A stretch of 64,000 nt of DNA, from sequence record PX104379.1; one strand, given 5' to 3'. Made by a program: the position numbers and the translations under genes. The notes beneath the pieces were generated by a model. The model had not been told where the DNA came from and ran no database searches. It saw nothing but the letters and a program-made list of their open reading frames with translations. The number at the start of each line of letters is the position of its first letter. Positions within the stretch are counted from its first letter, which is position 1. This DNA is from a phage. Below, piece after piece: positions 1-64,000 of the stretch.

Positions 1-32
1 AATATATTAAAGCATATTAAAGAGGATTAAAA

Positions 33-2012
33 ATGACTTTATTATCTCCGGGCATTGAGCTCAAAGAAACTACGGTTCAAAGCACCGTGGTTAATAACTC
101 TACTGGTACAGCAGCTTTGGCCGGTAAATTCCAGTGGGGTCCTGCTTTTCAGATTAAACAGGTTACAAATGAAGTAGATTTAGTTAATACTTTTGGTCAA
201 CCAACCGCTGAAACTGCTGACTATTTTATGTCTGCGATGAATTTCTTGCAGTACGGAAATGACTTACGAGTAGTTCGTGCTGTTGATAGAGATACCGCTA
301 AAAACTCATCTCCGATTGCTGGTAATATTGAATACACAATTTCTACCCCAGGTAGTAACTATGCAGTTGGAGATAAAATCACGGTCAAATATGTTTCAGA
401 TGATATTGAAACTGAAGGTAAAATTACTGAAGTAGACGCAGATGGAAAAATTAAGAAAATTAATATTCCTACTGCAAAAATTATCGCTAAAGCTAAAGAA
501 GTCGGTGAATACCCAACATTAGGTTCTAACTGGACTGCAGAAATTTCTTCGTCTTCCTCTGGTTTAGCCGCAGTAATAACTCTTGGAAAAATTATTACTG
601 ATTCTGGTATTTTATTAGCTGAAATTGAAAATGCTGAAGCTGCTATGACAGCGGTTGACTTTCAAGCAAATCTCGAAAAATACGGAATTCCAGGAGTAGT
701 AGCTCTTTATCCAGGCGAATTAGGCGATAAAATTGAAATTGAAATCGTATCTAAAGCTGACTATGCAAAAGGAGCTTCTGCATTACTCCCAATTTATCCA
801 GGTGGTGGTACTCGTGCATCTACTGCTAAAGCAGTGTTTGGATATGGACCACAAACTGATTCACAGTACGCTATTATAGTTCGTCGTAATGATGCTATTG
901 TTCAAAGTGTTGTTCTTTCAACTAAGCGCGGTGAAAAAGATATTTACGATAGTAACATCTATATCGATGACTTTTTCGCAAAAGGTGGTTCAGAATATAT
1001 TTTTGCAACTGCACAAAACTGGCCAGAAGGCTTCTCTGGAATTTTAACTCTGTCTGGTGGATTATCATCAAATGCTGAAGTAACAGCAGGAGATTTGATG
1101 GAAGCTTGGGACTTCTTTGCTGACCGTGAATCTGTTGACGTTCAACTGTTTATTGCGGGTTCTTGTGCTGGTGAATCTTTAGAAACAGCATCTACTGTCC
1201 AAAAACACGTCGTTTCAATTGGTGATGCTCGCCAGGATTGCTTAGTATTGTGCTCACCACCACGTGAAACTGTAGTTGGAATTCCTGTAACTCGTGCAGT
1301 AGATAATTTAGTTAACTGGAGAACTGCGGCAGGTTCATACACTGATAATAACTTTAATATCAGTTCAACCTATGCAGCAATTGATGGTAACTACAAATAT
1401 CAGTATGACAAATATAATGATGTGAATCGTTGGGTTCCATTAGCAGCTGATATTGCTGGTTTATGCGCGAGAACCGATAACGTTTCTCAGACTTGGATGT
1501 CTCCAGCTGGTTATAATCGTGGCCAGATTCTTAACGTTATTAAACTTGCTATTGAAACTCGCCAGGCTCAGCGCGACCGTTTATACCAAGAAGCTATCAA
1601 CCCGGTAACTGGTACAGGTGGCGATGGTTACGTATTGTATGGTGATAAAACAGCTACTTCTGTTCCTTCTCCGTTTGATCGTATTAACGTTCGTCGTCTG
1701 TTTAATATGTTGAAAACGAATATCGGACGTAGTTCAAAATATCGTTTGTTCGAATTAAACAACGCGTTTACTCGTTCATCATTCCGCACAGAAACTGCCC
1801 AGTACTTACAGGGAATTAAAGCTCTCGGTGGAATTTATGAATATCGTGTAGTTTGCGATACAACAAATAACACTCCGTCAGTAATTGATAGAAATGAGTT
1901 TGTTGCAACATTCTACATCCAACCGGCTAGAAGCATTAACTACATTACCTTAAACTTCGTAGCAACTGCTACCGGTGCAGATTTCGATGAGTTAACTGGT
2001 CTTGCAGGTTAA
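33..2012 (+). CDS. 18: Tail sheath protein gp18
   Basis: 659-aa ORF; N-terminus MTLLSPGIELKETTVQ and length match T4 gp18 as recalled; followed by tail tube gene. Confidence 0.95.
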   Translation: MTLLSPGIELKETTVQSTVVNNSTGTAALAGKFQWGPAFQIKQVTNEVDLVNTFGQPTAETADYFMSAMNFLQYGNDLRVVRAVDRDTAKNSSPIAGNIEYTISTPGSNYAVGDKITVKYVSDDIETEGKITEVDADGKIKKINIPTAKIIAKAKEVGEYPTLGSNWTAEISSSSSGLAAVITLGKIITDSGILLAEIENAEAAMTAVDFQANLEKYGIPGVVALYPGELGDKIEIEIVSKADYAKGASALLPIYPGGGTRASTAKAVFGYGPQTDSQYAIIVRRNDAIVQSVVLSTKRGEKDIYDSNIYIDDFFAKGGSEYIFATAQNWPEGFSGILTLSGGLSSNAEVTAGDLMEAWDFFADRESVDVQLFIAGSCAGESLETASTVQKHVVSIGDARQDCLVLCSPPRETVVGIPVTRAVDNLVNWRTAAGSYTDNNFNISSTYAAIDGNYKYQYDKYNDVNRWVPLAADIAGLCARTDNVSQTWMSPAGYNRGQILNVIKLAIETRQAQRDRLYQEAINPVTGTGGDGYVLYGDKTATSVPSPFDRINVRRLFNMLKTNIGRSSKYRLFELNNAFTRSSFRTETAQYLQGIKALGGIYEYRVVCDTTNNTPSVIDRNEFVATFYIQPARSINYITLNFVATATGADFDELTGLAG

Positions 2013-2028
2013 TACGGTGCATTCTAAA

Positions 2029-2046
2029 GGCCTGTTTCGGCAGGCC
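2029..2046 (+). terminator. Hairpin after gene 18
   Basis: GGCCTG-TTTCGG-CAGGCC stem-loop; no clear U tract. Confidence 0.4.
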
Positions 2047-2047
2047 A

Positions 2048-2055
2048 TATAAATA
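2048..2055 (+). promoter_or_regulatory. T4-type late promoter TATAAATA
   Basis: Exact TATAAATA in 18-19 intergenic region. Confidence 0.5.
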
Positions 2056-2106
2056 CACTATATCCTTAATTCTTTAATTCTATATGCCCTAGGTTAAACA
2101 TAGGGA

Positions 2107-2114
2107 TATAAATA
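2107..2114 (+). promoter_or_regulatory. T4-type late promoter TATAAATA upstream of gene 19
   Basis: Exact TATAAATA 15 bp before gene 19 ATG. Confidence 0.55.
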
Positions 2115-2128
2115 CTACAGAGGCTAAT

Positions 2129-2620
2129 ATGTTTGTAGATGATGTAACACGAGCGTTTGAATCTGGTGATTTTGCTCGACCTAACTTATTCCAAGTAGAA
2201 ATTTCTTATCTTGGACAAAATTTTACGTTCCAATGTAAAGCCACTGCTTTACCAGCTGGTATTGTAGAAAAAATTCCAGTCGGATTTATGAACCGTAAAA
2301 TTAACGTAGCAGGCGATCGTACATTCGATGACTGGACTGTTACAGTAATGAACGATGAAGCTCATGATGCTCGCCAGAAGTTTGTTGATTGGCAAAGCAT
2401 TGCTGCAGGACAAGGAAACGAAATTACTGGTGGAAAACCTGCAGAGTATAAAAAGAGCGCTATCGTTCGTCAATATGCTCGTGACGCTAAAACAGTAACA
2501 AAAGAAATTGAAATTAAAGGTCTGTGGCCTACTAACGTGGGTGAACTTCAATTAGATTGGGATTCAAACAATGAAATCCAAACCTTTGAAGTAACTCTTG
2601 CTCTCGATTATTGGGAATAA
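2129..2620 (+). CDS. 19: Tail tube protein gp19
   Basis: 163-aa ORF immediately after gene 18, matches T4 gp19 length and sequence as recalled; late promoter upstream. Confidence 0.93.
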   Translation: MFVDDVTRAFESGDFARPNLFQVEISYLGQNFTFQCKATALPAGIVEKIPVGFMNRKINVAGDRTFDDWTVTVMNDEAHDARQKFVDWQSIAAGQGNEITGGKPAEYKKSAIVRQYARDAKTVTKEIEIKGLWPTNVGELQLDWDSNNEIQTFEVTLALDYWE

Positions 2621-2652
2621 AATGAATGGGGAGAAATCCCCATCCTGCTTAA

Positions 2653-4277
<1,625 letters not shown>

Positions 4278-4278
<1 letters not shown>

Positions 4279-4517
4279 TGGAAGGTTTAATTGAAGCTAT
4301 TAAATCAAACGACCTCGTAGCCGCTCGTAAATTATTTGCTGAAGCCATGGCTGCAAGAACGACTGATTTAATTAAAGAAGAAAAAATCGCTATCGCTCGT
4401 AATTTCTTAATCGAAGGTGAAGAACCTGATGACGAGGATGATGACGAAGACGAAGATAGTGATGATAAAGACGACAAAAAAGACAAAGACTCTGACGAAG
4501 ACGAGGATGATGAATAA
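4278..4517 (+). CDS. 67: Prohead core protein gp67 with acidic D/E-rich C-terminus
   Basis: 79-aa ORF overlapping gene 20 stop; poly-acidic tail typical of T4 gp67. Confidence 0.8.
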
Positions 4518-4942
4518 TGCTTCTGATCCCTGAAACTCATGAATTAGTTCTCGAGAATGTCGAAGCACTTATTCCTGAAGCACAGGGTCGCTTTGACGAA
4601 TTGTCTTCTGCTTTAAATAAAGACGATATAAATACAATTGTCGAGAATATGCTTGATGATGAAACTGATTTAGCGGTTGCATTAGCTTCTATTAATGAAA
4701 ATATGCCGTTAAATGAATTTATCGTTAAACATGTTTCTGCCCGTGGTGAAATTACTCGCACTAAAGATCGCAAAACCCGCGAACGTAATGCATTTCAAAC
4801 TACCGGGTTGTCTAAAGCAAAACGTAGACAAATTGCTCGTAAAGCTACCAAAACGAAGATTGCCAATCCAGCAGGTCAATCTCGTGCTCAGCGTAAGCGT
4901 AAAAAAGCTCTTAAACGCCGTAAAGCATTAGGATTAAGCTAA
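4517..4942 (+). CDS. 68: Prohead core protein gp68
   Basis: 141-aa ORF between 67 and 21, basic C-terminus; positional and size match. Confidence 0.8.
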
Positions 4943-5580
4943 TGAATGAACCCCAATTACTAATTGAAACTTGGGGTCAACCTGGCGAAATTATTGATGG
5001 CGTGCCAATGCTTGAATCCCATGATGGGAAAGACTTAGGTTTAAAACCTGGTTTATACATCGAAGGAATATTCATGCAAGCGGAAGTCGTCAATAGAAAT
5101 AAACGTCTTTATCCAAAACGTATATTAGAAAAAGCGGTAAAAGACTATATTAATGAGCAAGTTTTAACTAAACAAGCTCTCGGAGAATTAAATCATCCTC
5201 CACGCGCTAATGTTGACCCGATGCAAGCCGCTATCATTATAGAAGATATGTGGTGGAAAGGAAATGACGTATACGGACGAGCTCGTGTTATTGAAGGTGA
5301 CCATGGTCCTGGAGATAAATTAGCAGCTAATATTCGTGCCGGATGGATTCCAGGAGTTTCTTCTCGTGGATTAGGTTCATTGACTGACACAAATAAAGGT
5401 TATCGTATCGTAAACGAAGGATTCAAATTAACTGTAGGTGTTGATGCAGTATGGGGTCCAAGTGCTCCAGATGCATGGGTAACTCCTAAGGAAATTACCG
5501 AATCACAGACGGCGGAAGCCGATACAAGTGCCGATGACGCCTATATGGCTCTCGCAGAGGCCATGAAAAAAGCGTTATAA
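4942..5580 (+). CDS. 21: Prohead core scaffold protease gp21
   Basis: 212-aa ORF, position and size match T4 gp21. Confidence 0.92.
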   Translation: MNEPQLLIETWGQPGEIIDGVPMLESHDGKDLGLKPGLYIEGIFMQAEVVNRNKRLYPKRILEKAVKDYINEQVLTKQALGELNHPPRANVDPMQAAIIIEDMWWKGNDVYGRARVIEGDHGPGDKLAANIRAGWIPGVSSRGLGSLTDTNKGYRIVNEGFKLTVGVDAVWGPSAPDAWVTPKEITESQTAEADTSADDAYMALAEAMKKAL

Positions 5581-5583
5581 ATA
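5576..5583 (+). promoter_or_regulatory. T4-type late promoter TATAAATA upstream of gene 22
   Basis: Exact TATAAATA overlapping gene 21 stop. Confidence 0.6.
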
Positions 5584-5610
5584 TTATTATCTAAACAACA
5601 GGACTACAAA

Positions 5611-6420
5611 ATGCTTAAAGAACAACTGATTGCCGAAGCGCAGAAAATTGATGCTTCCGTTGCTCTTGATAGTATTTTCGAATCAGTTAATATTTCTCCG
5701 GAAGCAAAAGAAACTTTCGGCACTGTATTCGAAGCTACCGTCAAGCAGCACGCCGTTAAATTAGCTGAATCTCATATCGCTAAAATTGCTGAAAAAGCAG
5801 AAGAAGAAGTAGAAAAAAATAAAGAAGAAGCAGAAGAAAAAGCTGAGAAGAAAATCGCTGAGCAAGCTTCTAAATTCCTTGACCATCTTGCAAAAGAATG
5901 GCTCACTGAAAATAAATTAGCAGTAGATAAAGGCATCAAAGCCGAACTGTTTGAATCCATGCTTGGTGGATTGAAAGAGCTCTTCGTTGAACACAACGTT
6001 GTTGTTCCAGAAGAATCAGTTGATGTTGTAGCTGAAATGGAAGAAGAACTGCAAGAACATAAAGAAGAATCAGCTCGTCTGTTCGAAGAACTCAATAAGC
6101 GTGACGCATATATCAATTATGTGCAGCGTGAAGTGGCATTGAGCGAAAGTACTAAAGATCTGACTGAGTCTCAAAAAGAAAAAGTCTCTGCTCTGGTCGA
6201 AGGTATGGATTATTCAGATGCATTCTCAAGTAAATTGAGTGCAATCGTAGAAATGGTGAAGAAATCTAATAAAGATGAAAGCACTATTACTGAGAGTATA
6301 AATACTCCTGATACTGAAGCAGCCGGACTGAATTTCGTCACTGAAGCTGTAGAAGATAAATCTGCACAAGGTGCAGAAGATATTGTAAGTGTATATGCGA
6401 AAGTCGCATCTCGTTTCTAA
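5611..6420 (+). CDS. 22: Prohead core scaffold protein gp22
   Basis: 269-aa E/K-rich coiled-coil protein between 21 and 23. Confidence 0.9.
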   Translation: MLKEQLIAEAQKIDASVALDSIFESVNISPEAKETFGTVFEATVKQHAVKLAESHIAKIAEKAEEEVEKNKEEAEEKAEKKIAEQASKFLDHLAKEWLTENKLAVDKGIKAELFESMLGGLKELFVEHNVVVPEESVDVVAEMEEELQEHKEESARLFEELNKRDAYINYVQREVALSESTKDLTESQKEKVSALVEGMDYSDAFSSKLSAIVEMVKKSNKDESTITESINTPDTEAAGLNFVTEAVEDKSAQGAEDIVSVYAKVASRF

Positions 6421-6438
6421 TTTTAAAGGTTAACACAA

Positions 6439-8004
6439 ATGACTATCAAAACTAAAGCTGAACTTTTGAACAAATGGAAGCCATTACTGGAAGGTGAAGG
6501 TTTACCGGAAATTGCTAATAGCAAACAAGCGATTATCGCTAAAATCTTTGAAAACCAGGAAAAAGATTTCCAGACAGCTCCGGAATATAAAGACGAAAAA
6601 ATTGCTCAGGCATTCGGTTCTTTCTTAACAGAAGCTGAAATTGGTGGTGACCATGGTTACAATGCTACCAACATCGCTGCAGGTCAGACTTCTGGCGCAG
6701 TAACCCAGATTGGCCCGGCTGTTATGGGTATGGTACGTCGTGCTATTCCTAACCTGATTGCTTTCGATATTTGCGGTGTTCAGCCGATGAACAGCCCGAC
6801 TGGTCAGGTATTCGCACTTCGTGCGGTATATGGTAAAGACCCAATCGCTTCCGGCGCTAAAGAAGCATTCCACCCAATGTATGGTCCAGATGCAATGTTC
6901 TCTGGTCAGGGTGCTGCTAAGAAATTCCCGGCTCTGGCTGCTGACACACAAACTACAGTAGGTGATATCTATACTCACTTCTTCCAGGAAACTGGTACTG
7001 TATATCTGCAAGCTTCTGCTCAAGTAACACTTGATTCAGGTGCAACTGATGCAGCTAAATTAGATGCTGAAATTAAGAAACAAATGGAAGCAGGTGCACT
7101 GGTAGAAATCGCTGAAGGCATGGCTACTTCTATCGCCGAACTTCAGGAAGGTTTTAACGGTTCTACCGATAACCCATGGAATGAAATGGGCTTCCGTATC
7201 GATAAACAAGTTATCGAAGCTAAATCTCGCCAGCTGAAAGCTGCTTACTCTATTGAATTAGCACAAGACCTCCGCGCTGTTCATGGTATGGATGCTGATG
7301 CTGAACTGTCTGGTATTCTGGCTACCGAAATTATGCTGGAAATCAACCGTGAAGTTGTTGATTGGATTAACTACTCTGCTCAGGTTGGTAAATCTGGTAT
7401 GACCCTGACTCCGGGTTCTAAAGCTGGTGTATTTGACTTCCAGGACCCAATCGATATTCGTGGTGCTCGCTGGGCGGGTGAATCCTTTAAAGCTCTGTTG
7501 TTCCAGATTGACAAAGAAGCAGTTGAAATTGCTCGTCAGACCGGTCGTGGTGAAGGTAACTTCATTATCGCTTCCCGTAACGTAGTTAACGTTCTGGCTT
7601 CAGTTGATACCGGCATTTCTTATGCTGCACAAGGTCTGGCTACCGGCTTTAACACTGATACTACCAAGTCAGTATTTGCTGGTGTTCTGGGTGGTAAATA
7701 CCGTGTATATATCGACCAGTATGCTAAACAGGATTATTTCACTGTAGGTTATAAAGGTCCGAACGAAATGGATGCTGGTATTTACTACGCTCCATATGTA
7801 GCTCTGACTCCACTGCGTGGTTCTGATCCGAAGAACTTCCAACCGGTAATGGGGTTCAAAACTCGTTACGGTATCGGTATCAACCCATTTGCAGAATCCG
7901 CTGCTCAGGCTCCGGCTTCTCGCATTCAGAGTGGTATGCCTTCTATCCTGAACAGCCTTGGTAAGAACGCTTACTTTAGACGTGTATATGTTAAAGGTAT
8001 CTAA
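6439..8004 (+). CDS. 23: Major capsid protein gp23
   Basis: 521-aa ORF, N-terminus MTIKTKAELLNKWKPLLEGEG as in T4 gp23. Confidence 0.97.
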   Translation: MTIKTKAELLNKWKPLLEGEGLPEIANSKQAIIAKIFENQEKDFQTAPEYKDEKIAQAFGSFLTEAEIGGDHGYNATNIAAGQTSGAVTQIGPAVMGMVRRAIPNLIAFDICGVQPMNSPTGQVFALRAVYGKDPIASGAKEAFHPMYGPDAMFSGQGAAKKFPALAADTQTTVGDIYTHFFQETGTVYLQASAQVTLDSGATDAAKLDAEIKKQMEAGALVEIAEGMATSIAELQEGFNGSTDNPWNEMGFRIDKQVIEAKSRQLKAAYSIELAQDLRAVHGMDADAELSGILATEIMLEINREVVDWINYSAQVGKSGMTLTPGSKAGVFDFQDPIDIRGARWAGESFKALLFQIDKEAVEIARQTGRGEGNFIIASRNVVNVLASVDTGISYAAQGLATGFNTDTTKSVFAGVLGGKYRVYIDQYAKQDYFTVGYKGPNEMDAGIYYAPYVALTPLRGSDPKNFQPVMGFKTRYGIGINPFAESAAQAPASRIQSGMPSILNSLGKNAYFRRVYVKGI

Positions 8005-8019
8005 TCTTTGACGATTTAA

Positions 8020-8040
8020 GGGACCTTCGGGTCCCTTTAG
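8020..8040 (+). terminator. Intrinsic terminator after gene 23
   Basis: GGGACC-TTCG-GGTCCC stem with UUCG tetraloop followed by TTT. Confidence 0.7.
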
Positions 8041-8052
8041 TTGTTTTTATGG

Positions 8053-8060
8053 TATAAATA
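8053..8060 (+). promoter_or_regulatory. T4-type late promoter TATAAATA upstream of gene 24
   Basis: Exact TATAAATA about 30 bp before ATG. Confidence 0.6.
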
Positions 8061-8087
8061 AATCATATAAACCAAAAGGAAAGCGCA

Positions 8088-9371
8088 ATGGCTAAAATCA
8101 ACGAACTTCTGCGCGAATCAACCACAACGAATAGCAACTCAATCGGTCGCCCAAATCTCGTTGCTTTGACTCGCGCTACCACTAAATTAATATATTCTGA
8201 CATTGTAGCAACGCAAAGAACTAATCAACCTGTTGCTGCTTTTTATGGTATCAAATACCTTAACCCAGACAACGAATTTACATTTAAAACTGGTGCTACT
8301 TATGCTGGCGAAGCTGGATATGTAGACCGAGAACAAATCACAGAATTAACAGAAGAGTCTAAATTAACTCTCAATAAAGGCGATTTATTCAAATATAATA
8401 ATATCGTTTATAAAGTATTAGAAGATACACCATTTGCTGATATTGAAGAAAGCGATTTAGAATTGGCTCTTCAGATTGCAATTGTTCTTTTAAAGGTTCG
8501 TCTATTTTCTGACGCAGCGTCAACAAGCAAATTTGAAAGCTCTGATAGTGAAATTGCGGATGCTAGATTCCAGATTAATAAATGGCAAACCGCAGTTAAA
8601 TCTCGCAAACTTAAAACTGGTATCACAGTTGAATTAGCACAAGATTTAGAAGCAAATGGATTCGATGCTCCTAATTTCTTGGAAGATTTGCTTGCAACTG
8701 AAATGGCAGATGAAATCAATAAAGATATTCTGCAGTCTTTGATTACAGTATCAAAACGTTATAAAGTTACAGGAATTACTGATACTGGATTCATTGATTT
8801 GAGTTATGCATCTGCACCTGAAGCTGGTCGTTCATTATACCGAATGGTATGTGAAATGGTTTCGCATATCCAAAAAGAATCAACTTATACAGCAACGTTC
8901 TGTGTTGCTTCTGCTCGTGCCGCTGCGATTCTTGCTGCATCTGGTTGGTTAAAACATAAACCAGAAGATGACAAGTATCTTTCACAAAATGCCTACGGGT
9001 TCTTAGCTAATGGTTTACCGCTTTATTGCGATACTAACAGCCCATTAGATTATGTAATCGTTGGCGTAGTAGAAAATATCGGTGAAAAAGAAATTGTTGG
9101 ATCAATTTTCTATGCTCCGTATACAGAAGGTCTTGACTTAGATGACCCTGAACATGTAGGTGCATTTAAAGTTGTAGTTGATCCAGAAAGTTTGCAGCCA
9201 TCTATCGGTTTATTAGTTAGATATGCTTTATCTGCAAATCCTTACACTGTAGCAAAAGATGAAAAAGAAGCAAGAATAATTGATGGTGGAGACATGGATA
9301 AAATGGCGGGTCGTTCAGATTTGTCTGTTTTATTAGGTGTTAAGCTACCAAAAATTATTGTTGATGAATAA
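8088..9371 (+). CDS. 24: Capsid vertex protein gp24
   Basis: 427-aa ORF after gene 23, gp23 paralogue by position and size. Confidence 0.93.
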   Translation: MAKINELLRESTTTNSNSIGRPNLVALTRATTKLIYSDIVATQRTNQPVAAFYGIKYLNPDNEFTFKTGATYAGEAGYVDREQITELTEESKLTLNKGDLFKYNNIVYKVLEDTPFADIEESDLELALQIAIVLLKVRLFSDAASTSKFESSDSEIADARFQINKWQTAVKSRKLKTGITVELAQDLEANGFDAPNFLEDLLATEMADEINKDILQSLITVSKRYKVTGITDTGFIDLSYASAPEAGRSLYRMVCEMVSHIQKESTYTATFCVASARAAAILAASGWLKHKPEDDKYLSQNAYGFLANGLPLYCDTNSPLDYVIVGVVENIGEKEIVGSIFYAPYTEGLDLDDPEHVGAFKVVVDPESLQPSIGLLVRYALSANPYTVAKDEKEARIIDGGDMDKMAGRSDLSVLLGVKLPKIIVDE

Positions 9372-9377
9372 AACAAA

Positions 9378-9400
9378 GGGACCTTTCGGTCCCTTTTTAT
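9378..9400. terminator. Bidirectional terminator between gene 24 and rnlB
   Basis: GGGACC-TTTC-GGTCCC followed by TTTTTAT; T-rich on both strands. Confidence 0.7.
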
Positions 9401-10405
9401 TTAACTTACCAATTCAATCCAAGCCGGACGAAGTACATCTTGTACCATTTTAACTAATTCCTTTTTAATCAAAGAAGGATTATCGGCTTGAGTTAAAGTA
9501 ATACCTTCACGAGAAGTTTCTTCCAAAATATCTTGAACAGTTAGTCCCATCACCTTTCCAAAATCTTTTGGACCAATTTCGCCAATTTTAGAAATAACGT
9601 TATTTACTCGGTTTAGTGTAACGTAACAAGCTAAAATCCCCACCAATTTGTTATCAGCTTCTGACAGTTCAACTTTAGCTTTAATAGGCTTATCAGACTT
9701 TTTCTTTTCACTAAATTTAGAATTCTTGCATTTGATGGCTACACGATTGCGATTAGGCAGCCAAGAAGGATAACAAGGTTTCAATACATATCCTTCAGCG
9801 GTAAATACTTCGCCTTTGGCTTCAGCTTTCCAAACACATTTGTTAGCGTCAATTAAACCTGCATTATCTACGGTAAAATTATAAGACGGAACAACAGAAT
9901 CCAAATCATTTGGAAGTTTAATAAGATCTTCAAATTTACCACGACCCAAAAGTGGAGCGATTTTAAACCCAAATGAATTACAAAACGATTCCATCATGTA
10001 ATCATCAACATAAGTTACATCACCACTTTCGGTAGTGACAATAATGTCAAATACATAAAAATCTTTATCGCCATAATCAACATTCTTCTGAATGCCAGGT
10101 CCAGCGAATTCGCCAAAAACTTGATAAGTCACAACAGCTGAAGTTTCCATAATTTCTTGGACAGCTTTAATAGAATCTTCGTAATTCTTTAAAATAATTT
10201 CATAACCGAAGAAATCTTCAGCAGGAAGAATCGGTCCAGTACGTTTAGCGCAAGTTACTTTATCACGCTCAATAATCAATGAGAAATTTGTGCCGTGAAT
10301 CTTTTCACGAGCTACCCATTCGCCGCTAGTCAATCCCAAGCTATAAAGTTTTTCAATAAATTTAAAGTTGTAATGATTTTCAAGACTGCTATACTTTTTA
10401 AACAT
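9401..10405 (-). CDS. rnlB: RNA ligase 2 (Rnl2)
   Basis: 334 aa; nucleotidyltransferase lysine motif KIHGTN near N-terminus; matches T4 Rnl2 as recalled. Confidence 0.9.
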
Positions 10406-10414
10406 AATTAATCC

Positions 10415-10693
10415 TCAAAATGTAATTTCTAACCAATCACCATCACGCTGATCACTATTGACTTTAAAATTAAATCCTTCTTTTCTCAGCCAATCACCAA
10501 TTTCCTCAGTAATCAATTTATCGCGAGCAGTACAATAATAACTAAAATATGTTTTACCTTGTTCAGCTGCTTTATTAGCAAGTTCTGAAAAATCTTTAAT
10601 AAAACACTCTAGCTTAAACTGTTTACTTTTTAATGCTTTTTCACGTAATTGATTAGCAAAAGATTCATTTTCATAAAGATCATACTGTTCCAT
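10415..10693 (-). CDS. Hypothetical protein (position of T4 24.2)
   Basis: 92-aa ORF, start overlaps next gene; no recognisable motif. Confidence 0.55.
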   Translation of the reverse strand: MEQYDLYENESFANQLREKALKSKQFKLECFIKDFSELANKAAEQGKTYFSYYCTARDKLITEEIGDWLRKEGFNFKVNSDQRDGDWLEITF

Positions 10694-10895
10694 TTTTCAC
10701 CTTTTTATTGATATGTCTTTTTCTATAGACAACTTTTTCTCGAGTTTCAAATTTATTCTTAGCAGTCATAGCTCGAGCCCATAATACAGCCACTTCTTTC
10801 GCCTGTAAGTTTAATTCACGAGCAATTTCAATAAATGACTTTCCAGACTCATGAAGAGTAAACACCACAACCTCAGTTCTCATAATCAATCTCAT
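10680..10895 (-). CDS. Hypothetical small protein with helix-turn-helix-like segment (position of T4 24.3)
   Basis: 71-aa ORF; GKSFIEIARELNLQAKEVAVLWARA resembles an HTH. Confidence 0.5.
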   Translation of the reverse strand: MRLIMRTEVVVFTLHESGKSFIEIARELNLQAKEVAVLWARAMTAKNKFETREKVVYRKRHINKKVKNGTV

Positions 10896-10957
10896 GTTAT
10901 CGAGTTGGTGCCATTATATACATCATTTTCTGATTGTGTTTTGTATGCTTTCAAAAT

Positions 10958-10978
10958 GAAGAAAGGGGCCGAAGCCCC
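10958..10978 (-). terminator. Terminator after hoc
   Basis: Minus strand GGGGC-TTCG-GCCCC followed by TTTCTTCATTTT. Confidence 0.65.
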
Positions 10979-10984
10979 TTACGA

Positions 10985-12403
10985 TTATGGATAGGTATAG
11001 ATGATACCAGTTTCTAAAGCAGTTTTATGAATGATGTATCCATTACGTGATTCTTGAACATCAACTTCTGGATAGTCTTTCATCATCTTCTGGAGAGTGT
11101 AACGATGCAAGTAGTACTTACTATCTGGATCGTCAGTTTTCCAATCTTTACCTTCTTCGGTCATTTTTTGGATTTCATCCATAACCCACCAACCACACCA
11201 GATGTAAGCTGAAGTACGATGTGGAAGAGGATGAACATAAGGTAATTCACCTTCTGGCTCTGGAGCAACTTTATCAGTTACCTGAACTTGACCTTCCGCC
11301 GTAATAGTTTTGCTATCATAATCAGCAGCAGTAACAGTTGCAGTAACTTCAATAGTTTGACTTCCAATAGATGAGGTATCAACGGTATATACATTAGTTG
11401 ACCCTTCTACAGGAGAAGAGTCTTTCTTCCATGAATAAGTAATTTGCGCTTCTTCTGGAGCATCAGTGACATTAGCAGTAAATGTAGCCGAAGCATCTTG
11501 CTGAACATTAATAGAAGGAGGAGTCAATGTAACCTGTGGATTCATTGTCTTCTTATTAACCGTTAATGATACTTCATTAGAAGTAACTTCCTTTGCATCA
11601 TAATCTGCCGCGGTTACTTGGGCTACGCATTTAATTCTTTTTACTCCACTTGTAGTTGGAGTATAGTTAAATGTAGAGTTAGTTTCTCCACCAACTTGTG
11701 AATCATCTACATACCACTGATACGTAGCAGACGCTCCAACTGGTTGAGAAGCTAAGGCAGCAGTAAATTGAACTGGGGTTCCAATTACTCCAGCTGAAGG
11801 ACTATCGGGAGTTACTGCCAAAGTAGTTGTCTGTGTCTTTTTATTAACAGTCAATGACACTTCATTAGAAGTAACGCTTAGTGCATCATAATCTGTCGCG
11901 GTTACTTGAGCCACACACTTAATTCTTTTTACCCCGCTTTCGGCAGGAGTGTAATTGAACGTAGCGTTAGTTGCTTCGCCCACAGGAGAATCATCTACAT
12001 ACCATTGATAAGTAGCGTTTGCGCCCGATGGCTGCGAAGCTAAAGCGGCAGTAAATTCAATAGCTGTTCCGATTACTCCAGCGTCAGGGCTATTAGGAGT
12101 TACAGCTAAGGTAGTCGTTTGTGTCTTATTTTGAACTGTGATAGTTGTTGTCGCTTCAGCCGTTTCCGGGCCTCCTTCAGAAAGTGTATTTGTTGCAACT
12201 ACTTTAATAGTCTTTTGACCGGCAGGTCCTTTTAGTACATAACTAAAAGTTGCTTCAGCTCCATCTTGTGGAGCATCATCTACAGTCCAAGCATAGGTAA
12301 TAGTTCCGCCTCCAGTTTCACCACTGGGTGTAGCAGTAAACTGCTGAGTCTGATCTATAACTCCAGTAGGTGTTTTAGGAGTTATATCAACTGTAAAAGC
12401 CAT
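10985..12403 (-). CDS. hoc: Hoc, highly immunogenic outer capsid protein, four Ig-like domains plus capsid-binding C-terminus
   Basis: 472 aa; N-terminus and C-terminus (..YIWCGWWVMDEIQKMTEEGKDWK..) match T4 Hoc as recalled; internal tandem domain duplication. Confidence 0.9.
   Translation of the reverse strand: MAFTVDITPKTPTGVIDQTQQFTATPSGETGGGTITYAWTVDDAPQDGAEATFSYVLKGPAGQKTIKVVATNTLSEGGPETAEATTTITVQNKTQTTTLAVTPNSPDAGVIGTAIEFTAALASQPSGANATYQWYVDDSPVGEATNATFNYTPAESGVKRIKCVAQVTATDYDALSVTSNEVSLTVNKKTQTTTLAVTPDSPSAGVIGTPVQFTAALASQPVGASATYQWYVDDSQVGGETNSTFNYTPTTSGVKRIKCVAQVTAADYDAKEVTSNEVSLTVNKKTMNPQVTLTPPSINVQQDASATFTANVTDAPEEAQITYSWKKDSSPVEGSTNVYTVDTSSIGSQTIEVTATVTAADYDSKTITAEGQVQVTDKVAPEPEGELPYVHPLPHRTSAYIWCGWWVMDEIQKMTEEGKDWKTDDPDSKYYLHRYTLQKMMKDYPEVDVQESRNGYIIHKTALETGIIYTYP
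11549..12124 (-). repeat. Tandem duplication of a 288-bp Ig-domain coding unit inside hoc
   Basis: Two adjacent 96-aa units (TQTTTLAVTP...SLTVNKK) nearly identical at protein level; DNA units visibly similar. Confidence 0.8.
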
Positions 12404-12412
12404 AAGTTATCC

Positions 12413-13093
12413 TTATTTTAATGTTACGAAAGAAGAGTTGCGTGTTTCACGAATTAAAACTGATCCGTCACGGTTAATGTAATAAATTAAGCTAAATAAA
12501 GTTTGGTGTGCTGACGCATGTTCAAAACTAGTTGGGTGAGATTTCCAATCAGGAGTTTCAGCAATCCATTGATAAATCCACCAAGGAACAGTGCAGAATC
12601 CTGGATTTTTTCCAATCAGCTGAAGATTCGGACTAAAGTTTTCCGGAAGAGTAAATACAGACGGCTTTTCAGATTCAATAATCTCAGCTACAGCCTGTTC
12701 AAATTTTTCTTCAACAAAAGGAGTATCTTCAATCAAAACATCGGTATTTTCAGGAATTTTATCCGTTTCTACTACTTCAATTTTAATGTCAGATTTAACC
12801 GGAGAATCAATCAAAAGTGCTGCTTCTGGATTGACTTCTTCATCGTCATATTTTAATCCCTCTGCAGCATCAGCAGCATCAATTAAGTCTTTAATAGATA
12901 ACCCATCAGTCTCTGGCATAGGTTCACTAGCGAGCTTCTGGAGGGCTTCTTCAATATCAACAACGATATTATCAAAAGATTTATTCTTTTTGACCTTTAT
13001 ACCAAACTGTTCAGCATATTCAGCTAATTTAGCTTTAGCTTCTTTGTTATCATCAAGAGCCTTCAGCTCTGCAATATAATCTTTATCTATCAT
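12413..13093 (-). CDS. inh: Inh, inhibitor of prohead protease
   Basis: 226-aa ORF immediately upstream of hoc on same strand; positional match. Confidence 0.75.
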   Translation of the reverse strand: MIDKDYIAELKALDDNKEAKAKLAEYAEQFGIKVKKNKSFDNIVVDIEEALQKLASEPMPETDGLSIKDLIDAADAAEGLKYDDEEVNPEAALLIDSPVKSDIKIEVVETDKIPENTDVLIEDTPFVEEKFEQAVAEIIESEKPSVFTLPENFSPNLQLIGKNPGFCTVPWWIYQWIAETPDWKSHPTSFEHASAHQTLFSLIYYINRDGSVLIRETRNSSFVTLK

Positions 13094-13106
13094 AATATTT
13101 CCTCAG

Positions 13107-13114
13107 TATAAATA
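13107..13114 (+). promoter_or_regulatory. T4-type late promoter TATAAATA upstream of uvsW
   Basis: Exact TATAAATA about 30 bp before uvsW ATG. Confidence 0.55.
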
Positions 13115-13143
13115 TAGATATATTTATTACATGGTATTTAGAC

Positions 13144-14655
13144 ATGACTGACATTAAAGTACATTTTTATGATTTTAGTCACGTGAGAATTGACTGTGAA
13201 GAAAGTACATTTCATGAACTCCGTGATTTCTTTAGCTTTGAAGCTGATGGGTATCGTTTTAATCCGAAATACAAATATGGCCACTGGGATGGACGAATCC
13301 GTCTTTTAGATTATAATCGTCTTCTTCCATTCGGCTTAGTCGGGCAAATTAAAAAGTTCTGTGATAACTTTGGCTATAAAGCCTGGATTGACCCGCAAAT
13401 TAACGAAAAAGAAGAATTATCAAGAAAAGATTTTGATGAATGGCTTTCTAAATTAGAAATCTATTCAGGAAATAAAAGAATTGAACCACACTGGTATCAA
13501 AAAGATGCAGTGTTCGAAGGATTAGTTAATCGTCGTAGAATTCTTAATCTTCCAACATCCGCTGGTAAATCGTTAATTCAAGCTTTGCTTGCGCGATATT
13601 ATTTGGAAAATTATGAAGGTAAAATTCTTATCATTGTTCCAACAACTGCTCTGACAACTCAGATGGCTGATGACTTCGTCGACTATCGTCTATTCAGTCA
13701 TGCAATGATAAAGAAAATTGGTGGCGGAGCATCAAAAGATGATAAATATAAAAATGATGCACCAGTCGTTGTTGGTACATGGCAAACTGTAGTAAAACAA
13801 CCGAAAGAATGGTTCTCACAGTTTGGAATGATGATGAATGATGAATGCCATCTTGCTACAGGAAAAAGTATTTCATCTATCATATCAGGTTTAAATAACT
13901 GCATGTTCAAATTCGGTTTGTCTGGTTCATTACGTGATGGCAAAGCCAATATCATGCAGTATGTTGGAATGTTTGGTGAAATATTTAAGCCAGTAACGAC
14001 TTCTAAATTAATGGAAGATGGGCAAGTAACTGAGCTAAAAATTAATAGTATTTTTCTTCGCTATCCCGATGAGTTCACTACTAAATTAAAGGGAAAAACT
14101 TACCAAGAAGAAATAAAAATTATTACTGGGCTCAGTAAAAGAAATAAATGGATCGCTAAATTAGCTATTAAGCTTGCGCAAAAAGATGAAAACGCTTTTG
14201 TCATGTTTAAACATGTATCACATGGTAAAGCTATTTTCGATTTAATTAAAAATGAATACGATAAAGTTTATTACGTATCAGGGGAAGTTGATACCGAAAC
14301 CCGCAATGTAATGAAAACTTTAGCTGAAAACGGTAAAGGAATAATTATAGTAGCTAGTTATGGTGTATTTTCTACTGGTATTTCAGTTAAAAATCTGCAT
14401 CACGTTGTTTTAGCGCACGGTGTTAAATCAAAAATCATTGTATTACAAACAATCGGTCGTGTATTACGTAAGCATGGTTCTAAAACAATCGCAACAGTCT
14501 GGGACCTCATAGATGATTGTGGTGTTAAGCCAAAATCTGCTAATACGAAAAAGAAATATGTTCATTTGAACTATCTTTTAAAACACGGTATTGATCGTAT
14601 TCAGCGCTACGCAGATGAAAAATTTAATTACGTAATGAAAACAGTTAATTTATAA
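13144..14655 (+). CDS. uvsW: UvsW helicase (SF2, recombination/repair)
   Basis: 503 aa; Walker A-like PTSAGKS and DECH box (MMMNDECHLA) visible. Confidence 0.95.
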   Translation: MTDIKVHFYDFSHVRIDCEESTFHELRDFFSFEADGYRFNPKYKYGHWDGRIRLLDYNRLLPFGLVGQIKKFCDNFGYKAWIDPQINEKEELSRKDFDEWLSKLEIYSGNKRIEPHWYQKDAVFEGLVNRRRILNLPTSAGKSLIQALLARYYLENYEGKILIIVPTTALTTQMADDFVDYRLFSHAMIKKIGGGASKDDKYKNDAPVVVGTWQTVVKQPKEWFSQFGMMMNDECHLATGKSISSIISGLNNCMFKFGLSGSLRDGKANIMQYVGMFGEIFKPVTTSKLMEDGQVTELKINSIFLRYPDEFTTKLKGKTYQEEIKIITGLSKRNKWIAKLAIKLAQKDENAFVMFKHVSHGKAIFDLIKNEYDKVYYVSGEVDTETRNVMKTLAENGKGIIIVASYGVFSTGISVKNLHHVVLAHGVKSKIIVLQTIGRVLRKHGSKTIATVWDLIDDCGVKPKSANTKKKYVHLNYLLKHGIDRIQRYADEKFNYVMKTVNL

Positions 14656-14670
14656 GGGCTTCGGCCCTTT
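14656..14670 (+). terminator. Hairpin between uvsW and uvsW.1
   Basis: GGGC-TTCG-GCCC followed by TTT. Confidence 0.45.
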
Positions 14671-14680
14671 GGAGAAAAAG

Positions 14681-14911
14681 ATGTTACTAGAATTTAAACA
14701 ATTTCTTTATGAAGCTTCTATTGATGAATTTATGGGTAAAATTGCCTCTTGTCAAACATTAGAAGGTTTAGAAGAACTTGAAGCTTATTACAAGAAAAGA
14801 GTCAAAGAAACTGAATTAAAAGATACTGATGACATCTCAGTTAGAGATGCTTTGGCAGGAAAAAGAGCTGAATTAGAAGATTCAGACGATGAAGTAGAAG
14901 AAAGCTTTTAA
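14681..14911 (+). CDS. uvsW.1: UvsW.1 small helicase-associated protein
   Basis: ATG at 14681 after GGAG; track ORF starts at upstream TTG 14669; 76 aa as in T4. Confidence 0.7.
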   Translation: MLLEFKQFLYEASIDEFMGKIASCQTLEGLEELEAYYKKRVKETELKDTDDISVRDALAGKRAELEDSDDEVEESF

Positions 14912-14966
14912 ATTAAAAAAGGCCCAACCAAAAAGGAAGGGCCAAAACTATAGACTAAAGGTCACA

Positions 14967-15134
14967 CTATAGCAAAAGTTGTGTTTCATTTAATTGTTCT
15001 TCCGAACTTTCTGAAACTGGTAGTTCTTTAATGTAATTATAGCAAGGCCCAGGATGTACAGGACCTTTGTCTGTTTCAACAACCAATGCAGAATCGATTG
15101 GAGTTTTACAGACAACACAAATCTTATCTGACAT
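14967..15134 (-). CDS. Small Cys-containing protein, 55 aa (position of T4 uvsY.-2)
   Basis: Hand translation MSDKICVVCKTPIDSALVVETDKGPVHPGPCYNYIKELPVSESSEEQLNETQLLL; below track size cut-off. Confidence 0.45.
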   Translation of the reverse strand: MSDKICVVCKTPIDSALVVETDKGPVHPGPCYNYIKELPVSESSEEQLNETQLLL

Positions 15135-15162
15135 GATTGTCTCCTCTGAATTATATATCTAT

Positions 15163-15387
15163 TTATACAACTCTCATATGCATATCAATGCCCATATCTT
15201 TAGAATAAAAATATTCATCAAGATATCCGGCAAATTTTCCTTTAATATAAAGGACATCTTCACCACACGGGTGGTCGGCCAGGATACGAATATCCTGACG
15301 CTTAAGATTATGCTTTTTCATTAAGAATTGAATTTCCGTTTCAAATTCTTCTTCATAATTAAAAGCATCATCAATGCTATATCTCAT
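15163..15387 (-). CDS. Hypothetical protein (position of T4 uvsY.-1)
   Basis: 74-aa ORF abutting uvsY stop on same strand. Confidence 0.6.
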   Translation of the reverse strand: MRYSIDDAFNYEEEFETEIQFLMKKHNLKRQDIRILADHPCGEDVLYIKGKFAGYLDEYFYSKDMGIDMHMRVV

Positions 15388-15800
15388 TATTTTCCAGCCT
15401 CAAATGCCCGCATGTCTTGAATATGCTTAATAGCAAATCCGCGTGATTTAATAGCATCAAGAGCTCCGCTACAGAAATCCAATAAAATCCCCCAATACTG
15501 TAACGAGGTATCAACCTTTAAAACATCCTTATCAGCTGATAGAACTGTCTTCATTTCTGATTTCTCGTAACGATCCATACTAAATTCATCACCATCTCCT
15601 CGTCCCGAGTAGTAGTCTAATTTAGCTTTAAGAGCAACTTTTTTCTGTGCATCAATTCTAAGCATTTCCTTTTTAATACTTGAATGCTTATTAAGCCATT
15701 TACTATATAACATCACATTATTAGCTGCTTCATACTGTAATTTAGTCGAATCTATAAACACATCTTTCTTCAATTCTTCTTGAAGATCTTCTAATCTCAT
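15387..15800 (-). CDS. uvsY: UvsY recombination mediator
   Basis: 137 aa, matches T4 UvsY length and sequence as recalled. Confidence 0.9.
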   Translation of the reverse strand: MRLEDLQEELKKDVFIDSTKLQYEAANNVMLYSKWLNKHSSIKKEMLRIDAQKKVALKAKLDYYSGRGDGDEFSMDRYEKSEMKTVLSADKDVLKVDTSLQYWGILLDFCSGALDAIKSRGFAIKHIQDMRAFEAGK

Positions 15801-15866
15801 ATTGTTCTCTATTCAATTGTTATTGGATGGACTTAGATTCATTATACCACGTTTATACGTGAAGCA

Positions 15867-16265
15867 TTATACTCTATTACTGGAAGCCAGTTGTAGTTTT
15901 ATCTGCTCAATGTCATCAGGGTTATCAATGACCGAAAAGCGTATTTCTACTATCAGAGTATAATCATCATAAACTGGTATAACATTAACTGCTAATTTAT
16001 CAATACGTGGCTCATAGTTTCTTACTGCGCTTTCGATATTACGCTCAACCGTGTCAGCAGTAAGAGGAGTCATATTCTCAAAAAGTTGGTCAGATAAATC
16101 ACATCCAAATTCAGGGTCAAACGGTCTTGAACCTTTTCTTGTTGTAATAATTCCTAAAAGACTATTTTTAATTGACCTTAATCCAAGTGATCTTGAAACG
16201 TCTTTGTTCCAATCCATTTTCATCTCTGGGTCAATATCAGAATAAAGCTTATTAATATTTGCCAT
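15867..16265 (-). CDS. 25: Baseplate wedge protein gp25
   Basis: 132 aa, position before gp26/gp51 divergent promoter. Confidence 0.9.
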   Translation of the reverse strand: MANINKLYSDIDPEMKMDWNKDVSRSLGLRSIKNSLLGIITTRKGSRPFDPEFGCDLSDQLFENMTPLTADTVERNIESAVRNYEPRIDKLAVNVIPVYDDYTLIVEIRFSVIDNPDDIEQIKLQLASSNRV

Positions 16266-16891
16266 TACAATAGCTCAAAGAATTCTTTGAGTCCTCTTAT
16301 TACATGAGCGTGAGTTTTTCCACACTCTGGACACTTAATTGGAACAGCCAAATAAACGGTAGGCTTTAAAAGCATATCTTTTATAGCTACAATATCTGAC
16401 TCTGTGATGATAGAATATAAATCTTCCAGTTCTTTTTCATTTAAGTCTTCAACTGGAATGCTTTCCCCGTTAGCATGAATCGTTTCTATACATGATACTA
16501 TCATGTGGGCTATATTTTTATCATCAAAAATTTTAGGGTAATGGAATTTAATTTTAATGTCACCCAGTGTATACCAGAGGTCTTCTGGTGCATCTATTTG
16601 TGTATGTAATAGATTTATATGGGTTGGTATTTCAGTTCCACAGGTGCACTTCCAGGAATTTTCGTGATTAACTTCACCAAGAGAATGTGCCCATAAATGA
16701 ATCAACAATAGTTCTGATTCTTGGCGGTTTAAATCTTTTGCATTTGTGCAGTCTTTGATTAGCTTTTTAACAATTACTTCTACGGAACCATTATTTTTGG
16801 CAGTAATAAGTTCTAGATATTCTTTAAGCGTGAATGCGCGACAATTGATTATTTTAGAACCAACTCTCACATCAAATTTATATTCATACAT
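16265..16891 (-). CDS. 26: Baseplate hub assembly protein gp26
   Basis: 208 aa, Cys-rich C-terminus; positional match. Confidence 0.85.
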
Positions 16892-16912
16892 ATTTAGCTC
16901 CTTTATTTATCA

Positions 16913-16920
16913 TATTTATA
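16913..16920 (-). promoter_or_regulatory. T4-type late promoter for gene 26 (overlapping the gene 51 promoter)
   Basis: TATTTATA on plus strand = TATAAATA on minus strand. Confidence 0.5.
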
Positions 16921-16924
16921 AATA
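16917..16924 (+). promoter_or_regulatory. T4-type late promoter for gene 51
   Basis: Exact TATAAATA in divergent 26/51 intergenic region. Confidence 0.6.
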
Positions 16925-16941
16925 GAATAAAAGGAGCATCT

Positions 16942-17691
16942 ATGGCAAACATTATTCGTTGTAAATTACCAGATGGTGTTCATCGTTTTAAACCATTTAC
17001 GGTAGAAGATTATCGAGATTTTTTGTTAGTTCGAAACGATATAGAACATCGGTCACCACAAGAACAAAAAGAAGTAATTGCTGATTTAATTGCTGATTAT
17101 TTTGGAGACTATCCAAAGACTTGGCAACCATTTATATTTTTGCAGGTATTTGTAGGTTCAATAGGTAAAACTAAAGTACCAGTCACATTCATATGTCCAA
17201 AATGTAAAAAAGAAAAGACAGTTCCATTTGAAATATATCAAAAAGAATTAAAGGAACCTGTTTTTGATGTAGCTAATGTTAAAATTAAATTAAAGTTTCC
17301 TTCTGAGTTTTATGAAAATAAAGCAAAGATGATTACTGAAAATATTCATTCTGTTCAAGTAGATGAAATATGGTATGATTGGAAGGAAATTAGCGAGTCC
17401 AGTCAAATAGAACTTGTTGACGCCATCGAGATAGAAACATTAGAAAAAATTCTCGATGCAATGAATCCTATTAATTTAACATTGCACATGTCGTGTTGTG
17501 ATAAGTACATTAAAAAATACACTGATATAGTAGATGTGTTTAAGCTATTAGTTAACCCAGATGAGATATTTACTTTTTATCAAATTAATCACACACTCGT
17601 AAAAAGTAATTATAGCTTAAATTCAATAATGAAAATGATTCCTGCTGAGCGCGGATTCGTATTAAAACTGATTGAGAAGGATAAACAATAA
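16942..17691 (+). CDS. 51: Baseplate hub assembly catalyst gp51
   Basis: 249 aa, divergent from gene 26, late promoter upstream. Confidence 0.85.
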
Positions 17692-18866
17692 TGAGTATGT
17701 TGCAACGCCCCGGATATCCAAATCTCAGCGTTAAATTATTTGATAGCTACGACGCTTGGAGTAATAATAGATTTGTTGAATTAGCTGCTACTATTACTAC
17801 ATTAACTATGCGGGATTCTCTTTATGGCCGAAATGAAGGAATGCTGCAGTTTTATGATTCTAAAAACATCCATACAAAAATGGATGGAAATGAAATAATT
17901 CAGATTTCTGTAGCTAATGCAAACGATATTAATAATGTTAAAACACGAATTTATGGATGCAAGCATTTTTCCGTGTCAGTAGATTCAAAAGGCGATAACA
18001 TCATTGCTATTGAATTGGGAACTATTCATTCTATAGAAAATCTTAAATTTGGTAGACCATTTTTCCCTGATGCAGGTGAATCTATAAAAGAAATGCTTGG
18101 TGTCATTTATCAAGATCGCACATTATTAACTCCAGCAATAAATGCTATAAATGCTTATGTTCCTGATATTCCATGGACTAGCACATTTGAAAACTATTTG
18201 TCATATGTAAGAGAAGTTGCTCTAGCTGTAGGAAGCGACAAATTTGTATTTGTATGGCAAGACATCATGGGAGTTAACATGATGGACTATGATATGATGA
18301 TAAATCAAGAACCATATCCAATGATTGTCGGTGAGCCATCTTTAATAGGTCAATTTGTCCAAGAATTAAAATATCCATTAGCATATGATTTCGTTTGGTT
18401 GACTAAATCGAATCCTCACAAACGTGACCCAATGAAAAATGCTACTATCTATGCTCATTCATTTTTAGATTCTTCATTGCCAATGATTACTACGGGAAAG
18501 GGCGAAAACTCTATTGTAGTGTCAAGGTCAGGTGCTTATTCTGAAATGACTTATAGGAATGGATATGAAGAAGCTATTCGTCTTCAAACTATGGCACAAT
18601 ATGACGGCTATGCTAAATGTTCTACTGTCGGTAATTTTAACTTGACTCCTGGTGTTAAAATTATTTTTAATGATAGTAAAAACCAATTTAAAACAGAATT
18701 TTACGTTGATGAAGTTATCCATGAATTATCAAATAATAATTCAGTAACTCATCTATATATGTTCACTAATGCAACGAAACTGGAAACAATAGACCCAGTT
18801 AAGGTTAAAAATGAATTTAAATCTGATACTACCACTGAAGAAAGTAGTTCTTCCAATAAGCAATAA
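17691..18866 (+). CDS. 27: Baseplate hub protein gp27
   Basis: 391 aa, position and size match. Confidence 0.9.
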
Positions 18867-19344
18867 AGAAGTTTCTATTCCTAAAATGGGTCTTAAACAT
18901 TATAACATTTTAAAAGATGTTAAAGGTCCTGATGAAAATTTAAAACTTCTTATTGATTCTATTTGTCCGAATTTATCACCGGCAGAAGTTGATTTCGTTT
19001 CTATTCATTTATTGGAATTTAATGGAAAGATTAAATCTCGTAAAGAAATAGATGGCTATACTTATGACATTAATGATGTCTATGTATGCCAAAGATTAGA
19101 ATTTCAATACCAAGGAAATACATTTTATTTTAGACCTCCTGGAAAATTTGAACAATTTTTAACGGTGAGCGATATGTTATCTAAATGCTTGCTTAAGGTC
19201 AACGATGAAGTTAAAGAAATTAATTTTCTTGAGATGCCAGCATTCGTTTTAAAATGGGCAAATGATATTTTTACAACTTTAGCAATTCCTGGCCCTAATG
19301 GTCCAATAACTGGAATTGGCAATATTATTGGATTATTTGAATGA
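18811..19344 (+). CDS. 28: Baseplate hub distal protein gp28
   Basis: 177 aa, overlaps gp27 end in different frame as in T4. Confidence 0.8.
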
Positions 19345-21113
19345 AAAAGCCACAAGAAATGCAAACGATGCGTAGAAAAGTTATTTCAGATAATAAACCA
19401 ACACAGGAAGCGGCTAAATCCGCTTCCAACACTTTATCTGGACTTAATGATATATCTACGAAATTGGATGATGCTCAAGCTGCTTCTGAATTAATAGCTC
19501 AAACTGTCGAAGAAAAATCGAATGAAATAGTTGGAGCAATTGGTAACGTAGAAAGCGCAGTGAGTGATACTACTGCCGGTTCTGAGTTAATTGCCGAGAC
19601 TGTTGAAATTGGCAATAATATCAATAAAGAAATAGGCGAATCACTCGGAAGTAAATTAGATAAATTAACAAGTTTACTAGAGCAAAAAATTCAGACAGCT
19701 GGAATTCAACAGACTGGAACTAGTTTAGCCACAGTTGAAAGCGCTATTCCTGTTAAAGTCGTTGAGGATGATACTGCTGAATCTGTGGGTCCTTTATTAC
19801 CGGCCCCTGAAGCAGTTAATAATGATCCTGACGCTGATTTTTTCCCTACCCCTCTGCCAGTTGAACCCAAACAAGAATCGCCAGAAGAAAAACAGAAAAA
19901 AGAAGCATTTAACTTAAAATTATCTCAAGCTTTAGATAAATTAACGAAGACTGTTGATTTCGGATTTAAAAAATCCATTTCAATTACTGATAAAATATCA
20001 AGCATGTTATTTAAGTACACCATCAGTGCTGCTATTGAAGCTGCTAAAATGACTGCAATGATATTGGCTGTTGTTGTTGGAATAGACCTGTTGATGGTTC
20101 ATTTTAAATACTGGTCAGATAAATTTTCAAAAGCCTGGGATTTATTTAATACTGACTTTACTAAATTCTCTAGCGAAACCGGAACATGGGGTCCTTTATT
20201 ACAGAGCATCTTTGATTCTATTGATAAAATTAAACAACTTTGGGAAGCGGGAGATTGGGGTGGATTGACAGCAGCTATTGTTGAAGGACTCGGAAGTGTT
20301 CTTTTTAATTTAGGTGAACTTATTCAATTAGGTATGGCTAAATTATCTGCAGCAATTCTTCGAGTCATTCCTGGTATGAAGGATACTGCTGATGAAGTAG
20401 AAGGAAGAGCATTAGAAAATTTCCAAAATTCTACTGGAGCATCTCTCAATAAAGAAGACCAGGAAAAAGTTGCAAATTATCAAGATAAACGAATGAACGG
20501 AGACCTTGGTCCGATAGCAAAAGGATTAGATAAAATTGCTAATTGGAAAACTCGTGCATCTAATTGGATTCGTGGGGTTGATAATAAAGAAGCACTAACT
20601 ACCGACGAAGAACGTGCAGCAGAAGAAGAAAAATTAAAGCAACTTTCACCTGAAGAAAGAAAAAATGCTTTAATGAAGGCTAATGAAGCCCGTGCCGCAA
20701 TGATTCGCTTTGAAAAATATGCTGATTCAGCTGATATGAGTAAAGACTCAACGGTTAAATCTGTTGAATCTGCCTATGAAGACCTTAAAAAACGGATGGA
20801 TGACCCGGATTTAAATAATTCACCGGCAGTTAAAAAAGAACTTGCTGCTAGATTTTCTAAAATTGATGCTACTTATCAAGAGCTCAAGAAAAATCAGCCT
20901 AATGCCAAACCTGAAACTTCTGCTAAATCGCCAGAAGCAAAACAAGTCCAGGTAATAGAAAAGAACAAAGCACAGCAAGCTCCTGTTCAACAAGCATCTC
21001 CTTCAATCAACAATACTAATAATGTTATTAAGAAAAATACTGTCGTTCATAATATGACACCTGTCACAAGCACAACTGCTCCTGGTGTATTTGATGCGAC
21101 TGGGGTTAATTAA
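19341..21113 (+). CDS. 29: Tail tape measure / baseplate hub protein gp29
   Basis: 590 aa with central hydrophobic segment; position and size match. Confidence 0.9.
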   Translation: MKKPQEMQTMRRKVISDNKPTQEAAKSASNTLSGLNDISTKLDDAQAASELIAQTVEEKSNEIVGAIGNVESAVSDTTAGSELIAETVEIGNNINKEIGESLGSKLDKLTSLLEQKIQTAGIQQTGTSLATVESAIPVKVVEDDTAESVGPLLPAPEAVNNDPDADFFPTPLPVEPKQESPEEKQKKEAFNLKLSQALDKLTKTVDFGFKKSISITDKISSMLFKYTISAAIEAAKMTAMILAVVVGIDLLMVHFKYWSDKFSKAWDLFNTDFTKFSSETGTWGPLLQSIFDSIDKIKQLWEAGDWGGLTAAIVEGLGSVLFNLGELIQLGMAKLSAAILRVIPGMKDTADEVEGRALENFQNSTGASLNKEDQEKVANYQDKRMNGDLGPIAKGLDKIANWKTRASNWIRGVDNKEALTTDEERAAEEEKLKQLSPEERKNALMKANEARAAMIRFEKYADSADMSKDSTVKSVESAYEDLKKRMDDPDLNNSPAVKKELAARFSKIDATYQELKKNQPNAKPETSAKSPEAKQVQVIEKNKAQQAPVQQASPSINNTNNVIKKNTVVHNMTPVTSTTAPGVFDATGVN

Positions 21114-21121
21114 GGAATAAT

Positions 21122-22216
21122 ATGGCAATTGTTAAAGAAATAACTGCTGATTTAATTAAAAAGTCCGGTGAGAAAATTTCAGCCGGACAGAGTACTAAAT
21201 CAGAAGTAGGAACTAAAACATACACAGCCCAGTTTCCAACTGGGCGTGCTAGTGGTAATGACACTACAGGGGACTTCCAGGTAACAGATCTATATAAGAA
21301 TGGATTATTATTTACTGCATACAATATGTCATCTAGGGATTCTGGAAGTCTTAGATCGATGAGATCTAACTACTCTTCTTCATCTTCGAGTATTTTACGT
21401 ACAGCCAGAAACACTATCAGTAATACAGTATCAAAACTGTCAAATGGATTAATATCAGATAATAATTCAGGAACAATAAGTAAAGCCCCTGTTGCAAATA
21501 TTCTTTTACCAAGATCTAAATCCGATGTTGATACATCATCACATAGATTTAATGATGTTCAAGAAAGTCTTATCAGCAGAGGCGGAGGTACTGCTACTGG
21601 TGTGCTAAGTAATATTGCTTCAACTGCAGTATTTGGAGCACTGGAAAGTATAACACAAGGTATAATGGCTGATAATAATGAACAAATATACACTACGGCT
21701 CGAAGTATGTATGGTGGTGCTGAAAATAGAACTAAAGTGTTTACTTGGGATTTGACTCCACGTTCAACAGAAGATTTAATGGCTATTATTAATATCTATC
21801 AATATTTTAACTATTTTTCTTATGGTGAAACTGGTAAATCTCAATATGCTGCTGAAATAAAGGGGTATTTAGATGATTGGTATCGTTCTACGTTAATTGA
21901 ACCTTTATCTCCGGAAGACGCAGCTAAAAATAAAACACTATTTGAGAAAATGACATCGAGTTTAACTAACGTTCTAGTAGTTTCAAACCCGACAATTTGG
22001 ATGGTGAAAAACTTTGGTGCAACATCTAAGTTTGATGGAAAAACGGAAATATTTGGCCCATGCCAAATACAAAGCATCAGATTTGATAAAACACCTAATG
22101 GTAACTTTAACGGATTGGCTATTGCTCCAAACCTCCCTAGTACATTTACCCTTGAGATTACTATGAGAGAAATTATCACGTTAAACCGTGCTTCTTTATA
22201 TGCGGGGACTTTTTAA
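21122..22216 (+). CDS. 48: Baseplate-tail tube junction protein gp48
   Basis: 364 aa, position and size match. Confidence 0.9.
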   Translation: MAIVKEITADLIKKSGEKISAGQSTKSEVGTKTYTAQFPTGRASGNDTTGDFQVTDLYKNGLLFTAYNMSSRDSGSLRSMRSNYSSSSSSILRTARNTISNTVSKLSNGLISDNNSGTISKAPVANILLPRSKSDVDTSSHRFNDVQESLISRGGGTATGVLSNIASTAVFGALESITQGIMADNNEQIYTTARSMYGGAENRTKVFTWDLTPRSTEDLMAIINIYQYFNYFSYGETGKSQYAAEIKGYLDDWYRSTLIEPLSPEDAAKNKTLFEKMTSSLTNVLVVSNPTIWMVKNFGATSKFDGKTEIFGPCQIQSIRFDKTPNGNFNGLAIAPNLPSTFTLEITMREIITLNRASLYAGTF

Positions 22217-23181
22217 TGTATTCTTTAGAGGAATTTAATAATCAAGCAATAAACGCAGATTTCCAACGTAATAATATGTTTAGCTGCGTTTTTGCGACAA
22301 CTCCATCAACTAAAAGCTCTTCGTTGATAAGTTCAATTAGCAACTTTTCTTATAATAACTTGGGCCTAAATTCAGATTGGTTAGGATTGACTCAAGGTGA
22401 TATTAATCAGGGAATTACCACGCTAATTACTGCTGGCACACAAAAACTGATAAGAAAATCAGGGGTTAGTAAATATCTTATTGGTGTCATGAGTCAACGT
22501 ACAGTTCAAAGTTTATTAGGCTCATTTACAGTTGGTACATATTTAATTGACTTCTTTAACATGGCATATAACTCATCTGGATTGATGATATACTCTGTAA
22601 AAATGCCAGAGAATAGATTATCCTATGAAACTGACTGGAACTACAATTCTCCTAATATTCGCATAACCGGGAGAGAATTAGACCCTTTGGTTATTTCATT
22701 TAGAATGGATTCAGAAGCTTGTAACTATCGTGCAATGCAAGACTGGGTTAACTCCGTTCAAGACCCAGTAACTGGATTACGCGCTTTGCCGCAGGATGTC
22801 GAGGCAGATATTCAGGTTAATCTTCATTCTCGTAATGGATTGCCTCATACTGCGGTGATGTTCACTGGATGCATTCCAATATCAGTGAGCGCTCCTGAGT
22901 TATCATATGATGGAGATAACCAAATAACTACATTTGACGTTACTTTTGCGTATAGAGTGATGCAGGCTGGAGCAGTTGATAGGCAAGCTGCGCTTGAATG
23001 GCTTGAATCTGCTGCTATAAATGGTATTCAAAGCGTTCTCGGAAATAGTGGAGGTGTTACTGGACTATCTAATTCGCTTTCACGACTCAGTAGATTAGGG
23101 GGAACTGCAGGAAGCATTTCAAACATTAATACTATGACAGGAATTGTCAATTCGCAAAGTAAAATATTAGGAGCAATATAA
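22216..23181 (+). CDS. 54: Baseplate-tail tube initiator gp54
   Basis: 321 aa, followed by strong hairpin terminator. Confidence 0.9.
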   Translation: MYSLEEFNNQAINADFQRNNMFSCVFATTPSTKSSSLISSISNFSYNNLGLNSDWLGLTQGDINQGITTLITAGTQKLIRKSGVSKYLIGVMSQRTVQSLLGSFTVGTYLIDFFNMAYNSSGLMIYSVKMPENRLSYETDWNYNSPNIRITGRELDPLVISFRMDSEACNYRAMQDWVNSVQDPVTGLRALPQDVEADIQVNLHSRNGLPHTAVMFTGCIPISVSAPELSYDGDNQITTFDVTFAYRVMQAGAVDRQAALEWLESAAINGIQSVLGNSGGVTGLSNSLSRLSRLGGTAGSISNINTMTGIVNSQSKILGAI

Positions 23182-23185
23182 CAAT

Positions 23186-23212
23186 GGGGACCTTTCGGTC
23201 CCCATATTTTTA
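23186..23212 (+). terminator. Terminator after gene 54
   Basis: GGGGACC-TTTC-GGTCCCC followed by ATATTTTTATTT. Confidence 0.7.
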
Positions 23213-23500
23213 TTTACGGAATGAAATAAAAGCAGCAACTGAAGCAACTAAACTGTCTTCAATATAAACCTCAATTTTTACCGGAGCTTCTGACTCAAAT
23301 TTACCTGTTACTACACCTTGGAAAATACTTTCAGTCTGTTCTGGCTTTGAAAAATTTTCAGAAGGAAAAATTCCGAACTTTTTATCTGTTCCAAAAATTT
23401 TGATAAATTCATCGTAAACTGCTTCATTAAAAGCATTATCAGCAGGAATAACGCCTTCAACTACAAGTTCTTGACCTAAAAAGCGTAAAGAAGATTTCAT
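23210..23500 (-). CDS. Hypothetical protein (position of T4 alt.-3)
   Basis: 96-aa ORF with early promoter and GAGGAA ribosome-binding site upstream. Confidence 0.55.
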   Translation of the reverse strand: MKSSLRFLGQELVVEGVIPADNAFNEAVYDEFIKIFGTDKKFGIFPSENFSKPEQTESIFQGVVTGKFESEAPVKIEVYIEDSLVASVAAFISFRK

Positions 23501-23531
23501 TTTGTGTTCCTCATGTTATGTCAGTAAGACT

Positions 23532-23561
23532 ACTATAACACAACACGAGGGACTTGTAAAC
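23532..23561 (-). promoter_or_regulatory. Early (sigma-70 type) promoter for alt.-3-position gene
   Basis: Minus strand GTTTACA, 17-nt spacer, TGnTATAGT extended -10, then GAGGAA and ATG. Confidence 0.55.
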
Positions 23562-25618
23562 TACATTTTGAACTTTTTAGACATTCCGTTGATGTTAACC
23601 AAAGAAGCCAAGATTTGAGAAACTTCGTTTTCCTCTTCTTTTGATTCTTCTACAAGGAATTGATTAAATCCAGTCATTGGACGAACTTCACCAGTTTCCA
23701 TCAAATGATCGCCATCATATACTGATTCTTCTAATTGCTCAGAAGGAGGAACGATTGTACCTTCGATTAGATACTTGTTATAAGCAGTTTCTTTCATAAA
23801 GTACGTACTTACTTTATTAATCTTCAGTAAAATTCCACGTGGTAGAATAACTTCAGCTTCTGATGGAAATCCTGATAAATGACCTGGAACGATAACTTTG
23901 ATTCGCTCAGCTCCTTTAATTACCATACCCACGCTAGTTTCAGCATCTTCATTAGCATATGTAGAATGACTACCCATATGCATCAAATCTTCTGCATCAA
24001 CAGAACCTTCTCCTTCACCAGAAAATACTGCGCCGGAATCATCTAGAGCCATATAGTTTTTACCATGCTCTCCGAAGATATTTGGTTTAAGTGATGTTGA
24101 TACGAAGTTCTTGAAATAGAACATTTTGTTTTCAATGTTATGACGCAAAGTTTTAAAGGTAACTTCTTGTCCACGATAAAGTGTAGTTCCTGGAGGAAGA
24201 ACTGAACCTTTAGCGAATGCAGAATCCAACGTCTCGATGTGCTTAATGGCACGTTCCATATATTCTTCACGGGTAGAATCTGGTTTACCCAAAAGGAACG
24301 AGTTCATTTCAACATATGAATCTGCGCAATAATCTTCAATTACATCAGATTCAGCTTGAGTTAATCCTTTTGGAGTTACTTCGGTGCTTGCGTATTCATA
24401 TGCCTGGGCAGCAGATTCATTAATCAATTTATAAATGCCATTCATTACAAATTGAATAATAGCTGTCTTTTCATCTGGCGTAGCTTTAGAACCTTTAACC
24501 AAATCATTGATAATTTTCTTAATAACATCAAAGCTATTAGAAATATTAATATCAGCAAGATCGCTTAAAATTTTATCAGTTTTATAATCAAAGAATTCTT
24601 TATTCTTTAAATATTCTTGAGAACCTTGATATGTTATATCGCTCTGCAACTTGATAGATGGATCACGTAAACGTGCATGGGCTAATGCAATATGATTTCG
24701 GAAGTTTTCTAGTTCGTAATCGCTAGATTTAAAACGAGAAGCACTTCTCATACCACCAATAGCTCCTTTGCTGAAGTTTGAACCAATCTGAATAACGCCA
24801 GAGTTCATTGGTCCTTCTGCTTTATACACCGGAACTTTAGATTCAAACTCTTGATATTTCTTAGCAGCGAAGCTATCACCCTGAAGTGAAGCATCGACAG
24901 TAGAATATTGAGCTTGTGCTGCTAATCGACGACTAATTTTAGTTTTCTGAATAACAGCTTGATCAGTGCGCTTATCATTTTCTAAAGCAATAGAAGCAGC
25001 AACAGCGACAGCTTTAGGAACAGCATTACCTGTTTTAACGTCTACATAAACATCACCAACCTTTGATTCAACTTTTGTGAATAACTCAGTTGAAATAGGA
25101 GGTACACCTGGAATGTCTTCTAAATTGGCATTTTTACGGTAAACCATAATATATGCATATTTCTTATCAAAGTCCCAGATTTCCTTTAAAAGAACATATC
25201 GACCTGCTCCTTTAGTACGTACTAAACGGTCAGCAATAACTTGCATTTGACGAGCAGCGCCATTTGTTTTACTCTTTAGTACGCGAAATAAGCATGCATC
25301 AATTTTATACTGTTTCATTGTTTGAAGAGCAGTATCAAAAACAGCATTAATGACGCCAATTGGATTTCCACCCAAGTTTTTAAGCTTAACTAACGATAAT
25401 TTCTCGTTGACACCTATCATTACGATATGCATCATTTTATCGCCTGGCTTAACGTTTTTATTCGTATCACCGCCAGAGGTGTATGTACAAAATCTAAATC
25501 CAGGAAGCACGCTTTCTTCACCGGCTTGAATAGCAAAAATTTGTGGTATTTTATGCTTAGGATTTAAGTTAACAACCGGCGCCGAAGCGCCGTCAAATAA
25601 TTCTGTAATAAGTTCCAT
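23561..25618 (-). CDS. Alt-family ADP-ribosyltransferase paralogue
   Basis: 685 aa; N-terminus MELITELFD shared with Alt; R-S-ExE type motifs YRGQ, NFVSTSL, EAEVILPRG. Confidence 0.85.
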   Translation of the reverse strand: MELITELFDGASAPVVNLNPKHKIPQIFAIQAGEESVLPGFRFCTYTSGGDTNKNVKPGDKMMHIVMIGVNEKLSLVKLKNLGGNPIGVINAVFDTALQTMKQYKIDACLFRVLKSKTNGAARQMQVIADRLVRTKGAGRYVLLKEIWDFDKKYAYIMVYRKNANLEDIPGVPPISTELFTKVESKVGDVYVDVKTGNAVPKAVAVAASIALENDKRTDQAVIQKTKISRRLAAQAQYSTVDASLQGDSFAAKKYQEFESKVPVYKAEGPMNSGVIQIGSNFSKGAIGGMRSASRFKSSDYELENFRNHIALAHARLRDPSIKLQSDITYQGSQEYLKNKEFFDYKTDKILSDLADINISNSFDVIKKIINDLVKGSKATPDEKTAIIQFVMNGIYKLINESAAQAYEYASTEVTPKGLTQAESDVIEDYCADSYVEMNSFLLGKPDSTREEYMERAIKHIETLDSAFAKGSVLPPGTTLYRGQEVTFKTLRHNIENKMFYFKNFVSTSLKPNIFGEHGKNYMALDDSGAVFSGEGEGSVDAEDLMHMGSHSTYANEDAETSVGMVIKGAERIKVIVPGHLSGFPSEAEVILPRGILLKINKVSTYFMKETAYNKYLIEGTIVPPSEQLEESVYDGDHLMETGEVRPMTGFNQFLVEESKEEENEVSQILASLVNINGMSKKFKM

Positions 25619-25621
25619 GAT

Positions 25622-27715
25622 TTATCCTTGAACGAACTTGTAAGGCATGTTTGTAATATCTATGCAAGACGCAATAATTCCAAGAGATGATTCTACTTTC
25701 TGTTTAACGTTTGATGAAACAAATGATGCAAAGTCAACTCTGTCTTCTATTTCAATATCACCTGTCATTGCAACCAATTCACCAGTTTCCATTAAATGGT
25801 CTCCGTCATAGATTACCGATTCGGTGAGTTCTTCGGTGGTCATAACTTCAGCTTGAATGAGTTTTGTATTATTAGACGTGGTTCCGTCATTATTAGAAGC
25901 ATCAGTTATTTTATTAACTTTGACCATCAATCCGCGCGGTAGAATAACTTCAGCTTCTGTTGCTATTCCGAGACTTCCTGGATATACAACATTAACTTTA
26001 TGAGCTCCATCAATTACCCATCCTATTTGAACTTTAACGTATTCAGGATTTTCTTTATACGCTCTTATTTCGTTTGGATTAATAGTTATTCCTTCTTCAT
26101 TTTTATCAACTGTCAATTCATTACGAGTTTCTGGTTCTAAAAGACCAATACCAGCATGTGTAATTCCAAAACGTCCAAAAATGATAGGAGTTAAAGAAGT
26201 AGATACAAAATTTCTGAAATAGAACACTTTATTTTTAACTAGTGCTTCGTATATAGGAGCAGTCATACTTTGAGCACGATAAACTGTGATGCCTTCCGGT
26301 ATGCGGTCACCATTTTCAAAAGCTGAATCTAAGTTATTTATAGCAGATTCAATTTCTTTTTCACTCATTACATCATATCGTTCTGGATTGTAACGACCTA
26401 AAAGAAGATTATTAATGTCAGTATATCCTGAACCACAATATTCTCTAATACCGCGCTTTTGTGATGGAGTATATTTAGAACCATCGCGGGCAATAGTAAT
26501 ATCAATCATTGGACCAGCACCAATTCCAGAAAAACTGTAAATCATTCGTTTGAGGAATTTAGTTTTTGCTGCGTTCCAGGAATTTTTAGTTATTTCTTCC
26601 CAGACTTCATCTGGTTGTCCTTTACGATTTTTATTATGATTAGCAAGCCATTTATCTTTATAATCTTCAAAGAATTGATTTACAGCTGCTGCGTATTTCT
26701 CTAAACATTTTATTGAAGTAGTTGGTTCATTTTTAATTGCATTAAAAATTACTTCTTTAATTTTTTCTGAAACTTCACCGACTTGACTCATTGGAAAGAA
26801 TTTATAATCATAGTGAAGTTCATCTGCCGTTCCTTCAGCAATAATTTTTGCTGCCTTTGTTTTAGAAGCTAATGAATTAATTCCAATTTTCATTTCTTCT
26901 GCTTCGGGAATTAAAGGTGCAGTAGCTGGTTTATTAAAATTAGCTGCTGTAGATTCATACTTTTGGAATAATTCACTTTCAAATCTAGAAGATTCCAATG
27001 ACTGACTCTGTGCAATTGCTCTACGGGAAATTTTAACTTTAACGATTACAGCTTGGTCAGAACGTTTATCGTTTTCTTGCGCAATAGATGCTGCAATTGC
27101 CTCATTTTTAGTTACTTGAGCTCCGGTATCTTTATTAATATAAACATCGCCGACCTTCGATTCAACTTTAGTAAAGAGCTCGGTACTAATTTCAGGAACT
27201 CCTGGAATGTCTTCTAGTGATACATTTTTGCGATGTATAAGAATATATGCATACTTTTTATCGTAATCCCAGAGTTCCTTAAGAAGGACGTATCTGCCAC
27301 CTGAACGACTACGGATAAGTCTATCAGCAATAACTTGAATTTGTCGAGCTTGGCCAGCAGTTTTAGACTTAAGAATACGAAGCATACAAGCATCAATTTT
27401 ATATTGACGCATTGTTTGCATTGCAACAGTAAAAACTGAATTGATATAATTAATTGGGCTTGGACCAAGACCTTTTAATTTAGCAATTGAACCTTTAGCA
27501 GTTAATGTAAAAGGAACAATATGCATCATTTTGTCGCCCATTTTTAAATCGCGATTAGTATCACCTCCAGATGTATAGGTACATAAACGAAAGCCTGGTT
27601 GTTCAATTGCATCATCAACATGAACTGAAAAAATTTGTGGTATTTTCTTCTTTGGATTTAAGTTTGTAATCGGAAGAGTAGTATCTTCGTCAAATAATTC
27701 TGTAATGAGTTCCAT
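25622..27715 (-). CDS. alt: Alt ADP-ribosyltransferase (head-packaged, injected)
   Basis: N-terminus MELITELFDEDTTLPITNL matches T4 Alt as recalled; motifs YRAQ, NFVSTSL, EAEVILPRG; late promoter upstream; exact start codon +/-1 nt uncertain. Confidence 0.9.
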   Translation of the reverse strand: MELITELFDEDTTLPITNLNPKKKIPQIFSVHVDDAIEQPGFRLCTYTSGGDTNRDLKMGDKMMHIVPFTLTAKGSIAKLKGLGPSPINYINSVFTVAMQTMRQYKIDACMLRILKSKTAGQARQIQVIADRLIRSRSGGRYVLLKELWDYDKKYAYILIHRKNVSLEDIPGVPEISTELFTKVESKVGDVYINKDTGAQVTKNEAIAASIAQENDKRSDQAVIVKVKISRRAIAQSQSLESSRFESELFQKYESTAANFNKPATAPLIPEAEEMKIGINSLASKTKAAKIIAEGTADELHYDYKFFPMSQVGEVSEKIKEVIFNAIKNEPTTSIKCLEKYAAAVNQFFEDYKDKWLANHNKNRKGQPDEVWEEITKNSWNAAKTKFLKRMIYSFSGIGAGPMIDITIARDGSKYTPSQKRGIREYCGSGYTDINNLLLGRYNPERYDVMSEKEIESAINNLDSAFENGDRIPEGITVYRAQSMTAPIYEALVKNKVFYFRNFVSTSLTPIIFGRFGITHAGIGLLEPETRNELTVDKNEEGITINPNEIRAYKENPEYVKVQIGWVIDGAHKVNVVYPGSLGIATEAEVILPRGLMVKVNKITDASNNDGTTSNNTKLIQAEVMTTEELTESVIYDGDHLMETGELVAMTGDIEIEDRVDFASFVSSNVKQKVESSLGIIASCIDITNMPYKFVQG

Positions 27716-27737
27716 CATATCCTCTCTAGTGTTTATT

Positions 27738-27745
27738 CTATTTAT
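27738..27745 (-). promoter_or_regulatory. T4-type late promoter upstream of alt
   Basis: TATAAATA on minus strand about 25 bp before alt ATG, followed by GAGAGGA. Confidence 0.6.
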
Positions 27746-27750
27746 AAAAT

Positions 27751-27768
27751 TAAAGGCCCGAAGGCCTT
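27751..27768 (-). terminator. Hairpin between ligase-side ORF and alt late promoter
   Basis: AAAGGCC-CGAA-GGCCTTT palindromic hairpin. Confidence 0.45.
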
Positions 27769-27956
27769 TAATAATCTATTGGTAAGAGAGTACGATATAT
27801 TTCAAACTTTGGACCTTTTTCATAGGCATCAAATGTTTCTGTGAATTTATTATAAGCATATGCATCTATAAATTCAATCATGATTTGTGATACAGAAGTA
27901 GAAACATCTCCACCTTCTTTTTGAGCCACGACAATTGTTTCTAAGTAAGCTTTCAT
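27768..27956 (-). CDS. Hypothetical protein, 62 aa
   Basis: ORF overlapping ligase start, between ligase and alt; no motif. Confidence 0.4.
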   Translation of the reverse strand: MKAYLETIVVAQKEGGDVSTSVSQIMIEFIDAYAYNKFTETFDAYEKGPKFEIYRTLLPIDY

Positions 27957-29416
27957 AAACCAGTTACCTCATGAAAATCGCCAAATACATCTTCGAACGT
28001 ATTAGCTTTAGTTTTATCTTCACGCAAACGAATCGCAATCGGAAGAAATAATTTAACGTAATCAGTGCGGCCATCAGATTTTAACCAACCGTTGCATTCG
28101 CACTCTAGAATTTTTCCAATATAATAATTTTGGTTTTCCATAATGCGAGTACGGTCAAGTTCATGCGATTTTACACCGGCTTTATCTTTTAAGCCTGAAC
28201 CAGCATTTACTTTAATTTTTCCACACTCTGACTCAAGAATAAATCCACCTGCTTTAGTAGGGTCTTTACGGTGAGGATAAATTCCTACAATTTTTAAATC
28301 AACATCAATTACTTCTTTAAATTTATAGAGATTTTTTGAACGAGCATTTTCCCATAATCCATCGATATTTTTGAGAATAATACCTTCAAGACCTTGGTCA
28401 ATATACTTTTTGTAAATTACCTTAGCTTCATCTAGGTTATTTACTACTTGGTTTTCAATTAAAATTACTTTATCATAGCCTGATGTCATTTGTTCTAGTT
28501 TAGAAAAACGTACATCATATTTTAAACGAAATGCTGGAAGACCATATATTTCTACTAATGGAACATAGTCCCAGACCTGAAACTTCATGCATTGTGCTTC
28601 TTTTTCAGAAATGGTTCCCTTTAAAGATTTATTGGCGATGCCATTAGATGCAGTACGTGATTCAGCTACTTCGGCGAATTCTTTAGCTTTACTAATTTCA
28701 GGATAAGCATCAAAAAGAAAATCTAGGCCTTCTGGTTCCTTTTCAACTTGCTCATGGTATACCAATTCGCCATCAATTAACACACCTTCTGGATGAATCT
28801 GGCGGGCTTCAGCAGTCATTTTGATTAACTCTTCCTTAAGAAGATCTAATCCTAGATATTCATTGCCAGCTCGTGATAAAAGACGAACATCATCTAATTC
28901 ATCACCTCTGACTTCGGCAAAGCACCGAGCTCCATCAGCTTTTAATTGGGCAAAGGCTGGAAATTTGATATTCTTATTAATGCCTTTTTCATCATAAGAA
29001 CTTGCCAGCATTTGAGGTTGTTCAGGAATTAAACCTGGCCAAACTTTATTTGCAATAGATACTGATGCACCGCATTCAAGGTCTCGCATCATCACCCGAC
29101 GCAAAACTTCAACATCATCTTTTTTACCATCGGTGATGTATCCAGTTAATTCCTCAATCGCCGCATTTCCAGTCAATTTCCGAGTAGCTAACGTGAATTC
29201 AATGAAGTCAAGCATATCGGTAAGAGTCAACATTCCAAAACTCTGGGTAGCAATACCAGGTTTAGGCCATTTCTTGATATAATACTGTAACCCACGAGAA
29301 TAAGTCAGACGATATACTCGTTTAAGCAATTCATTATCTTTATTCTTTTCAAGAATTGCTTGCTTCTGCTTAGTTGAACCAATAGATGCTATTTCGTTCA
29401 GAATTTTAAGAATCAT
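27953..29416 (-). CDS. 30: ATP-dependent DNA ligase gp30
   Basis: 487 aa; adenylation motif QLKADGARC; N-terminus MILKILNEIASIGSTKQKQAILEKNK matches T4 ligase. Confidence 0.95.
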   Translation of the reverse strand: MILKILNEIASIGSTKQKQAILEKNKDNELLKRVYRLTYSRGLQYYIKKWPKPGIATQSFGMLTLTDMLDFIEFTLATRKLTGNAAIEELTGYITDGKKDDVEVLRRVMMRDLECGASVSIANKVWPGLIPEQPQMLASSYDEKGINKNIKFPAFAQLKADGARCFAEVRGDELDDVRLLSRAGNEYLGLDLLKEELIKMTAEARQIHPEGVLIDGELVYHEQVEKEPEGLDFLFDAYPEISKAKEFAEVAESRTASNGIANKSLKGTISEKEAQCMKFQVWDYVPLVEIYGLPAFRLKYDVRFSKLEQMTSGYDKVILIENQVVNNLDEAKVIYKKYIDQGLEGIILKNIDGLWENARSKNLYKFKEVIDVDLKIVGIYPHRKDPTKAGGFILESECGKIKVNAGSGLKDKAGVKSHELDRTRIMENQNYYIGKILECECNGWLKSDGRTDYVKLFLPIAIRLREDKTKANTFEDVFGDFHEVTGL

Positions 29417-29682
29417 TGTTCATCCTTTAGAGTTTGGTTTACAGCTTTATTATAAATCAATTCATCATTAAGCTCAGTCAAAGACCTGTGGTACGTTGTT
29501 CTAACTTTATTTCCTTGCATCCAGTGCTTGACGTAAATGAAACCTTGCTCTACACATTTTTTAAAAATTCGTTCGTCTTTTTGAGCTCGGAATTCTGGAT
29601 TGCATCTAAAAAATTGATTTACGTGACCGTAATCACGTGTAGTATTACCTTCATTTTCATAAATAGTGTGAACAACAAACAT
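29413..29682 (-). CDS. Hypothetical protein (position of T4 30.1)
   Basis: 89-aa ORF overlapping flanking genes. Confidence 0.5.
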   Translation of the reverse strand: MFVVHTIYENEGNTTRDYGHVNQFFRCNPEFRAQKDERIFKKCVEQGFIYVKHWMQGNKVRTTYHRSLTELNDELIYNKAVNQTLKDEQ

Positions 29683-30536
29683 TAGAATGCTCCTTGGAAA
29701 ATATTATCACCACTACCACTAGTAAGTCTATTAAAATACCCTGCATCGCCAGGCTTAATATAACTCCATGTATGGAATGGATGCATCTGGTGTGAGTGCG
29801 TATAATATGGATGATATGGATTATAAGGATTAAATCCAGGAGTTCTCCAGGTAGTGTTCCAACGAAAAGAATCGTTTTTAATCATCTTCTCGATTACATC
29901 TTTTATAGCTTTTTCACTATCAAAACTTTCTTTATTTTCATTTGGTGGAAAAAGCTTATTCTCTACATCATTCCATGTATAAACTCGCTGGGCGGTTTTT
30001 GGAATACTGTCACGCTCCCCTCGAGCCATCCAATAAACAGGAACATTTAATATTTCACTTGCATGATCGCAGTGGTGAGCGAGATCGTCAATATAACAAA
30101 TTACGTTATATTTCTCTTTTGCCTTTTTGAACAACTCTTCTTTTGAAGAATCATGACCACACATCAATACTTCTGAGAAGGCACCAGGAAAAAGAGCATT
30201 CAAATTAAATTGACGATTCAACAAAGCATCAATAGAATCACCCAATGCTGTAACAGCTACAAAATTATAATCTTCTTTTAATTTGTTAATTACACACAGG
30301 GCATCTTTATATGGAGACAAATAGCGAATAAAATCTGAACGATTATACTTTTCGATTAATTTAACACCGAGTTCTTCATCGCAATTAAAGAGCTTACCAG
30401 GAGAAATAAATTTTTCGTCCTGAATCATTTTTAAAATATGTTCTAATGGAAGATTATATTTTTGGGCAAAATAAGGAAGACCTGATTGCCAGCTTAAACA
30501 TACACCATCAATATCAGTCAAAATAGTAGGCTTCAT
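29682..30536 (-). CDS. HAD-superfamily hydrolase-like protein with aromatic/His-rich C-terminal tail (position of T4 30.2)
   Basis: N-terminal DIDGV motif and downstream YIDDL; C-terminal NPYNPYHPYYTHSHQMHPFHTW segment. Confidence 0.6.
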   Translation of the reverse strand: MKPTILTDIDGVCLSWQSGLPYFAQKYNLPLEHILKMIQDEKFISPGKLFNCDEELGVKLIEKYNRSDFIRYLSPYKDALCVINKLKEDYNFVAVTALGDSIDALLNRQFNLNALFPGAFSEVLMCGHDSSKEELFKKAKEKYNVICYIDDLAHHCDHASEILNVPVYWMARGERDSIPKTAQRVYTWNDVENKLFPPNENKESFDSEKAIKDVIEKMIKNDSFRWNTTWRTPGFNPYNPYHPYYTHSHQMHPFHTWSYIKPGDAGYFNRLTSGSGDNIFQGAF

Positions 30537-30997
30537 AGAGAGTCTCTTAGTAGGTTTAACACATCAATAAATTCAGCTTCGGTTAGTATTGTATCATCTT
30601 TTGTTAGACCACTAGCCATGCTGTGCTTCAAAACTTTTCCTTTTGAGGCTTGTAAGGCATCACGAAACCCCTTGTTTTGAATCGCTGCTTCAAAATATGC
30701 ATTTGTATACAACTCTTTCCACGCTGGAGAGTATCTTGAAAATGGAACTCCCAGCCAGAAGAGGGTCCCACGGTCCTGAGCTCTTGCATAAGACCTTCCA
30801 GCTTGTTGGGCGGCAACCCCGGATAACCCAAATATACGTCTTTGCTGCTCAACATTTTTCACCTTGCATCCTTGGAGGAATCCTTCGAGACCTCCAAATT
30901 GAATACCATCCATGACGAAAGGCCATTGGGCGAAATTACTTAATGCGCATGATGGCCATCTAAAATTGCTTCTAATCTCTAACTCAGACATTTTCAA
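30533..30997 (-). CDS. NADAR/YbiA-like (DUF1768) protein (position of T4 30.3)
   Basis: LSNFAQWPF..DG..F...EGFLQGCK resembles the YbiA/NADAR signature SNF..P...DG....EhyfQ..K. Confidence 0.6.
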   Translation of the reverse strand: MKMSELEIRSNFRWPSCALSNFAQWPFVMDGIQFGGLEGFLQGCKVKNVEQQRRIFGLSGVAAQQAGRSYARAQDRGTLFWLGVPFSRYSPAWKELYTNAYFEAAIQNKGFRDALQASKGKVLKHSMASGLTKDDTILTEAEFIDVLNLLRDSL

Positions 30998-31190
30998 TAC
31001 TTATAATTTCAACATCAGCCCAATGACCATAGCAAGGAAGACGAAATTCAACTGGCCAGTTAGGGTCCTTTTCTAATATAATAGACTTAACTTGTGGTTC
31101 TTCATGTTCATCAGTATATGGATTTTTATCTGTTACTTTATATGTGACCTTAATGTACTGAATTCCAAAAATCTTATTAATTATATTCAT
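30984..31190 (-). CDS. Hypothetical protein, 68 aa
   Basis: ORF in operon context, overlapping neighbours. Confidence 0.5.
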   Translation of the reverse strand: MNIINKIFGIQYIKVTYKVTDKNPYTDEHEEPQVKSIILEKDPNWPVEFRLPCYGHWADVEIISIENV

Positions 31191-31384
31191 ACTAATTCCT
31201 TTAATCCGTAAATAGGAGATAATTCATCACCCATACGAAGGTCTTCATTTCCATCTACCCAGGAAACAATATAAGCCTCTTTTATTTGAATACCACTCCA
31301 TTTAAATGGAGGTAGAACCTTAGAAATTAATCCAGGTATACCAACTCCCTTTAATTCAACAGTTTGACCTAAAAAGAATTTCAT
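31187..31384 (-). CDS. Hypothetical protein, 65 aa
   Basis: ORF in operon context. Confidence 0.5.
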   Translation of the reverse strand: MKFFLGQTVELKGVGIPGLISKVLPPFKWSGIQIKEAYIVSWVDGNEDLRMGDELSPIYGLKELV

Positions 31385-31671
31385 TAGAACCTCATCTGAA
31401 AACCGTGCGATTTAACATTACCGCCGCCAATATCAGAAATGTTAATTTCACTCGCAATTGAAGGGTCAATGTCAATTTCGCGATTGAGTTTAGTGATAGC
31501 TAAAGTATCACGCCCATTTACTGTACGGAATTCTAAAGGACAAACCACATCAACGTAATTTTTAATCGATTCACTGGTAGGTTGCAAATGAGCAGGAAGG
31601 TCTTTAGGCGCCTTTGAGAAAACCACTTCACAAAAATTTTTGCGGGTGTCAAAATAAGTAGTCATAAACAT
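31384..31671 (-). CDS. Hypothetical protein, 95 aa
   Basis: ORF in operon context. Confidence 0.5.
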   Translation of the reverse strand: MFMTTYFDTRKNFCEVVFSKAPKDLPAHLQPTSESIKNYVDVVCPLEFRTVNGRDTLAITKLNREIDIDPSIASEINISDIGGGNVKSHGFQMRF

Positions 31672-31712
31672 AATATTTTCCTCAGTAAGGGGCCGAAGCC
31701 CCTCATTTATTT

Positions 31713-32078
31713 TTAAATATCAAATTCGTTAAGAACTACATCAAAGATTGCTTCGAGATGTTCAGGTTTAGCTCTGTTACTCAGAATATGACGAATCCAA
31801 GTTTTAACCAAAAGCTTGCGATTAGCACCATTCCAGCAAGGATGAGTCCCTAAATCGCGTTGACGAAAATCATCATCCAGAGCGATTTTAAAGTTGGAAC
31901 CTTCCATTGTGATTGAAACCGTGATGCCATTTTCAAATCGCATATAAACGTAATTAGGAGTCATATACTGTTCAATTTCGCATACTGATCCATTTTGATG
32001 TTTCCAAAGGCAAATAGTATCAATAGAACCTGCAATACCATTAGAAACATATTTACGTTCAAAGTTGATGTAGTTCAT
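31713..32078 (-). CDS. Hypothetical protein, 121 aa
   Basis: ORF followed by GC hairpin. Confidence 0.55.
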   Translation of the reverse strand: MNYINFERKYVSNGIAGSIDTICLWKHQNGSVCEIEQYMTPNYVYMRFENGITVSITMEGSNFKIALDDDFRQRDLGTHPCWNGANRKLLVKTWIRHILSNRAKPEHLEAIFDVVLNEFDI

Positions 32079-32146
32079 TTTTATTCTCCGAGATGTTTAA
32101 TTGCGGTACAGGTATATAATATCATATCCTGTACCAAAGTAAACAA

Positions 32147-32479
32147 TTATTTTACTACTTTCCAGTGCTGCATGTCAAGTTTACCGACTTTTTTCATCTT
32201 CTCAATTAAACGTTCGGCACGTTGGCGAGCTGTAACATAATACCATTCACCTAATTCATTTTGTTCAATTTTTCCAACGATTACTGTATTCAATTCATAA
32301 ATCCAACCAGTAAAGAAATTATGAACTTGAATTGTAAAGGTGAAATCTGTTCCCATACCTTCTGTTGTTTCTACTTCAATAATATCACCTTCAACTGCCA
32401 TTAAAAACCACATAGTTTCATCATATTTACCATTGAAGCATTTAGTTTTAACTGCAGCGTTCAGATTAATCGTTTTCAT
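32147..32479 (-). CDS. Hypothetical protein, 110 aa
   Basis: ORF with AAGGAG ribosome-binding site and GTTTACA-type promoter upstream. Confidence 0.55.
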   Translation of the reverse strand: MKTINLNAAVKTKCFNGKYDETMWFLMAVEGDIIEVETTEGMGTDFTFTIQVHNFFTGWIYELNTVIVGKIEQNELGEWYYVTARQRAERLIEKMKKVGKLDMQHWKVVK

Positions 32480-32506
32480 TTTATTCTCCTTTGTTTGTGT
32501 AAGATA

Positions 32507-32536
32507 ATACTATCACAAAGGAACCATACTGTAAAC
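32507..32536 (-). promoter_or_regulatory. Candidate early promoter upstream of 110-aa ORF
   Basis: Minus strand GTTTACA, 17-nt spacer, TAGTAT. Confidence 0.35.
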
Positions 32537-32554
32537 AACTTTGTGCAATCTTTG

Positions 32555-32584
32555 GAAAATAAAAAAGGACTCCCGAAGGAGTCC
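32555..32584 (-). terminator. Intrinsic terminator after the 72-aa basic ORF
   Basis: Minus strand GGACTCC-TTCG-GGAGTCC followed by TTTTTTATTTTCC. Confidence 0.7.
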
Positions 32585-32589
32585 TCAAC

Positions 32590-32808
32590 TTATGCTTTCT
32601 GCTTACCAAAACGAGAAGCATCATCTCGAAGAACCGCACGTGCTCGGCGCATGATCTTCTCAACAGTTTGATTGATACGAGAGTTCGACCCACGCTTGTA
32701 GCCAGCGCGTTTAGAATCACCAACTTTCTTTTCAACTGCTTTCTTTGCTTTAACTTGTTTTGCCATTATAAATTCTCTTTTAAATGAAAATGCAGGACTT
32801 ATTGGCAT
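32590..32808 (-). CDS. Small highly basic protein, 72 aa
   Basis: K/R-rich ORF followed by strong hairpin terminator; an overlapping alternative-frame ORF is less likely. Confidence 0.5.
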   Translation of the reverse strand: MPISPAFSFKREFIMAKQVKAKKAVEKKVGDSKRAGYKRGSNSRINQTVEKIMRRARAVLRDDASRFGKQKA

Positions 32809-33011
32809 TGCCTGCGCAAGCCCTCAAGGGGAACATAGGTTTTTGGATATTTAACGACCAGGATAACCATAAACCCGTCATCATTCACATTCAAGAGGTA
32901 CACCATAAAACTGCCGGGGTCTTAAAACTATAATGATTCGCAAATCATTAATCAGACAGTTCGATGGCTCCTCGATTTTAGCTCACACTAAGGCAGTGAA
33001 TCTCCAATAAA

Positions 33012-33260
33012 TTACTTCAGTGTTACCACAAAGTGACGAACTGCTTTTCGTGCAGCAGAAGCCAAAGGCTTAGCATATTTAAGTTCATCTTTTTCCTGAA
33101 GCTCAGCAGCTAATGCAGTTTGAGCAGGATTCAGATGTTTGAAATAACGCAGGATTTCAAGAGCTTCGGCTTCAACATCAATAGATGCGCCATAGTTTTC
33201 GTGACCATTATTCCATGCGTTTCGTTGCAGTTCAAGAGCGTGTTGTAATTGTTTAATCAT
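33012..33260 (-). CDS. rIII: RIII lysis inhibition accessory protein
   Basis: 82 aa; position upstream of gene 31 and sequence as recalled. Confidence 0.8.
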   Translation of the reverse strand: MIKQLQHALELQRNAWNNGHENYGASIDVEAEALEILRYFKHLNPAQTALAAELQEKDELKYAKPLASAARKAVRHFVVTLK

Positions 33261-33407
33261 TTAAAAATTCTCGTTAGAGATTAAAACTCGGTAGTCACGT
33301 TCTTCTGAATTTCATCTTCTTTCGACAGATCTCTCAGTTGTAGACTACCACATAGAATTGTTCGGTTAACTTATTATTCCGACACCCAATTCATATTATT
33401 ATTTATA

Positions 33408-33743
33408 TCACTTATAAAGACACGGAATAGCTTTATAATGACAGGTAACGAATTTTTGTTTAATTTCTTTTGGCTGCTTAAGACCCAGAGCTACAAAAGG
33501 ATGCGGAACGTTTCGAATTTGACCAACTGGAAGAGAAGTCAAATCACCAACTTCACAAAAACCTTCAGGAACATCAGGACCGACAGAGTGAATTACACAC
33601 AGTTCAGGAACTTCACCTTGGACACGTTTACCGATAATAAGTCCTGATTCTGTAACTTCTTCATCACCGGCTTGTGCAGGTTCAGAAACTAAAATAACAT
33701 ATTCACCGACAGCACGAATTGGTAGCTGTTGTACTTCAGACAT
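33408..33743 (-). CDS. 31: Co-chaperonin gp31 (GroES analogue)
   Basis: 111 aa, [30 protein letters not shown] matches T4 gp31. Confidence 0.92.
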
Positions 33744-33799
33744 CGTTTTTCCTTTTTGTTAACAGATGAATTAATAATAACAAATAATTCTTAAAGCAT

Positions 33800-34108
33800 T
33801 TATTTACCAATAAATTGGAGTAAATGCTCAACTTTCATACCATTAACGGAAATCAATTTGTCAATAGAAAAACCTCGCCATGCGCCAAGTTCAACATCAA
33901 ATACTGGAATCATGTCAGTAGATTCTTTCCGAGTAGATTCAGTCAATTTACCAGTTTGCATGGTTGGCATAAAGTCTGCATCACGAGTACCTTTCATAGT
34001 ACGAATAGTACCATCAGACTTTTCAAAAACTACGTTTGAAACACCCATGGACAATTTAGTTTTCAAAATTTCGCGAATTGCTACTTTCTGCTCAGTTGTC
34101 AGTTTCAT
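33800..34108 (-). CDS. Hypothetical protein (position of T4 31.1)
   Basis: 102-aa ORF. Confidence 0.55.
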   Translation of the reverse strand: MKLTTEQKVAIREILKTKLSMGVSNVVFEKSDGTIRTMKGTRDADFMPTMQTGKLTESTRKESTDMIPVFDVELGAWRGFSIDKLISVNGMKVEHLLQFIGK

Positions 34109-34345
34109 TTATTTACCTATCACAGTTTTAATATGAGTTGTTCCACGTTCTTTAAGGGTGGAAAGTAATTTTTGGCATTTTTCTAAATCAGATTTCCAAC
34201 TATATGGTCTATCAATACTAGTCCAATCAGTTTTATAATACTGTTTCCATTTAGAGAAAAAATATTTCTTATACTCTACAGCAAATGAGATGTTCTCGTT
34301 AGAATAAGAACTAATTGCTGTGAGCTTTACCAAACGAAATTTCAT
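34109..34345 (-). CDS. Hypothetical protein (position of T4 31.2)
   Basis: 78-aa ORF. Confidence 0.5.
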   Translation of the reverse strand: MKFRLVKLTAISSYSNENISFAVEYKKYFFSKWKQYYKTDWTSIDRPYSWKSDLEKCQKLLSTLKERGTTHIKTVIGK

Positions 34346-34926
34346 TATTCACCACAGAATTCGTTGATATTTTCCCAGTTTAACTTATTCAAGTTTTTCT
34401 TAGGAACATTAAACACTTCAATACCTGCATTTCGCAGAATATCATCCCAGCCAGGTTTATTTTTATCGTATGTTTCGCAATAAACCAGCTTTTTAATACC
34501 AGATTGAGCTATCGCTTTTGCACAATCTGGACAAGGAGAAAGTGTTACATACATAGTAGCACCTTCAATAGAAGAACCATTTCGTGCAGCAAACAAAATT
34601 GCATTTAGTTCAGCATGAATTTCATTTTTAGACGACCATTCAGAGTGAGCGCTACGGTGTTCTTTCGCCAAGACAAAGCGATCAGTTGAACCAAATGATA
34701 CGCATTCAGGCTTATGGCCTTGGATGATAGTATGTTTAGGTTTATTCAGCAACCAACCTTGCTCAGCGGCATAATCACAACAGTTCACACCTCCTGCGGG
34801 TGAACCATTATACCCAGTAGAAATAATACGTCCATTCTTTTCAATTACTGCTCCTACCTTCCAGGAGCAACATTTTGATTCTTGTGATACTAAATATGCA
34901 ATTTGAAGTACTGTACTCGCTTTCAT
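34345..34926 (-). CDS. cd: dCMP deaminase
   Basis: 193 aa; cytidine/dCMP deaminase zinc motifs HAELNAI and SPCPDCAKAI. Confidence 0.92.
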   Translation of the reverse strand: MKASTVLQIAYLVSQESKCCSWKVGAVIEKNGRIISTGYNGSPAGGVNCCDYAAEQGWLLNKPKHTIIQGHKPECVSFGSTDRFVLAKEHRSAHSEWSSKNEIHAELNAILFAARNGSSIEGATMYVTLSPCPDCAKAIAQSGIKKLVYCETYDKNKPGWDDILRNAGIEVFNVPKKNLNKLNWENINEFCGE

Positions 34927-35261
34927 TTCATAATCACCAGATAAGCAGATTTAGCAGTTTCAACACGATAAATTTCATGACGAAGTTTAGTTATACTTTT
35001 AATAACAGAACTAATTATATTCTGTCCGTCTTTAAAGCGGTTTTTCTTATCAATAAAAATTGCGCCAACCATCTTTTTGTGAAGCTCAACTGGATACTTC
35101 GTCACAATAATAGCATCATATACAGAAGGATGAATACTATTTACTAGAGTGTCATTCATTAAAGTTATTCTAATGAACTGTGCTGTTTCAGAGTCAAGCG
35201 CTCTATGATCGCCAGTATCATTTTCAAGACAATTATCAATTATATCAGTTAAATTCATCAT
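34923..35261 (-). CDS. Hypothetical protein (cd.1 position)
   Basis: 112-aa ORF. Confidence 0.5.
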   Translation of the reverse strand: MMNLTDIIDNCLENDTGDHRALDSETAQFIRITLMNDTLVNSIHPSVYDAIIVTKYPVELHKKMVGAIFIDKKNRFKDGQNIISSVIKSITKLRHEIYRVETAKSAYLVIMK

Positions 35262-35593
35262 AGTACGCCATACACCCTTTGTGCTTCAACTAATCCATCA
35301 AAATCCAGTTTAAGATGCGATATTTGATCGCCATCGCCTGGATTCACAATTACTAATACTGAACGAGGAGTTTCGGTAATAACACGAACCGATGTTTCAG
35401 GAAATCGTTCAGAAACCTTATTTACCAATTCCTGAGCAAATAGTTTAACTTTTTCTTGGAATTCTTTAACAGTAATTGGTTTTTCACTTAGCAGCATTTT
35501 GTTTTCCTCATTTGTTTGGTAGAGCCATAATATCACAACTCTACCGTAAAGTAAACTATTAAATCGCTTTGAATTCCGCAGTTTGAGATTCAA
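35258..35593 (-). CDS. Hypothetical protein (cd.2 position)
   Basis: 111-aa ORF. Confidence 0.5.
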   Translation of the reverse strand: MNLKLRNSKRFNSLLYGRVVILWLYQTNEENKMLLSEKPITVKEFQEKVKLFAQELVNKVSERFPETSVRVITETPRSVLVIVNPGDGDQISHLKLDFDGLVEAQRVYGVL

Positions 35594-35834
35594 AGCGAAT
35601 GTCGCCTTTGATAACTAACTCAGCATCAAGACCGAATACGACAATGATATGCGCGGAACCTGGATACAGCGTAATGGCAACAGAATCCACCTGGTCTGGA
35701 AGCAAAGTGTTTAATACATGAGTCACTTGAGCATGGATTCGAAGTTCGGCTGCGTTATCAAGCTTTTCAAACATATTATTAGCGATAATTTGGCTAAACA
35801 CTACTTCTACGATTTTAGAGTAAGTCGGAAACAT
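35559..35834 (-). CDS. Hypothetical protein (cd.3 position)
   Basis: 91-aa ORF. Confidence 0.45.
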   Translation of the reverse strand: MFPTYSKIVEVVFSQIIANNMFEKLDNAAELRIHAQVTHVLNTLLPDQVDSVAITLYPGSAHIIVVFGLDAELVIKGDIRFESQTAEFKAI

Positions 35835-35836
35835 AT

Positions 35837-36037
35837 TTACCTCGCATAATTTTCTTCAAGCCAATCAATAACATCCAACACATTATCAAAAGTTGAACCA
35901 TCTACTCTGTCTTCTGTTTCATAATCAAGAACATCTAAGCCTACTCTTCCATCAACAATAGGCCATAAACAAAATAGATATTTCTTTTCTTTTTCAATTT
36001 TATCACAAAGACGATAAATCTTTTCTATGTTATTCAT
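35837..36037 (-). CDS. Hypothetical protein (cd.4 position)
   Basis: 66-aa ORF. Confidence 0.45.
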   Translation of the reverse strand: MNNIEKIYRLCDKIEKEKKYLFCLWPIVDGRVGLDVLDYETEDRVDGSTFDNVLDVIDWLEENYAR

Positions 36038-36226
36038 AAGTTTTCCATGGTAAAGGCAGTTTAGTTTTCTTTACTGTTAGTTCAACATCAGGATTCTTTT
36101 CTCTTAATTTAAGGCATTCCTCCCAAGCTCTGATTTCACTAGTGAATACACAAAATTGCCCATTACTAGTACCGACTAAACCACTATTTACAATAATAAT
36201 AGCCCAAGTTTCATGGTGCAAAGCCA

Positions 36227-36227
<1 letters not shown>
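36030..36227 (-). CDS. Hypothetical protein (cd.5 position)
   Basis: 65-aa ORF. Confidence 0.45.
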
Positions 36228-37430
<1,203 letters not shown>

Positions 37431-37434
<4 letters not shown>

Positions 37435-37661
37435 TTATTTTTCTCAACCAATGATTGAATATAATCATGCAGGTCTTTAGATGCTTTGCCCCACTTATTT
37501 TGATATTCATTTTTGAGATTAGCACGTGATTGAGCTAATAAAACATCATTAGTTGGAGGTAAAGATTCTAATCGTTGAATCTGTCGTCCATAAATCATTG
37601 CAGCCATCTCGGATTCATAAATCAGTCCTTTGAGATGTTCAAATTGATGCCATGAAATCAT
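37431..37661 (-). CDS. Hypothetical protein, 76 aa
   Basis: ORF between pseT and spanin genes. Confidence 0.45.
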
Positions 37662-37957
37662 TTACATTTATCCTCTTTTAACTCTTGACGATAATAACAT
37701 ATCATAGTTTTCTGGTCATGTACATATCGTTTTACATCATTAAGCCAAATACGAAATTCCTGAGAATCTTCAAATGGCATACCGACCCAAGCTTTACCAT
37801 CGATAACTTTAACTTGCCAAGATAGTTTAGCTTCGTCATATGACTTTATTTGTACAGGCCAATTAGGATGAACTGTTTCTTTCTTTACTTCTAGAGGCTT
37901 TGTCGAACAACCAACTAGAAGACCAATAGATAATATTACTGCTGATAGTTTAATCAT
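37658..37957 (-). CDS. pseT.2: Outer-membrane spanin subunit (lipoprotein)
   Basis: Signal peptide with lipobox LLVGC; small periplasmic protein; directly downstream of i-spanin-like gene. Confidence 0.65.
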   Translation of the reverse strand: MIKLSAVILSIGLLVGCSTKPLEVKKETVHPNWPVQIKSYDEAKLSWQVKVIDGKAWVGMPFEDSQEFRIWLNDVKRYVHDQKTMICYYRQELKEDKCK

Positions 37958-38307
37958 TTAGAAAGGTCCTGGATGTCTTCTGCGAACTTGTTGAAGGAGT
38001 TGTTGATTTGTTTTTCAACCAATCCTGGCTTATGAGCCACCACATCCGCCTTCTTTGCGTCTTTGCGCAGTTTTTCATTTTCACGCTCAATAGCAGCAAT
38101 CGCCTCACGATTTTTAGTATTCATCGCATCAATATAATTATACTGAATTCGCAAATTATTTAATGCTAAGGCGTTTTCATTGGCCGTTTTTGTAATTTCT
38201 ACAACAGACGTTTCTAATCTTTCAATTTTATTTTTTAAAATTAAAGAAGTTCCGCCCAATGCAATTACAATTAATAACAAGCCTGCTGTCGTATTACTTA
38301 ATTGCAT
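37954..38307 (-). CDS. pseT.3: Inner-membrane spanin subunit
   Basis: N-terminal transmembrane helix GLLLIVIALGGTSLIL followed by coiled-coil-like periplasmic domain. Confidence 0.65.
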   Translation of the reverse strand: MQLSNTTAGLLLIVIALGGTSLILKNKIERLETSVVEITKTANENALALNNLRIQYNYIDAMNTKNREAIAAIERENEKLRKDAKKADVVAHKPGLVEKQINNSFNKFAEDIQDLSK

Positions 38308-38804
38308 AAAGTTTTAATAACCTCTATAATATCGTCTTGAGAAAGACCGTTAATTAAAATATGATGTTCCGCCGGAGATTTAGAAATTTTAAAGCATGCC
38401 GCAACATCTTCTGCCATATCCGATGCGCTACGATTTGGATTACTAATTCCAAGACGATGTTTTCCCGTTAAAGGATTAACGATAATATAGCATTTACAGC
38501 TATTGATATGAACATTAGGTTGAGTCTGATTAATGAACACTTCACAATCATACTTAGCGAGTTGATTTTCTAAAAAGACTTTCATCTCTTCAACCGCATC
38601 AGGAAGCATATCACGGGCTTGCTCAAGACGACGATTTCGATATTCTTTAATGGTCGTTTTCCGCTTGACTTGCTTAGCTAAATCTTTCTTAAGATCGGTG
38701 ATATATCCAACTCGACGATTTCCTTTGAATACAGAAATCCCATCTGTAGTATCACCGTATGCTTCAACGACCATTTCAGTAGTAATAAGCTGCAAATCCA
38801 TCAT
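38298..38804 (-). CDS. alc: Alc, host transcription elongation inhibitor
   Basis: 168-aa ORF between rnlA and spanins with early promoter upstream; size and position match T4 alc. Confidence 0.8.
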   Translation of the reverse strand: MMDLQLITTEMVVEAYGDTTDGISVFKGNRRVGYITDLKKDLAKQVKRKTTIKEYRNRRLEQARDMLPDAVEEMKVFLENQLAKYDCEVFINQTQPNVHINSCKCYIIVNPLTGKHRLGISNPNRSASDMAEDVAACFKISKSPAEHHILINGLSQDDIIEVIKTLCN

Positions 38805-38832
38805 AAAGTCCTCATGTTATGTCAGTAAGATT

Positions 38833-38862
38833 ACTATAACACAACACGAGGGACTTGTAAAC
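38833..38862 (-). promoter_or_regulatory. Early (sigma-70 type) promoter for alc
   Basis: Near-identical copy of the 23532-23561 promoter: GTTTACA, 17-nt spacer, TATAGT, then GAGGA and ATG. Confidence 0.55.
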
Positions 38863-38865
38863 AGC

Positions 38866-40453
<1,588 letters not shown>

Positions 40454-40454
40454 A

Positions 40455-40478
40455 ATAAAATGGGCCTTGCGGCCCACT
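40455..40478 (-). terminator. Hairpin after nrdB, immediately before denA start
   Basis: Minus strand GGGCC-GCAA-GGCCC followed by ATTTTATT. Confidence 0.5.
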
Positions 40479-40480
40479 CC

Positions 40481-41659
40481 TTAAAAGTATTTTTTAAAAC
40501 TCATCATAACTTTATCATCAACATCATTATCAATCTGTGCAACAAGATAAGATGACAGTTCTACTTCTTGTGGCGCGGATTGAACATTATCAGAATTAAG
40601 ATATTCACGAATCCAAGGATATGGGTGTTTAACCGGAGCATCGGTAATTGGGCATGGAAGACCACACTGTTTCATACGAGATACAGTTAAGTAATCAATA
40701 AAGCTCCACATGCTATTTGTATTTAATCCAGGAACATCACCATCTTTAAATAAATGAACTGCCCAATCTTTTTCTTGGCGGTTAACTTCCATGAAAATAT
40801 CAACTGCTTCTTGTTCACACTCTTGAGCAATTTTAACCCATTCATCGCCATCAGTGCCAAGTTGAAGTTGACGAATAATATATTGGGTGCCTTTAAGGTG
40901 AAGCTGCTCATCACGTGCAATGAACTTCATAATCTTGGCATTACCTTCCATGATTTCCATGTTCTTATGGAAGTTAAAGGTACATGCAAAAGATACATAA
41001 AAACGAATAGCTTCCAATGCGTTGATTACATGCAAACAGAGGTAAAGAGATTTCATTAGCTCACGCTTCCAATATGTCTCATGCTCAATAGCATCTTCAA
41101 TAACGTCTTCGTCTGCATTAATTTCTTTTTGGTATTCGATATCAGCTTTAGCGTTTTCCCAATAACGAGTTTTAATCAGAACATCATCATAATAACGTCC
41201 AATGGATTCAGCACGTTTCATAATAGCTTCATCTAATACAATTTCATCAAATACCTTCGATGGATCAGTATAAAGATTTCGCATGATATGTGTATATGAA
41301 CGACTGTGAATAGTTTCACTAAAAGTCCATGTAGCAACCCATGTATCAAGACTTGGGTCTGAAATTAACGACATAAGTACAGCAGACGGTGCACGACCCT
41401 GAATGCTATCTAGAAGTGATTGATACTTCAGGTTATTAGTAAAAATATCTTGCTGATATTGAGGAAGCTTGTTAAATTGCGCAGCATCCATCATTAAGTT
41501 TACTTCTTCAGGACGCCAGAAAAATGACAACTGCTTTTCGGTTAAATCTTCAAAAACTTTATGACGTTGAATATCATAACGCGCAATACCAAGACCTGAA
41601 CCAAAAAACATAGGTTCTTTTAAAACATCAACTGGATTTGTATTAAAAACTGTGCTCAT
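40481..41659 (-). CDS. nrdB: Ribonucleotide reductase small subunit, uninterrupted
   Basis: 392-aa continuous ORF, MSTVFNTNPVDVL N-terminus; no intron. Confidence 0.95.
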   Translation of the reverse strand: MSTVFNTNPVDVLKEPMFFGSGLGIARYDIQRHKVFEDLTEKQLSFFWRPEEVNLMMDAAQFNKLPQYQQDIFTNNLKYQSLLDSIQGRAPSAVLMSLISDPSLDTWVATWTFSETIHSRSYTHIMRNLYTDPSKVFDEIVLDEAIMKRAESIGRYYDDVLIKTRYWENAKADIEYQKEINADEDVIEDAIEHETYWKRELMKSLYLCLHVINALEAIRFYVSFACTFNFHKNMEIMEGNAKIMKFIARDEQLHLKGTQYIIRQLQLGTDGDEWVKIAQECEQEAVDIFMEVNRQEKDWAVHLFKDGDVPGLNTNSMWSFIDYLTVSRMKQCGLPCPITDAPVKHPYPWIREYLNSDNVQSAPQEVELSSYLVAQIDNDVDDKVMMSFKKYF

Positions 41660-41710
41660 AAATTTTCCGCTTAGTTAATAGTTGGTGACTCGTCCGTGAG
41701 TCAAATTATA

Positions 41711-43975
41711 TCATAATTTACAGGATGAACAATCTTCAGCTTTTGGAGTTTCTATTTCATAATCATCAGTACCAGAACCATCACGGGTATTATGATAATA
41801 GAAATTTTTTCCGCCAAAATACCAAAAATACAAAAGGTCATCAATCATTATTGACATTGGAACCTTGCCTTTAGGGAAGATTTGGGGGTCATAGTATGTA
41901 TTCGCCGAAGCTGATTGACAAACCCATTTCAGCATAATAGCTACCTGCGTAAGATAAGGTTTATTACCTTTCTTAGCTAATTTCCATGTATAGTCGTAAA
42001 GGTCTATGTTATGCTCAATATTGGGCACGACCTGATTAAAGGAGCCCTCTTTTGATTCTTTAACAGAGACTGGTCCACGTGGAGGCTCGATACCGTTTGT
42101 ACTGTTAGAAACTTGGGAAGATGACTCACATGGCATAAGTGCTGATAATGTACTATTACGGATGCCAAAGAGCTTAAGGTCTTCCCGCAGCGCCGACCAG
42201 TCACAAACGTATTTTGGAGCTGCGATTTGGTCAATCTTTTTATTGTACCAGTCGATAGGTAATTCGCCTCGAGACCAACGAGTGTCTGAATAATATTCGC
42301 AAGGTCCTTTTTCTTTGGCGAGCTTAATGGATGCTTTAATGAGTCCATACTGTAATCTCTCAAATAGTTCATGTGTTAAATCGTTAGCATCTTCATAAGA
42401 AGCAAAGTTACTTGCCAGCCAAGCTGCATAGTTAGTAACACCTACACCAAGGTTTCGACGCTTTTTAGCTTTTTCTGCTTCAGGAACTGGATATCCTTGG
42501 TAATCCAAAAGATTATCAAGAGCACGAACTTGAACTTCTGCCAATTCATTAATTTTATCTTGGTCTTGCCAATCGAAGTTATCCAGCACAAATGCAGATA
42601 ACGTGCACAATCCAATTTCAGCATCGGGGCTATTCACATCATTTGTTGGAATAGCAATTTCACAGCACAAGTTACTCTGACGAATAGGTGCCTTTTCACG
42701 AATAAATGGAGTATAGTTATTCGTATTATCAATGAACTGTACATAAATCCTTGCTGTTCCTGAACGTTCAGTCATGAGCAATTCAAATAGTTCACGGGCT
42801 TTAATACGCTTTTTACGAATATTAGGGTCTTTTTCTGCTGCTTCGTATAATTCACGGAAACGGTCTTGGTCTTTAAAATAAGAATAATAAAGCTCGCCAC
42901 CCATTTCATGCGGACTGAACAAAGTAATGTAGTCGTTCTTTCCAAAACGTTCCATCATCAAATCATTCAGTTGGACGCCATAATCCATATGACGGATACG
43001 GTTTTCTTCTACACCTTTGTTATTTTTCAAAACGAGAAGATTTTCAACTTCCAAATGCCAAATAGGATAATAAGCAGTAGCAGCGCCGCCACGAATTCCA
43101 CCCTGTGAACATGATTTAACTGCAGTCTGAAAATGTTTCCAAAAAGGAATAACACCGGTATGGCGTACTTCACCCATGCCAATCTTAGAACCTTCGGCAC
43201 GAATCATACCAACGTTAATACCAATTCCAGCACGTTTGGAGATATATTCAACAATTGAAGCGGAAGCCTTGTTGATAGACTTTAATGAATCACCTGCCTC
43301 AATAACAACGCATGAACTAAACTGTCTAGTCGGAGTACGACAACCAGCCATAATAGGAGTTGGCAGTGAAATCTGTCGAGTAGATACTGCTTCATAAAAA
43401 CGGATAACATGTTTTAATCTATCAACAGGTTCATCTTGATGCAGTGCCATTCCAATAGCCATAAATGCAAACTGTGGAGTTTCATAAATTTGACCAGTGG
43501 TTTTATCTTTAACTAGATATTTTTCTTTTAATTGCATCGCCCCGGAATAAGTAAATTCCATATCCCGCTCGTGCTTAATTTTTGATTCTAAAAATGTAAT
43601 TTCTTCTGCTGAATATTTTGACAATAATTCAGGGTCATATTTACCTGCATTTACACAATAAGAAATATGGTCAATAAATGAACGCGGTTCATACTGCCCA
43701 TAAACATGCTTACGAAGAGCAAACATTAAACAACGTGCAGCTACATATTGGTAATCAGGCTCTTCAACCGAAATAGAATTCGCAGCGGCCTTAATGACAA
43801 TAGTCTGAATATCATCAGTTGTCATTCCATCACGGAGATAAGATTTAATATTTTCATATAATTCATAAGGATCTACTGATGTTCCCTCAGCTGCCCAAGA
43901 TAAAACTTTAATAATTTTTTGTGGGTCAAAGCTCTGAGAAACACCACTACTTTTGATAACATTAATTAATTGCAT
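41711..43975 (-). CDS. nrdA: Ribonucleotide reductase large subunit
   Basis: 754 aa, class Ia RNR large-subunit features (C-terminal CxxC tail). Confidence 0.95.
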   Translation of the reverse strand: MQLINVIKSSGVSQSFDPQKIIKVLSWAAEGTSVDPYELYENIKSYLRDGMTTDDIQTIVIKAAANSISVEEPDYQYVAARCLMFALRKHVYGQYEPRSFIDHISYCVNAGKYDPELLSKYSAEEITFLESKIKHERDMEFTYSGAMQLKEKYLVKDKTTGQIYETPQFAFMAIGMALHQDEPVDRLKHVIRFYEAVSTRQISLPTPIMAGCRTPTRQFSSCVVIEAGDSLKSINKASASIVEYISKRAGIGINVGMIRAEGSKIGMGEVRHTGVIPFWKHFQTAVKSCSQGGIRGGAATAYYPIWHLEVENLLVLKNNKGVEENRIRHMDYGVQLNDLMMERFGKNDYITLFSPHEMGGELYYSYFKDQDRFRELYEAAEKDPNIRKKRIKARELFELLMTERSGTARIYVQFIDNTNNYTPFIREKAPIRQSNLCCEIAIPTNDVNSPDAEIGLCTLSAFVLDNFDWQDQDKINELAEVQVRALDNLLDYQGYPVPEAEKAKKRRNLGVGVTNYAAWLASNFASYEDANDLTHELFERLQYGLIKASIKLAKEKGPCEYYSDTRWSRGELPIDWYNKKIDQIAAPKYVCDWSALREDLKLFGIRNSTLSALMPCESSSQVSNSTNGIEPPRGPVSVKESKEGSFNQVVPNIEHNIDLYDYTWKLAKKGNKPYLTQVAIMLKWVCQSASANTYYDPQIFPKGKVPMSIMIDDLLYFWYFGGKNFYYHNTRDGSGTDDYEIETPKAEDCSSCKL

Positions 43976-44292
43976 AAGTCCTCAACTTGAAAATCGTCTT
44001 TAAACAATCGGTTAACTATATGAGCTATTATATCACCATGACACGGCTTTGGTTTACATGTGCATCCTAGCCTCATTCCACGTAAAGGCTCTAAATGTGC
44101 TTTAGTTATTTCTCCGGATTTAATTCGACGTATAAAATCTTTTTTGAATAATTCAATGGCAGCCTCCCGGCTGCCAGCATCTTTACCGATGTAATTTCCC
44201 CAAAATGTACCACGGTGAATATTAACATCAAAGTCGGATTTATATTTATTCACTACCCGACATAGACGGCCCGGTTGGTAATAATTCTTCAT
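43966..44292 (-). CDS. Hypothetical protein (nrdA.1 position), Cys cluster near C-terminus
   Basis: 108-aa ORF with CTCKPKPCH. Confidence 0.55.
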
Positions 44293-44521
44293 ATTGTTTT
44301 TCCGTTAATACAGTAATATCATAGTAACAATCGGAAGAAGTTTTAACTGTGGAAATTTTATTATCAAAATACTCACGATTCATTTTATGAGTATAATATT
44401 TTTTACCATAAATGATAATAGGCTGTTCTGGTCCTGGAACTTCTAACTCACTTGGATTAGGAAGTGTAAAAAGAACGACACCAGAAGTATCCTTAAATCG
44501 TAAAATCATATATCCTCTCAA
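44246..44521 (-). CDS. Hypothetical protein (nrdA.2 position)
   Basis: 91-aa ORF. Confidence 0.5.
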
Positions 44522-44532
44522 TTAAATTAAAA

Positions 44533-45393
44533 TTATACCGCCATCTTTCCTTTAATTGACGGATGAGATACATAGTTGTTAAGAACAAAATTATGCGGCT
44601 TTGCGAATTGACTCAACCAAAATACCTGCGATTCTGTGTCCCATTCATCAAATTCATCTGGAAATTTTAATTGTAATTCGCATAAATCCATAGGTTCACG
44701 ACGCAAAATTTCTTTACATTGTTCTACGTGATTCATATAGATATGAGTATTACCACCAGAAAATATCAAATCTCCCGGAATAAGATTACACATCTTAGCT
44801 ACAATATGAACTAACGTAGCATATGATGCAATATTAAATGGAAGACCGAGGAAAACATCTACCGAACGTTGATACCACTGCAAATCTAAATAGCCATTAC
44901 GCACATTAAACTGATAGAACATATGACAAGGCGGTAATGCCATATATTTAAGTTCAGCTGGATTCCACGCAGAAACAATTTGACGCCTATCATTTGGCAT
45001 TTTTTTAATACGATCAACAACTTCTATAATTTGGTCTACACCGCCAAAATCGCGCCACTGTTTTCCATAAATTGGACCAAGTTCACCACTATGGTATCCT
45101 AAATCTTTTGCCTGATTTTCGTAATTTTCATCCCAAACTGTTTTGCCTTGGATTAACGAATCGTGTTGAATTAATCGTAAATCATTGACATTTGTGCTTC
45201 CCGATAAAAACCATATTAGCTCAGCAATGCATGCATTCCAGGCGAGCTTCTTAGTTGTTACTGCAGGAAAACCTTTGGTTAAATCCCATCGTAATTTAGT
45301 ACCGAACAAAGCAATTGTTCCTGTGCCCGTTCGGTCATCGGTTTCATAGCCATTTTCAAAAATGTCTTTAATTAAATCTTGGTATTGTTTCAT
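44533..45393 (-). CDS. td: Thymidylate synthase, uninterrupted
   Basis: 286-aa continuous ORF MKQYQDLIKDIFENGYE; active-site region PPCH present; no intron. Confidence 0.95.
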   Translation of the reverse strand: MKQYQDLIKDIFENGYETDDRTGTGTIALFGTKLRWDLTKGFPAVTTKKLAWNACIAELIWFLSGSTNVNDLRLIQHDSLIQGKTVWDENYENQAKDLGYHSGELGPIYGKQWRDFGGVDQIIEVVDRIKKMPNDRRQIVSAWNPAELKYMALPPCHMFYQFNVRNGYLDLQWYQRSVDVFLGLPFNIASYATLVHIVAKMCNLIPGDLIFSGGNTHIYMNHVEQCKEILRREPMDLCELQLKFPDEFDEWDTESQVFWLSQFAKPHNFVLNNYVSHPSIKGKMAV

Positions 45394-45438
45394 TTAGTAC
45401 CTTATATAAATTATAATACATTTTATGAAGCTAAATAA

Positions 45439-45798
45439 TCAATACGGTTTAGCATCAAATTTTCTCTCAATTTCAGGTGTGAAATATAATTCTTTACCGC
45501 GTTTGGAAAAGCGACCAATAATATGATAATTATTCTCATCAAACGTGATATTACCAATATCCATAGCTTTCAACCAAATATCGATATTTCTATCCAGCTT
45601 TATGTCAAAATTCCAATACGGAGAACTATTACCGAAAATACTACAAGCGGATTCGGTGAAACAGCTACTATAAATCTTGTCTTTAGGAACTACTAATTGA
45701 TAGACACCTTTAATAAACTGAGGACCTTGCCATTTTGGCTGTTTCGCGTCTTTTTCTAATAGAATAGGGTAATAATTAAAATTCATATTTTCCGCCAT
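45439..45798 (-). CDS. Hypothetical protein, 119 aa, inserted between frd and td
   Basis: ORF starts 8 bp after frd stop and ends 45 bp before td start; no recognisable motif. Confidence 0.6.
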   Translation of the reverse strand: MAENMNFNYYPILLEKDAKQPKWQGPQFIKGVYQLVVPKDKIYSSCFTESACSIFGNSSPYWNFDIKLDRNIDIWLKAMDIGNITFDENNYHIIGRFSKRGKELYFTPEIERKFDAKPY

Positions 45799-45806
45799 GC
45801 GTTATT

Positions 45807-46629
<823 letters not shown>

Positions 46630-46645
<16 letters not shown>

Positions 46646-46989
46646 TGAAAGGGGCCATAAGCAAATCCGCTATCTTTAATCATTTTAACTAAAGTTACCA
46701 TTCCTCTGTTAACTGCTTGTGCGATTTCATTAAAAACTTCATCACTATCACCATAAAGATCGCTAAAAAGTTCTAACACGTTCTTCTGAACTTTTAATTT
46801 ACAACCAACAAATTCGCCTACAGTAAATTCGTTTCCGCCAACTCCAGCGTAAAACGTAATTACACCAGTTAATGGTCTTTCACTAGAACATAGGTCGTGT
46901 GATAAATTAATATAAGCCGTCCCGGGCGCAGTTTTAAGTTGGCAACGAATACTTACTCGAGCAATTCCAGCTACACGAATGTCAGACAT
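46630..46989 (-). CDS. Hypothetical protein (frd.2 position)
   Basis: 119-aa ORF. Confidence 0.5.
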
Positions 46990-46999
46990 ATTATTTTCC

Positions 47000-47242
47000 T
47001 CAAACAGACTTTTTCACAATTTTCCAATCAGCTTTAAACTGATCAACATCAGAATGATAAATCCAAAATCCTGCGCTTTCACCATCTTCATAAAGCGGAC
47101 ATCCATCGCATTCATCTTCCCATCCCATATCACGCAAAAGATGTTCAGCTTTTTCAACAAGTTCAGAATCTTTACCGATGATATTAAAATACCATTTACC
47201 TCTAACTTCCGAATCTTTGATGCTTTGACGTTGTAATCTCAT
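47000..47242 (-). CDS. Hypothetical protein (frd.3 position)
   Basis: 80-aa ORF with GAGGAG ribosome-binding site and GTTTACA promoter upstream. Confidence 0.55.
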   Translation of the reverse strand: MRLQRQSIKDSEVRGKWYFNIIGKDSELVEKAEHLLRDMGWEDECDGCPLYEDGESAGFWIYHSDVDQFKADWKIVKKSV

Positions 47243-47268
47243 TTTATTCTCCTCAAGTTGATAAGGCT

Positions 47269-47298
47269 ATAGTATCATTACCATAGCCCGTTGTAAAC
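47269..47298 (-). promoter_or_regulatory. Candidate early promoter upstream of frd.3-position gene
   Basis: Minus strand GTTTACA, 17-nt spacer, TACTAT. Confidence 0.4.
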
Positions 47299-47300
47299 AA

Positions 47301-47594
47301 TTATTTTTGAATTTTATCGAGCCACTTACCAAGCTTAATCATTTCTTTAGTAGCCTTTTCCATACTTCTGAACTTGACCAATAGAGGATAGGTATCGACA
47401 CCCATAACTAAACTGGTTACAAGACTGTGTTCACCCACAAGCCATAACGAATACGTTTGAATATCGAGCCCGTAATTTCTGTCTTTGTGGACCCGTACAC
47501 CCATCACTTCAAATTTCTCACTAGCTTTTTCTACCGCATCCAGGAAATCATCTTTAGTCATATTAGGCCTTAAAAGTTTTTCGCAAAAGTTCAA
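47301..47594 (-). CDS. Hypothetical protein, 97 aa
   Basis: ORF between frd.3-position gene and gene 32; start ambiguous. Confidence 0.45.
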   Translation of the reverse strand: MNFCEKLLRPNMTKDDFLDAVEKASEKFEVMGVRVHKDRNYGLDIQTYSLWLVGEHSLVTSLVMGVDTYPLLVKFRSMEKATKEMIKLGKWLDKIQK

Positions 47595-47928
47595 TGATTT
47601 CGTCTACATTGTTTTCATCTACAATGCAGTGAATTTTTGTTACGCCAGAAACCTTGTCTTTGACTTCATCTTCTTCAGAAGTCGGTTCTTTATACTCGCG
47701 AAAACAATGAAATTCGTCTTCACAAACGTTAAAGTAAAAATGCTTTCCATTTGCGCATTCAATGTGTTTTATTACTCTAAATCCATCAACAAAGAAAGCT
47801 TCTTTAACTTCAAACCATCCGCCGTTTTCTTGAATAATTTTAACTATTGATGAATTAGAACGTGGGCGATAATTAATAAATGTATCAATAAGTCTTGGAA
47901 CAAGCTCATACTTTTTGCCGATATACAT
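47563..47928 (-). CDS. Hypothetical protein, 121 aa
   Basis: ORF with GAGGAAA ribosome-binding site after hairpin. Confidence 0.5.
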   Translation of the reverse strand: MYIGKKYELVPRLIDTFINYRPRSNSSIVKIIQENGGWFEVKEAFFVDGFRVIKHIECANGKHFYFNVCEDEFHCFREYKEPTSEEDEVKDKVSGVTKIHCIVDENNVDEIIELLRKTFKA

Positions 47929-47972
47929 TACGGTTTCCTCATTTTGATAGGGGCTTGATAGCCCCTTGATAA

Positions 47973-48263
47973 TTATTGTTCAATCAGTCCCATGTAAAAT
48001 TCTGCGTCTTCGGCATCCATGCCATCACAATATTCATTAGCCATAAAGCGGGTGAGGTCTTCAAGAGGACCTTCAACAACAATTTGAATACTCCAAAATT
48101 TAGAATCTTGCACACTTGTGATACTAAGTTCAGGATAACGATTACGAATAATTTCTTCAATATATTCAAAATCAACAACATCAATATCAACTTTAGCCAT
48201 ATTATTTTCCTCTTTAATTATTAGCAGTATTGCCGATAGTTGTATAGTACCATGGAAGGACAA
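47973..48263 (-). CDS. Hypothetical protein, 96 aa (or 75 aa from internal Met)
   Basis: ORF directly downstream of gene 32 terminator. Confidence 0.45.
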
Positions 48264-48294
48264 GGATGTAAACCATTTTGTGAAAAAATTTTTG

Positions 48295-48322
48295 AAATAA
48301 AAAAGGGACCCTAGAGGTCCCC
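48295..48322 (-). terminator. Intrinsic terminator after gene 32
   Basis: Minus strand GGGACC-TCTAG-GGTCCC followed by TTTTTTATTTC. Confidence 0.7.
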
Positions 48323-48344
48323 AATTAATTAGTAATATAATCTA

Positions 48345-49253
48345 TTAAAGGTCATTCAAAAGGTCATCCAGGTCCGTGTCATCAGCACTAGATGAACTGC
48401 CAGAGCTTGAGCTCATAAAATCATCTTCAGTTTTTGTATTGAAGTCATCAACATTGAATGCATCCAAATCATCAGCAACTTTATCAGCTTTCTTAGCAGC
48501 AGTTGCAGCAGCACCGCCCATCACAGCAGTTCCCATAACTTGACCGAATTTAGTGCTCAGTTCTTCAAACGATTTGAATTTATCTTTAGAAGTCATTTCA
48601 GAAAGGTCAACCATTTGTTCGAACAGTTCTTTCTGGAAAGATTCATCGTCAATGTTTGGAATCGCAGATTGATTCAGGAATTTAGATTCGTCGTAGTTAC
48701 TAAAACCAGAAACTTGTTTAACTTTCAGTACAAAGTTAGCACCTTCCCACGGACAAGTTACATCAACCGGAGTTTCACCCATTTCAACATCAACTGCAAT
48801 CATTGCGTTGATTTTATCCCAGATTTTCTTACCGAAACGGTATTTAAATACTTTACCTTCATTTTCTGGAGCAGCTGGGTCTTTTACTACAAGAATGTTA
48901 GCCCAGTAAGAAGTTTTACGTTTAACAAGACCGTACTCTTTATTGTCAGTGTTGTACAAATCATTTTTACTGATGTACTGACATACTGGGCAAGAATCGT
49001 AATCACCGTGGGTAGATGAACAGTTTTCAATATACCATTTACCATTTTTCTTGAAACCGTGATTTACAAGAATTGCGAATGGTGCTTGTTCATCATTTTT
49101 AGACGGAAGAAAACGAATTACTGCTTGACCGTTACCCGCATTGTCGAGTTTCAGTTTCCACTCGCCTTTATCTTCAGAAGAAAAACCACCTTTATTTCCA
49201 GCCAGTTTAGCCATTTGTGCAGCGAGTTCAGCAGTAGATTTACGTTTAAACAT
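48345..49253 (-). CDS. 32: Single-stranded DNA-binding protein gp32
   Basis: 302 aa; [18 protein letters not shown]-terminus and acidic C-terminus as in T4 gp32; translational operator upstream. Confidence 0.95.
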
Positions 49254-49320
49254 TTTTATTTCCTTTTTAATTTAATTAACAGTTGGTGCTATGACGATGT
49301 ATGACCTCATAGCTGGTCAG
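49254..49320 (-). promoter_or_regulatory. Gene 32 translational operator (autoregulation by gp32)
   Basis: mRNA leader has hairpin GCUAUGA...UCAUAGC followed by unstructured UUAAUUAAAUUAAAAAGGAAAUAAAA before AUG, as in T4 gene 32 leader. Confidence 0.55.
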
Positions 49321-49352
49321 TGAGATAATTATAATCTATTTATAATAAGCAA

Positions 49353-50006
49353 TTAATACTTGCAAGATTTCACAGTTTCAATAAAAACTTTTTTAGCTTC
49401 CTGTGAATCAATATTTAAAATTTTTCTATAAGCCTTTAACTTTATAGAATAATTATTCCAGACTAAATTATCAGTCTGTTCATCATGTTTATCAATTATA
49501 TTTAAAAATGAATCAAGCAAGATAAACGTTTCAAACGAAATTATGTTCGACTGAAGCAGTTTAAAAATATAACTTGATTGAACTTTTGGATTATATTCAA
49601 AGATTTCTTTAAAAGCAGAAACTTCAACTTTTTTACTAAAATAATAAATGTTGCGAATATCTTCTTCAAACTTAAATTTAATTTGCTTTAAGCGTCCGAT
49701 ATATTCACGATAAAACACAAGTGCATCAGCGTCAGAGATGTCACCAATCCAAGCATCTTGGTTAGCAACAAGATTGCTTATAAAGATTAAAGCAAGTTCC
49801 TTTAATTTATATTTTTCTGATAACTTCTGGAAAAAATACTTATCCCTTCGCTTTTGATAAGCGGCATCAGACACCCGCATGCACCAATTATACTTAATTA
49901 CATCATACTTTCCATTCATATGCTGTTTTATCATTAAGTATAATTTATAAACTGATTTACCATCAATGTATCTTTCACCACCAGCAGGCATGCGGAGTTT
50001 AATCAT
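49353..50006 (-). CDS. 59: Helicase loader gp59
   Basis: 217 aa, sequence matches T4 gp59 as recalled. Confidence 0.92.
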   Translation of the reverse strand: MIKLRMPAGGERYIDGKSVYKLYLMIKQHMNGKYDVIKYNWCMRVSDAAYQKRRDKYFFQKLSEKYKLKELALIFISNLVANQDAWIGDISDADALVFYREYIGRLKQIKFKFEEDIRNIYYFSKKVEVSAFKEIFEYNPKVQSSYIFKLLQSNIISFETFILLDSFLNIIDKHDEQTDNLVWNNYSIKLKAYRKILNIDSQEAKKVFIETVKSCKY

Positions 50007-50341
50007 AGCAGAAAATCTAATGTATTAGTTTTTTCACAACGAACAACAGAAGGACGTAAAAGATTTTCGTCAATAGCTTCTGACTGAATTTTTTCAATTA
50101 TACCCGAAGGAATAAATTTAGCAAATTGAGTTTCAGGAATAGAGTTTTCTTCCAAGAATGCTGTCGTAGCTTCAAGATAACTCATTCCAAATTCTTCTAC
50201 CATTTTTTCAATAATAAATCCATTTTCTTGGCGGTCAAGAAGCTTTGCTATTTCATCCTTTTCTTTCTTGATTGAAAGTTCTTTTTCTGAAAGCCCGGCC
50301 TCATCGACCGGGCGAATATCATTTAGAGAAAACTGTGTCAT
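50003..50341 (-). CDS. 33: Late transcription accessory protein gp33
   Basis: 112 aa from MTQFSLNDIRPVDE. Confidence 0.85.
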   Translation of the reverse strand: MTQFSLNDIRPVDEAGLSEKELSIKKEKDEIAKLLDRQENGFIIEKMVEEFGMSYLEATTAFLEENSIPETQFAKFIPSGIIEKIQSEAIDENLLRPSVVRCEKTNTLDFLL

Positions 50342-50588
50342 AAAGTTCAACTACCTCTTCAGTTTCAGCTTCAAACACATCACGGTTATCTTTATGATAC
50401 AAAGCTAATAGACGATTAAACATCTTACCATCAACACCAAGTTCATCTTTGGCACGAATTCGAATATCTTTAATCAGTTCATTATAACCGGAAATTTTCA
50501 GTTTATGATCAGATGCTTCTTTAATAAATTTAGCCAAGTCTTCGCCGTGGATAGCTTCATCAAATTCAACCATTTCTTTTTTAGCCAT
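50319..50588 (-). CDS. dsbA: Double-stranded DNA-binding protein DsbA
   Basis: 89 aa, position between rnh and 33. Confidence 0.85.
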   Translation of the reverse strand: MAKKEMVEFDEAIHGEDLAKFIKEASDHKLKISGYNELIKDIRIRAKDELGVDGKMFNRLLALYHKDNRDVFEAETEEVVELYDTVFSK

Positions 50589-50596
50589 TATTCACC

Positions 50597-51514
50597 TCAA
50601 AATTCATTAATGCTATTAGTTAATTTAGAAAGACCCGCTTTTACAAAATATGAATAAATTTTGCCACGCGGTGGTAATTTATATGAATTATAGTAATTCA
50701 CAATGTTTGAAGCAATATTATCAGGAATATAATCAAAATCAATTAGAACTAAATTTTCTTTATAACGATTATATTCAGATTCTGTAAGAAGCACCTTAGC
50801 TTGCTCACGGTCATTAGCAATAGCTTCAACGATTGAAGTTTTCATTGAAGGAGTTCGTTCACCTTCAACTCTGGTAAACCAAAAGTCAGATCGTACTTTA
50901 ACTGAAGCAACGTTGTCCTTTTTGTCGCCTTTAAGGATTTTAGTCATACAGTCAATTTCAGCAGAACCGCTTTTAATTTTAACCCATTTCTTGTGCATCG
51001 GTGACCATTGCTTAACATTTGGGTATTTGTGAAGCTGTGTAAAGTCACCATCCGACGAAATGATTAAAATCTTATGTCCTTCTAAAGAGAACTTTTTAAC
51101 AAGAACAGCAATGTGGTCATCTGCTTCATACTTATCAATATCCATAACAATGTATGGCATATAAGCTTTCAATTCATCTATAACTTTATGACTGGATTCA
51201 AAATAACCTTCCCAGTCCCAAGTCGATTCTTCTCGTGCTTTTCCACGGTTTTTCTTATAATAATAAGCAAAATCACGGCGCCAGTATCCAGATTTCGCGT
51301 TATCAATACACAGTACAATTTTAGTGTATCCAAGCGTTTTTGCTTTTTTGACATTAAACTTAATTGAGTTCAATATCAAATGACGAACCATTGATAAATT
51401 AATTTTTTCTTTATCTGGGAAGTTTACTAAAGCAGTTGAAAGCGCAATTTGACTAAAGTCAATAAAGCAAATTCCTTCTTTGTAATCTTCATCCAGCATC
51501 ATTTCTAAATCCAT
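50597..51514 (-). CDS. rnh: RNase H (5'-3' exonuclease, FEN-1 family)
   Basis: 305 aa from MDLEMMLDEDYKEGIC. Confidence 0.92.
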   Translation of the reverse strand: MDLEMMLDEDYKEGICFIDFSQIALSTALVNFPDKEKINLSMVRHLILNSIKFNVKKAKTLGYTKIVLCIDNAKSGYWRRDFAYYYKKNRGKAREESTWDWEGYFESSHKVIDELKAYMPYIVMDIDKYEADDHIAVLVKKFSLEGHKILIISSDGDFTQLHKYPNVKQWSPMHKKWVKIKSGSAEIDCMTKILKGDKKDNVASVKVRSDFWFTRVEGERTPSMKTSIVEAIANDREQAKVLLTESEYNRYKENLVLIDFDYIPDNIASNIVNYYNSYKLPPRGKIYSYFVKAGLSKLTNSINEF

Positions 51515-51576
51515 ATGAACCTCGTTCAATTAGTGAGATTTCTATTATATACCATCCAAATCTTAAAGTAAACAAG

Positions 51577-51584
51577 TATAAATA
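51577..51584 (+). promoter_or_regulatory. T4-type late promoter upstream of gene 34
   Basis: Exact TATAAATA about 35 bp before ATG. Confidence 0.6.
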
Positions 51585-51618
51585 CTTATTATTGAAAACA
51601 CAATAGGAGCCCGGGAGA

Positions 51619-54600
51619 ATGGCCGAGATTAAAAGAAAGTTCAGAGCAGAAGACGGTCTGGACGCAGGTGGTGATAAAATAATCAACGTAGCTTTAGCTG
51701 ATCGTACCGTAGGAACTGACGGTGTTAACGTTGATTACTTAATTCAAGAAAACACAGTTCAACAATACGATCCAACTCGTGGATATTTAAAAGATTTTGT
51801 AATCATTTATGATAACCGCTTTTGGGCTGCTATAAATGATATTCCAAAACCGGCAGGAGCTTTTAATAGCGGACGCTGGAGAGCATTACGTACCGATGCT
51901 AACTGGATTACGGTTTCATCTGGTTCATATCAATTAAAATCTGGTGAAGCTATTTCAGTTAACACCGCAGCTGGTAATGATATTACATTTACTTTACCAT
52001 CTACCCCAATTGATGGTGATACTATCGTTCTCCAAGATATTGGAGGAAAACCTGGAGTTAACCAAGTTTTAATTGTAGCTCCGGTGCAAAGTATTGTAAA
52101 CTTCAGAGGTCAACAAGTACGTTCAGTACTAATGACTCATCCAAAGTCACAGCTAGTTTTAATTTTTAGTAATCGTCTGTGGCAAATGTATGTTGCTGAT
52201 TATAGCAGAGAAGCTGTAGTTGTAACACCAGCGAATACTTATCAAGCACAATCAAACGATTTTATCGTACGTAGATTTACTTCTGCTGCACCAATTAATG
52301 TTAAACTTCCAAGATTTGCTAATCATGGCGATATTATTAATTTCGTTGATTTAGATAAACTGAATCCACTTTATCATACAATTGTTACTACATACGATGA
52401 AACGACTTCAGTGCAAGAAGTTGGAACTCATTCCATTGAAGGCCGTACATCGATTGACGGTTTCTTGATGTTTGATGATAATGAGAAATTGTGGAGATTG
52501 TTTGACGGGGATAGTAAAGCACGTTTACGCATTATAACGACTAATTCTAATATTCGTCCAAACGAAGAAGTTATGGTATTTGGTGCGAATAACGGAACAA
52601 CCCAAACAATTGAGCTTCAGCTTCCTACTAATATCTCCGTTGGTGATACTGTTAAAATTTCCATGAATTACATGAGAAAAGGACAAACAGTTAAAATCAA
52701 AGCTGCCGGTGAAGATAAAATTGCTTCTTCAGTTCAATTGCTGCAATTCCCAAAACGTTCAGAATATCCACCTGAAACTAAATGGGTAACTGTTCAAGAA
52801 TTAGTTTTTAACGGTGAAACTAATTATGTTCCAGTTTTACAGCTTGCTTATATAGAAGATTCTGATGGAAAATACTGGGTTGTACAGCAAAACGTTCCAA
52901 CTGTAGAAAGAGTAGATTCTTTAAATGATTCTACTAGAGCAAGATTAGGCGTAATTGCTTTAGCTACACAGGCTCAAGCTAACGTCGATTTAGAAAATTC
53001 TCCACAAAAAGAATTAGCAATTACTCCAGAAACATTAGCTAACCGTACTGCTACTGAAACTCGCAGAGGTATTGCAAGAATAGCAACTACTGCTCAAGTG
53101 AATCAGAACACTACATTCTCTTTTGCTGATGATATTATCATCACTCCTAAAAAGCTGAATGAAAGAACTGCTACAGAAACTCGCAGAGGTGTTGCTGAAA
53201 TTGCTACGCAGCAAGAAACTAATGCAGGAACCGATGATACTACAATCATTACTCCTAAAAAGCTTCAAGCTCGTCAAGGTTCTGAATCATTATCTGGTAT
53301 TGTAACTTTTGTATCTACTGCAGGTGCTACTCCAGCTTCTAGCCGTGAATTAAATGGTACGAATGTTTATAATAAAAACACTAATAACTTAGTTGTTTCA
53401 CCCAAAGCTTTGGATCAGTATAAAGCTACTCCAACGCAACAAGGTGCAGTAATTTTAGCAGTTGAAAGTGAAGTAATTGCTGGACAGAGTCAAGAAGGAT
53501 GGGCAAATGCTGTTGTAACGCCAGAAACGTTACACAAAAAGACATCAACTGATGGAAGAATTGGTTTAATTGAAATTGCTACGCAAAGTGAAGTTAATAC
53601 AGGAACTGATTATACTCGTGCAGTCACTCCTAAAACTTTAAATGACCGTAGAGCAACTGAAAGTTTAAGTGGTATAGCTGAAATTGCTACGCAAGTTGAA
53701 TTCGACGCAGGCGTCGACGATACTCGTATCTCTACACCATTAAAAATTAAAACCAGATTTAATAGTACTGATCGTACTTCTGTTGTTGCTCTATCTGGAT
53801 TAGTTGAATCAGGAACTCTCTGGGACCATTATACCCTTAATATTCTTGAAGCAAATGAGACACAACGTGGTACACTTCGTGTAGCTACACAAGTTGAAGC
53901 TGCTGCAGGAACATTAGATAATGTTTTAATAACTCCTAAAAAGCTTTTAGGTACTAAATCTACCGAAGCACAAGAAGGTGTTATTAAAGTTGCAACTCAG
54001 TCTGAAACTGTGGCTGGAACGTCAGCGAACACCGCTGTATCTCCAAAAAATTTAAAATGGATTGTGCAGAGTGAACCTACCTGGGCAGCTACTACTGCGA
54101 TAAGAGGTTTTGTTAAAACTTCATCCGGTTCAATTACATTCGTTGGTAATGATACAGTCGGTTCTACCCAAGATTTAGAACTGTATGAGAAAAATAGCTA
54201 TGCAGTATCACCATATGAATTAAACCGTGTATTAGCAAATTATTTACCGTTAAAAGCAAAAGCTGCTGATACAAATTTATTGGATGGTCTAGATTCATCT
54301 CAGTTCATTCGTAGGGATATTGCACAGACGGTTAATGGTTCACTAACCTTAACCCAACAAACGAATCTGAGTGCCCCTCTTGTATCATCTAGTACTGCTA
54401 CGTTTGGTGGATCAGTTTCGGCAAATAGTACATTAACTATTTCTAATACTGGAACGGCAACTCGTCTGATTTTTGAGAAAGGACCTCAAACTGGAACTAA
54501 CCCAGCACAGACGATGACTATCAGAGTTTGGGGAAATCAGTTTAGTGGCGGATCAGATACAACGCGTTCTACTGTATTTGAAGTTGGTGATGAAACATCT

Positions 54601-55488
54601 AATCACTTTTATTCTCAACGTAATAAAGCTGGTAATATAACGTTTAGTATCAATGGTACTGTAATGCCAATAAACATTAATGCTTCGGGTTCTTTAAATG
54701 CGAATGGCGTTGCAACATTTGGTAGTTCAGTTACTGCTAATGGCGAATTCATCAGCAAGTCTGCAAATGCTTTTAGAGCAATTAGTGGTGATTACGGATT
54801 CTTTATTCGCAATGATGCTGCTAATACCTATTTTATGCTCACTGCATCCGGTGATCAGACTGGCGGATTTAATGGATTACGTCCTTTGTCTATTAATAAT
54901 GCATCTGGCCAAGTAACGATTGGTGAAAGCTTAATCATTGCCAAAGGTGCTACTATAAATTCAGGTGGTTTGACTGTTAACTCGAGAATTCGTTCTCAAG
55001 GTACTAAAACATCTGACTTATATACACGTGCGCCAACATCTGATACTGTAGGATTCTGGTCAATTGATATTAATGATTCAGCTACTTATAACCAGTTCCC
55101 GGGTTATTTTAAAATGGTTGAAAAAACTAATGAAGTGACTGGACTTCCGTACTTAGAACGTGGCGAAGAAGTTAAATCTCCTGGTACACTGACACAGTTT
55201 GGTAACACACTTGATTCGCTTTACCAAGATTGGATTACTTATCCAACGACACCAGAAGCGCGTACCACTCGCTGGACACGTACATGGCAGAAAACCAAAA
55301 ACTCTTGGTCAAGTTTTGTTCAGGTATTTGACGGAGGTAACCCTCCTCAACCATCTGATATCGGTGCTTTACCATCTGATAATGCTACAATGGGGAATCT
55401 TACTATTCGTGATTTCTTACGAATTGGTAATGTTCGCATTATTCCTGACCCAGTGAATAAAACTGTTAAATTTGAATGGGTTGAATAA
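51619..55488 (+). CDS. 34: Long tail fibre proximal subunit gp34
   Basis: 1289 aa; internal approx 40-aa repeats; late promoter upstream. Confidence 0.95.
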   Translation: MAEIKRKFRAEDGLDAGGDKIINVALADRTVGTDGVNVDYLIQENTVQQYDPTRGYLKDFVIIYDNRFWAAINDIPKPAGAFNSGRWRALRTDANWITVSSGSYQLKSGEAISVNTAAGNDITFTLPSTPIDGDTIVLQDIGGKPGVNQVLIVAPVQSIVNFRGQQVRSVLMTHPKSQLVLIFSNRLWQMYVADYSREAVVVTPANTYQAQSNDFIVRRFTSAAPINVKLPRFANHGDIINFVDLDKLNPLYHTIVTTYDETTSVQEVGTHSIEGRTSIDGFLMFDDNEKLWRLFDGDSKARLRIITTNSNIRPNEEVMVFGANNGTTQTIELQLPTNISVGDTVKISMNYMRKGQTVKIKAAGEDKIASSVQLLQFPKRSEYPPETKWVTVQELVFNGETNYVPVLQLAYIEDSDGKYWVVQQNVPTVERVDSLNDSTRARLGVIALATQAQANVDLENSPQKELAITPETLANRTATETRRGIARIATTAQVNQNTTFSFADDIIITPKKLNERTATETRRGVAEIATQQETNAGTDDTTIITPKKLQARQGSESLSGIVTFVSTAGATPASSRELNGTNVYNKNTNNLVVSPKALDQYKATPTQQGAVILAVESEVIAGQSQEGWANAVVTPETLHKKTSTDGRIGLIEIATQSEVNTGTDYTRAVTPKTLNDRRATESLSGIAEIATQVEFDAGVDDTRISTPLKIKTRFNSTDRTSVVALSGLVESGTLWDHYTLNILEANETQRGTLRVATQVEAAAGTLDNVLITPKKLLGTKSTEAQEGVIKVATQSETVAGTSANTAVSPKNLKWIVQSEPTWAATTAIRGFVKTSSGSITFVGNDTVGSTQDLELYEKNSYAVSPYELNRVLANYLPLKAKAADTNLLDGLDSSQFIRRDIAQTVNGSLTLTQQTNLSAPLVSSSTATFGGSVSANSTLTISNTGTATRLIFEKGPQTGTNPAQTMTIRVWGNQFSGGSDTTRSTVFEVGDETSNHFYSQRNKAGNITFSINGTVMPININASGSLNANGVATFGSSVTANGEFISKSANAFRAISGDYGFFIRNDAANTYFMLTASGDQTGGFNGLRPLSINNASGQVTIGESLIIAKGATINSGGLTVNSRIRSQGTKTSDLYTRAPTSDTVGFWSIDINDSATYNQFPGYFKMVEKTNEVTGLPYLERGEEVKSPGTLTQFGNTLDSLYQDWITYPTTPEARTTRWTRTWQKTKNSWSSFVQVFDGGNPPQPSDIGALPSDNATMGNLTIRDFLRIGNVRIIPDPVNKTVKFEWVE

Positions 55489-55496
55489 GAGGTATT

Positions 55497-56612
55497 ATGG
55501 AAAAATTTATGGCAGAGTTTGGACAAGGATATGTCCAAACGCCATTTTTATCGGAAAGCAATTCAGTAAGATATAAAATAAGCATAGCGGGTTCTTGCCC
55601 GTTTTCTACAGCAGGACCATACGTTAAATTTCAGGATAATCCTGTAGGAAGTCAAACATTTAGCGCAGGCCTTCATTTAAGAGTTTTTGACCCTTCCACC
55701 GGAGCATTAGTTGATAGTAAATCATATGCTTTTTCGACTTCAAATGATACTACATCAGCTGCTTTTGTTAGTTTCATGAATTCTTTGACGAATAATCGAA
55801 TTGTTGCTATATTAACTAGTGGAAAGGTTAATTTTCCTCCTGAAGTAGTATCTTGGTTAAGAACCGCCGGAACGTCTGCTTTTCCATCTGATTCTATATT
55901 GTCAAGATTCGACGTATCATATGCTGCTTTTTACACTTCTTCTAAACGAGCTATTGCATTAGAACATGTTAAACTAAGTAATAGAAAAAGCACAGATGAT
56001 TATCAAACTATTTTAGATGTAGTATTTGACAGTTTAGAAGATGTCGGAGCTACCGGGTTTCCAAGAAGAACGTATGAAAGTGTTGAGCAATTCATGTCAG
56101 CGGTTGGTGGAACCAATAACGAAATTGTGCGTCTACCAACTTCAGCTACTATAAGTAAATTATCTGATTATAATTTAATTCCTGGTGACGTTCTTTATCT
56201 TAAAGCCCAGTTATATGCTGATGCCGATTTACTTTCTCTTGGAACAACAAATATATCTATCCGTTTTTATAATGCATCTAACGGATATATTTCCTCGACA
56301 CAAGCTGAGTTTACTGGACAAGCTGGGTCTTGGGAATTAAAGGAAGATTATGTAGTTGTTCCAGAAAATGCAGTTGGATTTACGATATATGCGCAGAGAA
56401 CTGCTCAAGCGGGGCAAGGCGGTATGCGAAATTTAAGCTTTTCTGAAGTATCAAGAAATGGCGGAATTTCAAAACCTGCTGAATTTGGCGTCAATGGTAT
56501 TCGTGTTAATTATATCTGTGAATCTGCTTCACCTCCGGATATAATGGTACTTCCTACACAAGCATCGTCTAAAACTGGTAAAGTGTTTGGGCAAGAATTT
56601 AGAGAAGTATAA
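55497..56612 (+). CDS. 35: Long tail fibre hinge protein gp35
   Basis: 371 aa, position and size match. Confidence 0.9.
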   Translation: MEKFMAEFGQGYVQTPFLSESNSVRYKISIAGSCPFSTAGPYVKFQDNPVGSQTFSAGLHLRVFDPSTGALVDSKSYAFSTSNDTTSAAFVSFMNSLTNNRIVAILTSGKVNFPPEVVSWLRTAGTSAFPSDSILSRFDVSYAAFYTSSKRAIALEHVKLSNRKSTDDYQTILDVVFDSLEDVGATGFPRRTYESVEQFMSAVGGTNNEIVRLPTSATISKLSDYNLIPGDVLYLKAQLYADADLLSLGTTNISIRFYNASNGYISSTQAEFTGQAGSWELKEDYVVVPENAVGFTIYAQRTAQAGQGGMRNLSFSEVSRNGGISKPAEFGVNGIRVNYICESASPPDIMVLPTQASSKTGKVFGQEFREV

Positions 56613-56617
56613 ATTGA

Positions 56618-56645
56618 GGGAGCCTTCGGGTTCCCTTTTTCTTTA
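56618..56645 (+). terminator. Terminator after gene 35
   Basis: GGGAGCC-TTCG-GGTTCCC followed by TTTTTCTTTAT. Confidence 0.65.
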
Positions 56646-56651
56646 TAAATA
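56644..56651 (+). promoter_or_regulatory. T4-type late promoter upstream of gene 36
   Basis: Exact TATAAATA about 25 bp before ATG. Confidence 0.6.
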
Positions 56652-56674
56652 CTATTAAAATAAAGGGGCATACA

Positions 56675-57340
56675 ATGGCTGATTTAAAAGTAGGTTCAAC
56701 AACCGGAGGCTCTGTCATTTGGCATCAAGGAAATTTTCCATTGAATCCAGCTGGTGACGATGTACTCTATAAATCATTTAAAATATATTCAGAATATAAT
56801 AAACCGCAGGCAGCTGATAACGATTTCGTTTCTAAAGCTAATGGTGGTACTTATGCATCAAAGGTAACATTTAACGGCGGCGTCCAAGTCCCGTATGCTG
56901 TAAACAACACAAACCCATGCGGTATTTATCCAGGTAACGGTGATAATGCTACTTTTGCTGTAGCAAATATTGATATTGTTTCGTGGAATGGTATTGGTTT
57001 TAAATCATCGCAAGGTTCAGCAGCTCGAACTGTTGTAATTAATGCACGTAATGGTGATATTAACACAAAAGGTGTTGTGTCTGCGGCAGGTCAAGTAAGA
57101 AGTGATGCAGCTGCTCCTATAGCAGCGAATGACCTTACTAGAAAGGACTATGTTGATGAAGCAATAAATACTGTTACAGCAAATGCGAACTCTAGAGTGT
57201 TGCGTTCTGGCGACACTATGATAGGTAATTTAACCGCGCCAAACTTTTTCTCACAGAATCCTGCGTCTCAACCTTCACATGTTCCACGATTTGATCAAAT
57301 CGTAATTAAGGATTCTGTTCAAGATTTCGGCTATTATTAA
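56675..57340 (+). CDS. 36: Long tail fibre proximal connector gp36
   Basis: 221 aa, position and size match. Confidence 0.9.
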
Positions 57341-57348
57341 GAGGACTT

Positions 57349-60300
57349 ATGGCTACTTTAAAACAAATACAATTTAAAAGAAGCAAAACTGCAGGTCAAC
57401 GTCCTGCTGCTTCAGTATTAGCCGAAGGTGAATTGGCTATAAACTTAAAAGACCGTACTCTTTTTACTAAAGATGACTCGGGAAATATTATTGATTTAAG
57501 CATTTCTGCCGGTGGTAACATTAGTGGAAATATCACTCAAACTGGTGATTATTTACAAAACGGCACGTATAATCTTAATGGAAATCAGTTTGTTTACGCA
57601 GGAAAGTATATTGAATTCTTGCCAAAAACTGCTGGAAATGGTGCTTGGGCAAATCAGCACACAAATAAAGCTCCAATTTTCACCGATCTGAGTTCAACTA
57701 CTTCTATTTCAGAATATCATCCACTCATTAAGCAACGCTATAAAGATGGAACTTTTTCAGCGGGTACATTGGTTGCTGAAGGCAGTTTTAAGTTCCATTA
57801 TATTGATGAAACTGGGACTTCAAAATACTGGACGTTTCGCCGTGACGGTGGATTTACTGTTGACAATGGAGGTTTAGCAGTATCAGGAGGTAGTATAACT
57901 ACAACTGGAAATATTGCAGCTATTGGAAATATTACTTCACCTCAAATTAATACTAAAAATATTATTTTAGATACAAAAGCATTTGGACAATACGATTCGC
58001 AATCATTAGTTCAATATGTTTATCCTGGAACAGGTGAAGAAAATGGTATAAACTATCTTCGTAAAGTTCGAGCTAAATCAGGCGGAACTATTTACCATGA
58101 AATCGCTTCAGCTCAAACTGGTAAGAATGATGAAATTTCTTGGTGGACCGGAAATACACTTACTATTAAATTAATGGGTCTTCGTAATGATGGCGCAATG
58201 GTATTACGTCGTTCACTTGCTATTGGCACAATTACCACTGACGAAAATACTAACAACTATGGTTCTCCTACTCCAATGGGAGAAAGATATATTGCTTTGG
58301 GCGATGCTGCCACTGGTTTAAAATACATTAAGCAGGGCGTTTATGATTTAGTAGGTAATTGGAATTCTGTTGCGTCTATTACTCCTGATAGTTTCCGTAG
58401 TACTCGTAAAGCGATATTTGGACGTTCAGAAGACCAAGGTGGAACATGGATTATGCCTGGAACTAACGCTGCGCTTTTATCAGTTCAAACTCAAGCTGAT
58501 GGAAACTCCGCTGGTGATGGTCAAACACACATTGGATATAATTCTGGTGGTAAAATGAACCACTATTTTCGTGGTACAGGTCAGATGAATATCAATACCC
58601 AACAGGGTATGGAAATTAATCCAGGAGTGTTAAAATTAACCACTGGGGCAAATAATGTAATGTTATACGCGGACGGCGGTATTACATCTGTTAAGCAGCT
58701 TTCAATATACAATGGGGTGTATTTAGCAGCTAATAACTCGACCGCTGGATTAACATTCGCTCCAACTACTACAATTGATGGCACTAAGCAAATTTTGTGG
58801 GAAGGCGGTACTCGTGCTGGTCAGAATAAAAGCTATGTAACTGTTAAAGCATGGGGTAATTCATTTAACGCATCTGGCGATCGTAATCGTGAAACGGTTT
58901 TTGAAGTAGCTGATGGACAAGGATATTATTTTTATTCACAGCGTGTGGCTCCAAGTGGCTCTGAAACTACTGGGCCTGTTGTAACCCAGTTCAATGGACA
59001 AGTTAATGCTAGAGGAAGTATTATTACTGACGGAAGTTTTAAAGTTAATGGATTAAGCACTTTAGTCGGTAATGTTACTATGTCTAATGGTTTGTTTGTC
59101 CAAGGTGGTTCTTCTATTACTGGACAGGTAAAAATTGGTGGAACGGCTGATGCATTAAGAATTTGGAATGCTGAATACGGTGCTATTTTCCGCCGTTCAG
59201 AAGCGTCATTACATATTATCCCTACTCCTAAAGATGCCGGTGAAAGCGGTGGAATAAGTAATCTCCGCCCACTTAGTATTAGCCTTAATAATGGTATGGT
59301 GCAAATGCGTCATTCCGTTACATTAGGTGATGATGGTGCAGGCGGTAATATGGTGACGGTTGATAATGATTCTAAAGTTATGGTAATGACGACTAATAGC
59401 CGTATTAGTCCTAACTTCCGTATGCAAATTGGACAGTCGTCTTATATTGATGTGGAATGTACTGATGCTGTGAGACCTGCTGGAGCCGGTTCTTTTGCTT
59501 CACAGAATAACGAAAACGTTCGCGCTCCGTTCTATATGAATATTGATAGAACAGATACAAGCACTTATGTTCCTATTGTGAAACAAAGATACGTTCAAAA
59601 TAATAGTTGCTATTCTATTGGTACTTTAATTAATGGTGGTAACTTTAGAGTTCATTATCATGAAGGCGGTGACGGCGTTTCTACTGGTGCTATTATAAAG
59701 GATCTTGGATGGGAATTTAATAAAAACGGTGATTTTTATTCTCCTGGTAAATTAGGCGCTGGAAATATTAGAATAGGTACTGATGGTAATATTACTGGCG
59801 GAACTGGTAACTTTGCTAACTTGAACACAACTATCGAATCATTAAAAACCGATATTGTTTCAAGTTATCCTATTGGAGCTCCTATTCCATGGCCTACAGA
59901 TACTCCTCCTAATGGTTACGCTATTATGGAAGGACAGACTTTTGATAAGTCTGCATACCCAAAATTGGCTATAGCTTACCCATCTGGAGTAATTCCTGAT
60001 ATGCGCGGGCAAACTATCAAAGGTAAACCAAGCGGTCGTGCTGTGTTAAGTGCAGAAGCTGATGGTGTTAAGGCTCATAACCATAGTGCTTCAGCATCTA
60101 ATACTGATTTAGGTACTAAAACTACATCAAGCTTTGATTATGGCACTAAGACGACAAGTAGCTTTGACTATGGCACTAAGACTAGCAATACCACAGGTAA
60201 CCACTCTCATACTGTAAGCGGTACTACGAGTTCTGCTGGTGCACACCAACATGCGCGCTCAGGTCCTCAGATACAAGCCGGCATACCCAATAACATATTC

Positions 60301-60621
60301 TATGACGGATATAATAGTGTAGGTGCAAACGCCAACGCTAAATTCACTGGAACCGTGAACGGTGCTACTGCAGGGTCGAATATAGCCAAAACTTCTTCAG
60401 ACGGTGCTCATACTCATACTTGGTCCGGTACTACAAGCACTACAGGTAACCATGCTCACACAGTAGGTATTGGTGCTCATACCCATACTGTAGGTATCGG
60501 TGCTCATACCCACACGGTAGCAATTGGCTCGCATGGTCATACTATCACTGTAAATAGTACAGGTAATACAGAAAACACGGTTAAAAACATTGCTTTTAAC
60601 TATATCGTTCGTTTAGCATAA
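57349..60621 (+). CDS. 37: Long tail fibre distal subunit gp37 (receptor-recognising), mosaic variant
   Basis: 1090 aa; T4-like N-terminus [23 protein letters not shown] and C-terminus ..[45 protein letters not shown] with HxH boxes. Confidence 0.92.
60112..60201 (+). repeat. 30-bp tandem repeat (about 2.3 copies) inside gene 37
   Basis: ggtactaaaactacatcaagctttgattat / ggcactaagacgacaagtagctttgactat / partial third; encodes [10 protein letters not shown] twice. Confidence 0.75.
60455..60540 (+). repeat. 27-bp His-box tandem repeats inside gene 37
   Basis: Three imperfect units encoding HTVGIGAHT / HTVGIGAHT / HTVAIGSHG. Confidence 0.7.
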
Positions 60622-60628
60622 GGAGAGA

Positions 60629-60646
60629 GGGGCTTCGGCCCCTTCT
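60629..60646 (+). terminator. Hairpin between gene 37 and gene 38
   Basis: GGGGC-TTCG-GCCCC followed by TTCTAAAT; weak U tract. Confidence 0.5.
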
Positions 60647-60650
60647 AAAT

Positions 60651-61202
60651 ATGAAAATATATCATTATTATTTTGACACTAAAGAATTTTACAAAGAAGA
60701 AAATTACAAACCGGTTAAAGGCCTCGGTCTTCCTGCTCATTCAACAATTAAAAAACCTTTAGAACCTAAAGAAGGATATGCAGTTGTATTTGATGAACGT
60801 ACTCAGGATTGGATTTATGAAGAAGACCATCGCGGAAAACGAGCATGGACTTTTAATAAAGAAGAAATTTTCATAAGTGACATTGGAAGCCCGGTTGGTA
60901 TAACTTTTGATGAGCCCGGCGAATTTGATATATGGACTGATGACGGCTGGAAAGAAGACGAAACATATAAGCGAGTTTTAATTCGTAATAGAAAAATTGA
61001 AGAATTATATAAAGAGTTCCAAGTTTTAAATAATATGATTGAAGCTTCTGTCGCCAATAAAAAGGAAAAATTTTATTATAAAAACCTTAAGCGGTTCTTT
61101 GCTCTTTTAGAAAAGCATGAGCATTTAGGTGGTGAATTCCCTTCATGGCCTGAAAAAGAACGGAAACCTTGGTATAAGCGTTTATTCAAGCATTACGTAT
61201 AA
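60651..61202 (+). CDS. 38: Tail fibre assembly chaperone gp38 (T4 type)
   Basis: 183 aa, MKIYHYYFDTKEFYKEENYKPVKGLG matches T4 gp38. Confidence 0.9.
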   Translation: MKIYHYYFDTKEFYKEENYKPVKGLGLPAHSTIKKPLEPKEGYAVVFDERTQDWIYEEDHRGKRAWTFNKEEIFISDIGSPVGITFDEPGEFDIWTDDGWKEDETYKRVLIRNRKIEELYKEFQVLNNMIEASVANKKEKFYYKNLKRFFALLEKHEHLGGEFPSWPEKERKPWYKRLFKHYV

Positions 61203-61205
61203 ATA
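61198..61205 (+). promoter_or_regulatory. T4-type late promoter upstream of holin t
   Basis: Exact TATAAATA overlapping gene 38 stop. Confidence 0.6.
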
Positions 61206-61222
61206 TCTTAAAAGGAGGGTCT

Positions 61223-61879
61223 ATGGCAGCACCTAGAATATCACTTTCGCCCTCTGATATTCTATTTGGTGTTCTAGATCGCTTGTTCAAAGATAACGCT
61301 ACTGGGAAAGTTCTTGCTTCCCGGGTAGCTGTCGTAATTCTTTTATTTATGATGGCGATTGTTTGGTATAGGGGAGATAGTTTCTTTGAGTACTATAAGC
61401 AATCAAAGTATGAAACATACAGTGAAATTATTGAAAAGGAAAGAAATGCACGCTTTGAATCTGTCGCCCTGGAACAACTCCAGATAGTTCACATATCATC
61501 TGAGGCAGACTTTAGTGCGGTGTATTCTTTCCGCCCTAAAAACTTAAACTATTTTGTTGATATTATAGCATACGAAGGAAGATTACCTTCAACAATAACT
61601 GAAAAATCACTTGGAGGATATCCTGTTGATAAAACTATGGATGAATATACAGTTCATTTAAATGGACGTCATTATTATTCTGACTCAAAATTTGCTTTTT
61701 TACCAACTAAAAAGCCTACTCCCGAAATAAACTACATGTACAGTTGTCCATATTTTAATTTGGATAATATCTATGCTGGAACGATAACCATGTACTGGTA
61801 TAGAAATGATCATATAAGTAATGACCGCCTTGAATCAATATGCGCTCAGGCGGCCAGAATATTAGGAAGGGCTAAATAA
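61223..61879 (+). CDS. t: Holin T
   Basis: 218 aa, MAAPRISLSPSDILFGVLDRLFKDN and single transmembrane segment VAVVILLFMMAIVWY. Confidence 0.93.
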   Translation: MAAPRISLSPSDILFGVLDRLFKDNATGKVLASRVAVVILLFMMAIVWYRGDSFFEYYKQSKYETYSEIIEKERNARFESVALEQLQIVHISSEADFSAVYSFRPKNLNYFVDIIAYEGRLPSTITEKSLGGYPVDKTMDEYTVHLNGRHYYSDSKFAFLPTKKPTPEINYMYSCPYFNLDNIYAGTITMYWYRNDHISNDRLESICAQAARILGRAK

Positions 61880-62152
61880 TTATTTGTTCGTATACATCTC
61901 TAGATATCGATATACACCCTCAAAACCCTCGTTGAATTCGTCGATGAGGGTTTTCTTATCTTCTTGAGTTAATTCAGAAACAATTTTACGGAATGAATTC
62001 TGATTTAATTTTCTACCTTCATGCGTTACTCCAATCTCATTCAGAAATGCAATAAAATTAGCACGATTTTCAACAATATCTTCTCTGGAAAATTTAATCA
62101 AAATAGACGCAACAGTAATAATTTCACGAACTGTATCAATGTTTTTATTCAT
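61880..62152 (-). CDS. asiA: Anti-sigma-70 factor AsiA
   Basis: 90 aa, MNKNIDTVREIITVASILIKFSREDIVENRANFIAFLNEIG matches T4 AsiA. Confidence 0.93.
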   Translation of the reverse strand: MNKNIDTVREIITVASILIKFSREDIVENRANFIAFLNEIGVTHEGRKLNQNSFRKIVSELTQEDKKTLIDEFNEGFEGVYRYLEMYTNK

Positions 62153-62164
62153 TAACTATACCAC

Positions 62165-62317
62165 TCAATTAGTTGACTTTGTTATAATATCATCAGACGC
62201 TTGATTTGTAAACTGGTCTGTGTTATTTTCTTCAAAAATTTTTTCTACGAATTCCTTGAACGACTTACGTTCCTGAGCTACATTATGCTCGATTACTTTT
62301 TCAAGATTATGACTCAT
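62165..62317 (-). CDS. Small ORF, 50 aa
   Basis: Hand translation MSHNLEKVIEHNVAQERKSFKEFVEKIFEENNTDQFTNQASDDIITKSTN; fills gap between asiA and arn. Confidence 0.35.
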   Translation of the reverse strand: MSHNLEKVIEHNVAQERKSFKEFVEKIFEENNTDQFTNQASDDIITKSTN

Positions 62318-62592
62318 TCGAAATAATCTTCAATTTCATAATCATGGACGTAAATCATTATAGTTTTTAATACATCATCAATACTTTTTCCTGGAGCTGG
62401 AATTACGTAAAAATACCCTGCTTTTGAGAGGTCTTTATAAGTTCCAATCAAGAAATCATTATTCTCAAGATGTAGTTCTTCAACTAATTCATTAACAATT
62501 GAGTGGTATAAATTTGGTAGAAACTTATATAGCTTTTCTAGAATATCAATTTTGATTGTGTATTGAACCACGGATTGAGAATCAATAATCAT
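62314..62592 (-). CDS. arn: Anti-restriction nuclease (McrBC inhibitor) Arn-like
   Basis: 92-aa ORF at the position of T4 arn downstream of asiA; size match. Confidence 0.7.
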   Translation of the reverse strand: MIIDSQSVVQYTIKIDILEKLYKFLPNLYHSIVNELVEELHLENNDFLIGTYKDLSKAGYFYVIPAPGKSIDDVLKTIMIYVHDYEIEDYFE

Positions 62593-62675
62593 AGACCTTC
62601 CCCTTATGTTTCTGTTTGCGATTAGATTCTTTAAACGCTTTCTTCTTATCCTTATGAACAGAAGCTTTATTAAAA

Positions 62676-62894
62676 TTATGTTTTGCGACTAAATTGTTCA
62701 TAGTGCTGAATTACCTCTCTCAAACATTTGCATGTGAATGAAAACTTTTTAGCTACACCACATTCAAATATATGTTCTCTTAAATCGTGTGTATCCGTAT
62801 ATCCCATTTCAACAATAAAATGCCGTATTAGATTTTTATCTTTATCATTGAGAGAATTAAAATAATCGGATTTTGAATTAATTTCCCTGGCCAA
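62676..62894 (-). CDS. Hypothetical protein (arn.1 position)
   Basis: 72-aa ORF. Confidence 0.45.
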   Translation of the reverse strand: MAREINSKSDYFNSLNDKDKNLIRHFIVEMGYTDTHDLREHIFECGVAKKFSFTCKCLREVIQHYEQFSRKT

Positions 62895-63174
62895 ATTGAA
62901 TCACCTTCAGTTGACGTTTTAATTCTTTTATCATCTCTTCGTTCATCGCAATATAAAGATCGCGTAAAGCAGGTTTTAACATTCCATTTACTGGAGAACT
63001 AAATGGACATACATAATCTTTTCCTACAAGCTTTTTGGTGAATTCCATATCACAGAACTTAAATCCCGGCTCATTGGTATAAATTCCCCAATTAGTTGAC
63101 ATCATTTTATTGGCATATTCTAGTGCCTGGATTTGATTCATAATTCCATCAATTTGAAACTTTTTAATATTCAT
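62878..63174 (-). CDS. Hypothetical protein (arn.2 position)
   Basis: 98-aa ORF. Confidence 0.5.
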   Translation of the reverse strand: MNIKKFQIDGIMNQIQALEYANKMMSTNWGIYTNEPGFKFCDMEFTKKLVGKDYVCPFSSPVNGMLKPALRDLYIAMNEEMIKELKRQLKVIQFGQGN

Positions 63175-63635
63175 TAGTAAAGGTCCTCAGAGTAAAGTTC
63201 TTTTTCACTACCACCACGTTCAATACGTACTTGTCCAGCGTAAGTTGCAATAATCATTGCTTCTTCGCGAGTCCAATAATTACTATATTGGTCAATAAAC
63301 CCTTGGTCATCATCACAAACTTGTTGAGTAACTAATTGAGGTTTAACTACATCTAAAACTTCTGCCATATCTTTAGAATAATGACGAGCACCTGGAATAA
63401 TAAGAGTTCGTCCATCTTTTAATTTAAAACGGTTGGCTGCACAGACAATTCGTCGTTGATACTTTTGGTTTTCATCCCAATATGCAGTCTGCCAACAGAT
63501 TTCAGGAACTTCTTTCAGAATATCTTCTTCTGCGCATTTATAACCATGCGCTTTAAATTTTTCAACAAGACTTTCTGGAGTTTCACGAGATAAAGGAACA
63601 TTCAGCATTTTTAAACGATTAATAAATGGGTTCAT
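63174..63635 (-). CDS. Hypothetical protein (arn.3 position)
   Basis: 153-aa ORF. Confidence 0.5.
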
Positions 63636-63961
63636 TTAAACCATCCTTTAATACGTTGCCACAAAGTTTTCTGCTGAGCTTTGTTAACACCAATTGAACG
63701 AATAACTGGTTGAGATTCCTGGAATTCTTTATAATCAGCAAGGTAAATTTCGTAAGCTGCATCCGTAAATGAACTTATCGCTGCCATAAAATTATTGCGA
63801 ATACCTACTGGAGCATCTTTACTTTCACGAATAATCATGTATTTACCAGTCTTAATCTTTACGATAGTTCCAAGATAAGCTCCATGATACCAGATGTCCC
63901 AACCCTCTTGAGTAGGTTCTGCACAGCGACGAAGTTCATTAACAATTTCTAACTTGTTCAT
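63632..63961 (-). CDS. Hypothetical protein (arn.4 position)
   Basis: 109-aa ORF. Confidence 0.5.
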
Positions 63962-64000
63962 TATTTATTCCTCACAGTTCAGATGCTACAGCGATTACTG

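Follow-up and report, generated by a model that had tools for sequence, protein, structure and literature searches.

A small gene that separates the dihydrofolate reductase gene frd from the thymidylate synthase gene td in a T4-like phage genome is probably not a recent insertion but a conserved gene that T4 has deleted. We analysed a 64,000-nucleotide stretch of sequence record PX104379.1 (hereafter the window), a segment of a Tequatrovirus genome whose nearest relative is vB_EcoM_Ozark (99.3% identity over the locus). A first-pass annotation, made from the sequence alone, had noted a 119-codon ORF between frd and td and had read it as an insertion into a conserved operon. This ORF, which we term gene X, is a bona fide small gene, early or middle, of the frd–td module in enterobacterial T4-like phages. 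T-even phages are annotated with T4 as the reference, yet T4 represents a minority state at frd–td, so that the X borne by T2 and T6 looks like an ‘insertion’ and gets mislabelled.

Gene X and the frd–td interval

The minus-strand genes of the locus follow the order nrdA (41711–43975), nrdA.1, nrdA.2, td, X and frd. The frd gene (45807–46388; 193 aa; Pfam DHFR_1, E=7e-19) ends in ...SVYK-TGA, with the stop codon at 45809–45807 on the minus strand, and its product shares 97% amino acid identity with T4 Frd. Its true start is at 46388 (MIKLVF, T4-like) rather than at 46415, where the longest ORF begins; the mechanical ORF call adds 27 nt ahead of the T4-equivalent ATG, thereby overlapping a preceding 85-aa ORF (46388–46645), and overstates the gene as 202 aa instead of 193 aa. 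Downstream, X (45439–45798) runs from a first ATG at 45798, 8 nt past the frd stop, to 45439, and a 45-nt spacer (45394–45438) separates its stop from the start of the intronless td (44533–45393; 286 aa; Pfam Thymidylat_synt PF00303, E=4e-94). The positions originally given for the end of frd (45807), the ORF (45439–45798) and the td start (45393) all checked out.

T4 (NC_000866) is organized differently: frd lies at 145109–145690 and td ends at 145112, leaving a 4-nt ATGA overlap and no X, as the first-pass annotation had stated. This overlap was reportedly described by Purohit and Mathews (J Biol Chem, 1984). Relative to T4, the window adds X and the 45-nt spacer, with a Shine-Dalgarno sequence of its own for td, while T4 adds a td intron with I-TevI. 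A search of the whole 64-kb window (1–64000) against Rfam returned no family at the gathering score, indicating that no group I intron is present in td or elsewhere in it.

The conserved start of X is probably the second ATG, at 45786, which gives a protein of 115 aa (MNFNYY...); we prefer it because the divergent allele of phage F2 has no counterpart of the first ATG and the short form prevails in database annotations. Comparison of X with the F2 allele gave dS=0.77 and dN=0.037 (dN/dS=0.047), while dN/dS was ~0.1 against metagenomic relatives with 63–66% identity, and the overall range was 0.047–0.13. This substitution pattern argues that X is more than a chance reading frame and points to strong purifying selection; diversification was not evident. 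The earlier description of a same-strand gene packed into the frd–td operon thus holds for a real gene. A search for a paralogue of X elsewhere in the window found none.

Distribution and synteny of the X family

X matched the PHROG 1928 HMM at E=9.5e-36 (residues 8–115 against profile positions 2–125 of 126), a significant full-length match that makes it a member of this family, of which RB32ORF229c, AR1 ar1_242 and phiD1 g240 are examples. NCBI and UniRef already contain the exact 119-aa sequence, deposited many times under the name hypothetical protein. Using tblastn, we found X in 590 phage records, at a single place in each. Identity exceeded 90% in ~363 records, including T2, RB3, RB14, RB18, PP01 and AR1, and diverged homologues with <60% identity were present in ~227 records from other Tevenvirinae genera; T6 also has X. 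Among the matches listed, none was annotated at nrdA–nrdB.

An exhaustive HMM search of 1.84 billion proteins resolved the family into 42 clusters at 50% identity; an indexed homologue search had been too shallow, yielding 3 clusters and then 10. Cluster lengths spanned 37–139 aa (essentially all 95–139 aa) with the exception of P0041, a 928-aa Ig-like repeat protein that reached E=3e-7 through six weak repeats and that we rejected as apparently spurious. Members of the family occur only in phages that infect Enterobacterales, and across genera X evolves faster than td.

The position of X is conserved as well. It lies directly after frd in all 10 non-Tequatrovirus loci examined, which represent Kanagawavirus, Mosugukvirus, Jiaodavirus, Marfavirus, Gelderlandvirus, Moonvirus, Winklervirus and two metagenomic lineages, and homologues in Proteus, Morganella and Providencia phages are annotated adjoining dihydrofolate reductase. 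The X start overlaps the frd stop by 1–23 nt in 10 of 11 loci (the 10 non-Tequatrovirus loci and F2), with the window as the exception.

In most genera, a second ORF of ~115–135 aa, which we call Y, is located between X and td. Y is paralogous to X and carries some 20 extra aa, inserted past the conserved Trp; it matches an X-only profile at E=2e-11 and also falls within PHROG 1928 (E=8e-33 and 2e-25). Marfavirus VAC36 and the metagenomic contig L014 carry, besides X and Y, a 68-aa gene belonging to PHROG 9550 (Z), forming a frd-X-Y-Z-td module in which all junctions overlap. A putative remnant of Y past the X stop was discarded as independent evidence, because the shared ATGCTAAACC falls inside the conserved C-terminus of X (DAKPY).

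We typed the junction in an even sample of 60 of the 515 records that match the T4 junction flanks. Three states emerged: a bare T4-type junction in 6 records, an X-type junction in ~38 and a Z-type junction in ~12, the latter two spanning ~416 bp and 206 bp more than the bare junction, respectively. X is therefore the majority state in Tequatrovirus, found in about two thirds of sequenced genomes, and its presence or absence varies among genomes that are 95–99% identical. In Z-type Tequatrovirus, the frd stop overlaps the Z ATG and the Z stop overlaps the td ATG. RB69 (Mosigvirus) has a bare junction, GTGTATAAATGAAACAATACC, next to an frd that is only 62% identical to that of T4.

Z was located at 724–930 of L011 (phage fHoEco02), 2148–2354 of L006 and 3670–3879 of L014. 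It replaces X in the frd–td gap of ~20% of Tequatrovirus records and shows 79–81% identity in Marfavirus and the metagenomic lineage and 98.5% in Dhakavirus JS98; homologues with 43% identity are found in unrelated Phapecoctavirus myoviruses.

We also considered whether X and the td intron are mutually exclusive and rejected this, as 94 records, T6 and Lutter included, have both. The intron is present in about a quarter of X-bearing relatives; T2 and the window have X and no intron. The 4 bare-junction Tequatrovirus-type phages inspected all have the intron, and RB69 has neither X nor intron. In two bare-junction phages, FL18 (L016, 1478–1645) and F1 (L017, 1477–1644), the endonuclease ORF of the td intron is only 168 bp long and is apparently a decayed I-TevI, while HY03 and T4 keep the full 738-bp ORF.

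Other small conserved ORFs of the T4 nucleotide-metabolism cluster are frd.1 (DUF5417), frd.2 (PF03197), frd.3 (PF05798), nrdA.1 (DUF4326) and nrdA.2. Like X, these are short, same-strand, packed or overlapping, conserved across T4-like genera and dispensable; X differs from them in belonging to no Pfam family, in being absent from T4 and in having a tandem paralogue. X is best regarded as an ordinary, still uncharacterised accessory gene; another conserved small ORF would not surprise a specialist in T4-like genomes. With the exact protein deposited and the family catalogued, the novelty lies in context and not in kind: PHROG 1928 holds two tandem paralogue types (X and Y) and is tied to the frd–td interval, T4 is the exception there, the interval is a three-state cassette site, and the predicted fold has no solved relative. 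Our literature search on the frd–td interval ORF, RB32ORF229c and PHROG 1928 found no paper on the ORF.

Predicted fold and possible role of X

Searches of X and of a 45-member profile against Pfam, NCBIfam, PADLOC and PDB sequences returned no match, leaving PHROG 1928 as the only family hit. AlphaFold2, supplied with 45 homologues, produced a confident model (pLDDT 89.5, pTM 0.83) with strands at 10–16, 31–38, 52–54 and 66–68, a helix at 72–80, a further strand at 84–86 and a long hairpin at 90–100/103–108. A structure search with this model gave no match among solved structures, and BFVD yielded only uncharacterised T4-like phage proteins. The homology searches and structure prediction that the first-pass annotation had proposed thus supplied a family and a fold, and no relative in Pfam or PDB.

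Across the 45-sequence alignment, only W23, G95, K99 and G101 are invariant, and Q20, G31, Y33, F97 and F106 are nearly so. No Asp, Glu, His or Cys stands at an invariant position, and this speaks against X being an enzyme, a metal-dependent nuclease included. Conservation is concentrated in the loop past strand 1 (Q20, W23), strand 2 (G31, Y33) and the terminal hairpin (G95-R-F-x-K-x-G101, F106). Family members mostly have a pI of 8–9.5 and contain ~17% aromatic residues. The fold may be a small, weakly OB-like β-barrel, with the OB-fold nucleic-acid-binding domains of RPA, Teb1, Cdc13, RecO, S1 and PriB as the comparison; were it indeed of OB type, the conserved residues would, as mapped on the model, line its ligand face.

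X is dispensable, given that T4, RB69 and the Z-type phages do without it. We tentatively suggest, as one possibility, that X is a non-catalytic, small β-barrel (weakly OB-like) binding protein that is made in step with DHFR and serves as a dispensable adaptor or modulator. Rather than being a mobile element or an enzyme, it may bind nucleic acid or DHFR/TS and thereby modulate the deoxynucleotide-synthesis and replication machinery of the phage. For instance, it may act as a bridge from the DHFR/TS enzymes, or from their mRNA, to the replication machinery or to nucleic acid. We lean slightly towards such a phage-internal role; inheritance of the family is vertical, at a single locus within one subfamily, and under strong purifying selection. 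Synteny is generally conserved in T4-like genomes, so the adjacency of X to frd in itself says little about function.

An anti-defence or host-takeover function for X, as the first-pass annotation had raised, is rather doubtful; the protein would then be an effector such as an inhibitor or sponge directed against a host immune system. A small, early and dispensable gene would suit such a role, as would its presence/absence polymorphism among 95–99% identical genomes, its restriction to phages of Enterobacterales and its faster evolution than td across genera. Set against this, neither PADLOC nor the solved structures, which include solved anti-defence proteins, provided a match, and selection on X is strongly purifying, with diversification not seen. 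The gene is also fixed at a single locus within one phage subfamily, with just 42 clusters in 1.84 billion proteins. Many genes of the counter-defence type turn up in phages unrelated to one another, and a single-locus, subfamily-restricted and strongly purified pattern is not typical of such horizontally roaming genes. Naturally X-plus (T2, T6) and X-minus (T4) strains are well suited to any later test of PHROG 1928 function.

Probable loss of X from T4 versus gain

The boundaries of the X-containing unit are two copies of a 9-bp direct repeat, TAAATGAAA, on the minus strand. The left copy (45805–45813) includes the frd stop and also contains a vestigial ATG-AAA-TAA that matches the td start; the right copy (45388–45396) includes the td start codon. 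Removing one 417-bp repeat unit from the window recreates the T4 junction, with the same frd 3′ and td 5′ ends and 88 of 89 flanking bases identical. TAAATGAAA is an enriched gene-junction word, present in 9 copies in the window where 3.4 are expected. Being typical of junctions, it lends itself to the exact removal of a gene with translational coupling preserved, and deletion between ATGA-type junction words is a clean mechanism for the loss of a cassette.

Sites of TAAATGAAA include 14984, 16435, 22694, 29534, 45388 and 45805, where a stop or Lys-stop is joined to ATG-AAA. Repeated words of this kind could drive clean gene-sized deletions elsewhere in the genome.

Sequence divergence points in the same direction. 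Between F2 and the window, X and frd have diverged in parallel (88% and 86% nucleotide identity, respectively), and the T4 frd is 96% identical to that of the window; taken together, these values indicate that X predates the frd lineage to which T4 belongs. The F2 frd frame, moreover, still reads into a ...GGKYEF tail that overlaps X and is homologous to the ...GEKREF tail of the metagenomic contig L015. Since X and Z co-occur as X-Y-Z in outgroups, differential deletion from such an arrangement would yield all three Tequatrovirus states. On this evidence, X has quite probably been lost in T4. The proposed insertion into a conserved operon, by comparison, is mostly unsupported, given the majority status of X, the frd-adjacent homologues in other genera and the 417-bp deletion arithmetic. 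The ORF occupies the same position in most T4-like phages, an outcome that had been named in advance as telling against an insertion, although T4 itself lacks it and no function has been assigned.

The longer F2 Frd tail (L013, 2465–3082) stems from an A-run before the frd stop that is 2 nt longer, through which Frd gains 12 residues (KNEIATGGKYEF), creating an 11-nt overlap with the start of X. This tail resembles those of Frd in L014 and L015 (GEKR and GEKREF), and across genera the Frd C-termini extend 1 to 12 residues past the conserved SVY.

An alternative that we regard as unlikely, and which is the reading of the first-pass annotation, is that X is a cassette that Tequatrovirus acquired, or re-acquired, horizontally by illegitimate recombination into an ancestral ATGA junction of the T4/RB69 type. 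The bare junction is also found in RB69, whose frd has only 62% identity to that of T4; the ORF-less state is therefore ancient or has arisen more than once, and the direction of change stays unproven. In addition, X is closer to its L014/L015 counterparts (63–66% amino acid identity) than the neighbouring frd is (just 49%), and the X leader, ATGGCGGAAAAT, looks like the end of frd in that lineage; both observations fit horizontal (re)acquisition. The left border likewise retains the ATGAAA of td followed by sequence resembling a foreign frd tail, and the 9-bp direct repeat stands on both sides of the 417-bp unit.

Other observations speak against acquisition. The 9-bp direct repeat could pass for a target-site duplication, yet it is also a common junction word; the unit has no mobility gene or room for a transposase, and apparently no inverted repeats. 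The sporadic, discordant distribution expected of a mobile element was not seen, as X occupies one place in each of 590 records and is frd-adjacent in the loci examined, although its partial discordance with L014/L015 is to be noted beside this. Acquisition would also require two precise insertions for two different occupants, X and Z, where deletions are simpler given the outgroup X-Y-Z arrangement. Finally, the co-divergence of X and frd between F2 and the window implies that X is older than the frd clade of T4, and the F2 frd frame still enters the ancestral ...GGKYEF tail. Loss from T4 hence remains our preferred reading of the junction.

Homing-endonuclease annotation of X

The seg genes encode GIY-YIG enzymes, the mob genes HNH enzymes, and Hef is an endonuclease of phage U5. 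In public records of BASEL-collection genomes (MZ501050, MZ501052, MZ501113 and others), X is annotated as a ‘putative homing endonuclease’; elsewhere it has been labelled glucose-1-phosphate adenylyltransferase. The BASEL paper states that intron boundaries and associated putative homing endonucleases were identified via comparative genomics. A resemblance does exist: the free-standing homing endonucleases of T-even phages (seg, mob, Hef), like X, vary in presence among close relatives, and both occur in the vicinity of nucleotide-metabolism genes, which such elements target (PMC2988022).

That X is a free-standing homing endonuclease is nevertheless very improbable. Besides the public label, the idea draws on the presence/absence of X relative to T4, its location adjoining td (a classic homing target) and a conserved G-[IV]-Y tripeptide. 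At the domain level, nothing we found backs the label: not one of the 45 sequences of the family had a significant Pfam match (E at most 0.001), and the weak hits included no GIY-YIG or HNH family. In the 45-sequence alignment, G31-[IV]-Y33 is conserved with no YIG after it, and no Arg, Glu, His, Asn or Cys is invariant, so that neither a GIY-YIG nor an HNH motif is present, in agreement with the first-pass annotation. At just 115–119 aa, X is much smaller than these enzymes and lacks both the GIY-YIG α/β fold and a separate DNA-binding domain. Its deep, vertically inherited single-locus synteny, tandem paralogues and dN/dS of ~0.05 differ from homing genes, which are sporadic and decaying.

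Weaker still, the notion that X is a chance ORF or decaying remnant and not a functional gene, which could appeal to its absence from T4, RB69 and the Z-type phages, can practically be set aside, as it is already contradicted by the selection analysis (dN/dS of 0.047 at a dS of 0.77) and sits poorly with the retention of X across many genera at 27–66% identity with invariant motifs and with its confidently predicted fold.

The spacer and the td gene

The spacer between X and td (45394–45438) contains the td Shine-Dalgarno sequence, AAGG, and a weak sigma-70-like element (TTGATT-18-TATTAT), in a region that is not richer in such sites than expected by chance. By eye, a MotA-box-like aGCTTcA is seen at 45432–45426, followed after 12 nt by TAATTT at 45413–45408. 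RNA folding of the spacer gave no significant structure. A promoter is annotated at the equivalent spot in phage Lutter; F2 lacks ~30 nt of the spacer and T4 lacks it entirely. Judging from these sequence features, td may have a promoter of its own only in X-type phages.

The window td is 95–98% identical to the T4 exons except at 44564–44700 (td nucleotides ~700–830), a divergent block of roughly 100–130 nt in which identity falls to 40–70% (window ...MDLCELQLKFPDEFDEWDTESQVFWLSQFAKPHNF versus T4 KELCELVISGLPYKFRYLSTKEQLKYVLKLRPKDF). In AndreasVesalius, frd and X are 98–99% identical to those of the window, and td is just 81% identical at the nucleotide level beyond its first 180 nt. By these comparisons, td is a strong mosaic.

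Follow-up and report, generated by a model that had tools for sequence, protein, structure and literature searches.

According to its annotation, phage T4 carries the genes 32, frd.3, frd.2, frd.1, frd and td in this order, with SegG encoded upstream of gene 32. The product of the first gene after 32, T4 Frd.3 (NP_049853), is kept in the databases under the title 'uncharacterized 8.8 kDa protein in frd-Gp32 intergenic region', and among the T4 RNAs with an NAD cap, those from frd.3 have been reported to rank with the most abundant (bioRxiv 10.1101/2024.04.04.588121). For T4 Frd.2 (NP_049852), one of the early proteins, an LSm-like fold was predicted in the N-terminal domain, and the protein was placed in the GoF/MotB.1/Frd.2 family, which is characterised by an LSm/SH3-like, bent beta-sheet of five strands at the N-terminus (PMC12152347). 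The published results on the dispensability of frd.2 conflict: in the CRISPRi-ART screen, a knock-down approach, it emerged as the sole 'Fit' T4 gene of unknown function (PMC11879866), whereas a frd.2 amber mutant of T4 plated with normal efficiency (PMC12152347). For T4-like phages a promoter-early stem-loop (PeSL) shuffling model has been put forward (Arbiol et al. 2010, PMC2839356; Comeau et al. 2014, PMC4122927), and the PST/T4 early-promoter consensus was given as TTTACW-N17-TAYWAT (PMC4122927).

Gene order between gene 32 and frd.1

The window, i.e., the whole stretch of 64,000 nucleotides that was analysed (PX104379.1), is a Tequatrovirus (T4-like) genome. On its minus strand the order is 59, 32, terminator, early promoter, frd.3, frd.2, a gene of 86 codons (the 86-aa gene), early promoter/stem-loop and frd.1, followed by frd and td. 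In the original prediction this interval was described as a variable accessory locus with three small minus-strand ORFs of 96, 121 and 97 aa, and these are found exactly so if they are drawn as maximal ORFs: 47973-48263 (96 aa, TTG start), 47563-47928 (121 aa, ATG start) and 47301-47594 (97 aa, TTG start), flanked by the gene 32 terminator and an 80-aa gene. Both TTG starts are likely over-extended, and the versions of 75 and 86 aa are the likely genes. The TTG at 48263 falls within the early promoter at 48244-48273, and the ATG of frd.3 at 48200 is preceded by AAAGAGGAAA and yields 75 aa, the length of T4 Frd.3. The TTG of the 97-aa ORF sits 32 nt inside frd.2, and the ATG at 47561, preceded by UAAGG, yields 86 aa in agreement with the annotation of other phages and with the start of the PHROG profile. 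The flanking 80-aa gene (47000-47242, minus strand), which had been taken for the gene in the frd.3 position, is really frd.1, with a match to Pfam PF17438 (DUF5417, 2.5e-33) and 99% identity to T4 Frd.1.

The interval very probably represents the standard T-even early pair frd.3-frd.2 together with one optional small gene of the RB68_237 family (PHROG 4423). The locus is an ordinary piece of a T-even genome, already known and catalogued, and the public databases contain exact copies of all three proteins. Synteny with T4 holds for two of the three genes, frd.3 and frd.2, which occupy the same position there, and the 86-aa gene is absent. As regards the proposed variability, the presence or absence of the 86-aa gene, the swaps in the N-terminal part of frd.2 and the gene order in other genera bear it out, but frd.3 and frd.2 are T4 genes and not accessory ones.

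It is very improbable that the three are novel accessory ORFs absent from T4, forming a variable island in place of segG. True, all three proteins are without known function, the 86-aa gene is indeed missing from T4, and no GIY-YIG ORF is present, as had been stated, the ORFs giving no match to a GIY-YIG Pfam family. Two of the ORFs, however, are T4 frd.3 and frd.2 in their T4 position, and segG lies on the other side of gene 32, so that this reading is already refuted by the annotation of T4 and by the alignments. The T4 annotation puts SegG (gene 32.1), a GIY-YIG homing endonuclease, not between 32 and frd but between 59 and 32, and the equivalent gap in the window measures only 99 bp (49254-49352) and harbours no segG homologue. 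SegG shares with the present locus only the neighbourhood of gene 32; since in T4 it is encoded upstream of this gene, nothing here replaces it. An Rfam scan of 46300-49400 for non-coding RNA returned no family at E ≤ 1.

Frd.3 and the alleles of Frd.2

The gene frd.3 (47973-48200, minus strand) encodes an acidic protein of 75 aa (pI 4.05), which matches Pfam PF05798 (Phage_FRD3) with 134.9 bits (cut-off 28.1; 1.4e-39) over profile positions 1-75 of 75. It is identical to T4 Frd.3 (NP_049853) in 72 of 75 residues (96%), thus differing by three amino-acid substitutions only, and the T4 gene has the same length (75 aa) and the same place, directly after the gene 32 terminator and an early promoter. 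By tblastn, frd.3 was found in 734 phage records; in JS98 and VR20 the orthologue is placed after a copy of frd.2, not before it. The AF2 model of Frd.3, a very confident one (pLDDT 94), shows the order beta-alpha-beta-beta-alpha-alpha, for which a comparison with the PDB gave no fold match at E ≤ 0.001. The best PDB matches were the BMC shell proteins PduA and CcmK (TM 0.45-0.56, 4-14% identity), which at E of at least 0.029 are not significant; an ACT domain was also listed, and no membership in the BMC-H shell-protein fold is claimed.

The second gene, frd.2 (47563-47928, minus strand), codes for 121 aa and represents a T2-type allele. Its product matches Pfam PF03197 (FRD2) with 109.8 bits (cut-off 29; 1.2e-31) over profile positions 2-95 of 96, and its identity amounts to 94% with T2 Frd.2 and, over the full length, to 68% with T4 Frd.2 (NP_049852), the latter being longer by 7 residues. 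The earlier view that none of the three ORFs has a recognisable motif is therefore untenable for frd.3 and frd.2, both far above the Pfam cut-offs, and holds for the 86-aa gene, which is without a Pfam match. Frd.2 consists of a variable N-terminal domain and a conserved C-terminal block of 28 aa, SGVTKIHCIVDENNVDEIIELLRKTFK. In T4 Frd.2, encoded at the same position, the 28 C-terminal residues are 96% identical to those of the window allele, whereas the N-terminal domain plus linker reaches only 65%, and in the alleles of phiD1 and Ac3, which belong to the same genus, the N-terminal part drops to 27-28%. Comparison of the alleles indicates that the N-terminal domain of frd.2 is hypervariable and swapped between alleles within one genus, with the 28 C-terminal residues fixed. 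The LSm-like fold has been published for T4 Frd.2 only, to which the N-terminal part of the window allele is 65% identical. At its other end the window protein terminates in ...FKA because the ribosome-binding site of the next gene is embedded there.

The 86-aa gene and the edges of its indel

The third gene (47301-47561, minus strand) matches PHROG 4423 with an E-value of 1e-49 over profile positions 1-86 of 86, and its product shows 100% identity with RB68_237 as well as with the Sf22, Ac3 and Maryam proteins. RB68_237, JS98 orf232 and Sf22 gp169 (PHROG 4423, hypothetical protein) are the same gene, with the same frd.2 junction and the same downstream promoter. The exact protein is present on 231 contigs, and a tblastn search matched the gene in 352 phage records, of which about 200 reach an identity of at least 80%. 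BASEL phage AndreasVesalius (Bas42) is one of its carriers, and frd.2 itself is borne by roughly 770 records. A probe of the frd.2 3' end matched 628 records, at least 170 of which run on into the 86-aa gene; about a quarter of the T4-like phages carry it at the frd.2 junction. T4 and T2 are without the gene by sequence comparison, and it is the only one of the three ORFs that is accessory relative to T4.

Alignments with T2, T4 and JS98 define the 86-aa gene as a precise, gene-sized indel with respect to T2 and T4, and in a blastn comparison of the collinear window and T4 genomes the sole break within the interval lies at 47254-47569. The indel has its left edge in the last codons of frd.2, which read ...KTFKA-TAA-t-ATG here; in T2 and T4 the corresponding ...KTFKK-TAG stands directly against the promoter. 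Among the matches to the junction probe listed without the 86-aa gene, the match stops at query position 41, corresponding to 47570 in the window. On the right the indel is bounded by the -35 element belonging to the promoter of frd.1, GTTTACA-N17-TACTAT (47269-47298, minus strand), identified upstream of frd.1 by its match to the consensus. It is overlapped by an 11-bp stem-loop (47264-47289, minus strand; -14.7 kcal/mol, z -3.3, none of 200 shuffled sequences being as stable), the whole PeSL-like cassette spanning 47264-47298. Termination at this stem-loop is doubtful, because it covers the spacer and the -10 element of the promoter and is not followed by a T run. In all T-even loci inspected, the 86-aa gene ends just before the early promoter/stem-loop of frd.1.

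PeSL cassettes likewise combine an early-promoter consensus with a stem-loop at the border of gene-sized indels that distinguish close relatives. Such cassettes are characterised by PeSLs on both sides and by mini-circle formation, whereas here one side is PeSL-like and the other is the conserved frd.2 3' end; since this left edge is coding sequence, the 86-aa gene does not constitute a textbook PeSL-PeSL cassette. The gene may have been gained or lost by homologous recombination, as in the shuffling model for T4-like phages, with the near-invariant 3' end of frd.2 on one side and the promoter/stem-loop plus the 5' end of frd.1 on the other serving as putative recombination arms.

Given their shortness and the lack of an assigned function, the ORFs, or at least the one of 86 aa, might be regarded as non-coding, having arisen by chance in AT-rich intergenic DNA, a reading which is barely conceivable and was rejected on the basis of dN/dS and the pattern of conservation. 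The 86-aa gene is under strong purifying selection, with dN/dS values of 0.03-0.06 against JS98 and VR20 at dS 0.7-1.1, and homologues that cover its full length occur in five lineages of phages. In addition, the genes of the locus have Shine-Dalgarno sites, tight spacing and full-length profile matches. Judged by these sequence features, and by the exact copies of all three proteins in public databases, the locus comprises real genes, not chance ORFs. Between JS98 and the window the 86-aa protein retains 97% amino-acid identity, compared with 63% for gp32.

Searches of Pfam, NCBIfam, PADLOC and PDB sequences with the 86-aa protein gave nothing usable. A profile search of 1.84 billion representative proteins returned only 12 clusters and, therefore, no distant annotated relative. 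The literature search brought up no paper under the accession numbers or the PHROG/VOG identifiers of the protein, and for the family (RB68_237/PHROG 4423) no name, Pfam entry or structure was found. Within the family only 5 residues are invariant, and none of its motifs looks catalytic.

The AF2 model of the 86-aa protein (pLDDT 76) is composed of H3-16, E19-26, E37-43, E57-64 and H67-85, and when it was compared by Foldseek with the PDB and BFVD, no counterpart at E ≤ 0.001 emerged; neither for this protein nor for Frd.3 do the models and fold searches point to a function. The element order alpha-beta-beta-beta-alpha is that of a double-stranded RNA-binding domain (dsRBD), RNase III and a DCL4-hairpin RNA complex are among the weak rows of the Foldseek output, and a conserved S-x-E-K/R-A-x-K motif is located where the last helix begins; along these lines the protein might be dsRBD-like and bind structured RNA early in infection. 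The proposal appears improbable, considering that the RNase III and DCL4 rows have a Foldseek probability of 0.08-0.47 and TM values of 0.26-0.38 (E of at least 0.4 for RNase III) and that the confidence of the model is only moderate. Alignment by hhalign of the family profile with the dsRBD of E. coli RNase III (an approximate sequence) yielded a probability of 0.3%, and a scan of 18 members with Pfam dsrm gave no match even at E ≤ 10; on these two counts the identification as a dsRBD is unsupported.

Predicted early expression and possible functions

Upstream of frd.3, the intrinsic terminator of gene 32 was located by a terminator scan at 48304-48322 (minus strand) as the hairpin GGGGACCTCTAGGGTCCCT, followed by TTTTTT, with a folding energy of -12.8 kcal/mol; the annotation of phage G4507 has a terminator at the equivalent position. 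This hairpin precedes a T4-type early promoter recognised by its consensus match, GTTTACA-N17-TACTAT with TG before the -10 element (48244-48273, minus strand). Both this promoter and that at 47269-47298 fit the consensus TTTACW-N17-TAYWAT; for the pattern GTTTAC-N18-TAYWAT, chance would give 0.05 copies in the window, which contains 6. The promoter at 48244-48273 putatively drives all three genes of the locus, which would be co-transcribed from it, downstream of the gene 32 terminator, immediately after infection, as its consensus suggests. The spacer between frd.3 and frd.2 contains a small GC hairpin, GGGGCTATCAAGCCCC (47949-47966, minus strand; -12.9 kcal/mol), without a T run. As it is not significantly more stable than shuffled sequence (z -1.75), no role is claimed for it.

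The ATG of the 86-aa gene lies 1 nt past the frd.2 stop codon (TAAtATG), with a UAAGG Shine-Dalgarno site within the last codons of frd.2, and its translation could proceed from this site of its own, be coupled to that of frd.2, or both. The same distance of 1 nt to the stop codon of a frd.2 paralogue is found in every T-even phage inspected, namely six from three genera: G4507, Maryam, Sf22, Ac3, JS98 and VR20. Conceivably, the 86-aa protein serves Frd.2 as a dedicated partner, the two genes forming a module with coupled translation whose products act as a complex or a regulator pair, and is not an independent passenger. The exact spacing in the six phages, its maintenance whichever frd.2 allele is present (N-terminal identity 28% to 100%), the intact junction in at least 170 records and the position of the Shine-Dalgarno site inside frd.2 all speak for such a partnership. 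We nevertheless consider it unlikely. The weaker homologues in Phapecoctavirus, Drexlerviridae and one Vequintavirinae phage stand alone; among Phapecoctavirus, Webervirus, Guelphvirus, another Drexlerviridae phage and a Vequintavirinae phage, the homologues have no conserved neighbour in common and none that is Frd.2-like, those of Phapecoctavirus, Webervirus, Guelphvirus and the Vequintavirinae phage being surrounded by unrelated genes. Conversely, T4, T2, phiD1, S16 and WFbE185 possess Frd.2 without the 86-aa gene, and a single ancestral insertion site could by itself account for the constant adjacency.

In view of their small size, their early position and the absence of catalytic signatures, all three products might, at low certainty and by default, be small, soluble, non-enzymatic early proteins that bind host or phage macromolecules. 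Frd.3 would then act as an acidic alpha/beta binder. Frd.2 may act on RNA or protein through its N-terminal domain, an LSm/SH3-like beta-barrel according to the published prediction, and its hypervariability suggests a diversifying target. The 86-aa protein, itself highly constrained, would bind a conserved target of either enterobacterial or phage origin. A more specific proposal, tentative and with the odds against it, is that this protein could serve in host takeover or counter-defence, aim at a very conserved target and perhaps work with Frd.2. It was prompted by the 97% identity between genera in which the essential gp32 retains only 63%, by the way in which this gene alone has spread to virulent enterobacterial phages of at least five lineages, and by the location of the inspected T-even copies one base behind the hypervariable frd.2, which was fitness-relevant in one screen.

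The main value of the analysis lies in a correction: the interval is neither a new accessory island nor a replacement of segG, but the conserved frd.3-frd.2 pair plus a catalogued optional gene. The precise edges of the indel show how T-even phages gain or lose a single gene without disturbing the regulation of its neighbours. Furthermore, frd.2 offers a lead, being the sole fitness-scored T4 gene of unknown function in a genome-wide knock-down and having an N-terminal domain that is swapped between alleles. The 86-aa gene, in turn, is unusually constrained and horizontally shared among unrelated enterobacterial phages, and is therefore a cheap candidate for host-range and anti-defence testing.

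Gene identities and translation starts

Three minus-strand ORFs, 47973-48263 (96 aa, TTG start), 47563-47928 (121 aa, ATG start) and 47301-47594 (97 aa, TTG start), follow gene 59 (49353-50006), gene 32 (48345-49253) and its intrinsic terminator (48304-48322 plus a T run), and precede an 80-aa gene at 47000-47242. The ORFs of the original prediction are real and lie where it placed them, but two of the three are over-extended at their TTG starts. The TTG at 48263 falls within a promoter-like site (48244-48273), and the ATG at 48200, preceded by AAAGAGGAAA, yields 75 aa, the length of T4 Frd.3. The TTG at 47594 falls 32 nt within the preceding gene; the ATG at 47561, preceded by UAAGG, yields 86 aa, in agreement with the length annotated in related phages and with the start of the PHROG profile match.

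The original prediction saw no recognizable motif in any of the three; two have clear family matches. The 75-aa protein matches Pfam Phage_FRD3 (PF05798; 134.9 bits, cut-off 28.1), the 121-aa protein FRD2 (PF03197; 109.8 bits, cut-off 29), and the downstream 80-aa protein DUF5417. In the RefSeq annotation of T4 (NC_000866) the order is SegG, 32, frd.3, frd.2, frd.1 (DUF5417), frd, td, and pairwise identities to the T4 proteins amount to 96% (Frd.3), 68% (Frd.2) and 99% (Frd.1). Taken together, family, gene order and identity establish, by homology, two of the "unknown" ORFs as frd.3 and frd.2 at their T4 position, and the 80-aa gene, formerly labelled the frd.3-position gene, as frd.1. The interval is variable, as had been proposed, but two of its three genes are conserved in T4 at the same site, the 86-aa gene (47301-47561) being the exception. 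The homing endonuclease gene segG had been placed near the 32-frd interval; in T4 it lies upstream of gene 32. It occupies the gap between genes 59 and 32 in T4 and phage Maryam and is absent from T2 and from the window, where this gap measures 99 bp (49254-49352).

Boundaries of the 86-aa gene and flanking promoters

By blastn the window is collinear with T4 apart from four differences: the absent td intron with I-TevI, an extra 45397-45801 carrying a 119-aa ORF between frd and td, an extra 46405-46931 between frd.1 and frd (a DUF7247 gene and most of a PHROG 3183 gene), and 47254-47569 in place of 134 bp of T4, the sole one within the interval of the three ORFs.

As to the first three, td (44533-45393, 286 aa) is intronless, as in T2 and Sf22, with the T4 group I intron corresponding to 44844/44845; G4507 and Maryam carry the intron endonuclease. 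The 119-aa ORF (45439-45798; PHROG 1928, no Pfam match), where T4 frd and td overlap, recurs at 98-99% identity in T2, G4507, Sf22, phiD1 and Ac3. The two genes that T4 is without (46388-46989) are the DUF7247 gene (46630-46989, 119 aa), whose protein varies (63-94% among Tequatroviruses, flanking genes 94-99%), and the acidic 81-aa PHROG 3183 gene (46388-46633), the only one of the pair in T2. For dihydrofolate reductase the mechanical ORF (45807-46415; 202 aa from ATG 46415) runs into the gene before it; the start that resembles T4's is ATG 46388 (MIKLVFAY..., 193 aa), which shares bases with the upstream stop codon (TAATG).

The indel edges were set to the base by aligning the window with T2, T4 and JS98. 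In T2 and T4 the frd.2 end ...AAAAAG-TAG leads directly into GTTTACA-N17-GATACTAT; in the window ...AAGGCC-TAA-t-ATG opens the 86-aa gene, whose TAA is followed after 2 nt by a promoter of the same kind (GTTTACAACGGGCTATGGTAATGATACTAT), then TATCAAC, a Shine-Dalgarno site and the frd.1 ATG. In 628 phage records a junction probe matched the 3' end of frd.2, and in 170 of these the match ran on across the junction; among the listed records matching the 3' end alone, it ends at query position 41, i.e. window 47570, the breakpoint seen against T4. In T4 itself the frd.2-frd.1 stretch (about 4517-4650) holds an early promoter and then a 22-codon ORF, missing from the annotation, that has a GGAG Shine-Dalgarno site and encodes the hydrophobic peptide MFAPYIMAAVMLVCLYLLIKAC; 197 phage records cover 80% or more of the 151-bp segment, which is absent from the window and T2.

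The 64-kb window contains six copies of the early-promoter pattern GTTTAC-N18-TAYWAT, where 0.05 would be expected; the pattern agrees with the PST/T4 consensus given by Comeau et al. (PMC4122927). Two exact minus-strand matches flank the three genes: 48244-48273, after the gene 32 terminator hairpin, and 47269-47298, overlapping an 11-bp stem-loop (-14.7 kcal/mol, z -3.3). Four more lie on the minus strand at 35527-35556, 51544-51573, 52072-52101 and 62184-62213. An Rfam scan of 46300-49400 gave no RNA family. A proposal backed by mini-circle evidence has promoter/stem-loop cassettes (PeSLs) mediating single-ORF gain and loss in T4-like phages (PMC2839356). Here, however, only the right indel edge is such an element, the left being the near-invariant frd.2 3' end; the simplest inference from these edges is that the 86-aa gene would be gained or lost by homologous recombination between two conserved arms.

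Distribution and selection

The 86-aa protein, without match in Pfam, NCBIfam or PADLOC, matches PHROG 4423 along its full length (1e-49); its sequence, found on 231 contigs, is exactly that of "hypothetical protein RB68_237". In phage records tblastn finds Frd.2 in 767, Frd.3 in 734 and the 86-aa protein in 352 (199 at at least 80% identity). According to annotated loci and a local tblastn matrix, its gene is present in Tequatrovirus G4507, Maryam, Sf22 and Ac3, Dhakavirus JS98 and Gaprivervirus VR20, and was not found in T4, T2, phiD1, S16 or WFbE185. In all six carriers it starts 1 nt past the stop codon of a frd.2 paralogue, an adjacency that holds across frd.2 alleles and despite displaced frd.3 (JS98, VR20). 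JS98 and S16 have two intact frd.2 paralogues, VR20 one intact and a second truncated or frameshifted. Since Sf22 shares an identical ten-gene order with the window, databases already contain the complete arrangement, and the three-gene locus is known, being present and annotated in public phage genomes.

Weaker homologues occur in Phapecoctavirus (about 60% identity), Guelphvirus (55%), Webervirus and another Drexlerviridae phage (42-47%), a Pectobacterium phage (35%) and a Vequintavirinae Serratia phage (28%); they are surrounded by unrelated hypothetical genes of small size, none encoding a Frd.2-like protein. It is improbable that the 86-aa protein is a dedicated Frd.2 partner, for this stand-alone occurrence in other phage families weakens the idea. 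When 1.84 billion representatives were searched exhaustively with the profile, only 12 clusters came back; the family is therefore small, and the members found were all in phage records or in contigs of phage size.

Against JS98 the 86-aa gene gives dS 0.67 and dN 0.02 (dN/dS 0.03), against VR20 dN/dS 0.06, and the protein is 97% identical to that of JS98, compared with only 63-79% for gp32, Frd.1 and Frd. Judged by these substitutions the gene is clearly coding and unusually constrained, under strong purifying selection. The opposite pattern is seen in Frd.2, where alignments show domain-level allelic replacement within one genus: within Tequatrovirus, identity to the window's protein is 92% (T2), 81% (Sf22), 65% (T4) and 27-28% (phiD1/Ac3) over the N-terminal domain and linker, but 96-100% over the C-terminal 28 residues, and gp32 is 98-100% identical.

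In Ac3 (OK040907.1) the product of gene 32 (1163-2071) shows 100% identity to its counterpart in the window, from DNA only 79.5% identical, with almost all synonymous sites altered towards GC-rich codons. Its frd.3 and frd.1 (2218-2448, 3202-3441) are equally saturated, and the 86-aa gene and frd are normal (pS 0.06-0.14); the record gives the impression of sequence that was recoded or synthesised, or of an assembly artefact.

Protein models and proposed roles

Frd.3 is acidic (pI 4.05), with a very confident AF2 model (pLDDT 94; beta-alpha-beta-beta-alpha-alpha) whose nearest solved folds, BMC-H shell proteins, are not significant (TM about 0.5, E >=0.03, 4-14% identity). The gene is among those giving the most abundant NAD-capped T4 phage RNAs (preprint, bioRxiv 10.1101/2024.04.04.588121). 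Kim et al. 2025 (PMC12152347) group T4 Frd.2 with GoF and MotB.1 as early proteins whose N-terminal part is predicted to form an LSm/SH3-like beta-barrel, and report normal plating of a frd.2 amber mutant; in contrast, among T4 genes of unknown function CRISPRi-ART scored frd.2 alone as 'Fit' (PMC11879866).

The 86-aa protein is close to neutral (pI 7.95). The alpha-beta-beta-beta-alpha order of its AF2 model (pLDDT 76) recalls a dsRBD, a resemblance echoed by a few weak RNase III rows in the Foldseek lists; yet nothing matched in PDB or BFVD at E<=0.001, and this domain was found neither when the family profile was compared with the dsRBD of E. coli RNase III (sequence entered by hand) nor when 18 family members were scanned against Pfam at permissive settings. 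Only M1, R23, G43, D56 and A70 are invariant across the family, which argues against an enzyme and for a probable binding or structural protein.

The promoter arrangement suggests that frd.3, frd.2 and the 86-aa gene would be co-transcribed as immediate-early genes, the last being translated from the UAAGG within the final frd.2 codons, possibly coupled to frd.2. All three may be small proteins that bind host or phage macromolecules and have no enzymatic activity.

Follow-up and report, generated by a model that had tools for sequence, protein, structure and literature searches.

In the T2/T6 class of T-even phages, gp38 is a protein of about 260 amino acids (aa) marked by glycine-rich motifs as well as hypervariable loops, and the C-terminus of gp37 lacks an HxH needle. 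In T4, gp57 is needed besides gp38 for folding of the fiber. A model of recombination at conserved motifs is said to go back to Tetart et al. in 1998; laboratory-selected T4 duplications of a small domain bounded by His boxes were reportedly described by Tetart et al. in 1996; and the TuIb tip sequence, said to be the first of its variant, is attributed to Montag, Hashemolhosseini and Henning in 1990.

The needle at the tip of T4 gp37 has seven HxH boxes, with seven iron atoms along its length (PMC6957217). At the head the chain turns round, so that the needle has six strands, and the number of HxH motifs possibly scales with needle length (PMC12609058). Side tail fiber (Stf) tips, which rely on Tfa-type chaperones and not on T4 gp38, belong to what has been called the "T4- and lambda-based RBP family" (PMC9659904).

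The stretch of DNA analyzed here (the window) comprises 64,000 nucleotides of phage sequence record PX104379.1, and the features of its gene 37 region are collected in Table 1. The open reading frame encodes a gp37 of 1090 aa followed by a stop codon, against 1026 aa in T4. It lies between gp36 (Pfam Phage_T4_gp36) and gp38 in the late operon g34-g35-g36-g37-g38-t, which has the same gene order in the window, in T4 and in Bas42. The flanking proteins are close to those of T4 (gp34, 96.0%; gp35, 98.1%; gp36, 91.4%; gp38, 99.5%; holin t, 97.2% identity), and the C(UUCG)G hairpin between gp37 and gp38 is also present in T4, TuIb and Bas42. The protein is the distal half-fiber of a Tequatrovirus long tail fiber of the T4/TuIb class, as seen from its place in the operon, its N-terminus (47/50 residues identical to T4 and 49/50 to Bas42), the homology of its tip, its HxH series and the adjacent 183-aa gp38. 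In this class, the C-terminus of gp37 itself is the adhesin, with gp38 acting as a folding chaperone only. A gp37 of the T2/T6 class, with a cleaved C-terminus and gp38 as an adhesin cap, is ruled out, since a T4 chaperone lies downstream and an HxH needle is present; likeness to T2 is confined to the N-proximal shaft segment. Taken as a whole, it is highly probable that this is a mosaic gp37 of the T4/TuIb class with a paired-rung tip, receptor choice residing in the head and OmpC as its likely receptor.

Table 1. Features of the gene 37 region, in positions of the window.
Feature	Position	Strand	Basis
Gene 37, distal long tail fiber subunit with C-terminal adhesin	57349..60621	+	Open reading frame; likeness to Bas42
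Conserved N-terminal 50 aa	57349..57498	+	47/50 vs T4
Variable N-proximal shaft, aa 51-205, T2-like, not T4-like	57499..57963	+	DNA and aa comparison
Shaft with moderate divergence from T4, aa 206-812; 11 aa inserted at aa 651-680	57964..59784	+	Alignment
Collar domain region, aa 813-909	59785..60075	+	Pfam PF07484 Collar, aa 843-890, E = 2.7e-11; aligns to 2XGF
HxH box 1 (HNH, aa 910-912), base of outgoing strand	60076..60084	+	Matches T4 H883/H885
Outgoing spacer, four 10-aa units, 39 aa between boxes 1 and 2	60085..60201	+	
HxH boxes 2 (HSH, aa 952-954) and 3 (HQH, aa 966-968), 14 aa apart	60202..60252	+	
Head insert, aa 969-1020, presumed receptor-contacting tip, TuIb-type	60253..60408	+	Not alignable to T4 head
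Returning strand, boxes 4 (aa 1021), 5 (1035) and 6-8 (1044, 1053, 1062)	60409..60540	+	
C-terminal tail and stop codon	60541..60621	+	DNA 100% identical to T4
C(UUCG)G tetraloop hairpin, gp37-gp38 spacer	60628..60643	+	Fold energy -16.5 kcal/mol, z = -2.9
Gene 38, T4-type tail-fiber assembly chaperone, 183 aa	60651..61202	+	182/183 identical to T4 gp38

The preliminary description had pictured a protein longer than that of T4, with T4-like ends, divergent internal and tip-proximal segments and a T4-type gp38. All of this is borne out by the alignment with T4, which shows an overall identity of 62-67% (depending on the denominator) and no near-identity throughout. The first 50 aa, presumably the part that attaches to gp36, are followed by a segment (aa 51-205) with only 23.5% identity and 30 gap columns. 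Identity then rises to 70.5% over aa 206-650, falls to 26% around the insertion at aa 651-680, and recovers to 74% over aa 681-812 and 89% over aa 813-921. It drops again to 38.6%, with 32 gap columns, over aa 942-1043 (25% in the head, aa 967-1020), and aa 1044-1090 are nearly those of T4 (45/47; 40/40 over the final 40 aa). Part of the shaft (aa 466-659) has matches to the gp34 rod as well, in structures 5NXH and 4UXE (E about 3e-11).

At the DNA level, the gene is 89-98% identical to T4 as far as about 57484 and less so beyond, whereas from about 60487 on the sequence is nearly identical to T4. Both changes are sharp; one lies at about 57485, the other at about 60487 within the His-box repeats. 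For the DNA of aa 51-205, the best matches were Bas42 (89.3%) and T2 gene 37 (about 78.6%), and T4 was absent among the matches listed. Gene 37 is a recombinational mosaic relative to T4. It joins a conserved N-terminus to a T2-like N-proximal shaft, followed by shaft sequence of moderate divergence and then the TuIb-type tip, with T4-like DNA resuming inside the last His-box repeats and running on through gp38 and the holin gene. A junction inside the His-box repeats agrees with the model of recombination at conserved motifs reportedly proposed by Tetart et al.

The closest known relative is Bas42 (Escherichia phage AndreasVesalius, MZ501050), whose gp37 (QXV75937.1) has the same 1090 aa with 98% aa and 95.9% nucleotide identity, the same repeats and the same adjacent T4-type gp38. 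Its tip DNA is 99.6% identical, that of the N-proximal variable segment only 89.3%; the differences, about 20 aa in all, fall mainly in aa 150-200 and aa 350-450, and one head residue is G here and in TuIb but W in Bas42. TuIb gp37 (X55191), a record that covers the last 267 aa only, is identical at 259 of these (97%) in a gapless alignment; it has the same repeat numbers, eight HxH boxes and a head insert that differs by three substitutions only, and is likewise followed by gp38 and t. The tip DNA is also 98.2-98.4% identical to that of Bas40, Bas41 and about 15 other phages, and the tip occurs at ≥95% identity in about 30 database phage records. (The word-indexed protein search yielded mostly prophage fibers and partial calls rather than complete phage gp37 proteins; close relatives were more readily found in the phage DNA collection.) A gene 37 with a TuIb-type tip is thus already known, real but ordinary.

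T4 gp37 (NP_049863; 2XGF) occupies the same locus and shares the N-terminal 50 aa, the collar, the HxH needle architecture, the C-terminal 40 aa and the gp38 chaperone, as well as, by inference here, OmpC as the protein receptor. It is 64 aa shorter, with an unrelated N-proximal segment and a different, shorter head insert. Side tail fiber tips of lambdoid and other enterobacterial prophages (Ur-lambda Stf family) have a collar, an HxH needle, a head and a similar C-terminus, at 55-70% identity, on short fibers (230-500 aa) with unrelated N-terminal parts.

The tip (aa 813-1090) is homologous to the T4 tip in 2XGF (phmmer E = 1.3e-94). Its eight HxH boxes begin at aa 910, 952, 966, 1021, 1035, 1044, 1053 and 1062, and boxes 6, 7 and 8 of the returning strand are spaced at 9 aa. 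Two tandem repeats are found in this region. The first, detected by Tandem Repeats Finder at 60115-60184 (2.3 copies), consists in codon register of two 30-bp units at 60112-60141 and 60142-60171 that encode the same 10-aa peptide, as had been described, plus a degenerate third unit at 60172-60201. The second, detected at 60457-60520 (2.4 copies), had been described as three 27-bp units at 60455-60540; this was approximately right in extent, but in register there are four boxes with 9-aa spacing, starting at 60451 (60451, HAHTVGIGA; 60478, HTHTVGIGA; 60505, HTHTVAIGS; 60532, HGHTITVNS). An AlphaFold2 monomer model of aa 813-1090, made from a 70-sequence alignment, had a mean pLDDT of 52.8 and a pTM of 0.21, values too low to be of use for an intertwined metal-bound trimer.

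The repeat copies are old, since the two 30-bp units are identical at only 23/30 nucleotides but at 10/10 aa, with all seven differences synonymous, including a TCA/AGT serine codon switch; the 27-bp units are identical at 22/27 nucleotides. Although 27-30 bp tandem repeats may be mis-assembled when reads are short, a sequencing or assembly artifact, or very recent replication slippage, can be rejected, given copies only 77-81% identical in nucleotides with a conserved peptide and an intact reading frame, and the same repeat structure in TuIb (X55191), Bas42 and about 30 independently assembled phage records.

How, then, do these repeats relate to T4? The preliminary description had placed them in a divergent receptor region, but T4 gp37 has the same two repeats, each one unit shorter. 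Box 1 and box 2 are 42 aa apart here and 32 aa apart in T4 (four vs three outgoing units), there are four returning boxes vs three, and eight HxH boxes in total vs seven; boxes 3 and 4 are separated by 55 aa here vs 37 aa in T4. Both repeats sit in the stem of the needle, not in the receptor-contacting head. The tip would be a trimeric hairpin needle, in which every chain extends from the collar up to a small head and then returns. The HxH boxes of both strands would point toward the axis and bind metal ions. The 10-aa unit would then be the outgoing half, and the 9-aa HxHTVGIGA unit the returning half, of one structural rung, with four such rungs here and three in T4. With eight boxes rather than seven, the tip is predicted to have eight metal sites and a needle slightly longer than that of T4; the metal binding and the geometry of the extra rung are read here from the sequence and from likeness to T4.

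To what extent this pairing holds was seen in a survey of 270 tip sequences, parsed with relaxed regular-expression anchors, which gave 163 distinct needles; seven sequences that were truncated or frameshifted and 23 without an anchor were set aside. An outgoing spacer of 10n+2 aa (±1) accompanies n returning HxH boxes spaced at 9 aa in 162 of the 163 distinct needles: spacers of 32, 42, 52, 62 and 73 aa go with 3, 4, 5, 6 and 7 boxes, respectively. The 14-aa steps beside the head are symmetric in all of them (0/0 in 84, 1/1 in 78 and 2/2 in 1). Across the family there are three to seven rungs and four to ten HxH boxes per chain, none of the 163 needles has an unmatched rung, and the Stf-family prophage tips obey the same rule. 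The four-rung form is found in about half of the family members, including prophage fibers with unrelated heads, and the rung class changed at least eight times on a tree made from the flanking regions. The needle may perhaps be quantized, with rungs gained and lost only as matched pairs, each providing one metal site, a proposal that we hold tentatively and consider rather less probable than its opposite. On such a paired-rung reading, the two tandem repeats would be the footprint of a single paired expansion relative to T4. The pairing could also stem in part from inheritance of the whole tip as a block rather than from independent paired insertions and deletions.

Might the extra units instead be adaptive duplications, like those selected in T4 in the laboratory, which widen host range by improving the reach or avidity of receptor binding, and not neutral variation in needle length? 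Duplications in gene 37 are cited in the literature as changing host range, and a family range of three to seven rungs could adjust how far the fiber reaches through LPS or O-antigen. However, the extra units lie in the stem and not in the head, their copies diverged anciently (7/30 nucleotides and the serine codon switch), four rungs are the fixed number in about half of the family members, among them prophage fibers with unrelated heads, and OmpC is used both by T4 with three rungs and by this allele with four. An adaptive origin of this kind is therefore improbable.

Receptor choice would reside in the head insert, and the preliminary description had expected a receptor preference different from that of T4. 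The head indeed cannot be aligned with that of T4, being 18 aa longer with 25% identity. None of the T4 residues linked to the binding of OmpC or LPS (T939, V941, G943, A955 and others; PMC5221442) could be aligned to this gp37 in the pairwise alignment, and they lack a counterpart in this head. Porin switching is also possible in this tip family, since TuIa, with a related tip, uses OmpF (PMC9659904). On the other hand, phages that carry this same allele are recorded as depending on OmpC: in the BASEL table and text OmpC is the primary receptor of Bas42 and Bas41, the ompC dependence of Bas40 was complemented, and OmpC is listed as the receptor of TuIb (PMC9659904). The BASEL authors further state that the T-even phages with the adhesin as a C-terminal extension of gp37 are the OmpC-targeting ones. 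The expected difference is thus mostly unsupported, and recognition of a receptor other than that of T4, such as OmpF, Tsx, OmpA or an LPS sugar, is quite improbable.

By analogy with these relatives, this phage probably binds OmpC. A narrower difference from T4 is plausible, namely a lack of infection of E. coli B by the LPS route, as in Bas42: T4 can use the B-type LPS core, whereas Bas42 gave lysis of the ompC-deficient E. coli B REL606 in 0/3 experiments. Unlike Bas42, Bas44 (tip DNA 98.4% identical) does plate on E. coli B, at about 1e-3, which suggests that host range is also shaped by small differences or by other genes.

What does this tell us about the fiber and its family? The mosaic gene is a textbook example of the plasticity of the T-even tail-fiber locus, and none of these findings raises a new biological question. 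Its value lies in annotation, as the phage is predicted to use OmpC and to require gp38 (and, from T4, gp57) for fiber folding. The sole novelty would be the strict pairing and the arithmetic that goes with it; the out-and-back topology has already been published, and a scaling of HxH number with needle length has been suggested (PMC12609058). If the paired-rung rule is true, needle length would be a trait able to evolve separately from the head, and it might adjust how far the tip reaches through the LPS layer. The rule may also be a design constraint for chimeric fiber tips, in which outgoing and returning units would have to be changed together.

In the T4 fiber tip, the gp37 chain extends outward from the collar, makes the head and then turns back, and the resulting needle is a six-stranded barrel with seven iron atoms along its axis, held by seven HxH boxes (PMC6957217, PMC12609058, PMC9659904). 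The last 278 aa of the window's gp37 match the crystal structure of this tip (2XGF, E = 1.3e-94), with a Pfam Collar domain at aa 843-890. Because the gaps between the boxes differ from those of T4, the outgoing strand is seen to be 10 aa longer and the returning strand to carry one additional HxH unit of 9 aa.

What do the two tandem repeats of the preliminary description represent? Tandem Repeats Finder recovered both (30-bp array at 60115-60184, 27-bp array at 60457-60520); the table gives their units in codon register. T4 also has the two arrays, each with one unit fewer. Since the pairing of outgoing and returning units is general among needles, the repeats would be the two halves of a single structural rung, made of one 10-aa outgoing and one 9-aa HxH returning unit. 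By its box spacing, the fiber thus has one predicted rung more than T4 and, presumably, one more putative metal site. (An AlphaFold2 monomer model, with a pLDDT of 52.8, was too poor for rung geometry.) The two 30-bp units that encode identical peptides have diverged at 7 of their 30 nucleotides; the changes are all synonymous and include a TCA/AGT serine codon switch. Units 1 and 2 of the 27-bp array have 5 differences in 27 nucleotides. This divergence rules out slippage or an assembly artefact and argues that the copies are old and maintained by selection on the protein.

Features of the tail-fiber locus and of gp37, with T4 gp37 for comparison
Feature	Position	Description
gp34	51619-55488	upstream of gp37
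gp35, gp36		upstream of gp37; gp36 has Pfam Phage_T4_gp36
Gene 36 patch	56855-57034	78-83% nt identity to T4; rest of gene 91-98%
gp37	57349-60621 (+)	1090 aa
Shaft segment, aa 466-659	58744-59325	matches gp34 rod domains 5NXH, 4UXE, 9X3R (E ~3e-11)
30-bp unit 1	60112-60141	10-residue peptide
30-bp unit 2	60142-60171	same peptide as unit 1
30-bp unit 3	after 60171	degenerate 10-residue peptide
27-bp units	starts 60451, 60478, 60505, 60532	four 9-residue units, the last HGHTITVNS
gp37-gp38 hairpin	60622-60650 (core 60628-60643)	C(UUCG)G tetraloop, between gp37 stop and gp38 start
183-aa ORF, holin t, asiA		downstream of gp37
HxH boxes, window	aa 910, 952, 966; past head 1021, 1035, 1044, 1053, 1062	gaps 42, 14, 55 (across head), 14, 9, 9, 9 aa
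HxH boxes, T4	aa 883, 915, 929; past head 966, 980, 989, 998	gaps 32, 14, 37 (across head), 14, 9, 9 aa
gp37 segment	aa 1-50	47/50 identical to T4
gp37 segment	aa 51-205	23.5% identity to T4, several indels
gp37 segment	aa 206-650	70.5% identity to T4
gp37 segment	aa 651-680	26% identity to T4, 11-aa insertion
gp37 segment	aa 681-812	74% identity to T4
gp37 segment (collar)	aa 813-921	89% identity to T4
gp37 segment	aa 942-1043	38.6% identity to T4, 32 gap columns
gp37 segment	aa 1051-1090	40/40 identical to T4

The pairing was examined in 270 tip sequences, namely those of the window, T4 and TuIb, 120 close matches and 147 cluster representatives (50% identity), 240 of which were parsed as intact, yielding 163 distinct needles. 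With n returning boxes spaced at 9 aa, the outgoing spacer is 10n+2 aa, ±1: 32 aa for three boxes (75 needles), 42 aa, or 41 in two cases, for four (80), 52 aa for five (5), 62 aa for six (1) and 73 aa for seven (1). The sole exception is without inner boxes, yet has three outgoing 10-aa units. The 14-aa steps flanking the head are symmetric in every needle (0/0 in 84, 1/1 in 78 and 2/2 in one). A neighbor-joining tree of the flanking collar and C-terminal tail contains at least eight changes of rung class; part of the perfect pairing could be explained by whole-tip recombination.

The window is from a Tequatrovirus, and the gene order around gp37 is that of the T4 late tail-fiber operon. The 25 kb upstream are 96-97.5% identical to many Tequatrovirus phages, none of them identical in the phage collection compared. 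The gp37 protein is only 62-67% identical overall to its 1026-aa T4 counterpart, and its neighbors are at 96.0% (gp34), 98.1% (gp35), 91.4% (gp36), 99.5% (gp38) and 97.2% (t). Its description as a mosaic with T4-like ends is correct, since the segment identities, the DNA junctions and a match to T2 all bear it out: identity to T4 DNA drops from ~98% to <62% at ~57485, near-identity resumes at ~60487, inside the His-box repeats, and for the divergent N-proximal segment there is a match to T2 gene 37 (78.6% nt), with T4 absent among the matches listed for that segment. The dip in gene 36 is possibly another small recombination patch, and the shaft segment reflects internal gp34/gp37 paralogy of the fiber shaft.

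The downstream ORF is identical to the T4-type gp38 chaperone at 182 of 183 residues, which rules out a T2/T6-type gp38 adhesin. The hairpin preceding it (dG -16.5 kcal/mol, z = -2.9) is also kept in T4, TuIb and Bas42; in the window, the purine run that precedes it contains an additional GA. On the 5' side of the hairpin, ~25 nt before the ATG, is GGAG, which is like a Shine-Dalgarno sequence; this resembles the known layout at T4 gene 38, where the Shine-Dalgarno sequence and the AUG are brought close by a hairpin.

The closest full-length match is gp37 of the BASEL phage AndreasVesalius (Bas42), of equal length and 95.9% nt and 98% aa identity. Across the tip (60100-60545), DNA identity is 99.6% with Bas42 and a Shigella phage, 98.2-98.4% with ~20 Tequatrovirus records (among them Bas40 FelixPlatter and Bas41 FriedrichZschokke) and 97.1% with X55191, the gene 37/38/t fragment of phage TuIb (Montag et al. 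1990). TuIb matches the last 267 aa at 259 positions, gap-free, and as it already has the two arrays and the complete head insert, the tip is, by sequence, the TuIb allele, in the literature since 1990. Many database proteins with this tip come from incomplete or fused gene predictions (P0001, P0002, P0016, P0022, P0025, P0053). Two "Shigella" tail fiber proteins, P0001 (113-kb contig) and P0002 (166-kb contig), begin inside gp37, and their contigs are therefore probably T4-like phage contigs inside bacterial assemblies; others in that set are labelled terminase or tape-measure, yet end in the collar-needle tip.

Does the divergent head imply a different receptor, as was proposed from the sequence? 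The head insert (aa 969-1020) is not alignable with its T4 counterpart and is without the residues that, in T4, have been implicated in contact with OmpC or LPS. However, relatives with the same tip allele are OmpC-dependent, like T4: for Bas42 and Bas41 the BASEL supplementary table gives OmpC as the primary and the LPS deep core as the secondary receptor, the ompC dependence of Bas40 was genetically complemented (BASEL), and the TuIb receptor is listed as OmpC (OmpC/LamB in PMC9659904). The receptor is thus most likely OmpC, as in T4, and of the earlier interpretation the mosaic and the T4-type chaperone stand while the different receptor does not; the observation itself (gene, mosaic, repeats) is confirmed. 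A narrower difference from T4, in growth on E. coli B, is plausible. T4 can use the LPS core of E. coli B (BASEL), whereas Bas42 failed to lyse the ompC-deficient E. coli B strain REL606 in three experiments. Bas44, whose tip DNA is 98.4% identical, did plate on that strain, at ~1e-3 (both BASEL supplementary file 7), so growth on this host is not set by tip allele class alone.

The plasticity of the T-even tail-fiber locus and its two alternative adhesin designs are established (Trojet et al. 2011), and the window's gp37 is itself already known, as a near-copy of the annotated and phenotyped Bas42 gene with the TuIb tip. The tip family, common to lambda Stf and other prophage fibers, is conserved, with only the short head segment varying (PMC9659904), and scaling of needle length with HxH number has been suggested (PMC12609058). 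Only the strict paired-rung arithmetic was not found stated in the literature searched on these fibers, and it is a modest refinement.
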